Positions 1-64,000 of a DNA stretch of 64,000 nt are shown piece by piece; position 1 is the stretch's first letter, and each line of letters opens with the position of its first letter. Source of the DNA: an uncultured Flavobacteriaceae bacterium (GTDB taxonomy: Bacteria > Bacteroidota > Bacteroidia > Flavobacteriales > Flavobacteriaceae). Both the position numbers and the translations under genes were made by a program. Under the pieces are notes generated by a model. The model ran no database searches. It was not told the origin of the DNA and worked only from the letters and a program-made list of their open reading frames with translations. The stretch is from the NCBI GenBank assembly GCA_937944485.1, contig CALDYU010000011.1, positions 597-64,596 of the forward strand, in the 5' to 3' direction.

Positions 1-726
1 ATAATAGGACAGATGAAAGGATTGAATGATATCAGAGGGACTTTGTTTTTTGATATTGCTCGGATTATAAAGGAAAAAGAGCCTAAAGCGTTCATTCTGG
101 AAAATGTAAAACAACTAGTAGGACACGATAAAGGAAAAACACTTAATGTAATATTAAAATCATTAATGGAACTTGGATATCATGTTCAATATAGCGTGCT
201 TAACGCTCTAGACTTTGGGTTACCACAAAAAAGAGAAAGAGTTGTGATTGTTGGTCATAAAGAACCGATAATGTTCACTTACCCTAATCCAGAAAAGCCG
301 TACAAACCATTATCTGAAATTCTTGAAAAAAAGGTCGACAAAAAACATCTTGCATCAGATTACATTCGAGAAAAAAGAAGAAATAGTCATAAATCATCTT
401 ATTATCCTTCAATTTGGCATGAGAACAAGTCTGGTAATATCTGTTCTTATCCATATTCTTGTGCCTTAAGAGCTGGGGCATCTTATAATTATCTGTTGGT
501 TAATGGAGAGAGAAGGTTGACTTCTAGAGAAATGCTAAGATTACAGGGCTTTCCGGATACATATAAAATTGTTGTTAGTGATGGTCAAGCTAGGAAACAA
601 GCTGGCAATGCTGTCCCCGTTAATATGATAAAAGCTGTTGCTCTCAAACTTCTACCATACATTGCAATTGGAATAGATCAAACAGTTGTTTTGAGAGAAT
701 ATGACTTGCAATACAACGCCAGTTAA
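1..726 (+). CDS. DNA (cytosine-5)-methyltransferase, C-terminal portion (5' end lies upstream of the window)
   Basis: Reading frame is open from base 1. Ordered C5-MTase motifs are present: RGTLFF, ENV (100-108), QKRER, a variable TRD-like stretch, and GNAVPV near the C-terminus. The catalytic PCQ motif is absent, as expected if the gene is cut by the window edge. Confidence 0.9.
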   Translation: MIGQMKGLNDIRGTLFFDIARIIKEKEPKAFILENVKQLVGHDKGKTLNVILKSLMELGYHVQYSVLNALDFGLPQKRERVVIVGHKEPIMFTYPNPEKPYKPLSEILEKKVDKKHLASDYIREKRRNSHKSSYYPSIWHENKSGNICSYPYSCALRAGASYNYLLVNGERRLTSREMLRLQGFPDTYKIVVSDGQARKQAGNAVPVNMIKAVALKLLPYIAIGIDQTVVLREYDLQYNAS

Positions 727-728
727 CA

Positions 729-1478
729 ATGGGTAAAAAACAATCTCCAAAGTTAAGAACGGTTAGTAAATCTGTTGCTCCGTTTCCAGAAAATAGGTTC
801 CCAAAAGATTTTCCCTTTAAAGTTGGTGAGCAGCTAATTTATATTTTAGCTACACGTGGTAAAACTGATATTGAAGGAAAAGAATGGGAGCAAATTTTTG
901 CGAATGCTATAAAGGCAGAATGGAAACCTTCTAATGTCGGCTTAGACGACATTGTTAAAGGAAATACAGCTTGGGGTGCCAAATCTGTGAAATACAGAAA
1001 ACCTGCTTTACAAAAGTCAATTCGTTTAATCTCTGGCAGGAATGATCTTCAATTTTCCTTTGGACAAACAGCAAAACCAGGGGAAAAAGCTAACGAAACT
1101 GGTGAATTGGTATTAAGTATATATAATGAAAGAGTATCAAAAATAAGAGAGACCCATAAGCACTTAAGAACCATAGTTTTAATAAGATCATATGACTTAA
1201 CAGAATCCGTTGTCTTCGAGCAGAAAACTATTCGCTATGACCCTGAGCTATTTTATTGGAAATGGAATAAAAGAAATAATTTGGAAGGATTTTACAAAAA
1301 AGATGATGTGCATAAATTTACCTGGCAATCTGGAGGCAAACAATTTACAATTATTGAAAAAGTTCCAGAACAACATATTTTAATCAAAATAAAAAAGCCG
1401 GAAAAGGTTAGTAAAGATTTTGTTTTTGAAAATATAGGTTTTGACAAATCTTGGATTTCAGTTGTTAAAAACAAGTAA
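729..1478 (+). CDS. Putative type II restriction endonuclease (partner of the C5-methyltransferase)
   Basis: 249-aa ORF on the same strand, with its ATG 2 nt after the methyltransferase stop (TAA 724-726). The call rests on position only; no clear PD-(D/E)XK, HNH or GIY-YIG motif is visible by eye. Confidence 0.4.
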   Translation: MGKKQSPKLRTVSKSVAPFPENRFPKDFPFKVGEQLIYILATRGKTDIEGKEWEQIFANAIKAEWKPSNVGLDDIVKGNTAWGAKSVKYRKPALQKSIRLISGRNDLQFSFGQTAKPGEKANETGELVLSIYNERVSKIRETHKHLRTIVLIRSYDLTESVVFEQKTIRYDPELFYWKWNKRNNLEGFYKKDDVHKFTWQSGGKQFTIIEKVPEQHILIKIKKPEKVSKDFVFENIGFDKSWISVVKNK

Positions 1479-1502
1479 TTGCTGATTATTGGATACTTCC
1501 CA

Positions 1503-1563
1503 GCTAGCACTCGTCTCCTCCTTCACCACTGAGGTGGTTTCGGCGGACAGGTGTGACGAGTGC
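1503..1563 (+). repeat. 61-nt GC-rich structured repeat, copy A
   Basis: 58/61 identical to 3683-3743. A 9-bp terminal inverted repeat GCACTCGTC/GACGAGTGC (1507-1515 with 1555-1563) encloses an inner hairpin ACCAC-TGAG-GTGGT (1525-1538). It starts 25 nt after the stop of the preceding + strand ORF. Confidence 0.85.
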
Positions 1564-1589
1564 CGTATTGAATAAACAACTTTGCAAGC

Positions 1590-1615
1590 AGTAATTAAGG
1601 GCTTCGGGAATTACT
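1590..1615 (+). other. Hairpin AGTAATT/AATTACT with a loop containing C-TTCG-G
   Basis: 7-bp perfect inverted repeat (1590-1596 / 1609-1615) with loop aagggcttcggg. Possible end of the R-M transcript, but there is no strong T-run. Confidence 0.3.
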
Positions 1616-1660
1616 AATAAGGTTTGTGTATTTTTATGAAGTACTTAAAACAAACCCACA

Positions 1661-2077
1661 TTGTTCTTTAAGAAGAAAAAAACATATTCCCCAAAGATTA
1701 GGACTAGAAAAATACTTAGTCCCATTGATTTAAGTGTCCCACATAAAGATTTCAAAGACTTCCTATTTGTCAACAATAATTCAGGTTCAGTTCGGTTCGT
1801 GGGAATCAGGAAAGGAAAAGAATTTGAAACTGGAGTAGTTACATTAACAAGTGAAATTACAGAAAGTGATGTTTTTTCTCGCTTCCTAGATAATTCAAAT
1901 GAAAAAATCGAATCTGTTGATAGTCTGCTAAAGTCAATAGTATTTTATCTTGAAGAGATCAATAAATTTAAGATTGGGAATATTATCGCAATCAAGCATT
2001 CTGAAAATGAATTTGGCTTTGAATTAGTGAAAATCAAAGATAGAGTGAGTATGACTAAGAAGAATAAATTGCCCTAA
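1661..2077 (+). CDS. Hypothetical protein (138 aa, TTG start only)
   Basis: Open frame with no in-frame ATG near the 5' end and no recognisable motif. It could be a gene remnant. Confidence 0.35.
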   Translation: MFFKKKKTYSPKIRTRKILSPIDLSVPHKDFKDFLFVNNNSGSVRFVGIRKGKEFETGVVTLTSEITESDVFSRFLDNSNEKIESVDSLLKSIVFYLEEINKFKIGNIIAIKHSENEFGFELVKIKDRVSMTKKNKLP

Positions 2078-2144
2078 ACTGGGAAACTATAATCCTCTGA
2101 TAGTGAGCGTCTGCCCTTTGGCAACTAGAAAACTAAAATTTCAA

Positions 2145-2672
2145 ATGATGACCAAAAAAGAAATATCCGATATCAATACGAATAAACATCAAACCTTGTA
2201 TGATTGGCTTCAAAATCACCCTGATGAAAATTGGGCCAAAGGCCCAGAAGGCAAATGGAATACAGGAGAGCACATTGTGCATCTGATTCAAAGTGAGGCC
2301 GCTTTGAACAAGGCTCTGCGTATTCCAAAATTTTACTTGAAATATAAGTTCAAAACAAACAATAGAGAAAATCGTTCGTATGAACAGGTTGTCAAAAAAT
2401 ACCAAGACAAGCTAGCTGCCAACCCCGGCGTAGTTGGACCCATGTCTAGAACAATGCCTGAGATCACACCAGCCAACAAAAGTATTTATATCGCAAAATT
2501 AGATAAAGAAAAAACCAAATTGCTCAAAAAGCTTGATAAATGGAGTGACAAAGCTTTGGATACCTATTTGTTGCCACACCCACTAATGGGAAGAATGACC
2601 GTGCGCGAAATCTTGATGTGGAACGCCTATCATACTGAGCATCATTACAATATTTTGAAGGCGAAGTATTAA
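2145..2672 (+). CDS. DinB-family (DinB_2/YfiT-like four-helix bundle) protein
   Basis: His triad pattern typical of the DinB fold (HIVHLIQ ... YHTEHHYNIL at the C-terminus). I prefer the in-frame ATG at 2145 over the GTG at 2103 given in the ORF track. Confidence 0.8.
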   Translation: MMTKKEISDINTNKHQTLYDWLQNHPDENWAKGPEGKWNTGEHIVHLIQSEAALNKALRIPKFYLKYKFKTNNRENRSYEQVVKKYQDKLAANPGVVGPMSRTMPEITPANKSIYIAKLDKEKTKLLKKLDKWSDKALDTYLLPHPLMGRMTVREILMWNAYHTEHHYNILKAKY

Positions 2673-2677
2673 GAAAA

Positions 2678-3013
2678 CTATTTTATTTTTCTTTCACTAA
2701 CAACTGCTCCCCAGTCAGCAATATGCTGAATTACAGGTAATAGTGTTTTGCCAAAATCGGTCAAAGAATATTCCACTTTAAGTGGCGGTTTTGAATAATA
2801 TACCTTTCTTTTGATTATGCCATCATCGGTTAGTGATTTCAATTGTAAACTTAGCGTGCGCTCCGTAACCGTTGGCATTTTCTTTCTTAGCTCATTGTAT
2901 CGTAATGTTTCGTTCATCAAATAATACAAGATGGGTGTTTTCCACTTTCCGCCAATAATACCCATGGTTAAACTTGAACAGCAAGGGTATTCTTTTCCGC
3001 TAAAATTGTACAT
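2678..3013 (-). CDS. HxlR-family winged-helix transcriptional regulator
   Basis: 111 aa. It carries the characteristic GGKWK..IL..L....RYNEL...P.VTER.LS.QLK.L..DGII.R..Y...P.KVEYSLT.FG..L pattern. Confidence 0.9.
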   Translation of the reverse strand: MYNFSGKEYPCCSSLTMGIIGGKWKTPILYYLMNETLRYNELRKKMPTVTERTLSLQLKSLTDDGIIKRKVYYSKPPLKVEYSLTDFGKTLLPVIQHIADWGAVVSERKIK

Positions 3014-3087
3014 ATTTCTAAATAATATTAAACTATCCTTTTTGACCGTTATTGCAAAACTAGGATACTCTAATTAGTTTTGTAACT

Positions 3088-3103
3088 ATACTATTTATAG
3101 TAT
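3088..3103. promoter_or_regulatory. Perfect 7-2-7 palindrome ATACTAT-TT-ATAGTAT in the divergent HxlR/DinB promoter region (candidate operator)
   Basis: Read directly from the sequence. It lies in the 142-bp gap between the divergent genes 2678-3013(-) and 3156-3614(+). AT-rich palindromes can arise by chance. Confidence 0.3.
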
Positions 3104-3155
3104 TATTTTTTTACTCCGAAATAAGACTAAAAATCATATTAAAAACTAAAATATT

Positions 3156-3614
3156 ATGATAGCAACTACAAATAAATTGGACGCACTTTTGAATCTAACA
3201 AGGGAGTACATTTCTAAAGCTTCAAGGGCAGAATTAAATCATAAATCTAGTTCTGAAAAATGGTCAAAAAAGGAAATTATGGGCCATTTAATTGATTCTG
3301 GAATTAATAATATACAACGTTTTACAAGAGTTCAAATTGAAAAAGAGCCCTATAGAATACTACCAATGAAACAAGCGGAATTAGTGCAAGTAAATGATTA
3401 TCAGAATGCTGAAATTGAAGAGCTTTTGGCTTTTTTAATGGCAATAAATGCACGAGTAAAAAATATAATGTTGCTACAAAACGCTCAAACGCTAGCTACA
3501 CCTATTGAATTATATCGGGAAGGTAACATGTCTGATATGAGATATTTGATGGAAGACTATGTGGTACATTTTGAGCATCACATAAATCAAATAATAAAGC
3601 CATTAGCTACCTAG
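3156..3614 (+). CDS. DinB-family protein
   Basis: 152 aa with DinB-type His motifs (GHLIDSGINN ... VVHFEHHINQI). Confidence 0.75.
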   Translation: MIATTNKLDALLNLTREYISKASRAELNHKSSSEKWSKKEIMGHLIDSGINNIQRFTRVQIEKEPYRILPMKQAELVQVNDYQNAEIEELLAFLMAINARVKNIMLLQNAQTLATPIELYREGNMSDMRYLMEDYVVHFEHHINQIIKPLAT

Positions 3615-3682
3615 AATCTTTCTTATCTAAATTTTTTTGCTATCGAATATTTAAAACAAGCGTCAATACCTAATCATTATCC

Positions 3683-3743
3683 GCTAGTGCTCGTCTCCCC
3701 CTTCACCACTGAGGTGGTTTCGGCGGACAGGTGTGACGAGTGC
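3683..3743 (+). repeat. 61-nt GC-rich structured repeat, copy B
   Basis: 58/61 identical to 1503-1563. The three differences are transitions, and two of them convert stem pairs C-G and A-T into T-G and G-T, which still pair as wobbles in + strand RNA. It starts 69 nt after the stop of the preceding + strand ORF. Confidence 0.85.
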
Positions 3744-3794
3744 AGGCAACAACAATAATTCGTATCTTAGAGAAGCAACGTAAAAATATAGGGT

Positions 3795-4151
3795 ATGAAA
3801 ACTTCAATCATAGTATTTGCCATTTTTTTATTTTCTGTAACTGCTTTCGGTCAAGCCGATTCTAAAAATTTAAAGCCTGGCGATATTCTAACCATTACCA
3901 AAGATGCGAATACCCCTTTTGAGCATCTCTATTTCCAACGGTCCAATTTTATCATGAAACGGGGTGGCCTAGCCAACTACAAAGCCCTTGATCAAAAGAA
4001 AGTTAAAATTGAGGCCATAGCCCAAGACGGTACCGCAAAACTTAAACCTTTGAATGGCAAGAAATTTTTCAACACATTTACCTATGTCAGGGCCCATCTG
4101 CAAAAAGCTTTGGAGAACAATGAATTAGAGGTTTCTAGTATTTCTCGCTAG
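3795..4151 (+). CDS. Hypothetical secreted protein (118 aa)
   Basis: N-terminal signal peptide (MKTSIIVFAIFLFSVTAFGQ); no recognisable domain. Confidence 0.6.
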   Translation: MKTSIIVFAIFLFSVTAFGQADSKNLKPGDILTITKDANTPFEHLYFQRSNFIMKRGGLANYKALDQKKVKIEAIAQDGTAKLKPLNGKKFFNTFTYVRAHLQKALENNELEVSSISR

Positions 4152-4235
4152 CATACATCTAAAAGCATTTTACTATATTTCATGAAAATTAGTCGAAGTG
4201 GTCATGATACTACGATACGGTAAAATTCAATTGAC

Positions 4236-4685
4236 ATGAAAAATAAGTTATTCATTGTGGGCGCCATCTTTAGTTTAATGGCTTGTTCAGCTAAAAAGAA
4301 CATTGCAAATAAGATTAGTTCAAACAATGTTCAACAGACGCTTATAAATGATTATACGTTTAAGGTGACCGAAATTTCAACAGACCCATCGTATGGGTTA
4401 TCGCCTAAAAACCCTGTTGAAGTTGGTGGTAAAGACAGTGGTCCAAAAAACGAAAGAAGATATCTTAATGCTTTGGCCGGACCGAATGGCGAAGCTCTTA
4501 CTTATTTTAGGGCAGGAAGCTGTTGCCCCATTAAAAGTGATAATGCACTATTCGGAAATTCCGTAATGCTAGATAATTACAGGGTCAGTTGGGAAGGAGC
4601 AAAAGATACCGTGTCAATCTACATCAATATGTATGATTCTGGCGTTCTTAAAGCTCCGAAAGGATTTACGATAAGAGAAAACTAA
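4236..4685 (+). CDS. Hypothetical lipoprotein (149 aa)
   Basis: Signal peptide with lipobox (SLMAC|S); no recognisable catalytic motif. Confidence 0.65.
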   Translation: MKNKLFIVGAIFSLMACSAKKNIANKISSNNVQQTLINDYTFKVTEISTDPSYGLSPKNPVEVGGKDSGPKNERRYLNALAGPNGEALTYFRAGSCCPIKSDNALFGNSVMLDNYRVSWEGAKDTVSIYINMYDSGVLKAPKGFTIREN

Positions 4686-4939
4686 ATGTACTGAATGACA
4701 TCTATCGCGACTAATCTTCTCTAACAAGAAAGGGAGGCTGGTGTGACAAGAATCGCTCATAAAATAAGCCTTTTTAGGCGCATGTTTGGAACGAATACTG
4801 ACTTAGGAGGGCTACTGCAGTTGAGGCTTCCATATTAAAAAGTACATACGATACGAATTTCAACCTATAGTTAGCCAATTTTATTATATTTCCTTAAAAA
4901 TCAGCGAACTTGTTTAGCAGGCAACTCGCAAATACACTA

Positions 4940-5581
4940 ATGAAGACAAAATTAATTATTATAGCATTTGTTTTATTAAGCATTTCAATCTACGCCCAAA
5001 AAAGTGAAATTTATCTGAACGATGATTTGAAACCAATTAGTCAAAGACAATTTAATAACCCTAATAAACCCCATACATTCTATAACCTGAGCATTGAATT
5101 AGATACAGCAATCGCCAATGTACAAGTTCAAAGAATCAAGAAAGGAAAAATTTCAATAGTAATGTTGGATTCCTTAAAATCTGAACTTGCTAAGCTATCA
5201 GGAAAACCTATCCCTAAAGCTAATACCTTAGTCATTAATTATCATCACGGATTAGACAGATGTATCTCAACGGTCAACAAATCATATGTCACCGTGAAAT
5301 ACAAAAGATTTTTGAAAAAAATAAATTCAATAGCAAGTACGAGTCACTTCTTCATGTACAAATCTGATGAAGGAATTAAAACTTATGGAAAAAAACTGAA
5401 GTGGATTAAAGATAAGTTCAGAACTATTGAAAAAACATTTTTACCTCTGCATTATCCTTGTGGGAGTTTCGTATTGATTGATGAAAACGGTAATTACTAT
5501 GTTAATAAAGGAGAATACAATATTGATCAGATAATTGATTTGCTTAAAAATAAAGAAACAACTTTTACTAATACTCTATAA
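4940..5581 (+). CDS. Hypothetical secreted protein
   Basis: I chose the in-frame ATG at 4940 (MKTKLIIIAFVLLSISIYAQ signal peptide) over the TTG at 4910 in the ORF track. Confidence 0.6.
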   Translation: MKTKLIIIAFVLLSISIYAQKSEIYLNDDLKPISQRQFNNPNKPHTFYNLSIELDTAIANVQVQRIKKGKISIVMLDSLKSELAKLSGKPIPKANTLVINYHHGLDRCISTVNKSYVTVKYKRFLKKINSIASTSHFFMYKSDEGIKTYGKKLKWIKDKFRTIEKTFLPLHYPCGSFVLIDENGNYYVNKGEYNIDQIIDLLKNKETTFTNTL

Positions 5582-5622
5582 CCGTTTTGGATTCATTAAA
5601 AAAATAAACAATATACCACAAC

Positions 5623-7218
5623 ATGAAACAGTCTAATATTTTCAAGGTTTTCACGGTAATTACCATTGTATTCATTTCCTTCTTAGGATGTCAAAACAAA
5701 CAGCAAAAGAAACAATCCGTTGACTCTATTGCAAAAAATCTTTATCAAGAACCTCATCGCTCTCAATTACATTTTAGTCCGCAAGCCAATTGGATGAATG
5801 ACCCCAATGGAATGTTTTACGATAAAGGTAAATACCATCTTTTTTACCAGTATTATCCTGACAGCACGGTTTGGGGACCCATGCATTGGGGGCACGCAGA
5901 ATCAAAAGATCTAGTGCATTGGAAAGAGTTACCCATTGCTTTGTACCCTGATTCTTTAGGGTGTATCTTTTCAGGCAGTGCTGTAGTTGATACCTATAAT
6001 ACCTCAAAGTTAGGTACTGCCGAAAACCCACCCATTATAGCAGCTTTTACCCATCATGATTTTGTTGGTGAAAAGGCGAAAACCAATGATTTTCAAAAAC
6101 AAAGTATTGCTTACAGCCTAGATGGTGGTTATGAATGGCAAAAATATTCGGGTAACCCCGTTATACCAAATAAAGAAAAAATCAAAGATTTCAGAGATCC
6201 TAAAGTGGTATGGCACGAAGCATCTCAAAAGTGGATTTTGGTATTGGCCGCCTATGATCGCGTGAAATTTTATGCATCAGCTAATCTCACAGATTGGGAA
6301 TTTCTTTCCGATTTTGGTATTGAAGGTGATCATCGCTTATGGGAATGCCCAGATTTGTTTCAAATGAAAGTAGCAGATAGTAATGAATATAAGTGGGTGT
6401 TGCTCGTCAGTATTCAAAAAAATGCCCCCAATGATGGCACCGCTACTTCGTATTTCGTTGGTGAATTTGATGGAATTAAATTCAATAGCGAGGTTGAAAG
6501 TCAAAAATGGCTTGACTGGGGCACAGACAATTATGCTTTTGTGACTTGGAATAATGTGCCCAAAGACGATGGTCGCGTTCTAGGCATTGGTTGGATGTCT
6601 AATTGGCAATATGCCCAAATTGTTCCCACGGTGAACTGGCGAAGTACGATGACCTTGCCTAGAGAATTAACCCTAGTAAAGTCTGCTTCAAATTATGCTT
6701 TGCACAGTACGCTGGTACGTGAGTTTGAACAGTTACGAAATACAACTACTGCCCTTGGACAAATGACCATCACCCAAGAAAAGCTTATAGAAGGTTCGTT
6801 TACGGCTTCGCAGGCAGAAGTAGACTTAAGTGTTGATCTGCAACAAACAACGGCAAGTGCCTTTGGAATTAAACTTCAAAATGAATTGGGAGAAAAGCTT
6901 GTGATTAAATTTGATAAAAAGGAAGGTCAAATGTTCGTTGATCGAACCAATTCTCGTAAGGATAAGTTTTCAGATGAATTCTTTAAGAATGTTCATGCCG
7001 CACCCATTGATTTTAACAAAGAAAAAATGAACATGCGCCTAATAATAGATGCGGCTTCGATAGAAATATTTATTAATGAGGGAGCATTGAGCTTTACGAG
7101 TATTTTCTTTCCCTCAGAAAAATTCAGTGCTATTTCCTTATTTGCTGATTCGGGTGTCTGCAATTTCAGTAATTTAGAGGTCCACCATCTCAATAGTATA
7201 TGGGAAGTACAAGAATAA
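5623..7218 (+). CDS. Glycoside hydrolase family 32 (beta-fructofuranosidase / levanase-type), lipoprotein
   Basis: The GH32 signature blocks appear in order: WMNDPNG (5791-5811), FRDPKV, WECPDLF. The lipobox is FLGC|Q. Confidence 0.9.
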   Translation: MKQSNIFKVFTVITIVFISFLGCQNKQQKKQSVDSIAKNLYQEPHRSQLHFSPQANWMNDPNGMFYDKGKYHLFYQYYPDSTVWGPMHWGHAESKDLVHWKELPIALYPDSLGCIFSGSAVVDTYNTSKLGTAENPPIIAAFTHHDFVGEKAKTNDFQKQSIAYSLDGGYEWQKYSGNPVIPNKEKIKDFRDPKVVWHEASQKWILVLAAYDRVKFYASANLTDWEFLSDFGIEGDHRLWECPDLFQMKVADSNEYKWVLLVSIQKNAPNDGTATSYFVGEFDGIKFNSEVESQKWLDWGTDNYAFVTWNNVPKDDGRVLGIGWMSNWQYAQIVPTVNWRSTMTLPRELTLVKSASNYALHSTLVREFEQLRNTTTALGQMTITQEKLIEGSFTASQAEVDLSVDLQQTTASAFGIKLQNELGEKLVIKFDKKEGQMFVDRTNSRKDKFSDEFFKNVHAAPIDFNKEKMNMRLIIDAASIEIFINEGALSFTSIFFPSEKFSAISLFADSGVCNFSNLEVHHLNSIWEVQE

Positions 7219-7239
7219 GAAATAAAAACACCCTTAGTT

Positions 7240-7821
7240 ATGAAAAAAGCAAACGAAAAAACAACATCTAGCCTATCTATTGTAAAACAGCACCATGTTC
7301 TTATGTTCTTTTTATTTGCTGCTTTCTCGGCACCTCTTTTCGGGCAAGAAAACGCGTATATCAGTGAATATTTAGAGCGGCTCGAAAATTCGAAAAAGTA
7401 TTTAATGCTCATAGCTGAAAATATGCCTGAAGACCATTATGAATTTAGAGTAACTCCAGAATCGAAAAGCTTTGCAGAAAATTTAATGCATATAGGTTGG
7501 GCTATGGACTGGCATAGTCAGTCGTTATTGGGCGGACGCGAACCGCGAGATTGGCAAACAGATACCGAACTTCGGCCAAGAAATAAATCAAAAGAAGAAA
7601 TGATTGCAAAAATCGTAGAAACCTTCGATAAAACGATACAATTGATACAACATTTTGATATTAATCAGCTTGATGATTCTTTAGATTATTTCGGATTAGC
7701 CAGAACGAAAAGGCAAATTTTAATGTTACTGGCTGACCACATTACGCACCACCGAGCGCAGATGCTTGTTGCCTTGCGATTAAAAGGTATTGTACCTCCA
7801 CGTTATGTTTTGTATCAATAA
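7240..7821 (+). CDS. DinB-family protein with N-terminal signal-like hydrophobic segment
   Basis: C-terminal DHITHHRAQM and a central HIGWAMDWH His motif, with a hydrophobic N-terminus (MFFLFAAFSAPLFGQ). The exact start is uncertain. Confidence 0.75.
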   Translation: MKKANEKTTSSLSIVKQHHVLMFFLFAAFSAPLFGQENAYISEYLERLENSKKYLMLIAENMPEDHYEFRVTPESKSFAENLMHIGWAMDWHSQSLLGGREPRDWQTDTELRPRNKSKEEMIAKIVETFDKTIQLIQHFDINQLDDSLDYFGLARTKRQILMLLADHITHHRAQMLVALRLKGIVPPRYVLYQ

Positions 7822-7900
7822 AATTGACCTATTGCGTCATGAAGAACTAGTGCCCTATTAGACCTAAGATCACATCTTATTTCTTATCCTTTGAAGTAAT

Positions 7901-8509
7901 TTAGTGCTTTCCTAAGCGCTTACGAATCTTTGATAATCCGACGGGGGTAAGTCCTAAATAAGAGGCTATTAAATACTGTGGTACGCGTTGAAATAAATCA
8001 GGACGTTTTTCAAGCAGACGTATATAGCGCTCTTCATTCGTGCGACTATTGCGCCTTTCAACGCGTGTAAAGATTTTCATAAAAGCCTCTTGCATTGATA
8101 ATCTTCCAAAACGTTCTAACTGATGCGATTGTTCAAAAGAATGTTCAGCATCTGATTTGGTAATGGCATACACAATTGTGTTTTCTGAGGCTTTGAGAAA
8201 ATAATTTGAAGGAATACCTTTCACATAGGCCGGCAAATCGGTAAAGAAAACATCATCTGTATAAAATTCAAGCACTTTATGTTCCCCTTCCTCTAATTTG
8301 TAATAGTAAATACATCCTTTAGCTACGTAATAGAAATGTTTGACCCTTTGCCCTGGCGCAATCAGAACCTCTCCCTTTTTAAGCTCTTGACGTTTATAAA
8401 ATTTTACCTGCTCTTCAAGTACCTTTTCGTCAATGGGCGTATATGATAAAATCTTGTTCTTGAGATTTTGAATATAATTTATGGATGTCTTTGTGGCCAT
8501 TGAAAACAA
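7901..8509 (-). CDS. Crp/Fnr-family transcriptional regulator
   Basis: 202 aa with an N-terminal cNMP-binding-like beta-roll and a C-terminal HTH (QYLIASYLGLTPVGLSKIRKRL). Confidence 0.85.
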   Translation of the reverse strand: MFSMATKTSINYIQNLKNKILSYTPIDEKVLEEQVKFYKRQELKKGEVLIAPGQRVKHFYYVAKGCIYYYKLEEGEHKVLEFYTDDVFFTDLPAYVKGIPSNYFLKASENTIVYAITKSDAEHSFEQSHQLERFGRLSMQEAFMKIFTRVERRNSRTNEERYIRLLEKRPDLFQRVPQYLIASYLGLTPVGLSKIRKRLGKH

Positions 8510-8547
8510 ATACTTTTCTAGAATTTAAAGATAGTATTTTTAGCATT

Positions 8548-10779
8548 TTATTTTTTAACAAACTCGAGTAACTCCGCCTCCGTGTACTCCATACCACTTT
8601 TAGGGATTTCAGTTCGTAACTTCTTTATTTGTTGTTGTTTTAAGCCTTTCGGGTCATCAGAAAAAGCATTGGTCACATAGGCAATAATGTCGGCGATATT
8701 TTTATCTGAAATTTCATCATTTCGCAAGAGTCCGGGCATCGCCAAATTGAACTCATACTTTGTACCACCAACATGCACTGGTCCTTGTAGGCCGTGTAAT
8801 ATAATGAGTGCCAATCTTTCTGGATCGGCCACATGCTCAGATCTGTTAAGTGGCGGCGCCAAACCTTGAATTCCTTCGCCATTCGATCCGTGACAGGAGG
8901 CACATATTTGAAAATACATTTTAGCCCCTGCTGTTCTGGTATCTTCAGAAAGCGATTTTCGAGTAAAAATGGCATTCACCGTATTGTTTTCTTTGCGTTG
9001 TAATATCCCATTCAAAGTTTTGAGCAACTCAGGATCATCAAAAGAAGCCCTTGTTTGCAACATTTCTTTCACATGAACTTCTATACCATCTAATCCGCTT
9101 AAAAGAGCTTCTTTGTAAATAGGTCGCTTCTTTTTACGCTGCCACAGTGTTAACCAATGTTGCAGAAATGCTTCTTGACTGACCTTCATCCAGCTTCCTA
9201 AAACACTACATAGGTAGAGGTCAATAGTGGTATCTTCTTTACTTATTAAGTCTTTGAAAAGTTCTTTTGTCTCAGTCACATTGCCTTTCTCCGCAAAAGA
9301 CTCCATCAAAATGAGGGCATGGGCAATCACTTGCGAGGTTCCATTTCTTGAAACTGTACGTAAGAAATTAAAATCTAAAGCGTTCCATCCCTCTAAAACA
9401 TAAAGGGCATGAATCTTTGCCAATTCGTTTTTTGAATGCAAGGCCAGGTGTTTTACTTCAGCAAGTACTTCCGTCTTATTTTTATACATCAAATGATGCT
9501 GCGCCCGATTGCGAATCCAGCCATTTTTAGATTCCAACAAACGCACTAATGCTTCAGCATTCAATGCATCGAAATCAATAGCCATTTGTTGCTCAGCATT
9601 AGTAGGTTGTACCCTGAGAATGCGTCCGTAATTGGTAATCGTATCTAAGCGAATTTTTGTGTTTTTTTTCTTGAAATACGGACTCAAATAGGCATGATGC
9701 CCAGTGACTCCACGGTGCATATCAACGATATATAAATTACCATCAGGGCCATTGTTTATGTTTACTGGTCGAAAACCAACATCTTTAGAAGCTAAAAATT
9801 CTTTGTCCGTCCAAGCCTGTTCGGCACCAGTTGAGTCACCAAAAAAAGTAAGTACATTTCGTTTGATCAGATTACCCTCAGGAATACTTACAAAAACATT
9901 TTGCTGATACCCATCGGGGAAAATTCCTCCGCGATATACCGCTAAACCAGCAGCAGCCGTCGTATTTACTAAAATGCTATCGGCATTCAACACCCCAGGG
10001 GAATACCCCCTATTTACCAAAGTTTCATGCAACGGATATACGCGTTGATCTTTTGTCAGTCGCTGACGCACCCCAAGTTTCGGTGTAAAATGTGGGTTGC
10101 GAATCAGTCGATTGGGTAGTACATGATCGCCCAACAATTGTTGTGAATTGTTATTGTAATACAACCTGCCAAAGTTATCATTAGAAATACCCCATTGCCC
10201 TCTAAAGGTCGTAGGTTCTTTTTTCCAAACTCCGTTTTTGCGTTGGTACCTGAAATTTGATTTGGCGTTGTAAATCCAATTATCAATGTTTAATAATAGT
10301 CCGTTTGGTTGATGCTCAGGGTTGCCATCGGCCGCATATAATGAATCAACGATCACCCGGTTAACTGGCTTGTCATTTTCAATAGTTGTAAAATACAAAT
10401 AAGGAGGTTCCGCATACAGCAGACCTCCATAGACATGCGCCAATGCGCGGGGCATGACCAGACTGTCTAAGAATGTTTTGGCATGGTCTATAATACCGTC
10501 ATTATCTAAGTCTTCTAGAATTTTAATACTCCCAACGGGCTTGTCTTCATCAGAGCCTAGCAAATCATTCATATAACCGGGCATTTGAGCTACCCATATT
10601 CTGCCTTTAGCATCAAAATCAATAGCTACAGGTGCAATAAGCAAAGGCTCTGAAGCAATAACTTCTACATCAAAACCTGCTTCAATTTGATAATCTTTCA
10701 GCGAAATTTCAGGTTCGTCAAAAGCCCTCTGGCAAGAACTGATTAGGGCTATCAATATGAAAAATCTAGTATAATTCAT
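8548..10779 (-). CDS. Lipoprotein with 'membrane-bound dehydrogenase'-type domain, HEAT-like middle region and C-terminal mono-haem cytochrome c
   Basis: 743 aa with lipobox (LISSC|Q). The haem-binding motif CASCH is encoded at 8890-8904 (minus strand). The architecture matches the large CxxCH proteins common in Bacteroidota/Planctomycetota. Confidence 0.75.
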   Translation of the reverse strand: MNYTRFFILIALISSCQRAFDEPEISLKDYQIEAGFDVEVIASEPLLIAPVAIDFDAKGRIWVAQMPGYMNDLLGSDEDKPVGSIKILEDLDNDGIIDHAKTFLDSLVMPRALAHVYGGLLYAEPPYLYFTTIENDKPVNRVIVDSLYAADGNPEHQPNGLLLNIDNWIYNAKSNFRYQRKNGVWKKEPTTFRGQWGISNDNFGRLYYNNNSQQLLGDHVLPNRLIRNPHFTPKLGVRQRLTKDQRVYPLHETLVNRGYSPGVLNADSILVNTTAAAGLAVYRGGIFPDGYQQNVFVSIPEGNLIKRNVLTFFGDSTGAEQAWTDKEFLASKDVGFRPVNINNGPDGNLYIVDMHRGVTGHHAYLSPYFKKKNTKIRLDTITNYGRILRVQPTNAEQQMAIDFDALNAEALVRLLESKNGWIRNRAQHHLMYKNKTEVLAEVKHLALHSKNELAKIHALYVLEGWNALDFNFLRTVSRNGTSQVIAHALILMESFAEKGNVTETKELFKDLISKEDTTIDLYLCSVLGSWMKVSQEAFLQHWLTLWQRKKKRPIYKEALLSGLDGIEVHVKEMLQTRASFDDPELLKTLNGILQRKENNTVNAIFTRKSLSEDTRTAGAKMYFQICASCHGSNGEGIQGLAPPLNRSEHVADPERLALIILHGLQGPVHVGGTKYEFNLAMPGLLRNDEISDKNIADIIAYVTNAFSDDPKGLKQQQIKKLRTEIPKSGMEYTEAELLEFVKK

Positions 10780-10829
10780 TCAAAAACAATAGGTTAAATG
10801 AGGCTACGGGGTTTTGAGCATTTATTAAA

Positions 10830-11648
10830 TTAAACGCCCGAAAAAGAACTAAATCCGCCATCTACTTCAAAGATACTCCCTGTCACAAAACTTGAAGCAT
10901 CACTAAGTAAATAATGTACCATTCCATTCAATTCCGAAGCATCACCAAAACGTGCCATTGGGGTATTCTTGATAATATCATGTCCTCTTTCAGTATAAGA
11001 GCCATCTTTATTGGTGAGTAATTTTTTATTTTGATTACTGATAAAAAACCCAGGAGCGATTGCATTTACTCTAATCTTATCAGTAAATTTTGACGCCATT
11101 TCATTAGCCATCCATTTCGTAAATATATCTACACCAGCTTTCGCCATAGAGTAACCTAATATTCGTGAGAGGCTTTGTTTTGAAGCCATTGAAGAAATGT
11201 TAATCACAGCGCCGAAATTCTGTTGCACCATAAGTTCACTTAAGATTATGGTGGGCAGTACCGTACCGAATAAATTTAAATCTACCACCTTACGGGTATC
11301 ATCCGTTTGAATATCAAAAATAGATTGATCAGGTTGTAAAGTTGCTCCCGGAATATTCCCCCCAGCCAAATTTACTAAACCGTCAATAGTTCCTATCTCT
11401 TGAGATATAGCGTCTCTAACTTTACGTAGTGCCGCTTCATCCATTATATCTACAGAAAAAATATGAGTACTATTTTCTGTCAACGCATTTAGTTCATTTT
11501 GCTTAGCTTTTAAGGTATCTATCGATCTACCTAATAGCACTACTTTTGCCTGTTGTTGCACAAGATACTTTGCAATAGAACTTCCTAAAACCCCTGTACC
11601 GCCTGATAAGACAAAGCGCTTGTTTTTAATTGAAAATAAGTCACTCAT
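10830..11648 (-). CDS. SDR-family oxidoreductase
   Basis: Carries GGTGVLGSS (TGxxxGxG), NLAGGN (NxxG) and YSMAK (YxxxK). Confidence 0.9.
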   Translation of the reverse strand: MSDLFSIKNKRFVLSGGTGVLGSSIAKYLVQQQAKVVLLGRSIDTLKAKQNELNALTENSTHIFSVDIMDEAALRKVRDAISQEIGTIDGLVNLAGGNIPGATLQPDQSIFDIQTDDTRKVVDLNLFGTVLPTIILSELMVQQNFGAVINISSMASKQSLSRILGYSMAKAGVDIFTKWMANEMASKFTDKIRVNAIAPGFFISNQNKKLLTNKDGSYTERGHDIIKNTPMARFGDASELNGMVHYLLSDASSFVTGSIFEVDGGFSSFSGV

Positions 11649-11762
11649 TGTTGGTCGTATATCATCTGTTTGGTCGCCTGTTATATATTGTATTTTGTAA
11701 TTTACAACTACTTTTAAATTCTGTCAAATTAACTTTGGCTTGCTTTATTATCTTTTAGGAAT

Positions 11763-12683
11763 ATGAAATGTATTATTCTCTTTGTTTGCGGCTGTGCCTG
11801 CTCCGTTTTCAGTTGGGGTCAAAATTTAGACCCCATCAAAATCAATGAGGTTTGGCTATCACATATTGAAGCGAATGCTCCATCGGCTACTCGCGTTCCT
11901 TTTCATAAAAAATCAAAAATACTGGTATTCTCTAAAGCAACAGGCTTTGATCATTGGGTGATTCCTCACAATATTGAAATGCTTAAAATTCTAGCCAAAA
12001 AATCTGGGGCTTTCGAAATGTATATCGGGTATGACCTTGCAAATTTTGACAAAAAAAGCCTAAAATCTTATGATGCTGTTATTTTGAACAATTCAAACCC
12101 AAATGGTCCTAATCGCAATTTATTTGCTGATCTGTTGCAGCAAAATACTACTCTTGACGCACAAGAAATTAAAAATAAAGCGGATGCTTATGAAGCAAAT
12201 TTGATGCATTATGTAAAGAAAGGTGGCGGACTCTTCATACTCCATGGGGCAATTACGGTACAAAATAATTCAAAGAAATTTAGTGAAATGACAGGTGGCA
12301 GTTTTGATTATCACCCGAAACAGCAACAGATTCATTTGAAAGAAGTTGATAAAAAACATCCACTCGTACAGGCTTTCAATGGTGAAGGTTTTTCGCATAT
12401 TGATGAGCCTTATTTTTTCAAGAACGCTTATGCAGACTATAATTTTAGGCCTTTACTATATATGACTGTTGCCGATCTTCAAGGACTTAAAAGAAAGGTA
12501 GTAGAAGAAATTGTCTATGTCTCTTGGATTAAAAAATACGGTAAAGGACGTGTTTTCTATAGCGCACCTTCTCACAACGCTCAAAGTTTAGAAAATGCAC
12601 CCTTTTTGCAATTTTTATTAGATGGGTTGCAATATGTGGTTGGAGATTTAAAATGTGACGATTCGCCTATCGAGAAAAAATAG
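11763..12683 (+). CDS. ThuA-like domain protein (secreted)
   Basis: Has a signal peptide and ThuA-type blocks (LVFSKATGFDH, YDAVILNN, GGGLFILHGA, HP). Called from remembered family patterns only. Confidence 0.6.
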   Translation: MKCIILFVCGCACSVFSWGQNLDPIKINEVWLSHIEANAPSATRVPFHKKSKILVFSKATGFDHWVIPHNIEMLKILAKKSGAFEMYIGYDLANFDKKSLKSYDAVILNNSNPNGPNRNLFADLLQQNTTLDAQEIKNKADAYEANLMHYVKKGGGLFILHGAITVQNNSKKFSEMTGGSFDYHPKQQQIHLKEVDKKHPLVQAFNGEGFSHIDEPYFFKNAYADYNFRPLLYMTVADLQGLKRKVVEEIVYVSWIKKYGKGRVFYSAPSHNAQSLENAPFLQFLLDGLQYVVGDLKCDDSPIEKK

Positions 12684-12699
12684 TATCTTACTAAAAAAA

Positions 12700-13170
12700 A
12701 TGCTTTTGACTAAAAAAATATTTCTTTCCATCTTAGTGGTGCTCATAACATTATCGTGTTCTTCGGATGATAATGCTCCGGAAACAGACGATAGCGCTCT
12801 TGTTATAGGTACGTATTCTTTAGCTGCCGTTAACGTTAATCCAGCACAAGATCAGAATGATGATGGCACGGCTTCTACCAATTTGTTGGATGAAATGGTT
12901 TGTATTACGGGTACGCTAACCGTAAATACAGATCGATCATGGCGCCTAAATGTAGTTCGAATAAATGTGAGTAGTATTACGGGCGGACAGTTCTTCTTCT
13001 CTTGCGGAGATCCAGATAATAGTAGTGGTACTTGGACATTCAATAATAACCAACTGAGTCTTAACGGAAGTTTCGAACCTACAATTTACCTTCTTAATGA
13101 AACAACTTTAACACGTCAAATTGGTGAAAATCTCCCTGGTTTTCAGAGCGTAGTTTTCACAAAGAACTAG
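12700..13170 (+). CDS. Hypothetical lipoprotein (lipocalin-like by composition)
   Basis: I chose the ATG at 12700 (MLLTKKIFLSILVVLITLSC|S lipobox). The ORF-track start at 12655 would overlap the ThuA gene end. Confidence 0.6.
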   Translation: MLLTKKIFLSILVVLITLSCSSDDNAPETDDSALVIGTYSLAAVNVNPAQDQNDDGTASTNLLDEMVCITGTLTVNTDRSWRLNVVRINVSSITGGQFFFSCGDPDNSSGTWTFNNNQLSLNGSFEPTIYLLNETTLTRQIGENLPGFQSVVFTKN

Positions 13171-13236
13171 TTTGGTAACCGAAGTTACTGGTGTTTTCTA
13201 AATTTCAAATTACCTTTGAATTAAATATAGCCGCAC

Positions 13237-13794
13237 ATGGAAAATATACTTCAACCTTGGCCATGGTATGTTTCTGGCCCCCTTATTGCCTTAATCATGG
13301 CCGTCTTGGTTTTCTTCGGAAAAACCTTTGGCATGTCTTCAAATCTTCGAACCCTTTGCAGTATTGGCGGGGCAGGAAAATATGCCGATTTCTTTAAGTT
13401 TGATTGGAAAACCCAAAGATGGAACCTAACCGTTGTTCTAGGGGCAATCATTGGTGGCTGTATTGCAGTACAATTTTTATCTGATGGTTCAACTATGGAT
13501 TTAAGCCATGAGACCATTGCTGATTTGAATGCCTACGGATTTCAGAATGTCGGCAAATCACTTTTACCAGCAGAACTATATGACTGGGGCAATATAATGT
13601 CTTTAAAAGGACTAGCTATTCTTGTCATTGCTGGTTTTCTAGTTGGTTTTGGAACACGGTATGCTGGTGGATGCACCTCAGGCCATGCCATCACGGGTTT
13701 GAGTAATATACAATGGCCATCATTAATAGCAGTCATCGGATTTTTTGTTGGTGGGCTGATTATGACCCATCTCTTATTTCCTCTAATATTCTAA
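13237..13794 (+). CDS. YeeE/YedE-family sulfur/selenium-compound transporter component
   Basis: Polytopic membrane protein with the family motif GGCTSGH. Confidence 0.85.
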   Translation: MENILQPWPWYVSGPLIALIMAVLVFFGKTFGMSSNLRTLCSIGGAGKYADFFKFDWKTQRWNLTVVLGAIIGGCIAVQFLSDGSTMDLSHETIADLNAYGFQNVGKSLLPAELYDWGNIMSLKGLAILVIAGFLVGFGTRYAGGCTSGHAITGLSNIQWPSLIAVIGFFVGGLIMTHLLFPLIF

Positions 13795-13796
13795 AT

Positions 13797-14210
13797 ATGA
13801 AATTTTTAAAATTCTTATTGGTTGGTATTTTCTTCGGAATCGTACTTGTGAAATCAGAGGCCGTTTCGTGGTACCGCATTTTTGAAATGTTCAAATTTCA
13901 GTCGTTTCACATGTACGGAATTATTGGTACAGCCGTAGGATTAGGTATTTTGTTTCTATGGATTTTTAGAAAATTCAAGGTAAAAAATATTGAAGGTGAG
14001 AAGATTAAAGTGCCGCAAAAAGAAAAGCGTTTTACACGCTATATTTTAGGAGGTACTATTTTCGGCTTAGGTTGGGCCTTAGCCGGTGCCTGCCCTGGCC
14101 CAATGTATATTCTTTTGGGCACAGGTGCTTCTAGCATACTGATTGTTATTGCAGCGGCTCTTTTAGGTACCTTCGTTTACGGACTGCTCAGAGGGAAGCT
14201 GCCGCATTAA
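13797..14210 (+). CDS. YeeE/YedE-family membrane protein, second half-size subunit
   Basis: ATG at 13797 is 2 nt after the previous stop. It has four hydrophobic segments and a GACPG motif. Confidence 0.8.
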   Translation: MKFLKFLLVGIFFGIVLVKSEAVSWYRIFEMFKFQSFHMYGIIGTAVGLGILFLWIFRKFKVKNIEGEKIKVPQKEKRFTRYILGGTIFGLGWALAGACPGPMYILLGTGASSILIVIAAALLGTFVYGLLRGKLPH

Positions 14211-14215
14211 TGCAC

Positions 14216-15646
14216 CTATGAAGATTCGTTTTTACGTTTTTCTAATACCGCTCGAATTTTGTTGGCCCGCTCTTCGGTAATATCGTATTTACGCATAACA
14301 TACATAGCAGCCAGGGTACCTATAATAGGGAAAAATGTATAAAACAAACGCATACCCGTAACAGCACCTTCAGGCTGTGTAGGCGCATCTGGGGTATAGC
14401 CTACCCAAGCCATAAACAAACCACTTAAAAGTCCGGCGATAGCAAATCCGAATTTAACCATCCACCAATAAATAGCACCGAAAGCACCTTCTCTTCGTAG
14501 CCCTGTGTTCAACTCATCTAAATCGATAACATCAGCAGTCATTGACATCATCAATGTAAAAAGACCTCCGATTCCAAATGAAAAGAATGGCAAGGCAAAT
14601 AAAAACATATACGGTTTACCAGGAATAAACAAGAACCAGAACAAAATATATCCGATTATAGAAATGCCCTGAGACAACATAAACGTCTTTTTCTTTCCTA
14701 ATTTTTTAGATATTCTATCAATAATAGGAATAACCAAAAAAGTGGTAACCAAAGCGCCTACGCTACCATGCAATGTAGGCCATATACCTGCTGCCCCAGC
14801 ATCATTGTTAAACATATAAGAAACAATTATGAAAAAAGAAAAGGCAGAAATCGTCATGAACGAATTATAAATTAAAAAAGTCGCCGTACATAAAATTTTA
14901 AACTGCGGAATACGAAAAGCTTCCTTAAAACTTTGCAATACTTTCTTAAGACTATTTGAAATATTACTTCTGTTGATCGGTTCAAAATCATTTCTATCAA
15001 GTGTAGACTCGCTCTTAATAAAAATAGCGGGCACAAGAGCCAATAGGGTACAAAATGCTGCCACATAATAGGATAATTCTCTAGTTGCAGCAGGAACACT
15101 TTCAAACATTTCAGGATCATATAAGATAACCCAAAACCATGGTACAATTACCCAAGCCCATTGCCCAATCATCTGAGCGATTGCCATAATACTAGTACGC
15201 TCATGAAAATCATTACTCATTTCATAGCCCATTGCAACGTAAGGAATACTAAAAATGGTAAGTCCGATGTAGAAAATAAAAGACAAAACCAAAAAATAAA
15301 TAAAGTTATAAGTCAATCCATTTTCAGGGTATAACTGCCACATAGCGACAAAAGCAATGCCCATCAGAATACCCCCAGCGAATACAAAATGCCTACGCCT
15401 GCCCCATTTTGATCTTGTGTTATCTGAAATAAAACCCATTATCGGATCAGTAAATGCATCGAATATTCTGGGAGCAAAAAATATAATACCCCATAGCACG
15501 GGAGGAAAATTTAATCCCTTTACCAAAACCATCATGAATATCTGTAACGCTGCTGGAAACATTTGGTTCGCCAACATTCCGATACCAAAGGCAATTTTTT
15601 GACCCATTGGCACCTTTTGATTTGTTACCCTAGTAGCATTTTCCAT
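14216..15646 (-). CDS. MFS transporter, glycoside-pentoside-hexuronide (GPH) cation symporter type
   Basis: 476 aa with about 12 hydrophobic segments and a GPH-like N-terminal motif (DAFTDPIMGFISDNTRSKWGRRR). Confidence 0.85.
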   Translation of the reverse strand: MENATRVTNQKVPMGQKIAFGIGMLANQMFPAALQIFMMVLVKGLNFPPVLWGIIFFAPRIFDAFTDPIMGFISDNTRSKWGRRRHFVFAGGILMGIAFVAMWQLYPENGLTYNFIYFLVLSFIFYIGLTIFSIPYVAMGYEMSNDFHERTSIMAIAQMIGQWAWVIVPWFWVILYDPEMFESVPAATRELSYYVAAFCTLLALVPAIFIKSESTLDRNDFEPINRSNISNSLKKVLQSFKEAFRIPQFKILCTATFLIYNSFMTISAFSFFIIVSYMFNNDAGAAGIWPTLHGSVGALVTTFLVIPIIDRISKKLGKKKTFMLSQGISIIGYILFWFLFIPGKPYMFLFALPFFSFGIGGLFTLMMSMTADVIDLDELNTGLRREGAFGAIYWWMVKFGFAIAGLLSGLFMAWVGYTPDAPTQPEGAVTGMRLFYTFFPIIGTLAAMYVMRKYDITEERANKIRAVLEKRKNESS

Positions 15647-15681
15647 AATATATTATTTTAGTGAATGTAGTTTCAATTCGA

Positions 15682-16977
15682 TTAATTGGCACTGACCAAT
15701 TCTGATTTTCTATTTTCTTTTCCTAATGATACTGGAGGGGAGACAGCCTTTAGAAGTTCTTCTTTATTACCATCAAATGTTTTGGTTATGGTATTACCAT
15801 TTCTCGTTAAACCTTCAAAAAGGCCTTCATCAACAAGATGCCATAAGGGAAATTTAGCCTTTCCGGTGATTTCAAATAAACCGAAATGATTTTCAGAACC
15901 AATAGGGTTTGCTGCATCTTTCCAGTTTTCATCAAAAGCCTCAAAATAAAAACAAGAAATACCTTCTGCTTTTGTCCATGCTCTAGTATGAGCATAGTAA
16001 CGTCCTTGTTTGTACTCATCGGCAGCTCTAGAGCCTTCAGATCCGTAAAAACCATCAGAAATACTTGCCCAACCAGTTTCGCCTATATGAATTGGTTTTT
16101 CAATTCCTAAACTTTCTAAATAATTAGCCACCGACTTATATTCAGACATGGCATAATTTTTAGCTCGTAAGGCGGCCGCGTCTATTTTTTCTAGGGTCGA
16201 TAAATCTTCTTCGTTTTCAGGCACCTGCCAGTATTGCGATTGGTAATGCGTTTCATGAAAAGGATAGGTATGCATCGATACGTAATCAACAGCTTTGATC
16301 AATTTCTCAAGATCTTCAGTATGATACACTTTATCACCACCACCCCATGCGGCAAAATTATCTGATGTTGTAATCCATAGATCTTTTGGTAGTTCTCCCG
16401 AAACTTTAAGGCTTTGTAAATGATTCACCCAATTCAATATAACTTTGGGTCGCACAAAATAACCTTGTGCCCAGTGAACCATGGCTTCATTACCCACCGC
16501 GATAATTTTGACAATCTCAGGATATTGTTTCGCTAAAGCCACAGCACGTTCTATTTCACCTGTATTTTGGGCGCTCTCAGCTTCGTGATTCGGTTTATCA
16601 GTCCACGCGTTTTCGCAATCTATCCAAGCACCCAACATCACGTACATTTCAAATCTTGGATCTTCTTTTTTCAATTGACGAATCGCTTTTAATAAATTCG
16701 AAGCCTGTTGCAGTTGCACATTGTAGGTGCGTACTATACCTATGCCCATTGCCGCAAGCAGTTTCATATCTTCTTTAAGTTCCTCAAGGGTCGGTTGAAC
16801 ATCACGGGAATTTTTTCGATATCCACCATAAGAGATTGCCAAATAATTGGGATTTCCTAAAATATCAGCTGCTGATTTACTAGGTACTACTGTTGCTGTA
16901 TCGCCACATGAAGTCATTAATATCACCAAACTTATACCAACTAAAAATCTTATTTTATTAATAATCTTCATGAACAT
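15682..16977 (-). CDS. Glycoside hydrolase family 17 beta-1,3-glucanase, lipoprotein
   Basis: Lipobox LMTSC|G. The TIM-barrel clan GH-A blocks VGNEAMV (acid/base Glu) and IHIGETGWAS (nucleophile Glu) are present. It sits in a laminarin gene context. Confidence 0.8.
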   Translation of the reverse strand: MFMKIINKIRFLVGISLVILMTSCGDTATVVPSKSAADILGNPNYLAISYGGYRKNSRDVQPTLEELKEDMKLLAAMGIGIVRTYNVQLQQASNLLKAIRQLKKEDPRFEMYVMLGAWIDCENAWTDKPNHEAESAQNTGEIERAVALAKQYPEIVKIIAVGNEAMVHWAQGYFVRPKVILNWVNHLQSLKVSGELPKDLWITTSDNFAAWGGGDKVYHTEDLEKLIKAVDYVSMHTYPFHETHYQSQYWQVPENEEDLSTLEKIDAAALRAKNYAMSEYKSVANYLESLGIEKPIHIGETGWASISDGFYGSEGSRAADEYKQGRYYAHTRAWTKAEGISCFYFEAFDENWKDAANPIGSENHFGLFEITGKAKFPLWHLVDEGLFEGLTRNGNTITKTFDGNKEELLKAVSPPVSLGKENRKSELVSAN

Positions 16978-16980
16978 AAA

Positions 16981-19900
16981 TTATTTGTTTACAGAAACAG
17001 TAATATGGTCTATTTCTCCTGTTCTTCTAAAAATTTTACTGCTATTAACGGTATCGATTTTTAAACCATCGATTGCAATATTCTCCTGATTTTTGAACCT
17101 TATTTGCATTCCAGTTTTATCCTCTAGAACATATATAATAGGCACTTGACAATACGTAAATGCAAGGGTGTTTTTCTGAAGCTGTAAGCTCTTGATGTTT
17201 GCATTTATATCGCGATATTCAAAAGTCATTGGTTTTTTTAAGAACTCTTCTTTGCGCAATAAGATGGGGTTAAAAACTAAACATCCTTCAGATACGAATA
17301 CACCCAATTCTCCAAATCGACAAAGAATATCTTCCTTTACTTGCCCAGTCATTCCTGGTTGCTGCGCTCCTTTTCCTCCCGGAGTGTGAGAATAAGGGTC
17401 TGTTGGAAAGGCTCCGTATAGCTCAGGAGATTTATGTACCCCAATACCTTCGTTAATTTCATAGTAATGGTCCAAAAGTCCGCCTAAAACTGCTGCATCT
17501 TCATTAGCTTTTATAGCAGCCAAACAGGTTTCTTGAACAGCCAAGGCCAATTTAGAAACCATATGCCAATAAATAGAACCTAAACCTTCATAACCGTAGA
17601 AAGTACCTGATCGACCTGTAAATGATTTATGGTCGAACATTTCTTCAAAAATATCTAACAAGAACTGACTGTCTTTTTCTATCAGCGCTCCATATTTATC
17701 AGCAGGTAATTGCTTTAGAGCCTGGCTTAGACTATCAGCATTATTATAAGAACCGTTAAAATGATACTTTCCGTTAACATCTTTTTCAACCACGCTAAGG
17801 TTTCCATCTTTCACCAGTTGTTGCAATAATTGAGAGGCTTCAGCCTTGGCGGTAGGAATGGTGTTTTTCTCAACGAATCGCGGTAGTTTTTTGTTCGGAT
17901 ACAATATATAACTGTATTGGTCTTCTCGAAACAAGGCGCTATTTTTTAGGGCATTCAGAACTTCTAAGGAAGCCTTACCGTCAATGTAGCCCGAGCTTAA
18001 AACAGCTACTTGTCCTTCAAGCATTTCAGGTAAATAAGAAATAGAAACTTCAGAATCGTTCTCAACCGTCATTAAATTATAGGCGTGGAATAATTTATCA
18101 GTACGTTGATTCGCATTGATAGAATGGTCTAAGTACTTTTTGGCAACGGTTAAAAAAGAAGCTAATTCAGTTTTCGATAGTACCACTTTATCGCCGCTAA
18201 ATCCGCTTTCGTATATCGTATTTCTATAGTCGCTACCCGCGTTTCCTAATCTATCGAGTATTGATTTTCTTTGCGTATCAGAAATTTTTCCAGATAGTAT
18301 CGCTATATTTTCGTTTAGCGTATTCGTTATTCCATCGAAAAATACCAGCAGTTCTTTAGATATTTGATGACTTTCATTAGTGGAACTTTGTACAACATTC
18401 TCAAAGAAGGATAAAAATCTTCTCAAGTAGTATAAGGTAACCATAGATACGCCATTACCTACCAACGCATTATTGGCATCATTCCATTCTGGTCTTTGGG
18501 TATTCATCCAAATACCACCTTCAGGAATAAAGTTTGACATTTTAGCCAAAACAGTGGCTAACAATTTTTCTATAAGATTGACCTTATAAATCAACTGACT
18601 TTTGACAGTCAAAAGCGCACCATCAGCACCGATTTCTTTTCGTTTCTGATTAATTTCTTTTTCAGATTTAGTATCTAAAACAATCGTGTCTTTAGGATTC
18701 TTTAGAATATCTGAATAACTCTTAATCTTATAAGGAACATTGGCATAAACAAAAAGATTTTGATCAAAATATGTTGCCAAAGTACTCGGCGCATGTTTTT
18801 CTATAAATTCTAAAAACTTGAGTAGGTATATAATTTGATGATCGCCCCAATAACCAATATAAGACCATGGGTCATTAGGTTCAATAGTTTCCCAATCAAA
18901 ACCATCTTTCGTTACGCGATAAGGATTATAACCATCAAAAGTGGTCGCATTCAAGAATTTATGAATCATGTTTTCCATAAACTCGGGATACGAATGCGCT
19001 AAAGCCTCCCAATTTTGAAAGATATCTCTCCAATTGCCTTGGTAATCTAAAATTTTAGACCCATCCTCATTTTTGGTGTTGATTGAAAACTTGTTCCAAG
19101 GTCTACTTGGGTCACCATGTCTTCTACTAAATTTTAAGGGTAAGTATTCGAAACAAAATCTTTTAAAATTCTTGTCTTCTTCTAAACCCCCTAAGGTTTT
19201 CGTAGTATTTCTTAAATCAGCTAGGGTAAAAAGATCAGGTAATTCGGCTAAAAGTGCCTTATTATTCTTGAAGGTCTTGCTATTAGCCTTTTCGATATAT
19301 TTCTTAAAGTCAGCCTTTTCAATGTGATAGTTATTATCAAATATACCGCCTCTCATTATATTAAAAAGACTGTTCGCAAAATGCCGCGTATTTCGAAGTT
19401 TGTCAGCCGTTAATTGTATACCATCTGCTGCCGCATTTAGCGCAATTAATTCTGCTGTTCCTTTTTCAATATCTGTTAATAATTTGGACTTTAAATTTTT
19501 ATCATTCTTAATTTGATGAGAAATTCTGGACACATCACTAATGGATTGATTTACGTCGGCGACAAGCATCCATTCCTTTGTTACTTCAGGCTGTAAAACC
19601 GTATTGAACACATTAAAATAAGCCCCTTTTTCAGCTCTAACATCTTCTTCTTGAACCACATTACCGCCCCTTCTGAAATTATCAAGTTGCAATGATGAAA
19701 CCAAATATGTTGGGTTTTCAATACCCAGCGACCAAACTGTTGCTACTTTTAAGGCTTCACTAGGTTCTGCTCGATCTACAATAACGGCACTTAATGCGTA
19801 GATACCCATGCCCACTTCAGCTTGCAACTCGTTCTTCTTATAAGCATCAACAAGATTACTGCTCATTGCTTGCAGACCAGTATCTACACCATAAGGCATT

Positions 19901-20451
19901 ATGTTTTGAATACCATCTAATATTGTCACGGCAAGGTCTTCGCTGTTCGTGTTCAAGAGACTTGACTTTTTAACGAAACCATATTGATCACTAGAACTCC
20001 ATTGGTATCTAAATATCAGTCCGAGGTCTTGATTAATTTCCTCAAAAATTACTTTGTTCCCATAACTATTTTTATAGAGATTTCTCGTGATGTCATAGAT
20101 GCCTAAATAGCGATCTGAAAAAGGCTCCCATAGTTTGGTTTTCCCTTTAGAATTGGCTCGTATAATGGTTTTACTTCCTGTTATATCTGCTGACTCCGTT
20201 ATTTTATCATCTGTATAATAGGGAAACAAAGCATACGTTGCGTTTTTTCTTCCAGCAGTTAATCCGCCATTGCTCGAAATGAACATCCAGTGATTTGAAT
20301 CACTAACGATACTCATAAAAAATGGACGCATGGTATCGCTATTCGAAATTTTATAATAGTTTTCATTCTCGAACGCTATCAATCGTCCTGCTACAGGTGA
20401 CACATCAAAGTGCGCTTTCCCATCTCCAATATTCATACTAAACTTCGTCAT
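16981..20451 (-). CDS. GH149-like (GH94-clan) cytoplasmic beta-1,3-glucan/oligoglucan phosphorylase
   Basis: 1156 aa with no signal peptide. The GH94-clan catalytic-type motif RPEWNDANNAL (EWND at 18478-18489, minus strand) is present. Size and placement directly upstream of GH17 + MFS match described bacterial GH149 loci. Confidence 0.55.
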   Translation of the reverse strand: MTKFSMNIGDGKAHFDVSPVAGRLIAFENENYYKISNSDTMRPFFMSIVSDSNHWMFISSNGGLTAGRKNATYALFPYYTDDKITESADITGSKTIIRANSKGKTKLWEPFSDRYLGIYDITRNLYKNSYGNKVIFEEINQDLGLIFRYQWSSSDQYGFVKKSSLLNTNSEDLAVTILDGIQNIMPYGVDTGLQAMSSNLVDAYKKNELQAEVGMGIYALSAVIVDRAEPSEALKVATVWSLGIENPTYLVSSLQLDNFRRGGNVVQEEDVRAEKGAYFNVFNTVLQPEVTKEWMLVADVNQSISDVSRISHQIKNDKNLKSKLLTDIEKGTAELIALNAAADGIQLTADKLRNTRHFANSLFNIMRGGIFDNNYHIEKADFKKYIEKANSKTFKNNKALLAELPDLFTLADLRNTTKTLGGLEEDKNFKRFCFEYLPLKFSRRHGDPSRPWNKFSINTKNEDGSKILDYQGNWRDIFQNWEALAHSYPEFMENMIHKFLNATTFDGYNPYRVTKDGFDWETIEPNDPWSYIGYWGDHQIIYLLKFLEFIEKHAPSTLATYFDQNLFVYANVPYKIKSYSDILKNPKDTIVLDTKSEKEINQKRKEIGADGALLTVKSQLIYKVNLIEKLLATVLAKMSNFIPEGGIWMNTQRPEWNDANNALVGNGVSMVTLYYLRRFLSFFENVVQSSTNESHQISKELLVFFDGITNTLNENIAILSGKISDTQRKSILDRLGNAGSDYRNTIYESGFSGDKVVLSKTELASFLTVAKKYLDHSINANQRTDKLFHAYNLMTVENDSEVSISYLPEMLEGQVAVLSSGYIDGKASLEVLNALKNSALFREDQYSYILYPNKKLPRFVEKNTIPTAKAEASQLLQQLVKDGNLSVVEKDVNGKYHFNGSYNNADSLSQALKQLPADKYGALIEKDSQFLLDIFEEMFDHKSFTGRSGTFYGYEGLGSIYWHMVSKLALAVQETCLAAIKANEDAAVLGGLLDHYYEINEGIGVHKSPELYGAFPTDPYSHTPGGKGAQQPGMTGQVKEDILCRFGELGVFVSEGCLVFNPILLRKEEFLKKPMTFEYRDINANIKSLQLQKNTLAFTYCQVPIIYVLEDKTGMQIRFKNQENIAIDGLKIDTVNSSKIFRRTGEIDHITVSVNK

Positions 20452-20562
20452 ACGTATTTCGAGCCGCTCTATAGTTGAGGGTCAGTCTTTATTTCTAAAA
20501 TTATTTTGGCGAAACTTACTTGCTCGGAAACAAGTTTCTATGCACTTTATAACTTAAGGAAG

Positions 20563-20594
20563 AAAAAAGCCAATGGCGGGGGACATCCATTGGC
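20563..20594 (-). terminator. Rho-independent terminator downstream of the GH16 gene
   Basis: The minus strand reads GCCAATGG-atgtcccccg-CCATTGGC followed by TTTTTT. Confidence 0.6.
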
Positions 20595-20614
20595 TTTGTT
20601 AATTATCAATTTAA

Positions 20615-22708
20615 TTATTGATATACTCTAATATAATCTACCTCCATTGTGTCTTCAGTGAATGCAGGGTCAATAGTACCTCCTAAAGTACCCCCCATGG
20701 CGACGTTCATAATGAAGAAGAAATCAGCATTAAAAGGGGTATCCGCTGCATTTGTAAAACTAAGATGTATTAATTCATCATCGACTACAAATTTGATGCT
20801 TTCGGCTGTCCATTCTATAGTATAATTATGGAATTCTGAAGTAGCCGTAGGAACTGAAGTAGAATTAGTTACTGCACTTCCGCCTGAATTACCAGGATAA
20901 TGCAAGGCACTCGATGTTACATTCGAATTGTTGCCAACATGCTCCATTATATCCATTTCACCACTGGCAGGCCATCCGACCTCATCAAAGTTAGCACCAA
21001 GCGTCCATAAGGCTGGCCAAGTACCGCCTGCTGATGGCAGTTTCGCTCTAATTTCTACTCTACCGTAAGTGAACTCATATAAATTTTCCGTTTTTATACG
21101 TGCTGAAGTATATGCTGAATCACCTTGAGGGCTTTCTCCGAAATCAAAGAATAAAACAACTCTGTCATAAACAAAATCGGGTGCCCCACTAAAATCATAA
21201 GTTAAAGTTTCCCATGATTCGGCTACAGTAGACATTAAATCAACTTCATGACTTTCTTCTGAATTGTTCGAATTTTCAATTTTCAACTTAATTACAGCAC
21301 CAACTGTTGGAGACCATGTTTTGATGCTAATACTATTATAGGTACTTAAATCAAGAGGGGTATCTAAGTCAAAAAATGAACCTGCCCAAACTTCTGCTCC
21401 CACTGGTTTAGTTGACTGAGCAACTTTAGAAGAAACATTATCACCTGTCGCATCAGGATTATCGATAACTTCTGTAGTTGTACCTCCAAATCCGGTAAAC
21501 GCCGGAGCTGTTCCTTCAAAATCTTGTAAGACTGCAGAATCAGTGTTATTGACTAACATAACATCATCATAATAATGTAGTACATTACCAGACGTACCAG
21601 AACCTATAGCCGTAATTTTCAATACACCATCTTCAACCCTTACATTTTCTGGATTATTGGTATACTCCTGAGCTTCACCATTACCCCAGCCACCAGCACC
21701 TAAGTCGTAGGTCCATTTTGCAGGATCAGGAGCACCATCAACATCAAACTCATCAGACCAAACCAAATTATTAAACTGAGTTACTAAATTCTCTTCGCCA
21801 CCACCAGAATTGGCATCAGCTGAAAATCTAAGATACCAAGCTAAGTCAGGGTTTTCAGAATCAAAACTTCTAACATATAATAAGTTCTCTGAAATTGATA
21901 AAATCTCGTAATTAGAGGATCCTACATAATAACTCATAAAACCGTCATCCGAAAAATCCATTTGAATCCCCGTTGTTTCGCCTTCTGGTACATTACCTGA
22001 AACTGGAGATAAAACAACTTCTTTAGTACCAGAGGTATCAAATTCGAAACAAGAATCTTCATCACCTGAACCTCCTGCTGCAGCCAAATGTGCTGCGTTG
22101 AAAAAGGTTGAACCATTATTATTCAAAGTATATGAGATATTACCATTACCATCAGTACTAAAAGTTAACTCATCATCACAAAAGCAGTCTGATATCTCTT
22201 CACTACACTTTTCGAAAGCTTGTGCAGAAAACCATTTTGGAAACCACCATTCACCATCAATACCTTCACGTGCTGGTCCAACGCCTAAATGTCCTGGCTG
22301 CGCAACAGCAACGAACCATGTTTTAGAACTGCCATCGGTTAAAAAAGCTACTGTTTCAGGGTCAGAAAAGCCTAATGACACAGCTACTTGTATAGATTCT
22401 GAAATTGTTTGACTTTGACCACTACTTCCTGCTGTAACAGTAACTGTATACGTATTGTCACCTATCATATCATAGGTTTTAGAAATAGTACCTGAATTTG
22501 TTAAACCTGTTGTTCCGTCACCAAAATCAAAATGATAATAGGTTGCATTTGTAGCAGATGCCGTAAAATTAACTACCCCATCTCCTTCATTTTGAGAACT
22601 TACCGAAAGGTTTGATGGTACAACAGCATTCGGAGTTGCTACATCGTCGCTATCACAGCTAAAGATTACTGCCATGACTGCTATCAAAAAATACTTCATT
22701 CTTTTCAT
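20615..22708 (-). CDS. Multidomain lipoprotein: PKD-like domain + shared ~190-aa module + GH16 laminarinase interrupted by a ~160-aa inserted module
   Basis: Lipobox IFSC|D and the PKD motif HFDFGDGTTG. The GH16 blocks are WSDEFD...GWGNGEAQEYT, then YTSARIKT...GRVEIRAKLP...WPALW, and the catalytic EMDIME (20942-20959). Confidence 0.85.
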   Translation of the reverse strand: MKRMKYFLIAVMAVIFSCDSDDVATPNAVVPSNLSVSSQNEGDGVVNFTASATNATYYHFDFGDGTTGLTNSGTISKTYDMIGDNTYTVTVTAGSSGQSQTISESIQVAVSLGFSDPETVAFLTDGSSKTWFVAVAQPGHLGVGPAREGIDGEWWFPKWFSAQAFEKCSEEISDCFCDDELTFSTDGNGNISYTLNNNGSTFFNAAHLAAAGGSGDEDSCFEFDTSGTKEVVLSPVSGNVPEGETTGIQMDFSDDGFMSYYVGSSNYEILSISENLLYVRSFDSENPDLAWYLRFSADANSGGGEENLVTQFNNLVWSDEFDVDGAPDPAKWTYDLGAGGWGNGEAQEYTNNPENVRVEDGVLKITAIGSGTSGNVLHYYDDVMLVNNTDSAVLQDFEGTAPAFTGFGGTTTEVIDNPDATGDNVSSKVAQSTKPVGAEVWAGSFFDLDTPLDLSTYNSISIKTWSPTVGAVIKLKIENSNNSEESHEVDLMSTVAESWETLTYDFSGAPDFVYDRVVLFFDFGESPQGDSAYTSARIKTENLYEFTYGRVEIRAKLPSAGGTWPALWTLGANFDEVGWPASGEMDIMEHVGNNSNVTSSALHYPGNSGGSAVTNSTSVPTATSEFHNYTIEWTAESIKFVVDDELIHLSFTNAADTPFNADFFFIMNVAMGGTLGGTIDPAFTEDTMEVDYIRVYQ

Positions 22709-22751
22709 AGTGTTTTTTTTAATTTAATTATATAGCGGTCTTTTAATACTA

Positions 22752-22780
22752 ATTAGAGGGTTTTTAGCAAACCCTCTAAT
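22752..22780 (-). other. Strong intercistronic hairpin (12-bp stem, 5-nt loop) between the SGBP-like gene and the GH16 gene
   Basis: ATTAGAGGGTTT (22752-22763) pairs with AAACCCTCTAAT (22769-22780). There is no T-run on the coding (minus) strand, so it is more likely a processing/stability element or a weak terminator. Confidence 0.5.
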
Positions 22781-22801
22781 TCTATCTTCTTTATTAAAGG
22801 T

Positions 22802-24727
22802 CTATTGACGAAAATATATATTGTCAACGTAAACAGTAAAGCCACCTGAAGGGTTTCCTGAATATATTAACTGAGCGATGTTTGCTTTATTTGTCAATCC
22901 TGTAAAATCAGAAAGTGGTATCTCTAGACTTACCCACTGGTTTTGAGCAGGACTTGCAATCGTAATTTCATGTTCAACGTCGTCACCACCATCAAAAGCA
23001 CCATCTGGCCCAAAATCAACTAATTTGATTCTAAACTCTGTTGCATCTGCTGTCCATATATCCGTATGAAAATGTGTCATACTGGTTGCATCAATTTGAT
23101 TCGCTACAGTTTCTATTCCAACAAAATTCAATGCACTATACTTCTTCACATCATCACCTTCAACCATGACATCTTCTAAGGTAGCATCTGACCAATCTGT
23201 TCTAAATGTATCTACAGTAACATTCGTGTAGGCATTACTGAACATAGAGATAACATCAGCTTCTGCAACTGTTGGCGTAGGAGCAGCCGTTGTAGGAGCA
23301 GTAGCACCCATCGCACCATCATTGTAAAAATAAATATTATCAACAAAAACTGTTAAAGCTCCTGAAGGATCTCCTGAATAAATTAATTGGGCAATATTCG
23401 CTTTGGTAGTCAAACCTGCAAAATCAGCTAATGGTATATCTAAACTCACCCACTGGTTTTGAGCTGGATTTGCAATGACAACTTCATGCTCTGTATCATC
23501 ACCACCGTCAAAGGCACCATCAGGTCCGAAATCAACTAATTTTATTCTAAATTCAGTAGCATCTGCCGTCCAAATATCCGTATGAAAGTGCGTCATTGCC
23601 GTAACATCTAATTGACTAGAAACCGTTTCAATACCAACAAAGCTCAAACTACTATATTTCTTAGTCGCATTACCACCAGCATCAAAATCTTCTAAAACCC
23701 CTTGTGACCAGTCTGTTCTAAAAGTATCAACCGTTACATCAGTATAGGCATCACTAAACATAGAAATAACATCAGCCTCAGCCGCTGTTGGCGTGGGAGC
23801 AGCCATTGTAGGTTCTGAACCACCTCCTTGCATAGCTGGCTCAGAAGAAAACCTGTGATACCAAGCTAAATCGGGGTTTTGCGTATCAAAAGTTCTAACA
23901 TATAATAAATCATCACTTACCGATAGTATTTCATATGTAGATGAACCCACATAATACCCCATAAAACCACCATCGGAAAAATTCATTTGAATTCCTCGCG
24001 TTTCTTCTTCGGGAACATTTCCTGATACAGCCGATAGCGTTACAGTCTTCGCACCAGAAGTATCAAAGTCATAACAAAAATCCATATCCTCTGCACCTCC
24101 AACAACATCTCTATGAGCTACATTAAAATAAGTTTGCCCCTTATTATCTAAAGTATAGGTCAATCCACCATTACCATCAGTAGTAAAGGTTAATTCATCA
24201 TCACATAAGCAATCAGAATCGTCACTACCACATTTTTCAAAAGCAGAAGCAACAAACCATTTCGGGTACCACCAGTCACCATCAATTCCTTCTCTTGCTG
24301 GCCCCAATCCTAAATGGCCAGGTTGATCAGCAGCTAAATACCATGTTTTAGAGCTTCCACTAGTCAATAAAGCCACCGTTTCAGGGTCTGAAAAGGCAAT
24401 TGATACTGCAACTTGTAGGGTCTCAGCAATCGTCTTTTGTTCTCCTGACCCAGCGGTTACCGTAACTGTATAGTTATTGTTACCAATTTCTGTATATGTT
24501 TTAGAAATCATACCTGTACTGGTCAAACCAGTTGACCCATCACCAAAATCAAAGTGGTAATAAGTAGCATCATTAGCCGATGCCGTAAAATTTACTACCC
24601 CATCTGCGCCATTCTGTGAACTAACTGTTAGGTTACTTGGCGTAACTGCAACCGGAAAGTCAATATCGTCTTCACAACCTAAAGCGATTGTAAGTAATAC
24701 TACTACCATGTACTTAAACTTTTTCAT
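22802..24727 (-). CDS. Surface glycan-binding lipoprotein candidate: PKD-like domain + shared module + two tandem CBM-like repeats
   Basis: Lipobox ALGC|E and the PKD motif HFDFGDGSTG. The N-terminal ~295 aa are paralogous to the GH16 protein. The C-terminal half has two 160-aa repeats, and there is no catalytic motif. Confidence 0.7.
   Translation of the reverse strand: MKKFKYMVVVLLTIALGCEDDIDFPVAVTPSNLTVSSQNGADGVVNFTASANDATYYHFDFGDGSTGLTSTGMISKTYTEIGNNNYTVTVTAGSGEQKTIAETLQVAVSIAFSDPETVALLTSGSSKTWYLAADQPGHLGLGPAREGIDGDWWYPKWFVASAFEKCGSDDSDCLCDDELTFTTDGNGGLTYTLDNKGQTYFNVAHRDVVGGAEDMDFCYDFDTSGAKTVTLSAVSGNVPEEETRGIQMNFSDGGFMGYYVGSSTYEILSVSDDLLYVRTFDTQNPDLAWYHRFSSEPAMQGGGSEPTMAAPTPTAAEADVISMFSDAYTDVTVDTFRTDWSQGVLEDFDAGGNATKKYSSLSFVGIETVSSQLDVTAMTHFHTDIWTADATEFRIKLVDFGPDGAFDGGDDTEHEVVIANPAQNQWVSLDIPLADFAGLTTKANIAQLIYSGDPSGALTVFVDNIYFYNDGAMGATAPTTAAPTPTVAEADVISMFSNAYTNVTVDTFRTDWSDATLEDVMVEGDDVKKYSALNFVGIETVANQIDATSMTHFHTDIWTADATEFRIKLVDFGPDGAFDGGDDVEHEITIASPAQNQWVSLEIPLSDFTGLTNKANIAQLIYSGNPSGGFTVYVDNIYFRQ
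22808..23803 (-). repeat. Intragenic tandem duplication: two 160-aa (480-nt) modules, each preceded by an AAPTPT linker
   Basis: aa 309-468 (23324-23803) versus aa 481-640 (22808-23287). They are roughly four-fifths identical by my hand alignment, with long identical runs such as THFHTDIWTADATEFRIKLVDFGPDGAFDGGDD. Confidence 0.9.
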
Positions 24728-24830
24728 AGATTTTCTATTTAGTTAATTTGATTTTACTTCTTTACAAATGTGTTTCATAATTAAACTTACTCAGTTTCAA
24801 GACCTTATTACAAACCACTTCTGCAAGATA

Positions 24831-24893
24831 TTGTATTGTATAATGAAATCAATAATATGAGCCCATACAAAAAACATACAATACAAAAAACAT
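24831..24893. promoter_or_regulatory. Repeat cluster upstream of the laminarin structural genes: 11-bp inverted repeat plus 13-bp direct repeat (candidate operator)
   Basis: TTGTATTGTAT (24831-24841) and ATACAATACAA (24876-24886) are perfect reverse complements. ATACAAAAAACAT occurs at 24865-24877 and again at 24881-24893. GAAATCAAT occurs at 24845-24853 and 24898-24906. Confidence 0.35.
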
Positions 24894-25031
24894 ATTAGAA
24901 ATCAATCAAAATCATAATGAAATAAGGGGATTATAACGAAATTGACAAATCGTTGGTAGTCAGCCAAATAACTTTTAATAAGCAGCTTTGTATAGGTAAT
25001 GTTGTGGTTATAAACAACTATGTAGTGGAAG

Positions 25032-27896
25032 TTACAACTCCATTATATAATCTGTAAGGCTATTTTCATGAGGTAAATTGATCTTTTTTCTCAAACGATA
25101 ACGCTTAACCTCAACACTTCGAACAGAAATATTCAATAAGGGTGCAATTTCTTTAGAAGATAAGTTCAATCGTAAATAGGCACACAACCTTAAATCATTG
25201 GCCGTTAATTCAGGATGGACACTTTTTATTTTTCGCAAGAAATCTTTATCCGCATTATTAAAAGCATCTTCAAAGAATTTCCAGTCGTCATCATTATTAA
25301 TATTTCTATCAATGGTACGTATCACTGCCTTAATTTGAGGACTATCATTACTTGTTTTAAGTTGTTCTTTAATCGCATTTAAAAATTCATTCTTTTTAAT
25401 AATGCTCATAGTCGATATTGCCAACTCTCTACTTTTACTTGCAACTTCTTCTTGTAGCTTCTCATTTTTAATTTGCACTATCTTCTTTTGAGCCTTTAAT
25501 TTTTTACGTTTTAAGTTCTTTTTATTTTCGCGCAAAAGTTGTTCGCGCTGTCTTGAATAATAATTCTTATATAGTTTATGAATTAACAACGCCAACAAGG
25601 TTAAACTCAATACATAGATGAATATAGCCAAGTTGGAGAGATACCAAGGTCTTTCAATTCTAAACTGATATGACATGGTATTTATGGTTCTAACATTACC
25701 AACCATAGCTCTCACATTAAAGGTGTAATTGCCATAGGGCAAATTATCAAAGGATACATATGAAGTGTTCGTCCACCCACTCCAGTCATTATATATACCC
25801 TTTAACTGATACGAATAAACCACCTCAGTATACTTGTCATATTCTGGAACATGGTAGGAAAAGAAAAGGTTATTTTCTTCAAATTTCAAGAGAGCACTAT
25901 CCGCTAAAGGAATATTTTTTAGTTCCGTGTCATAAGATTTAAGGGCTACTGTATTCAATTGAATCGTATATTCCTTTTTATCGAGCTTATTTAAGTCAAC
26001 TCTCAAATAGCCATTTGAAATGCCTATTAAATAGTTGTCATTGTTCATCGCTGTTAAACTTTCAAAGCCCAAGACTCCTAAGTTTTTGCGAACCTGTGAC
26101 GGAATTGAAATACGATTTACTTTAGGTTCATTATTAAATGTACTAGGCGTAGCATAGGCTATATCATCACTCGTAAAACACCATAGCCTTTTTGACGTCC
26201 GGTCTGAATTAAAAATACCAATCGGATCGTCATCGCCAGCATAAAAAAACTTCGTGAGTACGCTATCAATAGCAAAAGCTTCCGTTGATTGATCGTAGGC
26301 ATAAATACCCGAGTCACAAGTATATAAAATTTTGTCGAGGTACTTCACTAGGCTCGCGCCAACGCCCTTAGGAGCCTCATTTTTTACTTCTTTTACGGTT
26401 GTATAATCTGCATTCAAATTAAGTGTAAAAACTCCTTTAAATTCATGATTGACCAACAATCGAGAAGCATCAACAAACTCGTAAAACCTGCTAGAAATAT
26501 CGAATCCTGATATTTCATTGCGCAATTGCCATTGATCATCATTTTTCTTAAGTACACTGAGTCCATTAAAATTGCCTTGCAACAAAAGGTCTTTGCGGTT
26601 TGGAATTGGTTTTATATTCCAGGTTCCTGGAAATTCTGAAATGAGTCTAGCTGTCGTAGAATTAACAACATAAGTGCCATTATTATGACCGCAAAATAAG
26701 GTGTTATCATGTACTTTTAACACCCATACTTGACCTTCGGTGCCAGCCATTAACTTAAAGTTATCATCCGAACGTGTCTCTTTATAAAAAAGACCTTGAT
26801 TCGTACCTAAGTACAAATAGTCTTCGAACAATGCCGAAGCGTATACAACGCCGATCTTTCCGTTTTTATCAATATATTCTTTAAATGGAGCGTATAAATT
26901 GACTACACTTAAGCCATTATCCATGGCCAACCATAAGTTATGGGCTTTATCTTCAAAAATGGACAGTACCGTATTATTGTTAAGCCCTCGTTCTTGATTA
27001 ATTTCTTGTAGCATTTCACCATCAACACCAATATGCAAAATACCGTTAGAGATTGTACCCAGAACAATACTACCATCTGCGAGCTGTAAGCTGCTGTATA
27101 CATTTACAGCATTCAATGCTTCATCAGAAGTTATTTTCCAAGCCCGAAGACCATCGTTTTCAATAAAATAAAAGGCACCGTTTTCAGTAACCAATAAGGT
27201 TTTGTTTTGCAATTCAAACATTCCAGAAACCACATTTTGTTGCACTATAGCGTCGTCAGACACCAAAAAAGACCTTCCCTTATCTATTTTAAAAAGACCT
27301 TTACCGATTCGATGAAAATAGATCGTTCCATTTACATTAAACATGTGAGCCTTGGTCGATTTTGAATCTATCACATTAACCGACTGATCTATTGTATTGT
27401 ATATATATATGCGCTCTAAACTCTGAAATAGTACCCATTCATCTAAATCAAGAATATTCCAAAATTCTTCGTCTTCAAGCAAAGGAATTTCTACAGATTG
27501 ACTTATAGAAGAATATACGAGAATACCGCTCTCATTTTTTTTCCAAAATCCAAATTCCATGTAGCAGCCGGTGTAGACTAAATCATTTAAAGCTCTTACA
27601 GAGCGTATAGCCGAACCGTTTGGAGACCCGTATAAATTCCAATGAGCTCCATTAAATGCCAATAAACCACCATTATTAGCAACATAAATGTCTTTTTGTT
27701 TGGATTGTGAGATACCCCAGTTTTGATTTTGGGCTCCGTAGTCTATTGGTGTAAAATTCTCAATAGGAGGCCTTTCTTGCCCTTGAGCAGCAAGGATGAA
27801 GAAAAATAAAAAAACAGCTTTAAAATTCAAAAAGTGTATTTTGTGAAAAGCAGTATCGAACTTAAAAAGGCAGTAAAAACTAAACAATCTCAGCAC
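25032..27896 (-). CDS. Transmembrane one-component regulator: periplasmic beta-propeller/Y_Y_Y-type sensor region, TM helix, coiled coil, LuxR-type HTH
   Basis: 954 aa with an N-terminal signal/anchor and a single internal TM segment (LAIFIYVLSLTLLALLI). The C-terminal LuxR HTH reads LTANDLRLCAYLRLNLSSKEIAPLLNISVRSVEVKRYRLRKK. The start at 27896 is a GTG that overlaps the clpS 3' end, so the exact start is uncertain. Confidence 0.8.
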   Translation of the reverse strand: MLRLFSFYCLFKFDTAFHKIHFLNFKAVFLFFFILAAQGQERPPIENFTPIDYGAQNQNWGISQSKQKDIYVANNGGLLAFNGAHWNLYGSPNGSAIRSVRALNDLVYTGCYMEFGFWKKNESGILVYSSISQSVEIPLLEDEEFWNILDLDEWVLFQSLERIYIYNTIDQSVNVIDSKSTKAHMFNVNGTIYFHRIGKGLFKIDKGRSFLVSDDAIVQQNVVSGMFELQNKTLLVTENGAFYFIENDGLRAWKITSDEALNAVNVYSSLQLADGSIVLGTISNGILHIGVDGEMLQEINQERGLNNNTVLSIFEDKAHNLWLAMDNGLSVVNLYAPFKEYIDKNGKIGVVYASALFEDYLYLGTNQGLFYKETRSDDNFKLMAGTEGQVWVLKVHDNTLFCGHNNGTYVVNSTTARLISEFPGTWNIKPIPNRKDLLLQGNFNGLSVLKKNDDQWQLRNEISGFDISSRFYEFVDASRLLVNHEFKGVFTLNLNADYTTVKEVKNEAPKGVGASLVKYLDKILYTCDSGIYAYDQSTEAFAIDSVLTKFFYAGDDDPIGIFNSDRTSKRLWCFTSDDIAYATPSTFNNEPKVNRISIPSQVRKNLGVLGFESLTAMNNDNYLIGISNGYLRVDLNKLDKKEYTIQLNTVALKSYDTELKNIPLADSALLKFEENNLFFSYHVPEYDKYTEVVYSYQLKGIYNDWSGWTNTSYVSFDNLPYGNYTFNVRAMVGNVRTINTMSYQFRIERPWYLSNLAIFIYVLSLTLLALLIHKLYKNYYSRQREQLLRENKKNLKRKKLKAQKKIVQIKNEKLQEEVASKSRELAISTMSIIKKNEFLNAIKEQLKTSNDSPQIKAVIRTIDRNINNDDDWKFFEDAFNNADKDFLRKIKSVHPELTANDLRLCAYLRLNLSSKEIAPLLNISVRSVEVKRYRLRKKINLPHENSLTDYIMEL

Positions 27897-28155
27897 TTAA
27901 CCCAGCCTGCAGTAATTTACTACATCGAGGCTCTAAATCTTTATATGCTCCTGTTTTAACTGTACATTTTCCTTTATGATGAACTATCAAAGCACATTGT
28001 TCAGCTTGTTCGGGCACATGATCACATACATGAATTAAGGTAGCAATAACATGGTCAAATGTATTTACCTCATCGTTAAATAGAACAATTTCATTTAGGT
28101 CTACAGTTTCCTCATCTAGAAGTAATTCTTCTGCTATTTTTTCTTGTGTACTCAT
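27880..28155 (-). CDS. clpS: ATP-dependent Clp protease adaptor ClpS
   Basis: Conserved core VLFNDEVNTFDHVI..L..VC......A...A..VH.KG. I chose the ATG at 28155 (MSTQEK...) over the longer ORF-track start. Confidence 0.85.
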   Translation of the reverse strand: MSTQEKIAEELLLDEETVDLNEIVLFNDEVNTFDHVIATLIHVCDHVPEQAEQCALIVHHKGKCTVKTGAYKDLEPRCSKLLQAGLSAEIV

Positions 28156-28189
28156 GCTACTTTGTGGTTTTACTACGTTGTAACGCTTT

Positions 28190-29026
28190 CTAAAATACGT
28201 ATTTTGCCGCAACCCAATTATTTTTTTCTATTTTTTTTTCAAAATTTAACGCGACATCTTCACATTTGTCAGATATTAATGCCAGGTCTTCAGTATAAAA
28301 ACCGCTTAAAAAAAGCATCCCATTATTAGTAAGACATTTAGCATACTTAGGAATATCGGCCAGAAGTATGTTCCTATTTATATTCGCAATAATCACATCA
28401 TATTTTTGCTTTTCTAAAAGGCTTGAGTCGCCTTCAAAAACATTGATATGCTTACAGTTATTTCTAATTATATTTTCTTGAGCATTCAAATAACACCAAT
28501 GATCAATATCAATTGCATCAATGCTACGAGCCCCTTTCATAGCGGCTAAAATCGCTAGCACCCCAGTACCACTACCCATATCAAGTACAGATTTATCTTC
28601 AAAATCATGATCTAAAATATGCTGTAACATCATATGGGTAGTTTCATGATGACCAGTACCAAAACTCATTTTTGGTTCGATTACAATATCATATAGAGCC
28701 GTAGATTTTTGATGAAAAGGAGCTCTAACATAACATTTTTGATCGATTTGAATGGGCTCAAAATTTTGCTCCCAAGTAGCATTCCAATTTTCTTGCTCAA
28801 TTTCTTCTGCCTGAAAAGCAATTTTGAAACTATCGTTCTTAAGAATAACTATTTCATCGAGTATATGCTCAGACCAATCTTTTTTTTGGATATAAGCCAA
28901 TACCCCATCTTCATGCTCTACAAAACTTTCAAAACCAGCCTCACCCAATTCTGCCATCAAGATATCTGACGCAGGTTGCAAGGGATCGATTGTAAAAGTA
29001 TACTGAATATAGGTATTGTTCGGCAT
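28190..29026 (-). CDS. prmA: Ribosomal protein L11 methyltransferase
   Basis: Motifs FGTGHHETT and LDMGSGTGVLAI (SAM binding). I prefer the ATG at 29026 to the TTG at 29074. Confidence 0.85.
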   Translation of the reverse strand: MPNNTYIQYTFTIDPLQPASDILMAELGEAGFESFVEHEDGVLAYIQKKDWSEHILDEIVILKNDSFKIAFQAEEIEQENWNATWEQNFEPIQIDQKCYVRAPFHQKSTALYDIVIEPKMSFGTGHHETTHMMLQHILDHDFEDKSVLDMGSGTGVLAILAAMKGARSIDAIDIDHWCYLNAQENIIRNNCKHINVFEGDSSLLEKQKYDVIIANINRNILLADIPKYAKCLTNNGMLFLSGFYTEDLALISDKCEDVALNFEKKIEKNNWVAAKYVF

Positions 29027-29093
29027 GGAAGCAGTATTGGCCTGAGTAAGCGAATCAAGACTAAACGCAAGCAAATAGAAATAGCACTTAAAC

Positions 29094-29843
29094 TTATATG
29101 GCTTTAATAATTGCTACAAAATCATCTGCATTTAAAGAAGCACCACCTATCAATCCACCATCAACATCAGGTTTTGAGAAAATTTCTTCAGCATTCGCCG
29201 GCTTGACACTACCACCATAGAGTATGGAAACATTATTTGCGATTCCTACATCATAAACATCACCTATTGTCTTTCTTATAAAAGCATGCATTTCCTGTGC
29301 TTGCTCAGGCGAAGCTGTTTCACCTGTGCCGATAGCCCATACTGGCTCATAAGCTAAAATAATATTACCCCAAGCTTTTGCATCGAGAGAAAATAAAGCG
29401 TTTCTAAGTTGACTTTCAACGATATTAAAATGGTTTCCTGACTTTCGATCTTCCAACTCTTCTCCAAAACAAAACATGACCCTCATGTTTTTTGTCAATG
29501 CAGCGGTTACCTTTTTCGCCAAAACTTCATCAGTTTCTCCAAAATATGCTCTGCGTTCAGAGTGACCTATAATCACAGTATCAACTTTAATATTCAATAA
29601 CATCTCAGCAGAAATTTCACCAGTAAACGCCCCATTATCAGCAAAATGCATATTTTGGGCAATTACTTGAATCGTTGAAGCACCCAGACAACGCACCGCA
29701 TTGGTAAGGTTTACAAAAGTAGGAGCCACCATTACCTCAGCCCCTGTATCTGGCAATTTAGCAGAAAGTTCTGCAAGCAGACTTTCTGTCTCTTGTAAAT
29801 TCTTATTCATTTTCCAATTTCCCGCAACTATTTTACTTCTCAT
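29094..29843 (-). CDS. tpiA: Triose-phosphate isomerase
   Basis: AGNWKMN, IGHSERR, YEPVWAIGTG and GGASL blocks. Confidence 0.95.
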   Translation of the reverse strand: MRSKIVAGNWKMNKNLQETESLLAELSAKLPDTGAEVMVAPTFVNLTNAVRCLGASTIQVIAQNMHFADNGAFTGEISAEMLLNIKVDTVIIGHSERRAYFGETDEVLAKKVTAALTKNMRVMFCFGEELEDRKSGNHFNIVESQLRNALFSLDAKAWGNIILAYEPVWAIGTGETASPEQAQEMHAFIRKTIGDVYDVGIANNVSILYGGSVKPANAEEIFSKPDVDGGLIGGASLNADDFVAIIKAI

Positions 29844-29888
29844 ACTACTATACTAAATTAAAACTATGTTTATTGATTTTATAAAATG

Positions 29889-30989
29889 CTATTCGTCAAA
29901 AGTTAAGGTATCTAAATCATTAAAATGCACTTTTTGTTGAATCGTACCTTTTGCCAAAACCAAAACTCCCGGATTCGACCTTACTATTGTTTTAAGGGTT
30001 GTTTCATCGGTAAAATAGAATTGAAAGTTTAATGAATTTTCCTGGATTAATTGATCCGTTTGCCCTTCATTTGAAGCTGACATTCCTACAACCTTATATC
30101 CTTTTTTAATGGCCCTATCGGTTACTTTTTTGATTTCAGCATAAACCTCTTTATTGGTTTTAAATAAATCATATGCTATTACCATTAGTAATTTAGGCTC
30201 TTGCAATAAAGTTAGTGTAAAATCTTCCCCTTCTTTTTCGATACTAAAATCATGAACTGGTGGCTCATAGCCCTTTTGAATCTCGGTAGTTTCAACACTT
30301 ATAAATGTTCCATCAACCTTTGGGTAATTACCGTTCGTTACTATAACTTCTTCTTTACCATTAACATCAAATTTCCAAGCATATTCAAAGATAGCCTCTG
30401 GAGCGCCTTCTGGCACATTCATACCATCTTCAATATTCTTTCCTATTTCATAGGGTCTGAAATCAATGACAGGCAAGTGATTTAGAACGTAATACACATA
30501 AAAACTTGATAACACTACGGTGAAGAAGACGATCAATCGATTCACTTTTTTACTAAAAAAAGGCTTGATATATCGCTTTCCTAAAAAAAGAAAAACAATA
30601 AGAACCAGTAAAATAACATCTTTTAAGAATGATTGAAATGTGGTCAATTTAATAGCATCGCCAAAGCAACCACAATCAGTAACCTTATTATAATGCCACG
30701 AATAAAATGTTAGAAAAGTAAAGCCGATAATCATAATTAAGAGGCTCCAAACGGTGAACTTTACTCGTACTCCTATAATCAACAATACTCCTACTAAAAC
30801 TTCAAAAATGACAATGAGAATCGAAATTTTCAGAGCATGCGGTTCAAAAAAAGGCAAATCTAAGACACTTGCGCTAAAATATTCTTCTAGTTTAAAAGAA
30901 AAGCCAACAGGATCGTTTAATTTAATAAATCCGCTTATTATAAAAAGAATACCAACAAAAATTCTACTAATACCAACGATATATTTCAT
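29889..30989 (-). CDS. DoxX-type membrane protein with C-terminal soluble domain (BT_3928-like family)
   Basis: N-terminal polytopic region with a DCGCFGD motif, followed by a ~190-aa soluble C-terminal domain. The family name is from memory. Confidence 0.65.
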   Translation of the reverse strand: MKYIVGISRIFVGILFIISGFIKLNDPVGFSFKLEEYFSASVLDLPFFEPHALKISILIVIFEVLVGVLLIIGVRVKFTVWSLLIMIIGFTFLTFYSWHYNKVTDCGCFGDAIKLTTFQSFLKDVILLVLIVFLFLGKRYIKPFFSKKVNRLIVFFTVVLSSFYVYYVLNHLPVIDFRPYEIGKNIEDGMNVPEGAPEAIFEYAWKFDVNGKEEVIVTNGNYPKVDGTFISVETTEIQKGYEPPVHDFSIEKEGEDFTLTLLQEPKLLMVIAYDLFKTNKEVYAEIKKVTDRAIKKGYKVVGMSASNEGQTDQLIQENSLNFQFYFTDETTLKTIVRSNPGVLVLAKGTIQQKVHFNDLDTLTFDE

Positions 30990-30990
30990 A

Positions 30991-31539
30991 CTAGTTTTTA
31001 GTGCTTTCGTTCAAATGAATCATTGCAAAAACAGCATAATTAATCATATCTTGATAATTTGCATCGATGCCTTCACTTACCAAGGTCTTTCCCTTATTAT
31101 CTTCTATTTGCTTGACCCGCAATAATTTTTGCAATATTAAATCGGTAAGAGAGCTTACCCTCATATCACGCCATGCTTCACCATAATCGTGATTTTTATT
31201 TTCCATCAGACCTTTGGTTATTTCGACATGTTTATCGTACAAATCAATGGCTTTATCAGGGTCAAGATCCGGTTGTTCGGCAACTCCCAACTCCAACTGA
31301 ATCAATGCCATAATAGCGTAATTAATGATACCAATAAACTCTGAATTTTGTCCTTCATCTACTTTACGCACCTCATTCTGTTGCAACCCTCGAATACGTT
31401 GTGCCTTTATAAAAATCTGATCAGTAAGAGATGGCAACCGTAATATTCGCCATGCAGCACCGTAGTCTGTCATTTTTTTAAGAAAGAGATTACGACACAC
31501 TGTAATTACATCATCGTATTGCCCAGAAGTAAGCTGCAT
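30991..31539 (-). CDS. DUF1599-like all-helical protein with internal duplication
   Basis: Two copies of the DYG(A/E)AWR....(L/V)(P/S)SLTD.I..K..R......EG.......INYA..A.I.L block. It is divergent from folP, as in other Flavobacteriia (recollection). Confidence 0.7.
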   Translation of the reverse strand: MQLTSGQYDDVITVCRNLFLKKMTDYGAAWRILRLPSLTDQIFIKAQRIRGLQQNEVRKVDEGQNSEFIGIINYAIMALIQLELGVAEQPDLDPDKAIDLYDKHVEITKGLMENKNHDYGEAWRDMRVSSLTDLILQKLLRVKQIEDNKGKTLVSEGIDANYQDMINYAVFAMIHLNESTKN

Positions 31540-31645
31540 ATTTATCTGTCTATTTTGCGTAAATTTCGTCTAAATATATGTGAATGTCAAAGTTCATAAG
31601 AAATAGTTGTACTACATCAATTCTAAATAATAATTAAACAGCCGC

Positions 31646-32467
31646 ATGACGATTAACTGCAAAGGGGAATTAGTTGATTTAAGATCGCCGAAGGTAATGG
31701 GTATTCTCAACATCACGCCCGATTCTTTTTATGATGGCGGAAAGTATAAAAATGAGAATGATATTTTGGAACAGGTGGCCAGAATGCTCAAGGAAGGAGC
31801 TACTTTTATAGATGTAGGGGCCTATAGTTCGCGGCCTGGAGCTTCACCAATTTCAGAACAACAAGAAGTAGATCGAATACTACCTATAATTAAATTATTA
31901 GTTCATGAATTTCCTGATATTTTACTTTCCATTGACACTTTCAGAGGAGCTGTTGCAGCGCAATGTTTACACGAAGGAGCCGCTATAATTAATGATATTT
32001 CAGCAGGCATGCTCGATGATAAAATGCTAGCCATAATTGCGCAATACAAAGTTCCTTATATCATGATGCATATGAGAGGCAATCCTGAAAATATGCAGCA
32101 ACAAACTTCATATAGTGATATTGTTAGCGACTTGCTTTTATATTTTTCTGAACGTGTAGCTAAAGCACGTTCTTTGGGTGTTCATGATCTTATTATAGAC
32201 CCAGGTTTCGGATTTGCTAAAACACTAGATCAAAATTATGAGGTGCTTAAAAAATTAAATCTATTCCAAAACATAGACTTACCCATTCTTGCAGGTCTCA
32301 GTAGAAAATCAATGATTTATAAAACGCTAGCAATTGAGGCCGATGAAGCTCTTAATGGTACGACGGCCTTACATATGATCGCTTTACAGCAAGGCGCAAA
32401 AATACTTCGTGCCCATGATGTTAAAGAAGCTCTGGAGTGCACAAAGCTTATTCAAAAATTAATGTAG
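31646..32467 (+). CDS. folP: Dihydropteroate synthase
   Basis: GILNITPDSFYDGG, DVGAYSSRPG, INDISAG and DPGFGFAK blocks. Confidence 0.95.
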   Translation: MTINCKGELVDLRSPKVMGILNITPDSFYDGGKYKNENDILEQVARMLKEGATFIDVGAYSSRPGASPISEQQEVDRILPIIKLLVHEFPDILLSIDTFRGAVAAQCLHEGAAIINDISAGMLDDKMLAIIAQYKVPYIMMHMRGNPENMQQQTSYSDIVSDLLLYFSERVAKARSLGVHDLIIDPGFGFAKTLDQNYEVLKKLNLFQNIDLPILAGLSRKSMIYKTLAIEADEALNGTTALHMIALQQGAKILRAHDVKEALECTKLIQKLM

Positions 32468-32524
32468 ACCAGCCTATACATTTGGTTCATCAATTTTTGC
32501 TAATTTTACCAAAACAGCACCACC

Positions 32525-33310
32525 TTGGATTTTTTCAATATTATCGATCTTAAGATTACCGACTTCATCGATATTATATTAGTAGCAATTTTATTGTACT
32601 ACGTTTATAAACTTGTTAAAGGTTCAGTTGCCATTAACATTTTTATAGGAATTGTCATAGTATGGGGGTTTTGGAAACTTACCGCACTTCTTGGAATGGA
32701 TATGATAAGTAGTCTTGTGGGTCCTTTTCTTGAAATTGGACTAATAGCTCTCGTCGTGGTTTTTCAACAAGAAATACGCAAATTTTTGTTGATGATAGGT
32801 TCGACAAATTTTGCTAATAAACGCAACTTCGCTAAATACTTTAAATTTCTCCGTCAAGAAAATCTATCCCCTAGCATCAATATTAATGCTGTTTTAGAGG
32901 CTTCCGAAAATATGGCCAATACCTTAACAGGTGCGCTTTTTGTTATCGAACGTGAACATTCATTAGATTTTATAAAATCGTCTGGTGATAAAATGCATAT
33001 AGAAATTACGAAGCCTATTATTGAAAGTATTTTTTATAAAAACAGTCCGCTTCATGACGGTGCCGTAGTTATTGTCAATAACTATATTGTGGCTACTCGT
33101 GTTATTTTGCCAGTAAGTAATGAACGTAGCATACCGCTGCATTATGGTTTACGTCATCGAGCAGCTGTAGGTATTACCGAAAAAACAGATGCCTTAGCTA
33201 TTGTAGTCAGTGAAGAAACAGGAATTATTTCTTATATCAAGAATGGCTTGTTCGTTCCTTTTAAAGACCTTAAAGAACTTTCAGAATTGCTTCAAGAAGC
33301 TTTACTTTAA
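32525..33310 (+). CDS. cdaA: Diadenylate cyclase (c-di-AMP synthase), membrane-anchored CdaA type
   Basis: Three N-terminal TM segments followed by a DAC domain with the motifs GALFVIE, LHDGAVVI, GLRHRAAVG and VVSEETG. TTG start. Confidence 0.9.
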   Translation: MDFFNIIDLKITDFIDIILVAILLYYVYKLVKGSVAINIFIGIVIVWGFWKLTALLGMDMISSLVGPFLEIGLIALVVVFQQEIRKFLLMIGSTNFANKRNFAKYFKFLRQENLSPSININAVLEASENMANTLTGALFVIEREHSLDFIKSSGDKMHIEITKPIIESIFYKNSPLHDGAVVIVNNYIVATRVILPVSNERSIPLHYGLRHRAAVGITEKTDALAIVVSEETGIISYIKNGLFVPFKDLKELSELLQEALL

Positions 33311-33319
33311 TTATCGCTT

Positions 33320-34105
33320 ATGGAATGTAAAAATTGCCAACAGCCGCTTCGAATCGATTACAGCTTTTGTGCTAATTGTGGAGCTCGAATAATACAAAAC
33401 AGGTTAACATTTAAAAACCTTTGGCACGATGTTACGGAGCGCTATTTTAATATGGATAACACGTTCTTTAAGACTTTATGGCATTTAATTATCAAACCAG
33501 AATTGGTTATAAGTGGTTATATAGATGGGGTACGTAAAAAGTACTTGAACCCGATTAACTTTATGGCTATTGCATTAACGTTATCAGGTATTACTATGTT
33601 TTTAATGCGTAAAGTTTTTAAAGGCGGAGTCGATTTATCTGGTGTACTCGGCAGTGATAATTTGAATAATGAAGTGGGTAATAAAATAATGTCTACAACT
33701 TTTGATTACAGCTCTTTTATTTTCATACTTTATATACCAGTTTTTGCATTTGCAGGTTGGGCAGCTTTTAATAAAAGGGATTACAATTTTTCGGAGCAAT
33801 TCGTTACCGCAGCTTATAGCCTAGCAGCATACAGCATTATTTCTTTTCCGATTAGTATTCTTTTTCTATTGATTGCTCCTGAAAGTTATTTTTCGTTATC
33901 CATGCCCATACTTTTCCTTATGTTATTTTATGCGCTGTATGTAGCTAACAGGCTTCATTATTTTAAGTTCTTAAATCGTATTTCAAGATCGTTACTTTAT
34001 ATTTTTCTATGGGTAATTGGTTACTTTGGTGTGATCATTTTTTTTTATATCATTCTCTTTGCTACTGGTGAAATTTCACTTCAAGACTTTGCACCTAGTA
34101 AATGA
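33320..34105 (+). CDS. DUF3667-like membrane protein with N-terminal zinc ribbon
   Basis: CKNCQ...CANCG zinc-ribbon pattern followed by several TM segments. Its start is 9 nt after the cdaA stop. Confidence 0.7.
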   Translation: MECKNCQQPLRIDYSFCANCGARIIQNRLTFKNLWHDVTERYFNMDNTFFKTLWHLIIKPELVISGYIDGVRKKYLNPINFMAIALTLSGITMFLMRKVFKGGVDLSGVLGSDNLNNEVGNKIMSTTFDYSSFIFILYIPVFAFAGWAAFNKRDYNFSEQFVTAAYSLAAYSIISFPISILFLLIAPESYFSLSMPILFLMLFYALYVANRLHYFKFLNRISRSLLYIFLWVIGYFGVIIFFYIILFATGEISLQDFAPSK

Positions 34106-34107
34106 CA

Positions 34108-35874
34108 CTAAGCCACTTCCTCAGCTAAAAATTGTGCCTCGTATAAGTCGCGGTAATATCCGCGCGCTTTAAGTAGTTCTTGATGCGTGCCTGTCTCCAC
34201 TATTTTACCAGCATCCATAACAATAATCTTATCTGCTTTTTTAATAGTAGCTAGGCGATGTGCAATAATAATTGAGGTTCTTCCTTCCGTGATTTTTTCA
34301 GTAGCTCTTTGTATTAATTGTTCTGAATAGGTGTCTACCGATGACGTTGCTTCATCTAATACCAAAATACTCGGATTGCTAACATAGGCTCTTAAAAAAG
34401 CAATCAATTGACGCTGCCCACTTGAAAGCATACTTCCGCGCTCTTTTACATTATATTCATAGCCTTTAGGCAAACTAGAAATAAACTCGTCTACCCCTAT
34501 TTGTTCAGCTGCTTTCTTAATCATCTCGGCTGTAATGGATGCATCTTTTAGAGATATATTATTCGTAATTGTATCTGCGAAGAGAAAGACATCTTGTAAA
34601 ACCACGGCAATGTGTTTACGCAAGGATGTTAACGTATGCGCTTTGATATCAATTCCGTCAATCAAAATGCTACCAGAATTAATTTCATAAAATCGATTCA
34701 ACAAATTGATAATCGTAGATTTACCGGCTCCCGTGGCCCCAACAATTGCAATGGTTTCTCCTGCTTGTACTTTAAAAGAAATTCCGTGTAAAACTTCTTC
34801 ATTTTCTAAGTAGCCAAAATGAACTTTATCAAAAGTGATATTGCCCTTCATAGCTTCGTTTACAAAGGTGCCGACATTTTTTATATGACTATCGGTATCC
34901 AAAATCTTGAAAACACGATTTGCAGCCACCATTCCCATTTGCAAGGTGTTGAATTTATCAGCTATTTGCCGTAACGGTCTAAATAACATATCAATTAGAA
35001 GAATAAAAGCGAAAATAGTACCGAATTCTTCTTGAGCAAGCCCTGATACATTTTGGAGTCCACCGTACCAGACGATAAGTCCAACTCCGATAGAAGAAAC
35101 TATCTCAGCAATAGGAAAGAAGATTGAATTGTACCAAACCGTTTTTAACCAAGCATTCTGGTGTTTTTCATTAATATTTCGAAATTTCTCACCTTCTAGA
35201 TACTCTCTAGTAAACAGTTGAACGATTTTCATACCTGCAATTCTTTCTTGCACAAACGAATTTAAATTCGACACTTGCGCACGTACTTCAATAAACGCTA
35301 CTTTCATAGCCTGTTGAAAAAGGCGAGTTGCGTAAACAATTACAGGAAGAATGGCAAAAACAATTAATGCCAGCCTCCAATTTATTATGAGCATGACTCC
35401 TGCTGCAACTAACATTTTCAAGAGGTCTGCAACAATTACGAAAAAACCTTGGCTAAAAATCTCACCAATACGCTGCATATCAGCAACAGCACGTGTAACC
35501 AATACACCGAGTGAAGAATTATCGTAATACTTCATTCGAAAGCCCAGCATATGCTTAAATAAATTGACACGAATATCTTTTATTACTGATTCTCCAAGCC
35601 AATTGGCATAATAATTAAATAGCAATTGAAAAATTACCTGAGCTAAAAGAACCCCAAGCATGGCAAGAGTTAACCAAAATAATTTTTCTTCATTACTTTT
35701 CTTAATCGCATCATCAATAATTTCTCGTAATAACAAGGGGGTGAGAATCGCAAAACCCGAAATCAAAACGGCTGATAGAGCAACGCCGTAAAACGTAATT
35801 CTATAAGGTTTTGTATGCATTAACAAACGTTTAAACAAACGCTTATCAAAAGCTTTTCCTGAATCTTTATCCAT
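34108..35874 (-). CDS. ABC transporter permease/ATP-binding fusion (MsbA-like exporter)
   Basis: Six N-terminal TM segments, Walker A GATGAGKST, signature LSSGQRQ and Walker B ILVLDEATS. Confidence 0.9.
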   Translation of the reverse strand: MDKDSGKAFDKRLFKRLLMHTKPYRITFYGVALSAVLISGFAILTPLLLREIIDDAIKKSNEEKLFWLTLAMLGVLLAQVIFQLLFNYYANWLGESVIKDIRVNLFKHMLGFRMKYYDNSSLGVLVTRAVADMQRIGEIFSQGFFVIVADLLKMLVAAGVMLIINWRLALIVFAILPVIVYATRLFQQAMKVAFIEVRAQVSNLNSFVQERIAGMKIVQLFTREYLEGEKFRNINEKHQNAWLKTVWYNSIFFPIAEIVSSIGVGLIVWYGGLQNVSGLAQEEFGTIFAFILLIDMLFRPLRQIADKFNTLQMGMVAANRVFKILDTDSHIKNVGTFVNEAMKGNITFDKVHFGYLENEEVLHGISFKVQAGETIAIVGATGAGKSTIINLLNRFYEINSGSILIDGIDIKAHTLTSLRKHIAVVLQDVFLFADTITNNISLKDASITAEMIKKAAEQIGVDEFISSLPKGYEYNVKERGSMLSSGQRQLIAFLRAYVSNPSILVLDEATSSVDTYSEQLIQRATEKITEGRTSIIIAHRLATIKKADKIIVMDAGKIVETGTHQELLKARGYYRDLYEAQFLAEEVA

Positions 35875-36618
35875 TTATTGAAGTGAGCTATTTGGGTAAG
35901 TAATCTCAGTCAAATATAAGCCTTTTGCAGGTACTGATGTACCAGCATTACTTCGATCTTTACTATTTATGATTGCCTTAACATCTTCAACCGTTCGCTT
36001 GCCAATACCAACATCTAATAAGGTTCCTACTATAGCTCGAACCATATTCCTTAAAAATCGATTTGCAGTAATTGTAAATACCAACAATTCAGATTCCATA
36101 GTCCACTTCGCATTAGTGATATTACATAAATAGGTATGTACATCAGTATTTGACTTTGAAAAGCATTCAAAATCTTCGTACTGTAATAAAAGAGCAGCCG
36201 CTTGATTCATTTTAATAATATCTAAAGGATGTTTAAGATAATACGCTGCATCATCGTAAAACGGATTTTTATCTTGAACAATCCAATATTCATACGTACG
36301 ACTAGTGGCATCAAAACGAGCATGAGCCTTTGGTTGCACACTTATAATTTGCTGCACTGCTATATCATTGGGCAATAGTGCGTTCAGTTTATAAATTAAA
36401 TCTGTAATATCATTAATCTCATTACTATCAAAATGTGCGAACATTTGTTTAGCATGCACTCCTGCATCAGTGCGACCCGCCCCCATTAGTGAAACATCAC
36501 TACGTAATAGTGTAAAAAAAGCGTTCTCTAGAACCTGCTGTACCGTTATCGCATTGGGTTGATTCTGCCAACCGTGATACGCTTTTCCGTTATATGAAAA
36601 TTGAATAAAATATCTCAA
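35875..36618 (-). CDS. truA: tRNA pseudouridine(38-40) synthase
   Basis: GAGRTDAGVHA catalytic-Asp motif; 247 aa. Confidence 0.95.
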   Translation of the reverse strand: MRYFIQFSYNGKAYHGWQNQPNAITVQQVLENAFFTLLRSDVSLMGAGRTDAGVHAKQMFAHFDSNEINDITDLIYKLNALLPNDIAVQQIISVQPKAHARFDATSRTYEYWIVQDKNPFYDDAAYYLKHPLDIIKMNQAAALLLQYEDFECFSKSNTDVHTYLCNITNAKWTMESELLVFTITANRFLRNMVRAIVGTLLDVGIGKRTVEDVKAIINSKDRSNAGTSVPAKGLYLTEITYPNSSLQ

Positions 36619-36694
36619 TGGTATTCTCTAGCTTTGCTGCAAAGATAGATGACCCTTCGGAATTCTAAAGGTCGTATTAACAATTCCGCCAGAA

Positions 36695-37189
36695 ATGAAA
36701 AAAATCCTTCTGCTTTCAGATACCCACTCCCATATAGATGATAAAATTCTGAAATATGTTCAGCAAGCAGATGAAGTTTGGCATGCGGGAGATATTGGAA
36801 GTTTAGAAGTTACCGATGCTCTTCAAAAAATTAAGCCCCTCCGCGCTGTTTATGGAAATATCGATGACCATATTATTCAAAAGGAATTTCCCCTTAACAA
36901 CCGTTTTATGTGCGAGGGCGTTGATGTTTTCATGACACATATAGGGGGTTATCCTCCAAAGTATAATGGTCGGACCAAAAAAATGGTCAGTGAAAATCCG
37001 CCAAAACTTTTTATTTGCGGCCATTCGCATATTTTAAAGGTAATGTGGGATAAACCGCTGGGAGTGCTCCACATGAATCCAGGTGCTTGCGGAAAACACG
37101 GTTTTCATCAAGTACGAACTATGTTACGCTTTGTAATTGATGGAGAAGATGTAAAAGATTTGGAAATTATTGAATTAGGCAAGCGGTAG
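36695..37189 (+). CDS. Metallophosphoesterase (YfcE/MJ0936-like)
   Basis: Motifs LSDTHS, HAGD, GNID and CGHSH appear in order. Confidence 0.85.
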   Translation: MKKILLLSDTHSHIDDKILKYVQQADEVWHAGDIGSLEVTDALQKIKPLRAVYGNIDDHIIQKEFPLNNRFMCEGVDVFMTHIGGYPPKYNGRTKKMVSENPPKLFICGHSHILKVMWDKPLGVLHMNPGACGKHGFHQVRTMLRFVIDGEDVKDLEIIELGKR

Positions 37190-37294
37190 ATTCTGAGTAG
37201 GATTTGGAAATGGGAAAATAGACACTAAAACAAATTTTTTAGACTCTCAAACGCAATCAAATTGAAATCTTGAAACAAGTTCAGGTTAAATAAA

Positions 37295-37318
37295 AAACCC
37301 GGGAACAACCCCGGGTTT
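37295..37318 (-). terminator. Rho-independent terminator between convergent genes
   Basis: AAACCCGGG (37295-37303) pairs with CCCGGGTTT (37310-37318) across a 6-nt loop. On the minus strand the stem runs into a T-run (complement of A37292-37297). Confidence 0.6.
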
Positions 37319-37347
37319 CACGCACTAATAAAACTAAGATGTTAGGT

Positions 37348-37758
37348 TTAACGCAAGCGATCAACAGATTTTACAAGATCTTCATCCTTTTTAATAGCTC
37401 TGTTCGCCAGAACTAAAAAAACGATAGAAAATACAGGAATGAGCATCCCAATACCCTTCTCAGAAACCAAGGCCTCTCCGGATAAATTTAGCGATCGGTA
37501 AACGAAAAATCCTAGTAAAAAAAGACTTAATATCAGGTTCAATCTATTAATTACAAATTGATTTTTTCTGTTCTTAAATAAAAATATACTTATTAACGCC
37601 AAAGCTGCAATACTATAGAATATAATAGAAATCATCACATCTTGATGGGCATAAAACGCATCGTTATCCATGGTATTCCATAACGGAAGCCACAATGGGA
37701 CTAAACCACTTAAAAGTGCCACAATTAAGAGAAATACGGATTGAATTCTTTGAATCAT
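37348..37758 (-). CDS. DUF4293-like small membrane protein
   Basis: 136 aa with four hydrophobic segments. Placement next to rho is conserved in Flavobacteriia (recollection). Confidence 0.55.
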   Translation of the reverse strand: MIQRIQSVFLLIVALLSGLVPLWLPLWNTMDNDAFYAHQDVMISIIFYSIAALALISIFLFKNRKNQFVINRLNLILSLFLLGFFVYRSLNLSGEALVSEKGIGMLIPVFSIVFLVLANRAIKKDEDLVKSVDRLR

Positions 37759-37955
37759 TTCCTATTTTAACAGCTTCAGAAAACAAAAATACGTGTCTTT
37801 TTAAAAAATATTGCTGCAATACTAAAAATAATTTGTAATATTGCTTCGTTATTAGTGAAACACCTACCATTCGGGAAAATCTTTTCCAAATAATATTTCT
37901 ACATAACATACCTCTTTATAGTACTTTCTAAAGATTATAATTTATACCATATTTA

Positions 37956-39557
37956 ATGTTTGAGATTTCAGATTTAAAATCAAAAAAGCTTCCTGAGCTT
38001 CAGGAAATTGCCAAAGGCTTAAACGTACCAAAGTACAAAACACAAAAAAAATTAGATTTAGTTTATCAAATTTTAGATGTTCAAGCATCTAATCCGAAAG
38101 CTGCGGCTGAAGTGATTCCTGCTCCTACAAAAACGGAAGATGAAAAACCAAAACCGCGGCCACGTGTTCGCGTTATAAAAGAGGATAAAAAAGAAGAATC
38201 AATACCTGAAAAACCTGAAACAACGACCTCTAAAATAGAACCAACTGCTAAAACAGAAGGAGAAGAAACACCACGACCTAGACCAAGACCAAGGCCACAA
38301 AACAACGGCAATGGTAAGCGCGATCAAAAAAATAACGGACCGCATAAAAACCAGCATAAGAAACAGCATCAAAAAGGTAGAGAAGACAAAAATAACTTTG
38401 ACAAAGACCTTAAAAATAGATATAAAGAACCGGAGTTTGAATTTGATAGTATTATAGAAAGTGAAGGCGTATTAGACATCATGCAAGATGGTTATGGCTT
38501 CTTACGCTCATCAGATTACAATTACTTGTCATCACCAGATGATATTTATGTATCACAATCTCAAATTCGTTTGTTTGGTTTAAAAACTGGTGACACTGTT
38601 TTAGGCAATGTACGACCACCTAAGGAAGGAGAAAAATATTTTCCTTTAATTAAAGTAAATAAAATTAATGGTATTGATCCTCAAATTGTTCGTGATCGTG
38701 TTTCTTTCGAACATTTAACACCATTATTTCCTGACGAAAAATTCAAATTGGCTGAGCGTCAAGCTTCTATATCAACTAGAATTATTGATTTATTCTCACC
38801 AATTGGTAAAGGGCAAAGAGGAATGATTGTTTCGCAACCCAAAACGGGTAAGACCATGCTATTGAAAGATATTGCCAATGGTATTGCAGCAAATCATCCT
38901 GAAGTATATCAGATTATCTTATTAATTGATGAACGACCAGAAGAGGTTACTGATATGCAACGAAATGTTCAAGGTGAAGTTGTTGCTTCTACCTTTGACA
39001 AAGAAGCTACAGAACATGTTCGTGTCGCTAATATCGTACTTGAAAAAGCTAAGCGACTCGTCGAATGTGGTCATGATGTTGTCATTTTATTAGATTCTAT
39101 TACACGTTTAGCAAGAGCCTATAATACCGTACAGCCCGCTTCAGGGAAGGTATTAAGTGGTGGTGTTGATGCGAATGCGTTACACAAACCGAAACGTTTC
39201 TTTGGCGCCGCCAGAAATATCGAAGGCGGTGGCTCGTTATCTATCATTGCAACGGCCCTTACCGAAACAGGTTCGAAAATGGACGAGGTTATTTTTGAAG
39301 AATTTAAAGGAACTGGTAATATGGAATTGCAATTAGATCGTAAGATTTCGAACCGAAGAATATTCCCAGCAATTGACCTTACTTCTTCAAGTACACGAAG
39401 AGACGACTTGTTGTTAGATAAAGATATTATTCAACGCATGTGGATTATGCGTAAATATTTAGCAGATATGAACCCTGTTGAGGCGATGGAATTTATTGAG
39501 CAACGTTTTAAACAAACCAAAAACAACGAAGAGTTTTTAATGACTATGAATCAGTAG
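37956..39557 (+). CDS. rho: Transcription termination factor Rho with long disordered N-terminal insertion
   Basis: An N-terminal Rho_N helix bundle is followed by a ~120-aa K/P/E/N/Q-rich insert and then an RNA-binding CSD-like domain. The ATPase core carries Walker A (QPKTGKT). Confidence 0.97.
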
Positions 39558-39580
39558 TTTAGAGAGCAACTTTATAACGA

Positions 39581-39623
39581 AATCCCCAATTATTAGAATC
39601 AAGAGATTTAATGTTTGGGGATT
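39581..39623 (+). terminator. Possible rho terminator hairpin followed by T-rich tract
   Basis: AATCCCCA (39581-39588) pairs with TGGGGATT (39616-39623), but the loop is 27 nt. Long T-runs follow at about 39640-39675. Confidence 0.35.
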
Positions 39624-39753
39624 CTTATTTCTAATTACTAGTTTTTTTCTTTTTTTTGGTTTCTTCAGTTTTTAAGATATCTTTAACACGTAAAAGCATC
39701 ATGTATCCCCCGGCTTTTACGTAAAACAAATACCTAATTAAATACATTATCTT

Positions 39754-40437
39754 ATGAAAAACTCGCAACAATTATTGTTGAATGCCGCCTTGTTTTCATT
39801 ATTAGCTGGTGGTCTTAGCAGCTGTCAAGGGGAAAAACAAAAACCAGAACAAAATAATGAGCCTGTGCCGATAACGGTTGAAGCCCCAGCAAACATTATT
39901 TCTTTAGAACAAGCTGATTCTATTTATGCGAATTACACCAAACATCGTGTCGCCGCAATTGAAAACTACGAAACTCAAGAGCGATCTCCTTCAGAAAAAT
40001 TTGAGGCCGCCCGTTTTGTAGATTTCGACTATCAAATGATTAAAGATTACATAGCATATGTTGACCAAGAAGCCTCAAAAGCAGGTGTAAAAGAAGTTAC
40101 AAAATTGCGTATGTATTTTGGTAATTATCCTAATAAAAAGCATTTTTCAAATGGAAAAAAAGTTGTTCATCCTAGACAAAATTCCATTTTCTTACTGCCC
40201 ACTTTGGCTGAAAATAAAGGTAATTATGGCTTTTATATAGGTAGCAATGGAAAAGCAGAATTAATTAAAGACTGGAAAGCTAAAATGCTGAAAGGAATGG
40301 GGTCGACATTGTCAAAACGTAAAATGAACGAGGCAAGTTTATTAACCAATTTCTTTTCAACTAGTAATGCCCAAGGAGGGGGGAGTTTAACATTGAATTT
40401 CGGAAACGGAGGGCCACCACCTCATACTGATTTTTAA
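39754..40437 (+). CDS. Hypothetical lipoprotein (227 aa)
   Basis: Lipobox GLSSC|Q; no recognisable domain. Confidence 0.6.
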   Translation: MKNSQQLLLNAALFSLLAGGLSSCQGEKQKPEQNNEPVPITVEAPANIISLEQADSIYANYTKHRVAAIENYETQERSPSEKFEAARFVDFDYQMIKDYIAYVDQEASKAGVKEVTKLRMYFGNYPNKKHFSNGKKVVHPRQNSIFLLPTLAENKGNYGFYIGSNGKAELIKDWKAKMLKGMGSTLSKRKMNEASLLTNFFSTSNAQGGGSLTLNFGNGGPPPHTDF

Positions 40438-40440
40438 ATA

Positions 40441-41130
40441 ATGTGGGAGGAAATGATCTTTTTTGCTGAAGAAAATTATTTTCTAATAAGTTATGGCATA
40501 ACCCTAATAGCCTCCTTAACTTATTATCGAATGTACTTTGACACATGCTTAAGGTTTTTTCCAATACTCATAACGTACACCTTTTTAAATGAACTTTTAG
40601 GGTACTTAGTATTGAGATACCCGAAATATCATTTATATATAAATGTAGACTTTAGTCATTATACTGAAATACTATATAATATCTATGCTCTAATTTCATT
40701 TACATTTTTCTATTATGTGTACTGGAAACTAATAAAAAACGGCAACTATAAAAAGTGGATTGTAGCGGGTTGGTTATTAGTGCTACTCTCGTATATTGTA
40801 AGCTCATTTTTTCAAGATCCGCAACGAACGAATCTATTTTATGCCACGGCCATTGGCTCATGGGTATTAATTTTTTGCATAAGTCTGTATGTATTAGAGA
40901 AATACCATAACCATGAAAATTTAATACAATCGAAGAATTTAATGTTTTGGTTTAGTCTGGCTCTATTAATATTCTATTCTGTACTACCTATTTTATTTTT
41001 AATTGGTTATACAAATTACCAGATTTGGGAAGCGTATCATTTAAAAACAATACTGAGAATCTTTATAATCATCATGTACGCCATCCTCACTATTGGATTT
41101 ATTAAAGGTAAACGACGCTACTTTTCTTAA
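40441..41130 (+). CDS. Hypothetical polytopic membrane protein (229 aa)
   Basis: About 6-7 hydrophobic segments rich in aromatic residues. It starts 3 nt after the lipoprotein stop. Confidence 0.6.
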   Translation: MWEEMIFFAEENYFLISYGITLIASLTYYRMYFDTCLRFFPILITYTFLNELLGYLVLRYPKYHLYINVDFSHYTEILYNIYALISFTFFYYVYWKLIKNGNYKKWIVAGWLLVLLSYIVSSFFQDPQRTNLFYATAIGSWVLIFCISLYVLEKYHNHENLIQSKNLMFWFSLALLIFYSVLPILFLIGYTNYQIWEAYHLKTILRIFIIIMYAILTIGFIKGKRRYFS

Positions 41131-41162
41131 TCGAACTTTATCGTAAAGTAGTTTTTGAGCAT

Positions 41163-41196
41163 AAAAAAACCTAACGAAATTCGTTAGGTTTTTTTA
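41163..41196. terminator. Bidirectional rho-independent terminator
   Basis: AAAAAAACCTAACG-aaatt-CGTTAGGTTTTTTT lies between the convergent genes 40441-41130(+) and rpsT(-). Confidence 0.7.
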
Positions 41197-41215
41197 TAAG
41201 CTTCATACAATGTAT

Positions 41216-41467
41216 TTACATTGAAGCAACGTGCTTTGCTAATTTACTTTTCAAATTAGCTGCTTTATTGTTATGAATAATATTGCGTTTTGCCAAGCGA
41301 TCAATCATGCTAACCACACTAGGCAATAGTGCTTCAGCATCTTTTTTCTTTTCTTCAGAACGCAATTTCTTCAAGGCATTACGCATTGTTTTGTGCTGAT
41401 ACCTATTACGAAGACGTACTGCTTCATTTCTTCTGATTCTCTTTAATGCTGACTTATGATTTGCCAT
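41216..41467 (-). CDS. rpsT: 30S ribosomal protein S20
   Basis: 83 aa; [12 protein letters not shown]... is the typical S20 N-terminus. Confidence 0.95.
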
Positions 41468-41526
41468 CTTTTACTTCTTAATTATAATTCTATTCTGTTT
41501 TTTCGTCGATACCAATCGAACTTTTG

Positions 41527-41598
41527 TAGCCCGTAGGGGAATCGAACCCCTGTTACCAGGATGAAAACCTGGCGTCCTAACCCCTAGACGAACGGGCC
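41527..41598 (-). tRNA. tRNA-Glu (anticodon UUC)
   Basis: The reverse complement folds by hand into a cloverleaf. Acceptor stem is GGCCCGT/ACGGGCT, anticodon stem CCAGG/CCTGG with loop TTTTCAT (anticodon TTC), and T arm AGGGG-TTCGATT-CCCCT. No CCA is encoded. Confidence 0.93.
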
Positions 41599-41673
41599 AT
41601 TTTAATTAATAAGTGAAAATTGCCAATTCAATAGTATTATAAAATCAACAATTTATACCGATCATTAAATTTC

Positions 41674-41745
41674 GTAGTCCGTAGGGGAATCGAACCCCTG
41701 TTACCAGGATGAAAACCTGGCGTCCTAACCCCTAGACGAACGGAC
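41674..41745 (-). tRNA. tRNA-Glu (anticodon UUC), second copy
   Basis: Identical to the first copy except for a compensated acceptor-stem pair (C3-G70 becomes T3-A70). Confidence 0.93.
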
Positions 41746-41851
41746 CATTACTTAATTTTTGTTTACAACCCAGTGAACATCAACAAAAAACGTCATTAGG
41801 CGGGTGCAAAAATACAATTATTTTTGACTACTACAAGAACAATTTCATCTT

Positions 41852-43327
41852 TTAATAAGCCTTTGCAAATAGTACGCGATACGGGGCATTTTTTCCCGTA
41901 ACCATACACTTTCCTTCTTTTTTCTCTACGTCAATGGGCACACAACGAATCGTGGCTTTCGTTTCCTTTTTTATACGATCTTCTGTTTCAGTTGTTCCGT
42001 CCCAGTAAGCTGAAATAAATCCACCTTTTTCTTCCAATACTTTTTTGAATGATTCATACGAATCAACCTCTGTAATATGTTCTTTTCTATAATCAAAGGC
42101 TTTTTGGTAAATATTCTTTTGAATATCCTCCATCAAATACTCGATTTTTTCAATCACATCACCCGCAGCAACAATTTCCTTTTTTAGAGTATCTCTACGA
42201 GCAATCTCATAAGTGCCATTTTCCAAATCGCGTTGCCCAACAGCCAATCGAATTGGCACCCCTTTTAGCTCGTATTCATTAAACTTAAAACCTGGCTTAT
42301 GCGTATCTCTATTATCGAATTTTACAGAAATTCCTTTAGAACGTAATTCTTTTACTAAAGGTTTTATTTTTTCAGAAATTATATCTAGTTGTTCTAAGCC
42401 TTTATATATCGGAACAATTACCACTTGTATTGGTGCTAATTTTGGCGGAAGCACCAGTCCGTTATCATCACTATGGGTCATTACCAAGGCTCCCATCAAA
42501 CGGGTAGAAACACCCCATGACGTTGCCCAAACAAAATCTTTTTGACCTTCTTTATTTGCAAATTTAACATCGAAAGCCTTTGCAAAATTTTGTCCTAAAA
42601 AGTGTGACGTTCCTGCCTGTAAGGCTTTACCGTCTTGCATTAAAGCTTCGATGCAGTAGGTCTCTATCGCACCAGCAAAACGTTCACTTTCCGTTTTCAA
42701 CCCCTTAATTACAGGTACCGCCATATGTTCTTCGGCAAAAGTAGCATACACATGCATCATCTGTTCTGCTTCTTCAATGGCCTCTTTCTCAGTAGCATGA
42801 GCCGTATGACCCTCTTGCCATAAGAATTCTGCTGTACGTAAAAAAAGACGTGTTCGCATTTCCCACCGAACGACATTGGCCCATTGATTAATAAGTAATG
42901 GTAAATCGCGATAAGACTGCACCCATCTTCTGTACGTATCCCATATTATAGTTTCAGACGTAGGTCGTACAATTAATTCTTCTTCTAATTTCGCATCTTC
43001 ATCTACAATAATTTCACTCCCGTCATCTGAATTTTTCAATCGATAATGTGTCACAACAGCACACTCTTTAGCAAAACCTTCTACATGGCTTGCTTCTTTA
43101 CTCAAATAAGATTTTGGAATAAAAAGTGGAAAATAGGCGTTCTCATGCCCCGTTTCTTTAAACATTTTGTCTAAACCCGCTTGCATTTTTTCCCAAATAG
43201 CATAACCATATGGTTTAATCACCATACAGCCCCTAACTCCTGAATTCTCCGCCAAATCAGCCTTTACAACGAGTTCATTATACCATTTAGAATAATCTTC
43301 GTCTCTCTTCGTTAAATTTTTACCCAT
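41852..43327 (-). CDS. proS: Proline--tRNA ligase (archaeal/eukaryote-like type)
   Basis: 491 aa. The N-terminus [16 protein letters not shown]...[15 protein letters not shown] and the class II motifs match. Confidence 0.97.
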
Positions 43328-43422
43328 TTATATAGTTTGGCATAAATCTTGTGTTAATCTTTTCGCAATAGTTTGGTAAAACTAACTATTTTTATAATGT
43401 TCAACAATTTAAATTATAACTG

Positions 43423-44745
43423 ATGATACAATCCCTGCACCTCAAAAATATTCGCGCTCTAGTGTTATGTAGTTTTATAGGATTCTTAGCTGTTTCATGC
43501 GGTACATACCAATCTGCTTCTTACTATGACAATGATGGTATTTACAGTAATGGGCAACGTGTTTCTGTAGATAAAGCTCCAAAACAAGTGGAACAACAAA
43601 AACAGCAAAAAGGAGAAAATACCTATGCTGATTATTTTGGACAAAAAGCAGATCAGTACAGCGAAATACTCGAAAGTGAAATTTTTACTGATGTTGATTC
43701 TTATGCTAGTGAAGTGCAGAACGATAGTATTTCTGAAGAAAATTTAACAGATTACTACACTCCAGATAATGATTATGTTGGTAATGGTAACTGGGGAGAT
43801 AATCCATCAAATGTAACTATTAATGTTTACGATAATGGCTGGAATAATTGGGGTGGTTTCGGTTATGGTTGGAATAATTCTGGCTGGGCGGGAGCCGGCT
43901 TTGGTTATGGATTTGGAGGTTATGGATGGGGTTGGAATAGATGGAATCGTTGGAATAGATGGAATAACTGGGGTTGGGCTGGTTATGGTTTCGGTTGGAA
44001 CAATTGGGGCTGGGGTGGCTACGGCTATGCTTGGTGCCCTCCATATGGTTACGGATTTAATAATAGAGGCTTTGGAAATAGAGGATATGGCTATGCCTAT
44101 AACGCAGGTCGACGTGGCTATTATAACAGAAATACAGTCTCTAGAAACAATGGGTTTGCAGCACGAAGTAGCAGATCAAACCTAAACACATCGAGAGCCA
44201 ATAGTTCAAGATACAGAACGAGTTCAGGAATGTCAATTGCTAATAGAAATGCTATTACACGAAGTACTAGAACAAGCAGAAACGGTATTGCTTCGCGGCG
44301 AACGGTTGGGGTTGATCGTAATCAAGCATACAGAACAAGTCGTAGCACTAGAGCAACTCCGAGATACAATCGTTCTTCTAGAAATAATCAGTACTACAGT
44401 AGATCTGCACCAAGAAGCAGCAGCTACAGAGGTGGTTCGACGGTCTATAGAAGTTCAAGGTCTACGACACCTAGGACTTCAAGTTATAGAAGTTCTAGAA
44501 GCAGAACTGGAAATACTGGAGCGTACAGAAGTTCACGAAGTACGCAATCATACAGAAGTTCTGCGCCTCGATCTAGCAGCTACAGGTCATCAGGTCGAAG
44601 TTCAAGCTCAAGAAGTTCTGGCAGCTACAGAAGTTCGGGTAGTAGTTCTAGAAGTTCAGGTAGTGTTAGAAGCTCGAGCAGTTCTTCAAGATCCTCTTCA
44701 AGTGGAAGATCTTCAGGTAGATCATCTAGCAGTAGAAGACAATAA
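43423..44745 (+). CDS. Low-complexity lipoprotein: Trp/Gly/Asn-rich block followed by Arg/Ser/Tyr-rich tail
   Basis: A single 440-aa frame links a signal peptide + lipobox (LAVSC, Cys26) to both low-complexity regions. Other frames are also open here, so frame support comes from the N-terminal signal. Confidence 0.65.
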   Translation: MIQSLHLKNIRALVLCSFIGFLAVSCGTYQSASYYDNDGIYSNGQRVSVDKAPKQVEQQKQQKGENTYADYFGQKADQYSEILESEIFTDVDSYASEVQNDSISEENLTDYYTPDNDYVGNGNWGDNPSNVTINVYDNGWNNWGGFGYGWNNSGWAGAGFGYGFGGYGWGWNRWNRWNRWNNWGWAGYGFGWNNWGWGGYGYAWCPPYGYGFNNRGFGNRGYGYAYNAGRRGYYNRNTVSRNNGFAARSSRSNLNTSRANSSRYRTSSGMSIANRNAITRSTRTSRNGIASRRTVGVDRNQAYRTSRSTRATPRYNRSSRNNQYYSRSAPRSSSYRGGSTVYRSSRSTTPRTSSYRSSRSRTGNTGAYRSSRSTQSYRSSAPRSSSYRSSGRSSSSRSSGSYRSSGSSSRSSGSVRSSSSSSRSSSSGRSSGRSSSSRRQ

Positions 44746-44781
44746 TCAGACAATCATTCGAACTTAATAAATTCTGTTGAA

Positions 44782-46287
44782 ATGAAAAGAAGTTTAACTT
44801 TCATAACGCTATTACTATGCACTTTTGTTACTGCCCAAAACAGTATTGATGTATTACGTTTTAGTAGCGAAAATACAATAGGAACTGCTCGATTTCAAGC
44901 CATGAGTGGAGCATTCGGAGCCCTAGGTGGAGACTTATCTGCCCTAAATGCCAATCCTGCAGGTGTTTCCGTATTTAATTATAATCAAGGTGTTGTTTCA
45001 GTATCGCATTACGGAAGAAGTAATGAAATTAGTTATGGCGGAAATGCCACGGGGACATACCCTGGATACTTAGATATCAATCAAGCCGGTGGTGTTTTAG
45101 TATTTAAAAGTAGTGAACCATCGTCTGAGTGGGGAAAAATTGCAGTAGCCGTTAACTACGACATTGTGAATAATTTTAATAACGAATTGAGCATTTCTGG
45201 TCAAAATACTGAGGGAATTGACAATTACTTTTTAAATTTTGCTCAAGGAGTTCCTTTCGGAGATATTACGTTACGTGATGGAGAATTTATAGAAGATGCC
45301 TATTTAGATATTGGTTCTGAACAGGGATTTGCCGATCAACAGGCTTTTTTAGGGTACTTTGGAGGTATTATAGATCCCGAAAATATGGAAGATTCAAATA
45401 CGAACTACCTTAGTAATGCCAATTATTCTAATGTAAATCAAAATTTGTCAAGAATAACGCAAGGTTACAACAGTAAATTTACAGTTACCGTAGGTTCACA
45501 GTATGCTGAAAAATTACATTTGGGAGCTTCTTTGAATTTTCATAGCATAGTCTACACTAGAAATGATGAATTCACAGAAAATAACTACGATGTAGGTTCT
45601 GAAATTACACAAACCACATTTGACAATCGCTTGTTCTCAGAAGGTACGGGATTCTCATTAAATTTAGGCCTTATTGCTAAGGTAACTGACGCATTACGCG
45701 TAGGGGCTAGTTATCAATCACCTACTTGGTATCGCCTGCAAGATAATCTACAACAACGCATTTCATCGGACCTGGCGGATGCTGATATTAACTTTATCAA
45801 CTTTGATCTAGTTAATGTGTTCCCCAGATACACCATTAAGAGTCCGGCAAAGGTTACTGGAAGTTTAGCATTGGTGTTTGGTAAGAACGGACTTTTAAGC
45901 TTTGATTATGGTATTCAAGATATGTCTCAGGCAAGGCTTGGGCCCACTTCTGATGCCAATTTTTCTACCATCAATGATGATATTTCGAATGAATTAACTA
46001 CTGTAACAAGTTTACGGTTAGGAGGCGAATATCGAATTAATAGATTCAGTTTACGTGGTGGATATCGCTTTGAAGGTAGTCCTTATGAAGACGGCAATTT
46101 AACGGGAGATTTAGAAGGAATTTCAGGTGGTATTGGATATGATTTCGGAGCTAGTAAATTAGATCTTGCAATTAGCCGTTATGAGCGAGATACGACCGAG
46201 CGTTTATTTGATTCAGGAATTACCACTCCGGCATTGATTGATAATAGTAATACCAATGTTACTCTAAGTTATACTACTAAGTTCTAG
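44782..46287 (+). CDS. Outer-membrane beta-barrel protein, FadL/PorV-like
   Basis: Signal peptide, N-terminal motif ARFQAMSGAFGALGGDLSALNANPAG, alternating beta-strand pattern, and a C-terminal ...SYTTKF aromatic terminus. Confidence 0.7.
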   Translation: MKRSLTFITLLLCTFVTAQNSIDVLRFSSENTIGTARFQAMSGAFGALGGDLSALNANPAGVSVFNYNQGVVSVSHYGRSNEISYGGNATGTYPGYLDINQAGGVLVFKSSEPSSEWGKIAVAVNYDIVNNFNNELSISGQNTEGIDNYFLNFAQGVPFGDITLRDGEFIEDAYLDIGSEQGFADQQAFLGYFGGIIDPENMEDSNTNYLSNANYSNVNQNLSRITQGYNSKFTVTVGSQYAEKLHLGASLNFHSIVYTRNDEFTENNYDVGSEITQTTFDNRLFSEGTGFSLNLGLIAKVTDALRVGASYQSPTWYRLQDNLQQRISSDLADADINFINFDLVNVFPRYTIKSPAKVTGSLALVFGKNGLLSFDYGIQDMSQARLGPTSDANFSTINDDISNELTTVTSLRLGGEYRINRFSLRGGYRFEGSPYEDGNLTGDLEGISGGIGYDFGASKLDLAISRYERDTTERLFDSGITTPALIDNSNTNVTLSYTTKF

Positions 46288-46301
46288 AATTATATAGAGA
46301 A

Positions 46302-47747
46302 TTAGCGCTTTAAAGTAAAATGTGATTTTCTGGTTTTAGCAACAATCACTCCTGAATCTGCTTCGTCGTACTCAAAGCGAAACCAGTAATCTGAAGAAGG
46401 CATAGGTTTACCATTAAAAGTGCCATCCCAACCTCCAACGGCGTCAATTTGCTTTAACAATTTTCCATATCTATCAAAGATAAAGACGATGGGATTATCA
46501 AGTGTTTCAATACCCGAAATATTCCAAGTTTCATGCAACCCATCTCCATTTGGAGTAAAGAATTTGGGGTAGCCAACGACTAAAAATTCAAAAGGTTCTG
46601 AAGTACCGCAACCATTTTTGTCATTGATAACTACCGTATTTAATCCTGGAGGGATGTCCATGAAAATGGAACTATCTTGAAATTCTCCCCCATTTAAGGC
46701 GTATTCATAGCTGCTATTTCCGGTAACAAAAATTTCAATATCGTTTTGATTAGGGTCTTTCGATAAATTAGTTTCATTTATTTCTACTCGATCTAAAACA
46801 GGTGCTCCATAAAAAGTAATTAAAATTCCACCATCATCACGTACAGTTGGCGGAGAACCACTAATCGTTGTAATTTCGGCAAAATAACGTCCAGAATTTG
46901 GACTTGCAACAACAAGTTCGGCTCCAAAAGCACCAGTACCAAGTAGCGTAGCGTCTATGACACCATCATCATCAAAATCAACAGTCCAAGTAACGCTAGC
47001 AATATCTGCTCCTACGGGAGAGTTTAGAGCACTTAGTGGTATATCAGGATCTCCTTCGCAGGCTATAATATCTATTCCCAAAAAATCATCTCTCAAAGTA
47101 CAATCTAAAGCGGTATTCTGATCAGACTGCACAGAGCTACCCGTAAAGCTCAGCATAAAAGGCTCCGCGTCTCCATTAAAATTAGTATTAAAATTATTTA
47201 TTAAAATATAATACACTTCACCAGGCTCAACTTCCAACCAATCGTCATAGGTATTTTGGCTCCCCGTAATATGAGCCGCCCCCGTTTGTCCGCTAACGGG
47301 ATTAACACCAATACCAGTAAATCCGGTTTCATTGACCTCATAATTACATCGAATTGGTTGTGTCGTTCCGTTACCAATGGCAGTGCAATCGACATCGGGG
47401 CCGTAAACAGCAAAATCCCACTCAGCAGTTGGGGTTCCGCTACCGCCAACAGGCAAGGCTTCAATATCAAAACCTACTTGGCCGCCAGTACCAGCTCTAA
47501 AAACAAACCAAGAAGTATTATTTTCAATATTGGCACTAATAAGACTGCCTTTTTCTAAACAGCCGGTTTCGGTAATCACATCAGGATCAAATTCATCAAT
47601 ATCACCCCGACCATCTGCAAATGACATGATAGGCATGTCTGCACATACGGGAATTGCAGTTCTGCAATCACCTGAATTAGAGGTTTGAGCATATGTTGAT
47701 AAACTAAAAAAGAGGGAACAAAATGAGGCGTATAGTAGTGTTCGCAT
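46302..47747 (-). CDS. T9SS type-B sorting-domain (gliding-motility C-terminal domain) secreted protein
   Basis: C-terminal FFTPNGDGLHETWNI...FDRYGKLL...WDGTFNGKPMPSSDYWFRFEY is the type-B CTD pattern. It also has a signal peptide. Confidence 0.85.
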   Translation of the reverse strand: MRTLLYASFCSLFFSLSTYAQTSNSGDCRTAIPVCADMPIMSFADGRGDIDEFDPDVITETGCLEKGSLISANIENNTSWFVFRAGTGGQVGFDIEALPVGGSGTPTAEWDFAVYGPDVDCTAIGNGTTQPIRCNYEVNETGFTGIGVNPVSGQTGAAHITGSQNTYDDWLEVEPGEVYYILINNFNTNFNGDAEPFMLSFTGSSVQSDQNTALDCTLRDDFLGIDIIACEGDPDIPLSALNSPVGADIASVTWTVDFDDDGVIDATLLGTGAFGAELVVASPNSGRYFAEITTISGSPPTVRDDGGILITFYGAPVLDRVEINETNLSKDPNQNDIEIFVTGNSSYEYALNGGEFQDSSIFMDIPPGLNTVVINDKNGCGTSEPFEFLVVGYPKFFTPNGDGLHETWNISGIETLDNPIVFIFDRYGKLLKQIDAVGGWDGTFNGKPMPSSDYWFRFEYDEADSGVIVAKTRKSHFTLKR

Positions 47748-47833
47748 ATGAATAAGGACAAAAATAGGGGTGCTTTACTATAATGGTATAACTCTACCAA
47801 TACACCATTTAGTATATTTTTATCGATAATTTA

Positions 47834-47855
47834 TGCCGTTAATCGACAAACGGCA
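47834..47855 (-). terminator. Possible terminator hairpin between the two T9SS cargo genes
   Basis: TGCCGTT (47834-47840) pairs with AACGGCA (47849-47855). There is no clear T-run. Confidence 0.3.
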
Positions 47856-47868
47856 ATATTCAGATCGA

Positions 47869-49674
47869 TTACCTTTTCAAAGAAAAATGATTATTTATAT
47901 ACTTAGCCTCGGTAATTTGACCATTACTATCAGTATAGGTTAGTTTAAACCAATAATCTGAAGCTGGCATCAGAGATCCGTTAAAAGTCCCATCCCATCC
48001 TGCACTATTTTCATTCATCTGATACAAAAGTTTGCCGTATTTATCATAAATACTTATTACTGGATTATCTAAATGCGACATGCCTTCAATAGTCCATTGA
48101 TCATTCATTCCATCTCCGTTAGGTGTGAAAAATTTCGAAAAACCTGCAACGACAATATCCTCAGAAACGACACCACAACCTATAGGGTCATTAACCGTTA
48201 TGGTATGCCTGCCAGGTGATACATTTTCAAAAATATTGTTTAATTGATATTCTTCATTATCAATTTGATACTCCCAATTCCCATCGCTATCAGTTAATAC
48301 GCGAACGGTATTGTTATCTTGTAAATCATCAATTTCTATAGCTGCTATAGTAGGAGGTTTCGAAATAACGACGGTAATTTCCTTCATGCTAGAACAACTG
48401 AAGCCCGATTGCATATTTTCCACAGTGACCTTATATGATCCAGGTTGCGAAACATCAATGCTAGATGTTGTTTCGCCAGTAGACCAACTATAGGTATAAT
48501 CTGGCAATGCAACTAAAGATCCGATAGTTATACTTGCCTCCCCATCGCATAAAAAAACTTCATCATCAAAGTCTAATTCTGGCGTCTGAACACTACTCAG
48601 CTGAAAAGATTGCGTTGCGTCAAAGCAATTAGGGTTTTGAGCTGAACTAACCCGTATATAAATTCTCTGAGAAGTAGCAATCTGCGTATATTCCTTGGTT
48701 AAAAAATTAACTCCCGCATTGGCATCTGCTTGAGTACTATGATAGCTCACTACAAAATCGGTAGGGCTTTGCCCCCCTAATACCGATGTGTCTTTCGTTG
48801 ACAAATCATAACTAGATTCAGCAGAACATACTACATCATCTAAAACGGGAAAAGCAACGGGTACTGATGAAAAACCAACTTGTACATCACTAATTATATT
48901 ATTGTTTGAAGGTGTTACTACTTCTACCCGATATATTGCGGCATCAGTAACCATTAGGGTAGCATTATTCTGCCCCATTATCAATTCAAAACCTGAGCCA
49001 TCATCTTTATACCAATTATATGTTGATGCAACAACAGTAAGCGCATTTAATGTAATCGTCTCGCCTTCACAAGAAGCAATTGGTGGACCGAGTAGGTTAT
49101 TAATGATCGAACAATCTAAAGCATTTAAAGGATCATCTTTAAAAATTTGCCCTGAAAATTGTATAGAAAAACCAGAATTGCTGTTACTAAAATTGTTAAT
49201 CAGTAAGTAATAATCTTCTCCAGGAGCGACTTGTATCCAATCTTCAAATTGTATGTTTGCTGTTTCACCTGTAGGGTCTTCACCCACACCAATGAACGTA
49301 TTTTGGTCTTGGTTATCAAAAAAATTACAACGTATTGGCTCTCCTAAATTATTACAATCTGAAGCCCTATATAACGCATAATCCCAATCCTCATTGCTAT
49401 TAATTCCGATATTAAACCCTAATTGACCTGTTGCTCCTGTTCGAAAGCGATACCAACCAGAATTGGACTCTATGGCATTAGTAATGGTTTGTTCTAAACA
49501 ACCACTCGTTAGTGCTCCGTTAAAGTCATCATTACCAAAACCATTCGTACCTCCATTTACTGGAGTATTACTACAAATAGGTACCGCATTAACACAGTCT
49601 GCAGAGACTTGCCCGAAAAACGGACAAATACCTCCAAAAAAAGCGACTATGGTTATTATTTTGAGACGGTTCAT
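47869..49674 (-). CDS. T9SS type-B sorting-domain secreted protein (paralogue of 46302-47747)
   Basis: C-terminal FFTPNGDGMNDQWTI...YDKYGKLL...WDGTFNGSLMPASDYWFKLTY. The N-terminal ~190 aa are homologous to the neighbouring gene. Confidence 0.85.
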   Translation of the reverse strand: MNRLKIITIVAFFGGICPFFGQVSADCVNAVPICSNTPVNGGTNGFGNDDFNGALTSGCLEQTITNAIESNSGWYRFRTGATGQLGFNIGINSNEDWDYALYRASDCNNLGEPIRCNFFDNQDQNTFIGVGEDPTGETANIQFEDWIQVAPGEDYYLLINNFSNSNSGFSIQFSGQIFKDDPLNALDCSIINNLLGPPIASCEGETITLNALTVVASTYNWYKDDGSGFELIMGQNNATLMVTDAAIYRVEVVTPSNNNIISDVQVGFSSVPVAFPVLDDVVCSAESSYDLSTKDTSVLGGQSPTDFVVSYHSTQADANAGVNFLTKEYTQIATSQRIYIRVSSAQNPNCFDATQSFQLSSVQTPELDFDDEVFLCDGEASITIGSLVALPDYTYSWSTGETTSSIDVSQPGSYKVTVENMQSGFSCSSMKEITVVISKPPTIAAIEIDDLQDNNTVRVLTDSDGNWEYQIDNEEYQLNNIFENVSPGRHTITVNDPIGCGVVSEDIVVAGFSKFFTPNGDGMNDQWTIEGMSHLDNPVISIYDKYGKLLYQMNENSAGWDGTFNGSLMPASDYWFKLTYTDSNGQITEAKYINNHFSLKR

Positions 49675-49811
49675 AAATAGGCTGAACTTTTGAATGTTTT
49701 AAAAATAACAGGTGTACGCTCTTAACACTAATTTATGTTGTGTAACACAGTAAATAGGGTATTAAGTGCCATATTATGTATATCTTTGTCGTTTGACTAA
49801 GTTCGTTTTTA

Positions 49812-50492
49812 ATGAAATTTGATAGCAGCTTGAATGAGCATTTTGAAGAGTTAGGAAACAGTCATGTTTCCTCGTCGGAAGACACCCCTTTACGCAAAGA
49901 TGCATTTGTCTTAAGCGATGAAGAAAAAATAGATAGAATTAAAGCTAATGTGCGAGAGATTATGCTCACTTTGGGTCTTGATCTTAATGATGATAGTTTG
50001 AAAGGCACCCCAGATCGTGTTTCAAAAATGTATGTCAATGAGTTATTCGGAGGCTTAAATCCCGAACGCAAACCTAAATCATCAACTTTTGACAATAAGT
50101 ATAAGTATGGCGAGATGCTGGTTGAGAAAAATATTACCTTATACTCTACTTGCGAGCATCATTTATTGCCTATAGTGGGGAAAGCGCATGTAGCCTATAT
50201 TTCTAATGGTACCGTTGTTGGTTTATCAAAGATGAATCGAATTGTTGATTATTTTGCGAAAAGACCGCAAGTACAGGAACGTCTTAACATACAAATAGTT
50301 AGGGAACTTCAGAAAGTTCTTGGCACAGAGGATGTTGCTTGTGTGATTGACGCAAAACATTTATGTGTTAATTCAAGGGGAATTCGCGATATTGAAAGTA
50401 GTACGGTAACTGCTGAATACGGTGGTAAATTTAAAGAAGAGTCGACACGTCGTGAATTTTTAGACTATCTCAATCTAGACACCAATTTCTAA
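49812..50492 (+). CDS. folE: GTP cyclohydrolase I
   Basis: Conserved STCEHHLLPIVGKAHVAYIS and RPQVQERL blocks. Confidence 0.95.
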   Translation: MKFDSSLNEHFEELGNSHVSSSEDTPLRKDAFVLSDEEKIDRIKANVREIMLTLGLDLNDDSLKGTPDRVSKMYVNELFGGLNPERKPKSSTFDNKYKYGEMLVEKNITLYSTCEHHLLPIVGKAHVAYISNGTVVGLSKMNRIVDYFAKRPQVQERLNIQIVRELQKVLGTEDVACVIDAKHLCVNSRGIRDIESSTVTAEYGGKFKEESTRREFLDYLNLDTNF

Positions 50493-50507
50493 TCGCTTTC
50501 TCTTATC

Positions 50508-51989
50508 ATGGAGTTATACCAAAGCCAAAATTTAAAAATTCATAATTCACTTTCTGGTAAAAAAGAACTATTTAAACCTTTAAATGAAGGTCGAATTGGC
50601 ATGTATGTTTGCGGACCTACTGTATACAGCAATGTACATTTAGGAAACTGCCGTACATTCATGTCTTTTGACATGATTTTTAGATATTTCAAACATCTCG
50701 GCTATAAGGTAAGATATGTACGAAATATTACAGATGCTGGTCATTTGGTAGACGATGGAGATGATGGTGAAGATAAGATTGCAAAAAAAGCAAGATTAGA
50801 GCAATTAGAGCCAATGGAAGTCGTGCAACGTTATACTATTGACTTTCATAATATTCTTCAAAAATTCAATTTTCTTCCACCGAGCATAGAGCCAACAGCG
50901 ACAGGTCACATTATTGAACAAATAGAAATTGTAAAAGATATTCTTGACAAAGGGTATGCCTATGAAAAAAACGGCTCTGTGTATTTTGATGTTGCTAAAT
51001 TCAATGAAACAAATGATTACGGTAAGTTAAGCGGCAGAAAATTAGAAGACATGATCGCTAATACCCGTCAACTTACTGCCCAAAACGAGAAAAAAAATCC
51101 TCAAGATTTTGCGTTATGGAAACGCGCAGAGCCACAGCATATTATGCGCTGGCCGTCACCGTGGGGTGATGGTTTTCCAGGTTGGCACTTAGAGTGTACC
51201 GCTATGAGCACCAAATATTTAGGAGAGACTTTTGACATTCACGGAGGCGGAATGGACTTAAAATTTCCACATCATGAATGTGAAATTGCACAAGCAGAAG
51301 CCAGCTATGGGCAATCTCCTGTGCGGTATTGGATGCATGCCAATATGCTTACTATGAATGGTAAGAAAATGGCAAAATCAACAGGAAATAATATACTACC
51401 AGGGGAAATATTTACAGGTGAAAATTCCATTCTTAGTAAAGCATTTTCGCCTTCAGCAGTTCGATTTTTTATGATGCAAGCACATTACACAAGTATTCTT
51501 GACTTGAGCAATGATGCTTTATTGGCATCAGAAAAAGGCTATCATCGTTTAATGGAAGCTTTAGATATTTTATCTAGCATTGTGCCAAAAGGGGTATCAG
51601 ATTTTGATGTTCAAGCATGGAAAAAAACATGTTATGATGCCATGAATGATGATTTTAACACACCTATTTTAATTGCCAAAATCTTCGATGCGGTTAAATT
51701 TATAAATCTCTTAAAGGATGGCGAAAAATGGATTAATGCCTCTGATTTAAAAGAACTTCAAAATACATTGAATGCATTTGTCTTTGATGTTTTAGGGCTC
51801 GTTGACAAATCAGATAATGCAGATGATTCAGATAAATTATCAGGTGTTGTAAACTTGTTAATCGAACTTCGAAAAGAAGCTAGGGATAATAAAGATTTCG
51901 AAACATCAGATAAAATTCGAAATCAATTAGATGCGCTTGGCATACAATTAAAAGATGGTAAAGAAGGCACTACGTTTAGCCTATCTTAA
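50508..51989 (+). CDS. cysS: Cysteine--tRNA ligase
   Basis: Class I motifs HLGN and KMAKS, plus MYVCGPTVY. Confidence 0.97.
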
Positions 51990-52024
51990 ACCTGTTCATA
52001 TGCCAAAATCTCGGTAAGCCGAAA

Positions 52025-52246
52025 ATGAAAAAAGTACTTATAGCTCCATTCATTTTTTTGGTTCGCATATATCAGCGAGGCATTTCTCCCTATACTCCTG
52101 CCACCTGCCGCTATGCACCTACTTGCTCGCAATATACGGTTGAAGCTCTTCAAAAACATGGTTTATTTAAAGGCGGATGGTTATCTCTAAAACGAATTAT
52201 TAGTTGTAATCCGTGGGGTGGCAAAGGCTATGACCCAGTTCCTTAA
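52025..52246 (+). CDS. yidD: Membrane protein insertion efficiency factor YidD
   Basis: 73 aa; YQRGISP....CRY.PTCSQY motif. Confidence 0.9.
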
Positions 52247-52382
52247 AGAAAATTTAATTGACCATGCCACTACGACCTATTTTTGCACGTATAATGAACA
52301 AAATCTTGGCCCTTAACGCTTCAATTCAAAAACATAGTGATCTTATAGCTATTCACTATCTTAGCCCACAAAATAACACTAC

Positions 52383-53336
52383 ATGCATTTTTTAAGTATT
52401 ATCTGGAACCCGAATGACACCCTTTTCGCATTAGGTCCGTTACAAATTAAATATTATAACCTTCTTTGGATTGCCGCTTTCGCCATCGGATGGTTCATAA
52501 TGAAACGTATTTTTACGAATGAGAAAAGGTCTATCGAAGAACTAGACTCTCTTTTTATTTATACGGTTCTTGCTACCATGCTAGGTGCTCGATTAGGCCA
52601 TGTTGTATTCTATCAACCAGAATTAATTACCCAAGATCCGCTTTCGATTTTATTGCCAATAAAAACAGTACCCGAATTTAAATTCACCGGTTTTACAGGT
52701 TTGGCAAGTCATGGAGCGGCGATTGGTATTATCATAGCAATGTTTCTTTACGTTCGTAAATATGCGCAAACCAATATCTTATGGATTCTTGATCGTCTCG
52801 TTATTCCATCAGCTATAGGCGCCTTTTGTGTCCGTTTAGGTAATTTTTTCAATTCAGAAATCGTAGGTTCAAAAACGCAAGAGTCTTTCCTTTTTGCTAC
52901 TAAATTTATTAGAAATACGGTGGGGTCTTCTGTAGATACTGGAGATCTAAAAGTAGGTGAGGCACTGCGCTTAACTGGGGCAAAGTCTGCTAATAATGCC
53001 TATGAATTAATTGAAAAATCACCCAAATTTGCTGAACGTCTAGCAGAAATTCCATATCGCCACCCTGCACAACTTTATGAAGGCGTCGCTTATATTGGCG
53101 TCTTTTTAATACTTTACTATTTCTATTGGAAAACCGATAAAAAAAATAAGTCTGGCTTTTTATTTGGTACCTTTTTAGTACTCTTATGGGGTATTCGTTT
53201 TTTTGTAGAATTTGTAAAGGAACGTCAAAACGAACTCGATGCAAGCATTGGTACCCTTTCTATAGGGCAGCTGTTGAGCATCCCATTTATATTGATCGGA
53301 CTATATTTTATGTTTCGCCCTAAGCCCGCAAAATAG
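52383..53336 (+). CDS. lgt: Prolipoprotein diacylglyceryl transferase
   Basis: GARLGHV, RLGNFFNSE and HPAQLYE blocks in a polytopic membrane protein. Confidence 0.9.
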   Translation: MHFLSIIWNPNDTLFALGPLQIKYYNLLWIAAFAIGWFIMKRIFTNEKRSIEELDSLFIYTVLATMLGARLGHVVFYQPELITQDPLSILLPIKTVPEFKFTGFTGLASHGAAIGIIIAMFLYVRKYAQTNILWILDRLVIPSAIGAFCVRLGNFFNSEIVGSKTQESFLFATKFIRNTVGSSVDTGDLKVGEALRLTGAKSANNAYELIEKSPKFAERLAEIPYRHPAQLYEGVAYIGVFLILYYFYWKTDKKNKSGFLFGTFLVLLWGIRFFVEFVKERQNELDASIGTLSIGQLLSIPFILIGLYFMFRPKPAK

Positions 53337-53363
53337 TAATCATCTTTAATTACACGATAAAAA

Positions 53364-53849
53364 ATGAAAGCTTTACGCAGCATTTTATTCATAACTTTCT
53401 TTGCGGTAATTTTTTGTTGCAAACAAAAACCAACAACAGTTGTTAAAACAACCCCTATTGCTTTTACCAAAGAGGGCGAATTGACCATTACCAAGCAAAA
53501 AGTTGATACACTAATTACGCGCCTAGATATTGAATTTGCTGAAACGGAATATGAAACTCAAACTGGTTTGATGTATCGCAAAAGCATGAAGGATAATCAG
53601 GGAATGCTTTTTATTTTTAATGATGAGCGTGTACATTCTTTTTATATGAAAAACACTGAAATACCCTTAGATATTATCTATATCAAAGCAGACTTAACCA
53701 TTGCCAGTTTTCAGGAAAATGCGCAACCCTTTGACGAAAGGGGTTTGTCTTCTCAAGTACCTATAACTTATGTCTTAGAAGTCAATGCGGGACTTGCCGA
53801 AAAATGGTTACTTGAAATTGGAGATCACATCGCATATCGTAAAATTTGA
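53364..53849 (+). CDS. DUF192-domain protein (secreted)
   Basis: GLMYR....GMLFIF......FYMKNT.IPLDIIYI pattern. Confidence 0.75.
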   Translation: MKALRSILFITFFAVIFCCKQKPTTVVKTTPIAFTKEGELTITKQKVDTLITRLDIEFAETEYETQTGLMYRKSMKDNQGMLFIFNDERVHSFYMKNTEIPLDIIYIKADLTIASFQENAQPFDERGLSSQVPITYVLEVNAGLAEKWLLEIGDHIAYRKI

Positions 53850-53853
53850 TTTT

Positions 53854-54723
53854 TTGAAAATTCAGAGTACAGCACTGCATATTAATAGCCAAAATGGATA
53901 TAAGATTGCCATAACAAAATACGCATCTGATAAAGGCACTAATCAAATTATTGTTATTTCTTCAGCAACAGGTGTTCTTCAAAAATACTATTCTAAATTT
54001 GCATCTTACGCTACCTCTAAAGGCTTTGTTGTCTTCACTTTTGACTATAGTGGCATTGGCAGTTCCAATAATGCTATTCAAGAGTTAAAAAATAATAAGT
54101 GTACATTAAAAAGCTGGGGAAGTATTGATCAGGCCACCGTACTAGCATACGCCAAAAAGGAGCATCCAGAGGCTAGCTTAACGTTGATCACACACAGTAT
54201 AGGAGGGCAATTGATTGGATTCAACCCCAATCACCACATGATCGATAAAATCATTATGGTAGCTTCTCAAACCGGTTATTGGCGCTATTTTAAAGGCTTA
54301 CACTCCTTTAAAATGCTATTATTTTGGTATTTTTTAATTCCGATTTTTACACCTCTTTTTAGTTTCTTTCCGGCAAAAAAACTAGGCCTTTTTGAAAACC
54401 TTCCCAAAAATATGGTTTACGAATGGGCTTCTTGGGGCAAACAAAAAAAATACATGATGCATTTTTACAATTCAAAAGACTATTTTTTTGACGCCATACA
54501 AAAACCCATGCTAGCCTTAAGCTTTTCAAAAGACACCTTTGCGCCGAAACCTGCAGTAGATTGGATGGTTTCACAATATAAAAATGCCGTCGTCAAACGT
54601 GTACATCATCATCCCCGAAAAGGTGAAAAACATGTAAAACACTTCGGCTTTTTCAAGACTACATTCAAAGATCCCTTTTGGAATCAAACCATTAATTGGA
54701 TTCTCACAAATTCGTACACATGA
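53854..54723 (+). CDS. Alpha/beta hydrolase
   Basis: Nucleophile elbow HSIGG. There is no in-frame ATG, so I placed the start at the TTG at 53854, just after the DUF192 stop. The ORF-track start at 53785 would overlap the upstream gene, so the start is uncertain. Confidence 0.65.
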   Translation: MKIQSTALHINSQNGYKIAITKYASDKGTNQIIVISSATGVLQKYYSKFASYATSKGFVVFTFDYSGIGSSNNAIQELKNNKCTLKSWGSIDQATVLAYAKKEHPEASLTLITHSIGGQLIGFNPNHHMIDKIIMVASQTGYWRYFKGLHSFKMLLFWYFLIPIFTPLFSFFPAKKLGLFENLPKNMVYEWASWGKQKKYMMHFYNSKDYFFDAIQKPMLALSFSKDTFAPKPAVDWMVSQYKNAVVKRVHHHPRKGEKHVKHFGFFKTTFKDPFWNQTINWILTNSYT

Positions 54724-55241
54724 ATAATTATTTACTTACTGGATACGAAACAGAACGCCTAAAGTTTAGAAAGTTAAGAGCTGATGATTTTAATACTTGG
54801 CTTCCTTTTCACCAAAACCCTAAAAGCAATTCGTTTTGGGTAGGTTTACCAGAAGATCCGATGCTAGCCTGCCAACATTGGTTTGATAAAGCTTTTCATC
54901 GATACGAGAACGGATTGGGCGGTATGAATGTTTTAATTAATAAAGAAACAAATGCATTTATTGGCCAATGTGGTTTATTGATACAAACAGTAGACGGTAT
55001 TGAAGAGCTTGAAATAGGATATTCTATACTTCCGCAATACTGGAAACTCGGTTATGCCACTGAAGCAGCTCGTAAATGTAAAGCGGTTGCCCGAGAACGC
55101 AACTTGACTAAATCTGTAATTTCAGTGATTCATATTAATAATATTGCTTCTCAAAAAGTGGCTCTAAACAATGGCATGTTTTTAGACAAAACCACCGTAT
55201 ACAACAATAATGAGGTACATGTTTTTAGAATCTTTTTATGA
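54720..55241 (+). CDS. GNAT-family N-acetyltransferase (RimJ/RimL-like)
   Basis: ERLKFRKL...GQCGL...ELGYSILPQYWKLGYATEA pattern. The ATG at 54720 overlaps the upstream stop (ATGA). Confidence 0.85.
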   Translation: MNNYLLTGYETERLKFRKLRADDFNTWLPFHQNPKSNSFWVGLPEDPMLACQHWFDKAFHRYENGLGGMNVLINKETNAFIGQCGLLIQTVDGIEELEIGYSILPQYWKLGYATEAARKCKAVARERNLTKSVISVIHINNIASQKVALNNGMFLDKTTVYNNNEVHVFRIFL

Positions 55242-56467
55242 AAGAGCATTGGGCGATTTTTGTAAATAACAATTCAAATAAAAAGGCACTTATTCACAAA
55301 CTTCTAAGTGGTGATGTACCTTCGCCTTTAAAGAAGTTAAAGACGAAAAAAGGAGGGTTATTTTCAAAACTGGCCTTAGACAAATTTCTTAAAGAGGAAG
55401 ATAGGCATGGCAAGAATCGTCTAGAACAAGGTTTTAATCAAGCCCTGAAAACAATGTCGAGCGGAGAACAAAAGAAAGCCCTTCTGCATTATTTGCTTCG
55501 TACTACTTATGATTTTATTATTCTTGACAACCCTTTTGATAATTTAGACCATGATTCTCAAATTGAATTTATTAAGCGCGTTGAAGCCCAGGCTCAAGAA
55601 ACTACTTTTATTCAAATCTTAAGTCGTGAAAGTGAAGTCCTGCCGTTTATAACTAATTATGCAGATTTAAATGGTACCCTTCTGTCTTTTAGAGAAAGTA
55701 CCCTCTTAACTCCTTCTAAAATAAAACACCCCTTTACAGGGAAAATTCCAAAACCCTTGGAGCCTTCTCCGCCCTTAAATCAGTTATTAATTCATCTGAG
55801 TGATGTATCGGTTCGTTTTGGAAACAAAATAGTACTAAAACATATTGATTGGAAGATTCACAAAGGAGAATTTTGGCAACTAAGTGGTAAAAATGGAAGC
55901 GGTAAAAGCACCTTACTCGCTATGATTACGGGAGAAAATCCGAAAGGCTACGGACAAGAACTCTTTCTTTTTGGAAAAAAGAAAGGGAGTGGGGAAAGCA
56001 TTTGGGATATTAAAAAAAATATAGGCTACTTCTCGCCAGCCATGACCTATAAATTTAACGGACGCCATTCGGTTGAACACATGCTCATTTCAGGTTTGAA
56101 TGATTCTATTGGCTTATATTTAAAACCTACCGAAAGTCAATTAGCTCTGGCCAAAAAATGGATGCTTCTATTGGGTTTTCTTGATTTGAAAAACGAACTG
56201 TTTTGTAACTTAACAATGGGGCAGCAGCGATTAATTATGATTGCTAGGGCTATGGTAAAACATCCACCCTTATTACTATTAGATGAGCCTACCGCGGGCC
56301 TTGACGATCAATCAGTTGATTTACTCGTAAACCTGGTTAATAAAATTGCAAAAGAGAGTCATACGGCTATTATATTCGTTTCTCACCGCGTGGAGCAGGG
56401 ACTTAACCCCGACTATATTTACGAACTACAAATGACGGCGAGCGGTTCAATTGGAAAAATACTATAA
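55238..56467 (+). CDS. Soluble ABC ATPase (ModF-like) with degenerate N-terminal half
   Basis: The C-terminal NBD is complete (GKNGSGKST, LTMGQQR, LLLDEPTAGLD). The N-terminal half keeps only a signature-like MSSGEQ, a Walker-B-like IILDNPFDNLD and a decayed P-loop NNNSNKKA. Its ATG overlaps the GNAT stop (ATGA). Confidence 0.8.
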   Translation: MKEHWAIFVNNNSNKKALIHKLLSGDVPSPLKKLKTKKGGLFSKLALDKFLKEEDRHGKNRLEQGFNQALKTMSSGEQKKALLHYLLRTTYDFIILDNPFDNLDHDSQIEFIKRVEAQAQETTFIQILSRESEVLPFITNYADLNGTLLSFRESTLLTPSKIKHPFTGKIPKPLEPSPPLNQLLIHLSDVSVRFGNKIVLKHIDWKIHKGEFWQLSGKNGSGKSTLLAMITGENPKGYGQELFLFGKKKGSGESIWDIKKNIGYFSPAMTYKFNGRHSVEHMLISGLNDSIGLYLKPTESQLALAKKWMLLLGFLDLKNELFCNLTMGQQRLIMIARAMVKHPPLLLLDEPTAGLDDQSVDLLVNLVNKIAKESHTAIIFVSHRVEQGLNPDYIYELQMTASGSIGKIL

Positions 56468-56475
56468 CTGCGCAT

Positions 56476-56505
56476 AAAAAAAGCCATACACTTTCGTACA
56501 TGGCT
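56476..56505 (-). terminator. Terminator downstream of secDF
   Basis: On the minus strand, AGCCAT...ATGGCT (6-bp stem) is followed by TTTTTTT. Confidence 0.5.
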
Positions 56506-56525
56506 CTTACAATATTTAGAATTTT

Positions 56526-59516
56526 CTATTCTTGCTTTTCTCCTTTAACTGCCTTTTTAAGAGAATCAAACATCACTGGTGTTGCAATGAATAATGACGA
56601 ATAGGTACCTACAATAATACCAACAATCATAGCGAACATAAATCCGCGAAGCGATTCACCGCCAAAAACGAAAATAGCCAATAATACTACCAATGTCGTT
56701 AATGAAGTATTTAATGTTCTACTAAGTGTACTATTAAGAGCTAAATTAACATTAGAGCCACCTTTCCAGCCTTTCTCGCCAATGATCTCACGAATACGGT
56801 CAAATACTACCACAGTATCATTTAAAGAATACCCTATCACTGTTAGAATAGCCGCAATAAACGCTTGGTCAATTTCTAAGCTAAAAGGTAAAATATTGGT
56901 AGCTCCAAAAATGGAGAATATTCCTAATACAATCATGACATCATGAAAAACTGCCGTTACAGCACCTAAAGAATATTGCCATTTTCTAAAACGCAATAAA
57001 ATATATAGGAAAACAACAGCTAAAGAGCCAATAATTGCCCAGTATGCATTTTGCTTAATATCATCCGCAATTGTTGGGCCCACCTTTACAGATTGCATAA
57101 TACCAACAACTTTATCATCACTACCTATAACAAAATTTTCTTGTGTAAGTCCGTCAGGTAAGTAATTTTGTAATGCCGTAAACAACTTCCCTTGAATTTC
57201 ATCATCGACTTCAATACCTTCAACGTCAACCTTATACGGAGTCGTAATTTTAATTTGATTCGCCTCACCGAATGTTTTCACTTTTGTACCTCCATCAAAA
57301 ACAGCAGGAGCATCTAATTTAGATGTTATTTCAGCGGTATTTACGGCTTTCTCAAAACGAACGGTATACGATCGACCGCCAATGAAATCAACACCCTGTT
57401 GTAAACCTTGTGTTAATAGAGAAAACAAACCAATACCGACTAATACAGCAGAAATAATGTAAGCGATTTTTCTTTTACCTAAGAACTTAATATTAATATT
57501 TTGGAATAGGTTCTTGGTAAGTGCCGTAGAAAAGTCTAGTGATCTATTCTTACCACTCAAATACCAATCAACCAATAAACGAGTCACAAAAATTGCCGTA
57601 AACAAAGATGTTAGAATACCTATTAATAAGGTTGTTGCAAAACCTTTTATGGGTCCAGAACCGAATACCAATAAAATTAATGCTGTAAGACCAGTAGTTA
57701 TATTCGCATCTAAAATAGAGGAAAGCGCATTATTAAAGCCGTCAGCAACTGCCAGACTTTTACCTTTTCCTTTCTTAATTTCCTCTTTAATTCGTTCAAA
57801 AATAAGTACGTTAGCATCTACCGACATACCTATTGTTAAAACAATACCCGCAATACCCGGTAAAGTTAGCACTGCTTCAATACTAGTTAAGGTACCAAAA
57901 ATCAATAAGATATTTAACAATAATGCTACATCTGCAAATATGCCTGCCTTACCGTAGTAGAAAACCATCCAAACCAAAACGATAATCATCGCAATAATAA
58001 ATGACATCAAACCACTATCGATGGCCTCTTGACCAAGAGATGGACCAACGATTTCAGATTGAATAATTTCTGCTTTCGCTGGTAATTTACCAGCACGCAA
58101 AACATTCGCAATATCTTTCGTTTCTACCAGTTTAAAGTTTCCAGATATTTCGGTTCCTCCACCAGTAATACCACCAACTACTGAACAACCTGGCGCCGTG
58201 TATACTTTATCATCTAAAACTACAGCAATACCAGTGTTGTTTTTATTAGCATCGCTAGTTAATTTTTGCCATTCTTTAGCACCCTTAGAATTCATACTCA
58301 TTCTAACGATGTTTCTATTTCTCAAATCAATATCGCTTCTAGCGTCACTTACCACATCACCACTCATTCGAGGCTTGTTGTCTCTACCAGATTTTAAAGC
58401 AAATAATTCTATGACATCACTTTTTTCAGCTGACTGGCGTTTCCATGCAAATTTGGCAAACTGAATATCTGCTGGCAACAAACGTCTTATTTCTGGCATT
58501 CTCAAATATTCATCAACTTCTTGTTGATCTTTTACTGCTACTCTGAACCAAGCATTCGTACCGGGTATTGGCGGTATAAATTTATCTAGTAAAGGATTTA
58601 CTTGATTTGCCACTTCTAATGAATCGGCTGTCACATCAGATAGCAAAGAATCGAGTTCTGAAACTTCCTTAACTGGTTCTTCGGTTTTTTCTGGAACATC
58701 AACCAACGTTTTTAGCTTTTCATTAGCCTGAACTAAAAAAGTACTTAAACTAGGTGTATTCTGCGGGTATGTTTCCCAAAATTGCAATTCAGCAGTTTGC
58801 GAAACTAATTCTAAAGCTCGCTTTACATCTTTAGCACCTGGCAACTCAATAAGTACACGACCAGAGGTGCCAATACGTTGAATGTTAGGTTGTGTAACTC
58901 CATAACCATCTATACGTTCACGAAGTACTTCAAATGCCGAAACAATTGCATCATCAATTTTTTGACGGATAATAGGTCTTACGATATCATCACTAGCATT
59001 TACATCTTTAATATCATCACCTAAATTTTTCGTGAAGAAAATTTCAGGAGAGGCTAATCTTGTATCTCCTTTAATATTATCAAAAGCCTCAAAGAATAGA
59101 TCAATATAGGTATCATCACTGTTCTTTGCTAGTTCATCAGCATCTGCTAAAGCCTTTGTAAAGACAGGGTTTTTACTCTGATCAGAGAGTCCTATTAAAA
59201 TATCTTTAATTGATATTTGAATAGTTGCATTAATACCTCCTTCAAGGTCTAGTCCCTTATTTAGTTGTTTCTTCTTGGCATTTTCGTAGGTTGTAAAACC
59301 ATATTGTTTGAGTTCTGCCACAGAATCAAGATACTTAACTACCAATTCATCTTGTTTTACACCAACATCTGGATCATTCGAATCGGGAAGTATACTTTTA
59401 GCGTATTCTTCAGCTGAAGTCTCAACTTTATTAGTGATAAATGTGAAGGATAGTTGGTAAATACTAACTAGTCCAAACAAGAAAGCAAAAAGCTTTATAA
59501 GTCCTCTGTTATGCAT
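56526..59516 (-). CDS. secDF: Protein translocase subunit SecDF (fused)
   Basis: 996 aa with two RND-like 6-TM blocks and large periplasmic domains, and typical SecD/SecF motifs (GLDLEGG, LGPSLG, GRSYTV). Confidence 0.97.
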   Translation of the reverse strand: MHNRGLIKLFAFLFGLVSIYQLSFTFITNKVETSAEEYAKSILPDSNDPDVGVKQDELVVKYLDSVAELKQYGFTTYENAKKKQLNKGLDLEGGINATIQISIKDILIGLSDQSKNPVFTKALADADELAKNSDDTYIDLFFEAFDNIKGDTRLASPEIFFTKNLGDDIKDVNASDDIVRPIIRQKIDDAIVSAFEVLRERIDGYGVTQPNIQRIGTSGRVLIELPGAKDVKRALELVSQTAELQFWETYPQNTPSLSTFLVQANEKLKTLVDVPEKTEEPVKEVSELDSLLSDVTADSLEVANQVNPLLDKFIPPIPGTNAWFRVAVKDQQEVDEYLRMPEIRRLLPADIQFAKFAWKRQSAEKSDVIELFALKSGRDNKPRMSGDVVSDARSDIDLRNRNIVRMSMNSKGAKEWQKLTSDANKNNTGIAVVLDDKVYTAPGCSVVGGITGGGTEISGNFKLVETKDIANVLRAGKLPAKAEIIQSEIVGPSLGQEAIDSGLMSFIIAMIIVLVWMVFYYGKAGIFADVALLLNILLIFGTLTSIEAVLTLPGIAGIVLTIGMSVDANVLIFERIKEEIKKGKGKSLAVADGFNNALSSILDANITTGLTALILLVFGSGPIKGFATTLLIGILTSLFTAIFVTRLLVDWYLSGKNRSLDFSTALTKNLFQNINIKFLGKRKIAYIISAVLVGIGLFSLLTQGLQQGVDFIGGRSYTVRFEKAVNTAEITSKLDAPAVFDGGTKVKTFGEANQIKITTPYKVDVEGIEVDDEIQGKLFTALQNYLPDGLTQENFVIGSDDKVVGIMQSVKVGPTIADDIKQNAYWAIIGSLAVVFLYILLRFRKWQYSLGAVTAVFHDVMIVLGIFSIFGATNILPFSLEIDQAFIAAILTVIGYSLNDTVVVFDRIREIIGEKGWKGGSNVNLALNSTLSRTLNTSLTTLVVLLAIFVFGGESLRGFMFAMIVGIIVGTYSSLFIATPVMFDSLKKAVKGEKQE

Positions 59517-59605
59517 CGATTATGGAATTTCTTTGATAATTTTTCTTACAGCCTGCAAATATAAGATTTTCCCTTAGGATTAAACAATATAATTATCGGT
59601 TAATA

Positions 59606-59642
59606 TAAAAATGACAACACCCTGCCTAAAGGCAGGGTGTTG
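59606..59642 (-). terminator. Rho-independent terminator downstream of mdh
   Basis: CAACACCCTGCC (59615-59626) pairs with GGCAGGGTGTTG (59631-59642) across loop TAAA. The minus strand continues TCATTTTTAT. Confidence 0.7.
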
Positions 59643-59667
59643 TGTTTTCAATTAAAAAACCTAGTGT

Positions 59668-60594
59668 TTAAAGCTCTAAAAGCCCATTGGTTTTTGTAAC
59701 GCCAGCAGCACTTTCTTGCATTTTATCTTTCTCAGCGTCACTCAAGGGAACATCCACAATTTTCTCTATTCCATTTTTTCCTAAAATAACAGGAACACCA
59801 ATACAGATATCCTTTAATCCGTATTCACCATCTAACAATGTCGAACATGGAAACATCTTTTTCTGATCACAAGCAATTGCCTGTACCAAGGCAGAAACTG
59901 CAGCACCGGGTGCATACCAAGCACTAGTTCCTAATAAACCTGTTAAAGTAGCGCCACCTACTTTTGTATCTGCCGCCACCTGCTCTAGTCGATCAGAAGA
60001 CAAAAATTCAGAAACACGAATACTATTTCGAGTAGCATGCGATGTTAATGGAACCATACCTTTATCGCTATGACCCCCAATTACCATTCCGTCTACATCA
60101 GAGATAGGTGCTTCCAAAGCCTCCGCTAATCGATATTTAAAACGTGCACTATCTAGGGCGCCTCCCATACCAATTATTCTAGTTTTTGGTAAGTTGGTTG
60201 TTTTATGAACTAAATAAGTCATCGTATCCATAGGATTACTAACAACTATTAAAATTACATTCGGAGAATGTTCGATAAGGCTTGAAGAAACGCTTTTTAC
60301 AATACCAGCATTAATTCCTATTAATTCTTCTCGCGTCATTCCCGGTTTTCGCGGAATTCCTGAAGTTATTACTGCAATATCACTATTCGCAGTTTTTGAA
60401 TAATCACTTGTACTACCAGTAATTTTAGTATCAAAACCATTTAAAGAAGCCGTTTGCATCAAATCCATCGCCTTCCCTTCGGCATAACCCTCTTTAATAT
60501 CAACCAGAACTACTTCTGAGGCAAAATTCTTAATAGCAATGTACTCTGCACAACTTGCACCAACTGCACCTGCTCCAACAACAGTAACTTTCAT
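59668..60594 (-). CDS. mdh: Malate dehydrogenase (LDH-like type)
   Basis: MKVTVVGAGAVG Rossmann motif, IPRKPGMTREEL and GGHSD blocks. Confidence 0.97.
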   Translation of the reverse strand: MKVTVVGAGAVGASCAEYIAIKNFASEVVLVDIKEGYAEGKAMDLMQTASLNGFDTKITGSTSDYSKTANSDIAVITSGIPRKPGMTREELIGINAGIVKSVSSSLIEHSPNVILIVVSNPMDTMTYLVHKTTNLPKTRIIGMGGALDSARFKYRLAEALEAPISDVDGMVIGGHSDKGMVPLTSHATRNSIRVSEFLSSDRLEQVAADTKVGGATLTGLLGTSAWYAPGAAVSALVQAIACDQKKMFPCSTLLDGEYGLKDICIGVPVILGKNGIEKIVDVPLSDAEKDKMQESAAGVTKTNGLLEL

Positions 60595-60835
60595 ATATTA
60601 ATGTATTTAAAATTATTTTCTTAGCGCCACAAAAATACAAATTCCCTTGTGAACACTATCGATGAAATACACTTAAATATGGATTGGTATTATCGATAAA
60701 ATGCAGCTATAAACCAAAATCTATGTGCTTTAACGAAGATTAACGGAATAATTGACCGTACATCGAATTTTAGCAATACCAACTTGAAAACTAGCGTTCT
60801 AAGTCGACCAAGTCTCATTTTACAAAACCTACTTA

Positions 60836-61210
60836 ATGAAAAAGTTTTTTTCATTTGTCGCTATAATAGGAATAATATCTGTTAGCAATTGCTCTAGAAT
60901 TCCTGAAAACAATGACCCAGTTATTGGTATTTGGTCAAGTGCTGCCTTAGTCGCTACTGCTCAAACCCAAAAGCAGAATTCATATCAAGAATGGATATTC
61001 AATGATGCCTATTTAGGTAGATATCACAGCTATATAGATGGTAACTTAGAAATTGTATCAGATTTCAAATGGACAGAAGAAAAAGGAGAATACAACATAC
61101 AATATCCGGGCTTAGACCATAAATCTGATGATATTGTAACTCTGGTTGAATCTGAAAATAAATCAATATTAAAAGATACGAATGGCATTGTTATGGCCAT
61201 TCGAGAATAA
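60836..61210 (+). CDS. Hypothetical lipoprotein (124 aa)
   Basis: Lipobox SVSNC|S; no recognisable domain. Confidence 0.6.
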   Translation: MKKFFSFVAIIGIISVSNCSRIPENNDPVIGIWSSAALVATAQTQKQNSYQEWIFNDAYLGRYHSYIDGNLEIVSDFKWTEEKGEYNIQYPGLDHKSDDIVTLVESENKSILKDTNGIVMAIRE

Positions 61211-61235
61211 TAAAATAGTTTATTAAGATTTGAAT

Positions 61236-61267
61236 AAAAAACGGCTTGAAAATTCAAGCCGTTTTTT
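61236..61267. terminator. Bidirectional rho-independent terminator
   Basis: AAAAA-ACGGCTTGAA-aa-TTCAAGCCGT-TTTTT lies between convergent genes (lipoprotein + strand, gyrB - strand). Confidence 0.7.
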
Positions 61268-61287
61268 ATTATATGTAGTACTACCTG

Positions 61288-63294
<2,007 letters not shown>

Positions 63295-63483
63295 TTAAGG
63301 TTCTGTTTAGTTGAATTTTTGCAATCTTACAAATATACGCAATACCCTATCAGATATAGCTTTCCGACATTTTTTAAAGTCTTAAGTTATTAACATTTTT
63401 TGTGGAAAAAAGAAGGCTTATTTTATAGCTTGATTACAGATTCATTGAACAATTGTGTTGCCATTTACAAGGTATGGAACACT

Positions 63484-63512
63484 AAAAAAAAGCCCCGATC
63501 AGGGATCAGGGC
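63484..63512 (-). terminator. Rho-independent terminator downstream of asnB
   Basis: The minus strand reads GCCCTGATC-cct-GATCGGGGC (one mismatch) followed by TTTTTTTT. Confidence 0.6.
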
Positions 63513-63626
63513 TCTTCGACTAATTAAAATAAAAACTGAACCTGTCGTAACAGGCAATGAAACAGCAATTATTATTGTTTTTAAAGGTTTATAACACCTT
63601 TAAAGTTCTTTAATATATATTCTTTA

Positions 63627-64000
63627 CTAATAGGCTTCTTCATGCACATTAGCAACAGCTCTTCCAGAAGGATCATTCATATTTTTAAATGCTTCATCCC
63701 ACTCCAAGGCAATTTGAGTACTACAAGCTACAGAAGCTTCTTGAGGCACGCTTAAAGCGGCTGCATCTGATGGAAAATGACTTTCGAATATAGAACGATA
63801 ATAATATTCTTCTTTTGAAGTAGGCGTTTGTATAGGGAATCTAAAATTTGCGCTTTTCAACTGGTCATCACTTACGGCTGTGTTAACTACTTCTTTTAAA
63901 GTATCAATCCAACTATACCCTACTCCGTCAGAAAATTGTTCTTTTTGACGCCATGCCACACTTTCAGGAAGCATGTCTTCAAAAGCTTTGCGAACAACCC
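63627..64000 (-). CDS. asnB: Asparagine synthase (glutamine-hydrolysing), C-terminal end; gene continues beyond the window
   Basis: Conserved C-terminal block LPESVAWRQKEQFSDGVGYSWID. The frame stays open to base 64000. Confidence 0.9.
   Translation of the reverse strand, partial: VVRKAFEDMLPESVAWRQKEQFSDGVGYSWIDTLKEVVNTAVSDDQLKSANFRFPIQTPTSKEEYYYRSIFESHFPSDAAALSVPQEASVACSTQIALEWDEAFKNMNDPSGRAVANVHEEAY

What the first reader, a model, noticed from the sequence alone, without database searches (positions are those of the whole stretch)
43423..46287. Lipoprotein built from a Trp/Gly/Asn block and a ~210-aa Arg/Ser/Tyr (SR-like) tail, paired with a FadL/PorV-like outer-membrane barrel
One 440-aa frame joins four parts.

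- **Signal:** a signal peptide with lipobox (LAVSC, Cys26).
- **Spacer:** an acidic/polar stretch.
- **W/G/N block (aa ~121-229):** composed almost solely of G, W, N, Y, F and R. By my hand count there are 16 Trp between residues 124 and 204, including a literal WNRWNRWNRWNNW encoded by 9-nt TGGAAT-type repeats at 43933-43971.
- **SR-like tail (aa ~230-440):** almost pure Arg/Ser/Tyr/Thr, with YRSS(R/G)S-like units, ending SSSGRSSGRSSSSRRQ.

Thirty-six nt downstream is a 501-aa signal-peptide protein with the FadL/PorV-type N-terminal motif (ARFQAMSGAFGALGGDLSALNANPAG) and a C-terminal Phe, which indicates an outer-membrane beta-barrel. The pair is convergent with two T9SS type-B cargo genes.

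I know of no characterised bacterial lipoprotein with this architecture. The tail resembles eukaryotic SR/RGG-type low-complexity regions. Working hypotheses are a polycationic surface tail threaded or presented by the barrel that binds polyanions (eDNA, anionic algal polysaccharides, polyphosphate), an adhesive or condensate-forming matrix protein, or a plug/substrate of the barrel.
Basis: partly seen in the sequence, partly recalled or inferred. Interest (0 to 1): 0.7.

Follow-up and report, generated by a model that had tools for sequence, protein, structure and literature searches.

The report
Disordered lipoprotein paired with FadL-like barrel
A real, widely conserved but unnamed two-gene unit of marine and fish-associated Flavobacteriaceae encodes a FadL-type outer-membrane barrel and a lipoprotein that is predicted to be disordered from end to end, and its function is unknown.

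Summary
The 440-aa frame is a genuine gene. About 78 loci keep it open in this frame. Conserved islands, one inside the Arg/Ser tail, show the third-codon-position variation expected of coding sequence.

The lipoprotein founds an undescribed family: 483 representatives, no Pfam or NCBIfam model, every record named "hypothetical", and no paper found. It is seen only in Flavobacteriaceae. It always sits in the order rpsT-proS(-) | lipoprotein -> barrel(+).

AlphaFold2 predicts no fold (pLDDT 44). The conserved layout is:
- a lipidated Cys followed at once by a conserved 16-aa motif;
- an acidic linker (about -13) with short motifs;
- a Gly-aromatic block (W, F or Y);
- an Arg/Ser/Tyr tail with no Lys (median net +30).

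The barrel is a 14-strand FadL-fold protein with the NPA hatch motif and a conserved acidic loop insertion. Its closest structures are BamG subunits, then FadL. It is not PorV, and it is not a BamG orthologue by sequence. The T9SS cargo genes are lineage-specific neighbours.

Most likely this is a dedicated barrel-lipoprotein envelope complex that works through sequence composition. Which side of the membrane the lipoprotein faces, and what it binds, are unresolved. It lacks the canonical surface-export signal. Gene callers often mis-call it.

The parts
43334..43408 (.). Conserved divergent intergenic region between the proS start (CAT at 43325-43327) and the lipoprotein ATG. It contains AGTTTGGCAyAAAnnTTGTG and AATAGTTyGGTAAAACTAACTATTTTTAnnATGTTCAACAAT. 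It is probably the promoter/5'UTR region for one or both genes.
   Evidence: An alignment of 19 genera/species shows blocks at >=80% identity in non-coding DNA. The sequence was read. No sigma-70-type or TAnnTTTG match lies in this spacer.
43423..44745 (+). Lipoprotein CDS (440 aa plus stop). It is predicted to be intrinsically disordered after the signal peptide.
   Evidence: The ORF is listed. 78 loci keep a full-length ORF in this frame, while the other two forward frames always contain stops. AF2 with a 42-sequence alignment gives mean pLDDT 44 and no secondary structure beyond the signal helix and one 7-residue helix.
43423..43500 (+). Signal peptide with lipobox (..FLAVS-C26). The Cys26 codon is at 43498-43500.
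   Evidence: Cys is invariant in alignment A2. The median Cys position in the family is 26.
43498..43545 (+). Conserved motif directly after the lipidated Cys: CGTYQSASYYDNDGIY (family consensus CGSYQQASYYDNDGIY). It is the proposed docking segment. It is not a lipoprotein export signal.
   Evidence: D38, G39, I40 and Y41 are invariant. Codon-position entropy is 0.45/0.25/1.39 bits. There are no acidic residues at +1..+5 in 196/216 members.
43546..43782 (+). Acidic polar linker (aa 26-120 net -13). It holds two conserved short motifs, YADYFGQKA (43624-43650) and EIFTDVDSY (43678-43704), and a D-S-I O-glycosylation-type sequon (43723-43731).
   Evidence: Invariant Y68, F72, F88, T89, D90 and Y94. 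The family's median linker charge is -13. The sequon is present in 64% of members against 31% in shuffles.
43789..43836 (+). Conserved NWGDNPSNVTINVYDN motif. W124 and G125 are invariant. VTINVY has the alternating pattern of a beta-strand.
   Evidence: The beta-strand reading is inference.
43831..44109 (+). Gly-aromatic-Asn low-complexity block (16 Trp, including WNRWNRWNRWNNW at 43933-43971).
   Evidence: Family medians are 37% aromatic, 23% Gly and 15% Asn. The aromatic residue can be W, F or Y.
44092..44124 (+). Conserved junction motif YAYNAGRRGYY (R230 and R231 invariant).
44110..44742 (+). Arg/Ser/Tyr/Thr tail: 211 aa, net +45, no Lys. It contains a conserved island, RRTVGVDRNQAYRTSRSTRATPRYN (44296-44370), and a conserved basic C-terminus (..GRSSGRSSSSRRQ, 44704-44742).
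   Evidence: Family values are R 20%, K 0%, D/E 1%, net +30. Codon entropy in the island is 0.39/0.09/1.29 bits over 55 loci. All six Ser codons are used, so the composition is not a product of DNA slippage.
44746..44781 (+). 36-nt spacer between the two genes, with no terminator-like or promoter-like site. The two genes are presumed to form an operon.
   Evidence: The gap is 21-54 nt in most of the 80 related loci.
44782..46287 (+). FadL-family 14-strand outer-membrane barrel (501 aa plus stop). The signal peptide is aa 1-18 and the C-terminal residue is Phe.
   Evidence: Pfam Toluene_X scores 32.4 bits against a cut-off of 29.7. The AF2 model has pTM 0.70. The best Foldseek matches are BamG chains and FadL/TodX, E 1e-15 to 1e-10.
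44836..44985 (+). N-terminal hatch region, the most conserved part of the barrel. It contains GAFGALGGDLS and the NPA motif (44953-44961).
   Evidence: Mean conservation is 0.83 over 81 barrels. N58, P59 and A60 are invariant.
45202..45435 (+). 78-aa conserved, strongly acidic insertion (net -13). The model places it as extracellular loop L2 between strands 3 and 4.
   Evidence: Topology is read from the AF2 secondary structure. The family's median charge is -10, and all predicted extracellular loops together carry about -24. This region has low pLDDT, so its placement is inferred.

Best explanation
The two genes form an operon for a dedicated outer-membrane complex. One partner is a FadL-fold 14-strand barrel. 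The other is a lipid-anchored protein that is disordered throughout.

**Proposed working (all inferred).**
- The lipoprotein is held at the barrel by its conserved short motifs. The key one is the 16 residues that follow the lipidated Cys with no spacer. [quoted passage not shown]
- The rest of the chain acts through composition rather than fold. It has an acidic linker, a cohesive Gly-aromatic block, and an Arg/Ser/Tyr tail.
- Arg-aromatic and Arg-anion contacts would let the tail self-associate. They would also let it bind anionic envelope or environmental polymers, or the acidic extracellular loops of the barrel.
- The fixed core-genome position next to rpsT and proS suggests a constitutive envelope role, not a niche-specific adhesin.

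**Shown here.**
- The gene and its frame are real.
- The family, its block architecture and the pairing are conserved.
- The lipoprotein is predicted to be disordered.
- The barrel has the FadL fold and an acidic insertion.

**Inferred only.** Physical association of the two proteins, the side of the membrane the lipoprotein faces, the ligand, and the physiological role.
For: **Pairing.**
- All 80 barrel loci are compatible with an upstream same-strand lipoprotein. 73 of them carry the lipobox and the conserved post-Cys motif. The other 7 are incomplete data (contig ends, an assembly gap or a wrong-frame pick) or, in L073, a divergent lipoprotein.
- Six lipoprotein-anchored contexts from Flavobacterium, Tenacibaculum and metagenomic lineages all have the barrel directly downstream, while the genes further downstream differ.
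- There is no terminator or promoter signal in the 36-nt gap.

**Real, selected protein.** Codon-position entropy and frame integrity support this. All six Ser codons are used and there are almost no DNA repeats.

**Disorder with conserved short motifs.**

**Composition is conserved across the family.** Tail R is 20% with K about 0%. The linker is about -13 and the tail about +30.

**Barrel.**
- The best fold matches are BamG chains (9hiv_F, 9n2d_B, 9hjm_F; target-normalised TM-score, TMt, 0.59-0.64), ahead of FadL/TodX (0.48-0.62; 0.52-0.57 for full-length chains).
- BamG anchors the lipoprotein BamH through BamH's lipidated N-tail, and BamG2-BamH2 are encoded as an adjacent pair (PMC12611786, PMC12578637).
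- The predicted extracellular loops are conserved and acidic.

**Weak co-evolution signals.**
- Tail charge against extracellular-loop charge: Spearman -0.35, p = 0.007, not corrected for phylogeny.
- Distances of the lipoprotein N-region and the barrel, partial r = 0.58 given proS. Controls give 0.35-0.46.
Against: - There is no direct evidence of a complex. No multimer prediction could be run.
- rpsT and proS are just as constant neighbours, so part of the linkage is simply ancestral gene order.
- The co-evolution signals are weak, and the controls are also significant.
- The loop-charge correlation may reflect marine versus freshwater habitat.
- T. maritimum keeps a +49 tail but has lost most of the acidic L2 loop.
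- F. columnare has a near-neutral tail. Polyanion binding therefore cannot be the universal function.
- The absence of an export signal argues against canonical surface exposure (PMC5080379), so the acidic loops and the tail may lie on opposite sides of the membrane.
- The barrel retains every sequence hallmark of a transporting FadL channel (hatch, NPA). It appears to lack the 10-12-residue N-terminal extension that distinguishes BamG. That comparison was made by hand against a remembered FadL sequence only.
Confidence: 0.4

Rival explanations
1. The barrel is an ordinary FadL-type importer of hydrophobic molecules such as fatty acids or aromatic lipids. The lipoprotein is a periplasm-facing accessory on the inner leaflet of the outer membrane. 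Its aromatic block would capture or hand on the hydrophobic substrate, or gate the hatch. Its basic tail would reach the peptidoglycan or anionic phospholipids.
For: - Pfam Toluene_X scores above its cut-off.
- The hatch and the invariant NPA motif are the most conserved part of the barrel.
- There is a break in strand 3 at aa 130-133, where FadL has its kink.
- No BamG-type N-terminal extension was seen in a hand comparison.
- The lipoprotein has no export signal, so a periplasmic orientation is the default reading (PMC5080379).
Against: - No FadL system is known to need a lipoprotein partner.
- This reading does not explain why an Arg-only, Ser-rich tail of 100-230 aa is conserved.
- It also does not explain why the extracellular loops carry a conserved acidic insertion.
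Confidence: 0.25
2. The two genes are neighbours only by inherited gene order and work independently.
For: The whole block rpsT-proS-lipoprotein-barrel is conserved, and proS is as constant a neighbour as the barrel. The mirror-tree controls are also significant.
Against: - The genes share a strand, with a short conserved gap (21-54 nt in most loci) and no terminator.
- Genes downstream of the barrel turn over while the pair never separates.
- The conserved motif directly at the lipidated Cys calls for a membrane-embedded partner.
Confidence: 0.15
3. The pair is a paralogue of the BamG-BamH module, that is, an accessory part of the Bacteroidota BAM machinery.
For: BamG chains from three species are among the best fold matches, and one is the top hit. 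BamG2-BamH2 are also an adjacent barrel-lipoprotein pair.
Against: - A profile of the barrel finds no PDB chain even at E <= 10, although F. johnsoniae BamG (9N2D) is in that library. An orthologue from the same bacterial family should be found easily.
- The barrel is about 100 aa longer than BamG.
- The partner is disordered, whereas BamH has folded domains (PMC12611786).
- The locus is next to proS, not next to bam genes.
Confidence: 0.08
4. The barrel is a PorV/PorQ-like or PorP-like T9SS component that shuttles or anchors the two adjacent type-B cargo proteins.
For: The two convergent neighbours carry T9SS type-B sorting domains and have no PorP/SprF gene beside them. That adjacency is kept in 70 of 80 loci.
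Against: - PorV_fam scores 26 bits against a cut-off of 90, and there is no PorP_SprF hit.
- No PorV chain is among the best 50 fold matches.
- The cargo genes are convergent, so they are not co-transcribed with the pair.
- They are missing in L067, L068, L074, L076, L078, L081, F. columnare, T. maritimum and other lineages that keep the pair.
Confidence: 0.04
5. The 440-aa frame is a chance ORF or a decaying gene in low-complexity DNA, and one of the alternative-frame ORFs is the real gene.
For: A public assembly has alternative-frame ORFs called here. The exact product is not on record. Read-through artefacts such as P0011 exist.
Against: - 78 loci keep the frame open, while the alternative frames always contain at least 2 and at least 11 stops.
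- Third-position entropy is 1.0-1.4 bits against 0-0.5 at positions 1 and 2, including inside the tail.
- 483 family representatives share the same architecture.
Confidence: 0.01

Closest known systems
BamG-BamH (and BamG2-BamH2) of the Bacteroidota BAM complex (PDB 9N2D, 9HIV, 9HJM; PMC12611786, PMC12578637)
   Same: A FadL-fold 14-strand barrel acts as the holder of a lipoprotein, whose lipidated N-terminal segment binds the barrel. BamG2-BamH2 are encoded side by side. BamG chains are among the best structural matches to this barrel, and one is the top hit.
   Different: - There is no detectable sequence similarity to BamG.
- This barrel is about 100 aa longer and carries an acidic loop insertion.
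- It appears to lack the BamG N-terminal extension.
- The partner here is entirely disordered and lacks an export signal, whereas BamH is a folded surface lipoprotein.
- The locus is not linked to bam genes.
FadL/TodX/TbuX hydrophobic-compound channels (Pfam PF03349)
   Same: The Pfam match is above its cut-off. The fold has 14 strands. The N-terminal hatch carries an invariant NPA motif. There is a break in strand 3 where FadL has its kink.
   Different: - Sequence identity is only 10-15%.
- There is a 78-aa conserved acidic insertion.
- It is obligately paired with a lipoprotein, which is not a feature of known FadL systems.
- No substrate is known.
RcsF-OmpA/C/F interlocked lipoprotein/barrel complex of Enterobacteriaceae (PMC4942254)
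   Same: A lipoprotein is associated with a barrel. It has a disordered, positively charged segment that contacts anionic envelope components. This is a precedent for a lipoprotein chain passing through a barrel lumen.
   Different: - There is no homology.
- RcsF has a folded signalling domain and a short linker.
- Its partners are general porins, not a dedicated co-encoded barrel.
- Nothing here shows threading.
PorV/PorQ FadL-like T9SS proteins
   Same: They belong to the same superfamily of 14-strand barrels, and in Bacteroidota they bind other proteins.
   Different: The NCBIfam PorV_fam score is far below its cut-off (26 against 90). No PorV chain is among the best fold matches. The link to T9SS cargo genes is lineage-specific.
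Eukaryotic low-complexity domains: FG-nucleoporin repeats, RS domains of SR proteins, and RGG/prion-like domains such as those of FUS and hnRNPA1 (from general knowledge)
   Same: The composition and 'grammar' are alike. There are Gly-aromatic repeats (literally GFG repeats in two species). There are 41 RS/SR dipeptides. Tyr and Arg act as potential stickers, with Ser/Gly as spacers.
   Different: - This is resemblance of composition only.
- There is no RRM, no nuclear context and no known kinase.
- The protein is Sec-exported and lipid-anchored in a bacterium.
- Phase separation has not been tested.

Membership tests
FadL/Toluene_X outer-membrane transporter family (PF03349) | Match to the family HMM above the curated cut-off | tested here: met
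   32.4 bits against a cut-off of 29.7, a marginal pass. PF03349 is precomputed for most of the 120 closest homologues.
FadL/Toluene_X outer-membrane transporter family (PF03349) | 14-strand beta-barrel fold | tested here: met
   The AF2 model has pTM 0.70, and 14 strands were read from its secondary structure. Foldseek matches FadL, TodX, TbuX and CymD at E 1e-14 to 1e-10.
FadL/Toluene_X outer-membrane transporter family (PF03349) | N-terminal hatch with a conserved NPA motif | tested here: met
   N58-P59-A60 are invariant in 20 sequences. The hatch is the most conserved region across 81 barrels. Its 3D placement is not reliable, because pLDDT is below 50.
FadL/Toluene_X outer-membrane transporter family (PF03349) | Kink in strand 3 giving a lateral opening, and transport of hydrophobic substrates | tested here: inconclusive
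   The secondary structure breaks at aa 130-133 within strand 3. An opening cannot be judged from the output available. Transport cannot be tested here.
PorV/PorQ family (NCBIfam NF033709) | HMM score above the cut-off | tested here: not met
   26.4 bits against a cut-off of 90, and only aa 393-463 match.
PorV/PorQ family (NCBIfam NF033709) | Functional and genomic association with the T9SS | tested here: not met
   The type-B cargo neighbours are convergent. They are absent from many lineages that keep the pair.
BamG (FadL-like BAM subunit of Bacteroidota) | Orthology to Fjoh_1412 / BT BamG by sequence | tested here: not met
   phmmer and a 20-sequence profile find no PDB chain, not even at E <= 10, although 9N2D, 9HIV and 9HJM are in the library.
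BamG (FadL-like BAM subunit of Bacteroidota) | Conserved 10-12-residue N-terminal extension that passes through the lateral opening (PMC12578637) | tested here: inconclusive
   Only a hand comparison of the mature N-terminus (QNSIDVLRFSSEN..) with E. coli FadL recalled from memory suggests about one extra residue before the FSS motif. No BamG sequence was available to align.
BamH-type or other Bacteroidota surface lipoproteins | Lipoprotein export signal: two or more acidic residues at about +3..+5 after the Cys (C-X-K-(D/E)2-X; PMC5080379) | tested here: not met
   The sequence after the Cys is G-T-Y-Q-S. 196 of 216 family members have no acidic residue at +1..+5.
Bacterial lipoproteins (general) | Signal peptide with a lipobox and an invariant Cys | tested here: met
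   A positively charged n-region, a hydrophobic core and AVS-C26 are present. Cys is invariant in 42 sequences. Lipidation itself cannot be tested here.
SR proteins / RS domains | RS-dipeptide-rich domain attached to RRM domains, and phosphorylated by SRPK/CLK kinases | tested here: not met
   There are 41 RS/SR dipeptides. However, no Pfam domain of any kind is found in 42 members. The similarity is one of composition only.

The most novel reading that the evidence does not exclude
The lipoprotein is a bacterial counterpart of eukaryotic phase-forming low-complexity proteins. It would be anchored at, and perhaps threaded through, its dedicated FadL-like barrel. Its FG-like Gly-aromatic block and RS-like Arg/Ser/Tyr tail would associate through Arg-aromatic contacts into a cohesive gel or condensate layer on the outer membrane. 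That layer would gate access to the channel or bind anionic polymers. This would be a protein-based surface or periplasmic 'phase' built from a lipid-anchored disordered protein.
Probability: 0.15. Interest if true: 0.9.

Novelty: new variant of a known kind. Interest (0 to 1): 0.62.

Why it matters
**Why the clade matters.** Flavobacteriaceae are main degraders of algal biomass in the sea, and they include major fish pathogens (F. columnare, T. maritimum). Their outer membrane has recently been shown to use FadL-like barrels as protein-holding modules (PorV, PorQ, BamG).

**What is new.** This pair would add a further case, and an odd one. It is a core-genome operon whose lipoprotein has no predicted fold at all. 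Its composition is otherwise known from nucleoporins, SR proteins and prion-like RNA-binding proteins. If the two proteins form a complex, it gives a tractable bacterial system for asking what exported, lipid-anchored low-complexity sequences do.

**Practical point.** Gene callers often truncate this gene, call it in the wrong frame, or fuse it to the barrel. It is therefore under-represented in protein databases, and automatic names such as 'Vitellogenin II', 'alkaline phosphatase family' and 'prolyl-tRNA synthetase' are wrong.

Tried and rejected
**Searches that found nothing.**
- Pfam and NCBIfam scans of the lipoprotein, and a Pfam scan of 42 homologues, found no family.
- A profile of the lipoprotein against PDB sequences returned only low-complexity noise at E > 0.2.
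- The barrel against PDB sequences, as a single sequence and as a profile, found nothing. Only the fold comparison linked it to BamG and FadL.
- An exact look-up of the 440-aa product found it is not on record.
- Literature searches for motif strings and for descriptive terms found no paper on the lipoprotein family.
- Scans for promoters, terminators and TAnnTTTG were uninformative.

**Readings considered and rejected.**
- T9SS/PorV, on score, fold ranking and distribution.
- BamG orthologue, on sequence.
- Chance ORF or pseudogene, on comparative codon statistics.
- Slippage-generated repeat or phase-variable locus. There is only one 9-nt x3.8 repeat, and all six Ser codons are used. F. columnare strains do show in-frame length variation in their tail repeat.

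**Things I could not do.**
- A paired or multimer structure prediction.
- Finding the F. johnsoniae orthologue, if there is one, so as to read its behaviour in the published BAM-depletion proteomes.
- Getting a BamG sequence to align the N-termini.

**Weak or confounded tests.**
- The correlation between tail charge and loop charge.
- The mirror-tree test. Both were run, but they are weak and confounded by phylogeny and habitat.

Full report
**1. The observation.**

ORF 43423..44745 (+) encodes 440 aa.
- The signal peptide ends in AVS-C26.
- There are 16 Trp between residues 124 and 204.
- WNRWNRWNRWNNW is encoded at 43933-43971. It lies on a 9-nt repeat present in 3.8 copies.
- The tail (aa 230-440) has 46 Arg, 73 Ser, no Lys and one acidic residue, giving net +45. 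It has 41 RS/SR dipeptides.

Against the other long ORFs of the window these compositions are far from chance. P is 2e-12 for Trp, 1e-23 for Arg and 1e-31 for Ser.

The barrel gene starts 36 nt downstream, at 44782..46287. It carries the quoted N-terminal motif at aa 36-61 and ends in Phe. The two convergent genes are T9SS type-B cargo proteins.

**2. Is the frame real?**

This needed checking, for three reasons.
- The low-complexity DNA leaves a second frame open for 120 and 176 aa.
- A public assembly of the same locus has exactly those alternative-frame ORFs called.
- The 440-aa product is not on record.

The comparative data settle it.
- A scan of species-representative genomes with the barrel gave 80 loci.
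- With six further contexts and the window itself, 78 loci carry a full-length ORF in this frame. The other two forward frames always contain stops, at least 2 and at least 11 respectively.
- In conserved islands the third codon position varies (1.0-1.4 bits) while positions 1 and 2 barely do (0-0.5 bits). This includes the island YRTSRSTR inside the tail, seen in 55 loci.
- All six Ser codons are used, AGY and TCN about equally, and there is almost no DNA repeat. The composition is therefore selected at the protein level. It is not a by-product of slippage.

**3. The lipoprotein family.**

An exhaustive HMMER search found 483 representatives at 50% identity with E <= 1e-3.
- Named members are all 'hypothetical protein' or carry obviously spurious names: Vitellogenin II, alkaline phosphatase family, prolyl-tRNA synthetase, YgcG.
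- None of 42 members matches any Pfam family. NCBIfam has no model.
- No paper was found.
- Named sources are all Flavobacteriaceae: Maribacter, Zobellia, Arenibacter, Flagellimonas, Cellulophaga, Robiginitalea, Winogradskyella, Formosa, Psychroserpens, Algibacter, Bizionia, Olleya, Polaribacter, Tenacibaculum (including T. maritimum), Christiangramia, Salegentibacter, and Flavobacterium columnare/covae. There are also large clusters from ocean metagenomes.

AlphaFold2 with a 42-sequence alignment predicts no structure after the signal peptide, at mean pLDDT 44.

The alignment shows a fixed order of parts:
- the lipidated Cys, followed immediately by CGSYQQASYYDNDGIY (D38, G39, I40 and Y41 invariant);
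- an acidic linker with the motifs YxDYFGxKA and EIFTDIDSY;
- GWGDNxxxVxINVY;
- a Gly-aromatic-Asn block;
- YAYNxSRRGYY;
- the Arg/Ser/Thr/Tyr tail, with an island RRxVGVDRNxAYRTSRSTRxxPRYN and a basic end (..GRRN/Q/G).

Family-wide numbers:
- the linker has a median net charge of -13;
- the block is 37% aromatic, 23% Gly and 15% Asn;
- the tail is 20% Arg, 0% Lys, 1% Asp+Glu and 29% Ser, with a median net charge of +30.

- The aromatic residue is interchangeable. Two species have GFG repeats with only two Trp.
- The charge is not universal. The F. columnare tail is made of near-neutral PRNYESSPRSYET repeats, and their number differs between strains.

What is common to all members is Arg, Ser and Tyr in the tail and Gly-aromatic in the block.

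A D-(S/T)-(A/I/L/V/M/T) sequon occurs in the linker twice as often as in shuffled sequences, 64% against 31%. I know this pattern as the Bacteroidota O-glycosylation motif. Its enrichment fits an exported protein.

**4. The barrel.**

- Pfam Toluene_X is just above its cut-off.
- PorV_fam is far below its cut-off, 26 against 90 bits.
- The AF2 model (pTM 0.70) has 14 strands. Strand 3 has a break at aa 130-133. The hatch is placed with low confidence.
- The Foldseek ranking is headed by BamG of the B. thetaiotaomicron BAM complex (9hiv_F, E 2e-15).
  - F. johnsoniae BamG (9n2d_B) and P. gingivalis BamG (9hjm_F) give target-normalised TM-scores (TMt) of 0.59-0.64.
  - FadL, TodX, TbuX and CymD give 0.48-0.62 (0.52-0.57 for full-length chains).
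  - No PorV chain is in the best 50.
- By sequence, neither the protein nor a 20-sequence profile finds any PDB chain, even at E <= 10. It is therefore not the BamG orthologue of these bacteria. F. johnsoniae belongs to the same family, so an orthologue would be easy to detect.
- The hatch is the most conserved region, with GAFGALGGDLS and an invariant NPA, as in transporting FadL channels.
- An insertion of 78 aa (aa 141-218) is conserved and strongly acidic: -13 here, family median -10. The model's topology places it as extracellular loop L2.
- The predicted extracellular loops together carry about -24, while the periplasmic turns are near neutral.

**5. Context.**

In the 80 loci the order is rpsT-proS (-), lipoprotein-barrel (+), one or two type-B cargo genes (-), folE (+). 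The cargo genes are missing in six of these loci.

In F. columnare, T. maritimum, a Flavobacterium MAG and three metagenomic lineages, the genes downstream of the barrel are quite different (miaB-like, nifU and others). There are no T9SS cargo genes there. Where the sequence reaches upstream, rpsT-proS | lipoprotein-barrel is unchanged.

The pair is never separated. The few loci without a clean lipoprotein ORF are contig ends, an assembly gap or a wrong-frame pick, plus one divergent lipoprotein, L073.

There is no terminator or promoter signal in the 36-nt spacer. The spacer between proS and the lipoprotein is conserved across genera at the DNA level.

**6. What it most likely is.**

The literature gives a precedent. 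In the Bacteroidota BAM complex the FadL-like BamG holds the surface lipoprotein BamH. BamH's lipidated N-terminal tail lies in a groove of BamG. The paralogues BamG2 and BamH2 are adjacent genes (PMC12611786, PMC12578637). PorV and PorQ are other FadL-like barrels that bind proteins.

Four observations point to a dedicated barrel-lipoprotein complex:
- the most conserved segment of the lipoprotein starts at the lipidated Cys, with no spacer;
- the rest of the protein is disordered, with short conserved motifs;
- the barrel is always co-encoded;
- the barrel has unusually conserved loops.

Two weak quantitative signals agree.
- Tail charge is negatively correlated with extracellular-loop charge (Spearman -0.35, p = 0.007), not corrected for phylogeny or habitat.
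- Evolutionary distances of the lipoprotein N-region track those of the barrel (partial r = 0.58 given proS) more closely than either tracks proS or folE (0.35-0.46).

The low-complexity blocks would then act through composition. Arg rather than Lys, together with Tyr/Trp/Phe, is the combination known from general knowledge to give salt-tolerant multivalent contacts, both Arg-aromatic and Arg-sulfate/phosphate/carboxylate. I put 0.4 on this general model.

**7. What remains open.**

Orientation is unresolved. The family lacks the Bacteroidota lipoprotein export signal, which is position-dependent (C-X-K-(D/E)2-X; PMC5080379). By default the protein therefore faces the periplasm. The acidic loops of the barrel would then be on the other side of the membrane, unless the chain passes through the barrel as RcsF does through OmpA (PMC4942254).

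The barrel keeps the hallmarks of a working FadL channel. A plain importer of hydrophobic substrates with a periplasmic accessory is thus a serious rival (0.25). Mere inherited adjacency cannot be excluded (0.15). The BAM-paralogue (0.08), T9SS (0.04) and artefact (0.01) readings are poorly supported, for the reasons given above.

**8. Novelty and score.**

The barrel is a new clade of a known family. The lipoprotein family is undescribed, and I know of no characterised counterpart among bacterial lipoproteins. The pairing is a new variant of the barrel-plus-lipoprotein theme. A specialist in the Bacteroidota envelope would find it surprising and easy to test. Nothing yet shows what it does. 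Interest is 0.62.

The most novel reading still allowed is a lipid-anchored, phase-forming protein layer at a FadL-like channel. I give it a probability of about 0.15.

Noticed in passing
window 43823..44185 (+), 44237..44767 (+), 43820..44044 (-); L001; P0011: Spurious alternative-frame ORFs overlap the low-complexity DNA. In a public assembly of this locus they are called instead of the lipoprotein (116 and 172 aa). In a Maribacter genome an alternative-frame ORF is fused to the barrel (P0011, 672 aa). Many database entries for the family are truncated to 175-260 aa.
   Followed up: yes
window 41526-41598 and 41674-41746 (-): Two tRNA-Glu(TTC) genes lie between rpsT (41216..41467) and proS (41852..43327).
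   Followed up: partly
window 43334-43408: The non-coding spacer between proS and the lipoprotein is conserved across genera. Next to the proS start there is AGTTTGGCACAAAnnTTGTG with a 5-bp palindrome, CACAA/TTGTG, which is imperfect in this window. Before the lipoprotein ATG there is AATAGTTyGGTAAAACTAACTATTTTTAnnATGTTCAACAAT. In Flagellimonas the ATGTTCAACAAT stretch is in frame with the gene and gives an apparent MFNNKNC extension.
   Followed up: partly
window 46302..47747 (-) and 47869..49674 (-): Two paralogous T9SS type-B cargo proteins share a Cys-containing N-terminal domain. No PorP/SprF-like gene lies beside them. They are conserved downstream of the barrel in 70 of 80 related loci but absent in other lineages.
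   Followed up: partly
L082 6001-7134 (F. columnare); proteins P0228, P0360-P0373: The F. columnare/F. covae orthologue has a tail of 13-aa PRNYESSPRSYET repeats with near-zero net charge. Full-length strain variants are 352, 364 or 377 aa long, which suggests in-frame changes in repeat number.
   Followed up: partly
L002 3235-4554; L060 3645-4961: In two species the aromatic block is built from GFG repeats (for example GFGGFGGFGFGGFGGFGGFGGFGYGGFGFGG) with only two Trp. The block is therefore defined by Gly plus an aromatic residue, not by Trp.
   Followed up: yes
L073 4200-4964: One uncultured flavobacterium has a 254-aa lipoprotein upstream of the barrel. It keeps traces of the family motifs (YNNYF, AYNRNR) and a basic Ser/Pro/Arg tail, but it lacks the Gly-aromatic block.
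   Followed up: no
L083 7178-8608 (T. maritimum barrel): The T. maritimum barrel is shorter (476 aa) and has no precomputed Pfam hit. It has lost most of the acidic L2 insertion (22 aa, net -4). Its lipoprotein nevertheless keeps a +49 tail.
   Followed up: no
window 39754..40437 (+) and 40441..41130 (+): A 227-aa probable lipoprotein (..LSSC) is followed 3 nt later by a 229-aa multi-pass membrane protein with a weak acyltransferase-3 match. The pair is only partly conserved in related loci.
   Followed up: no
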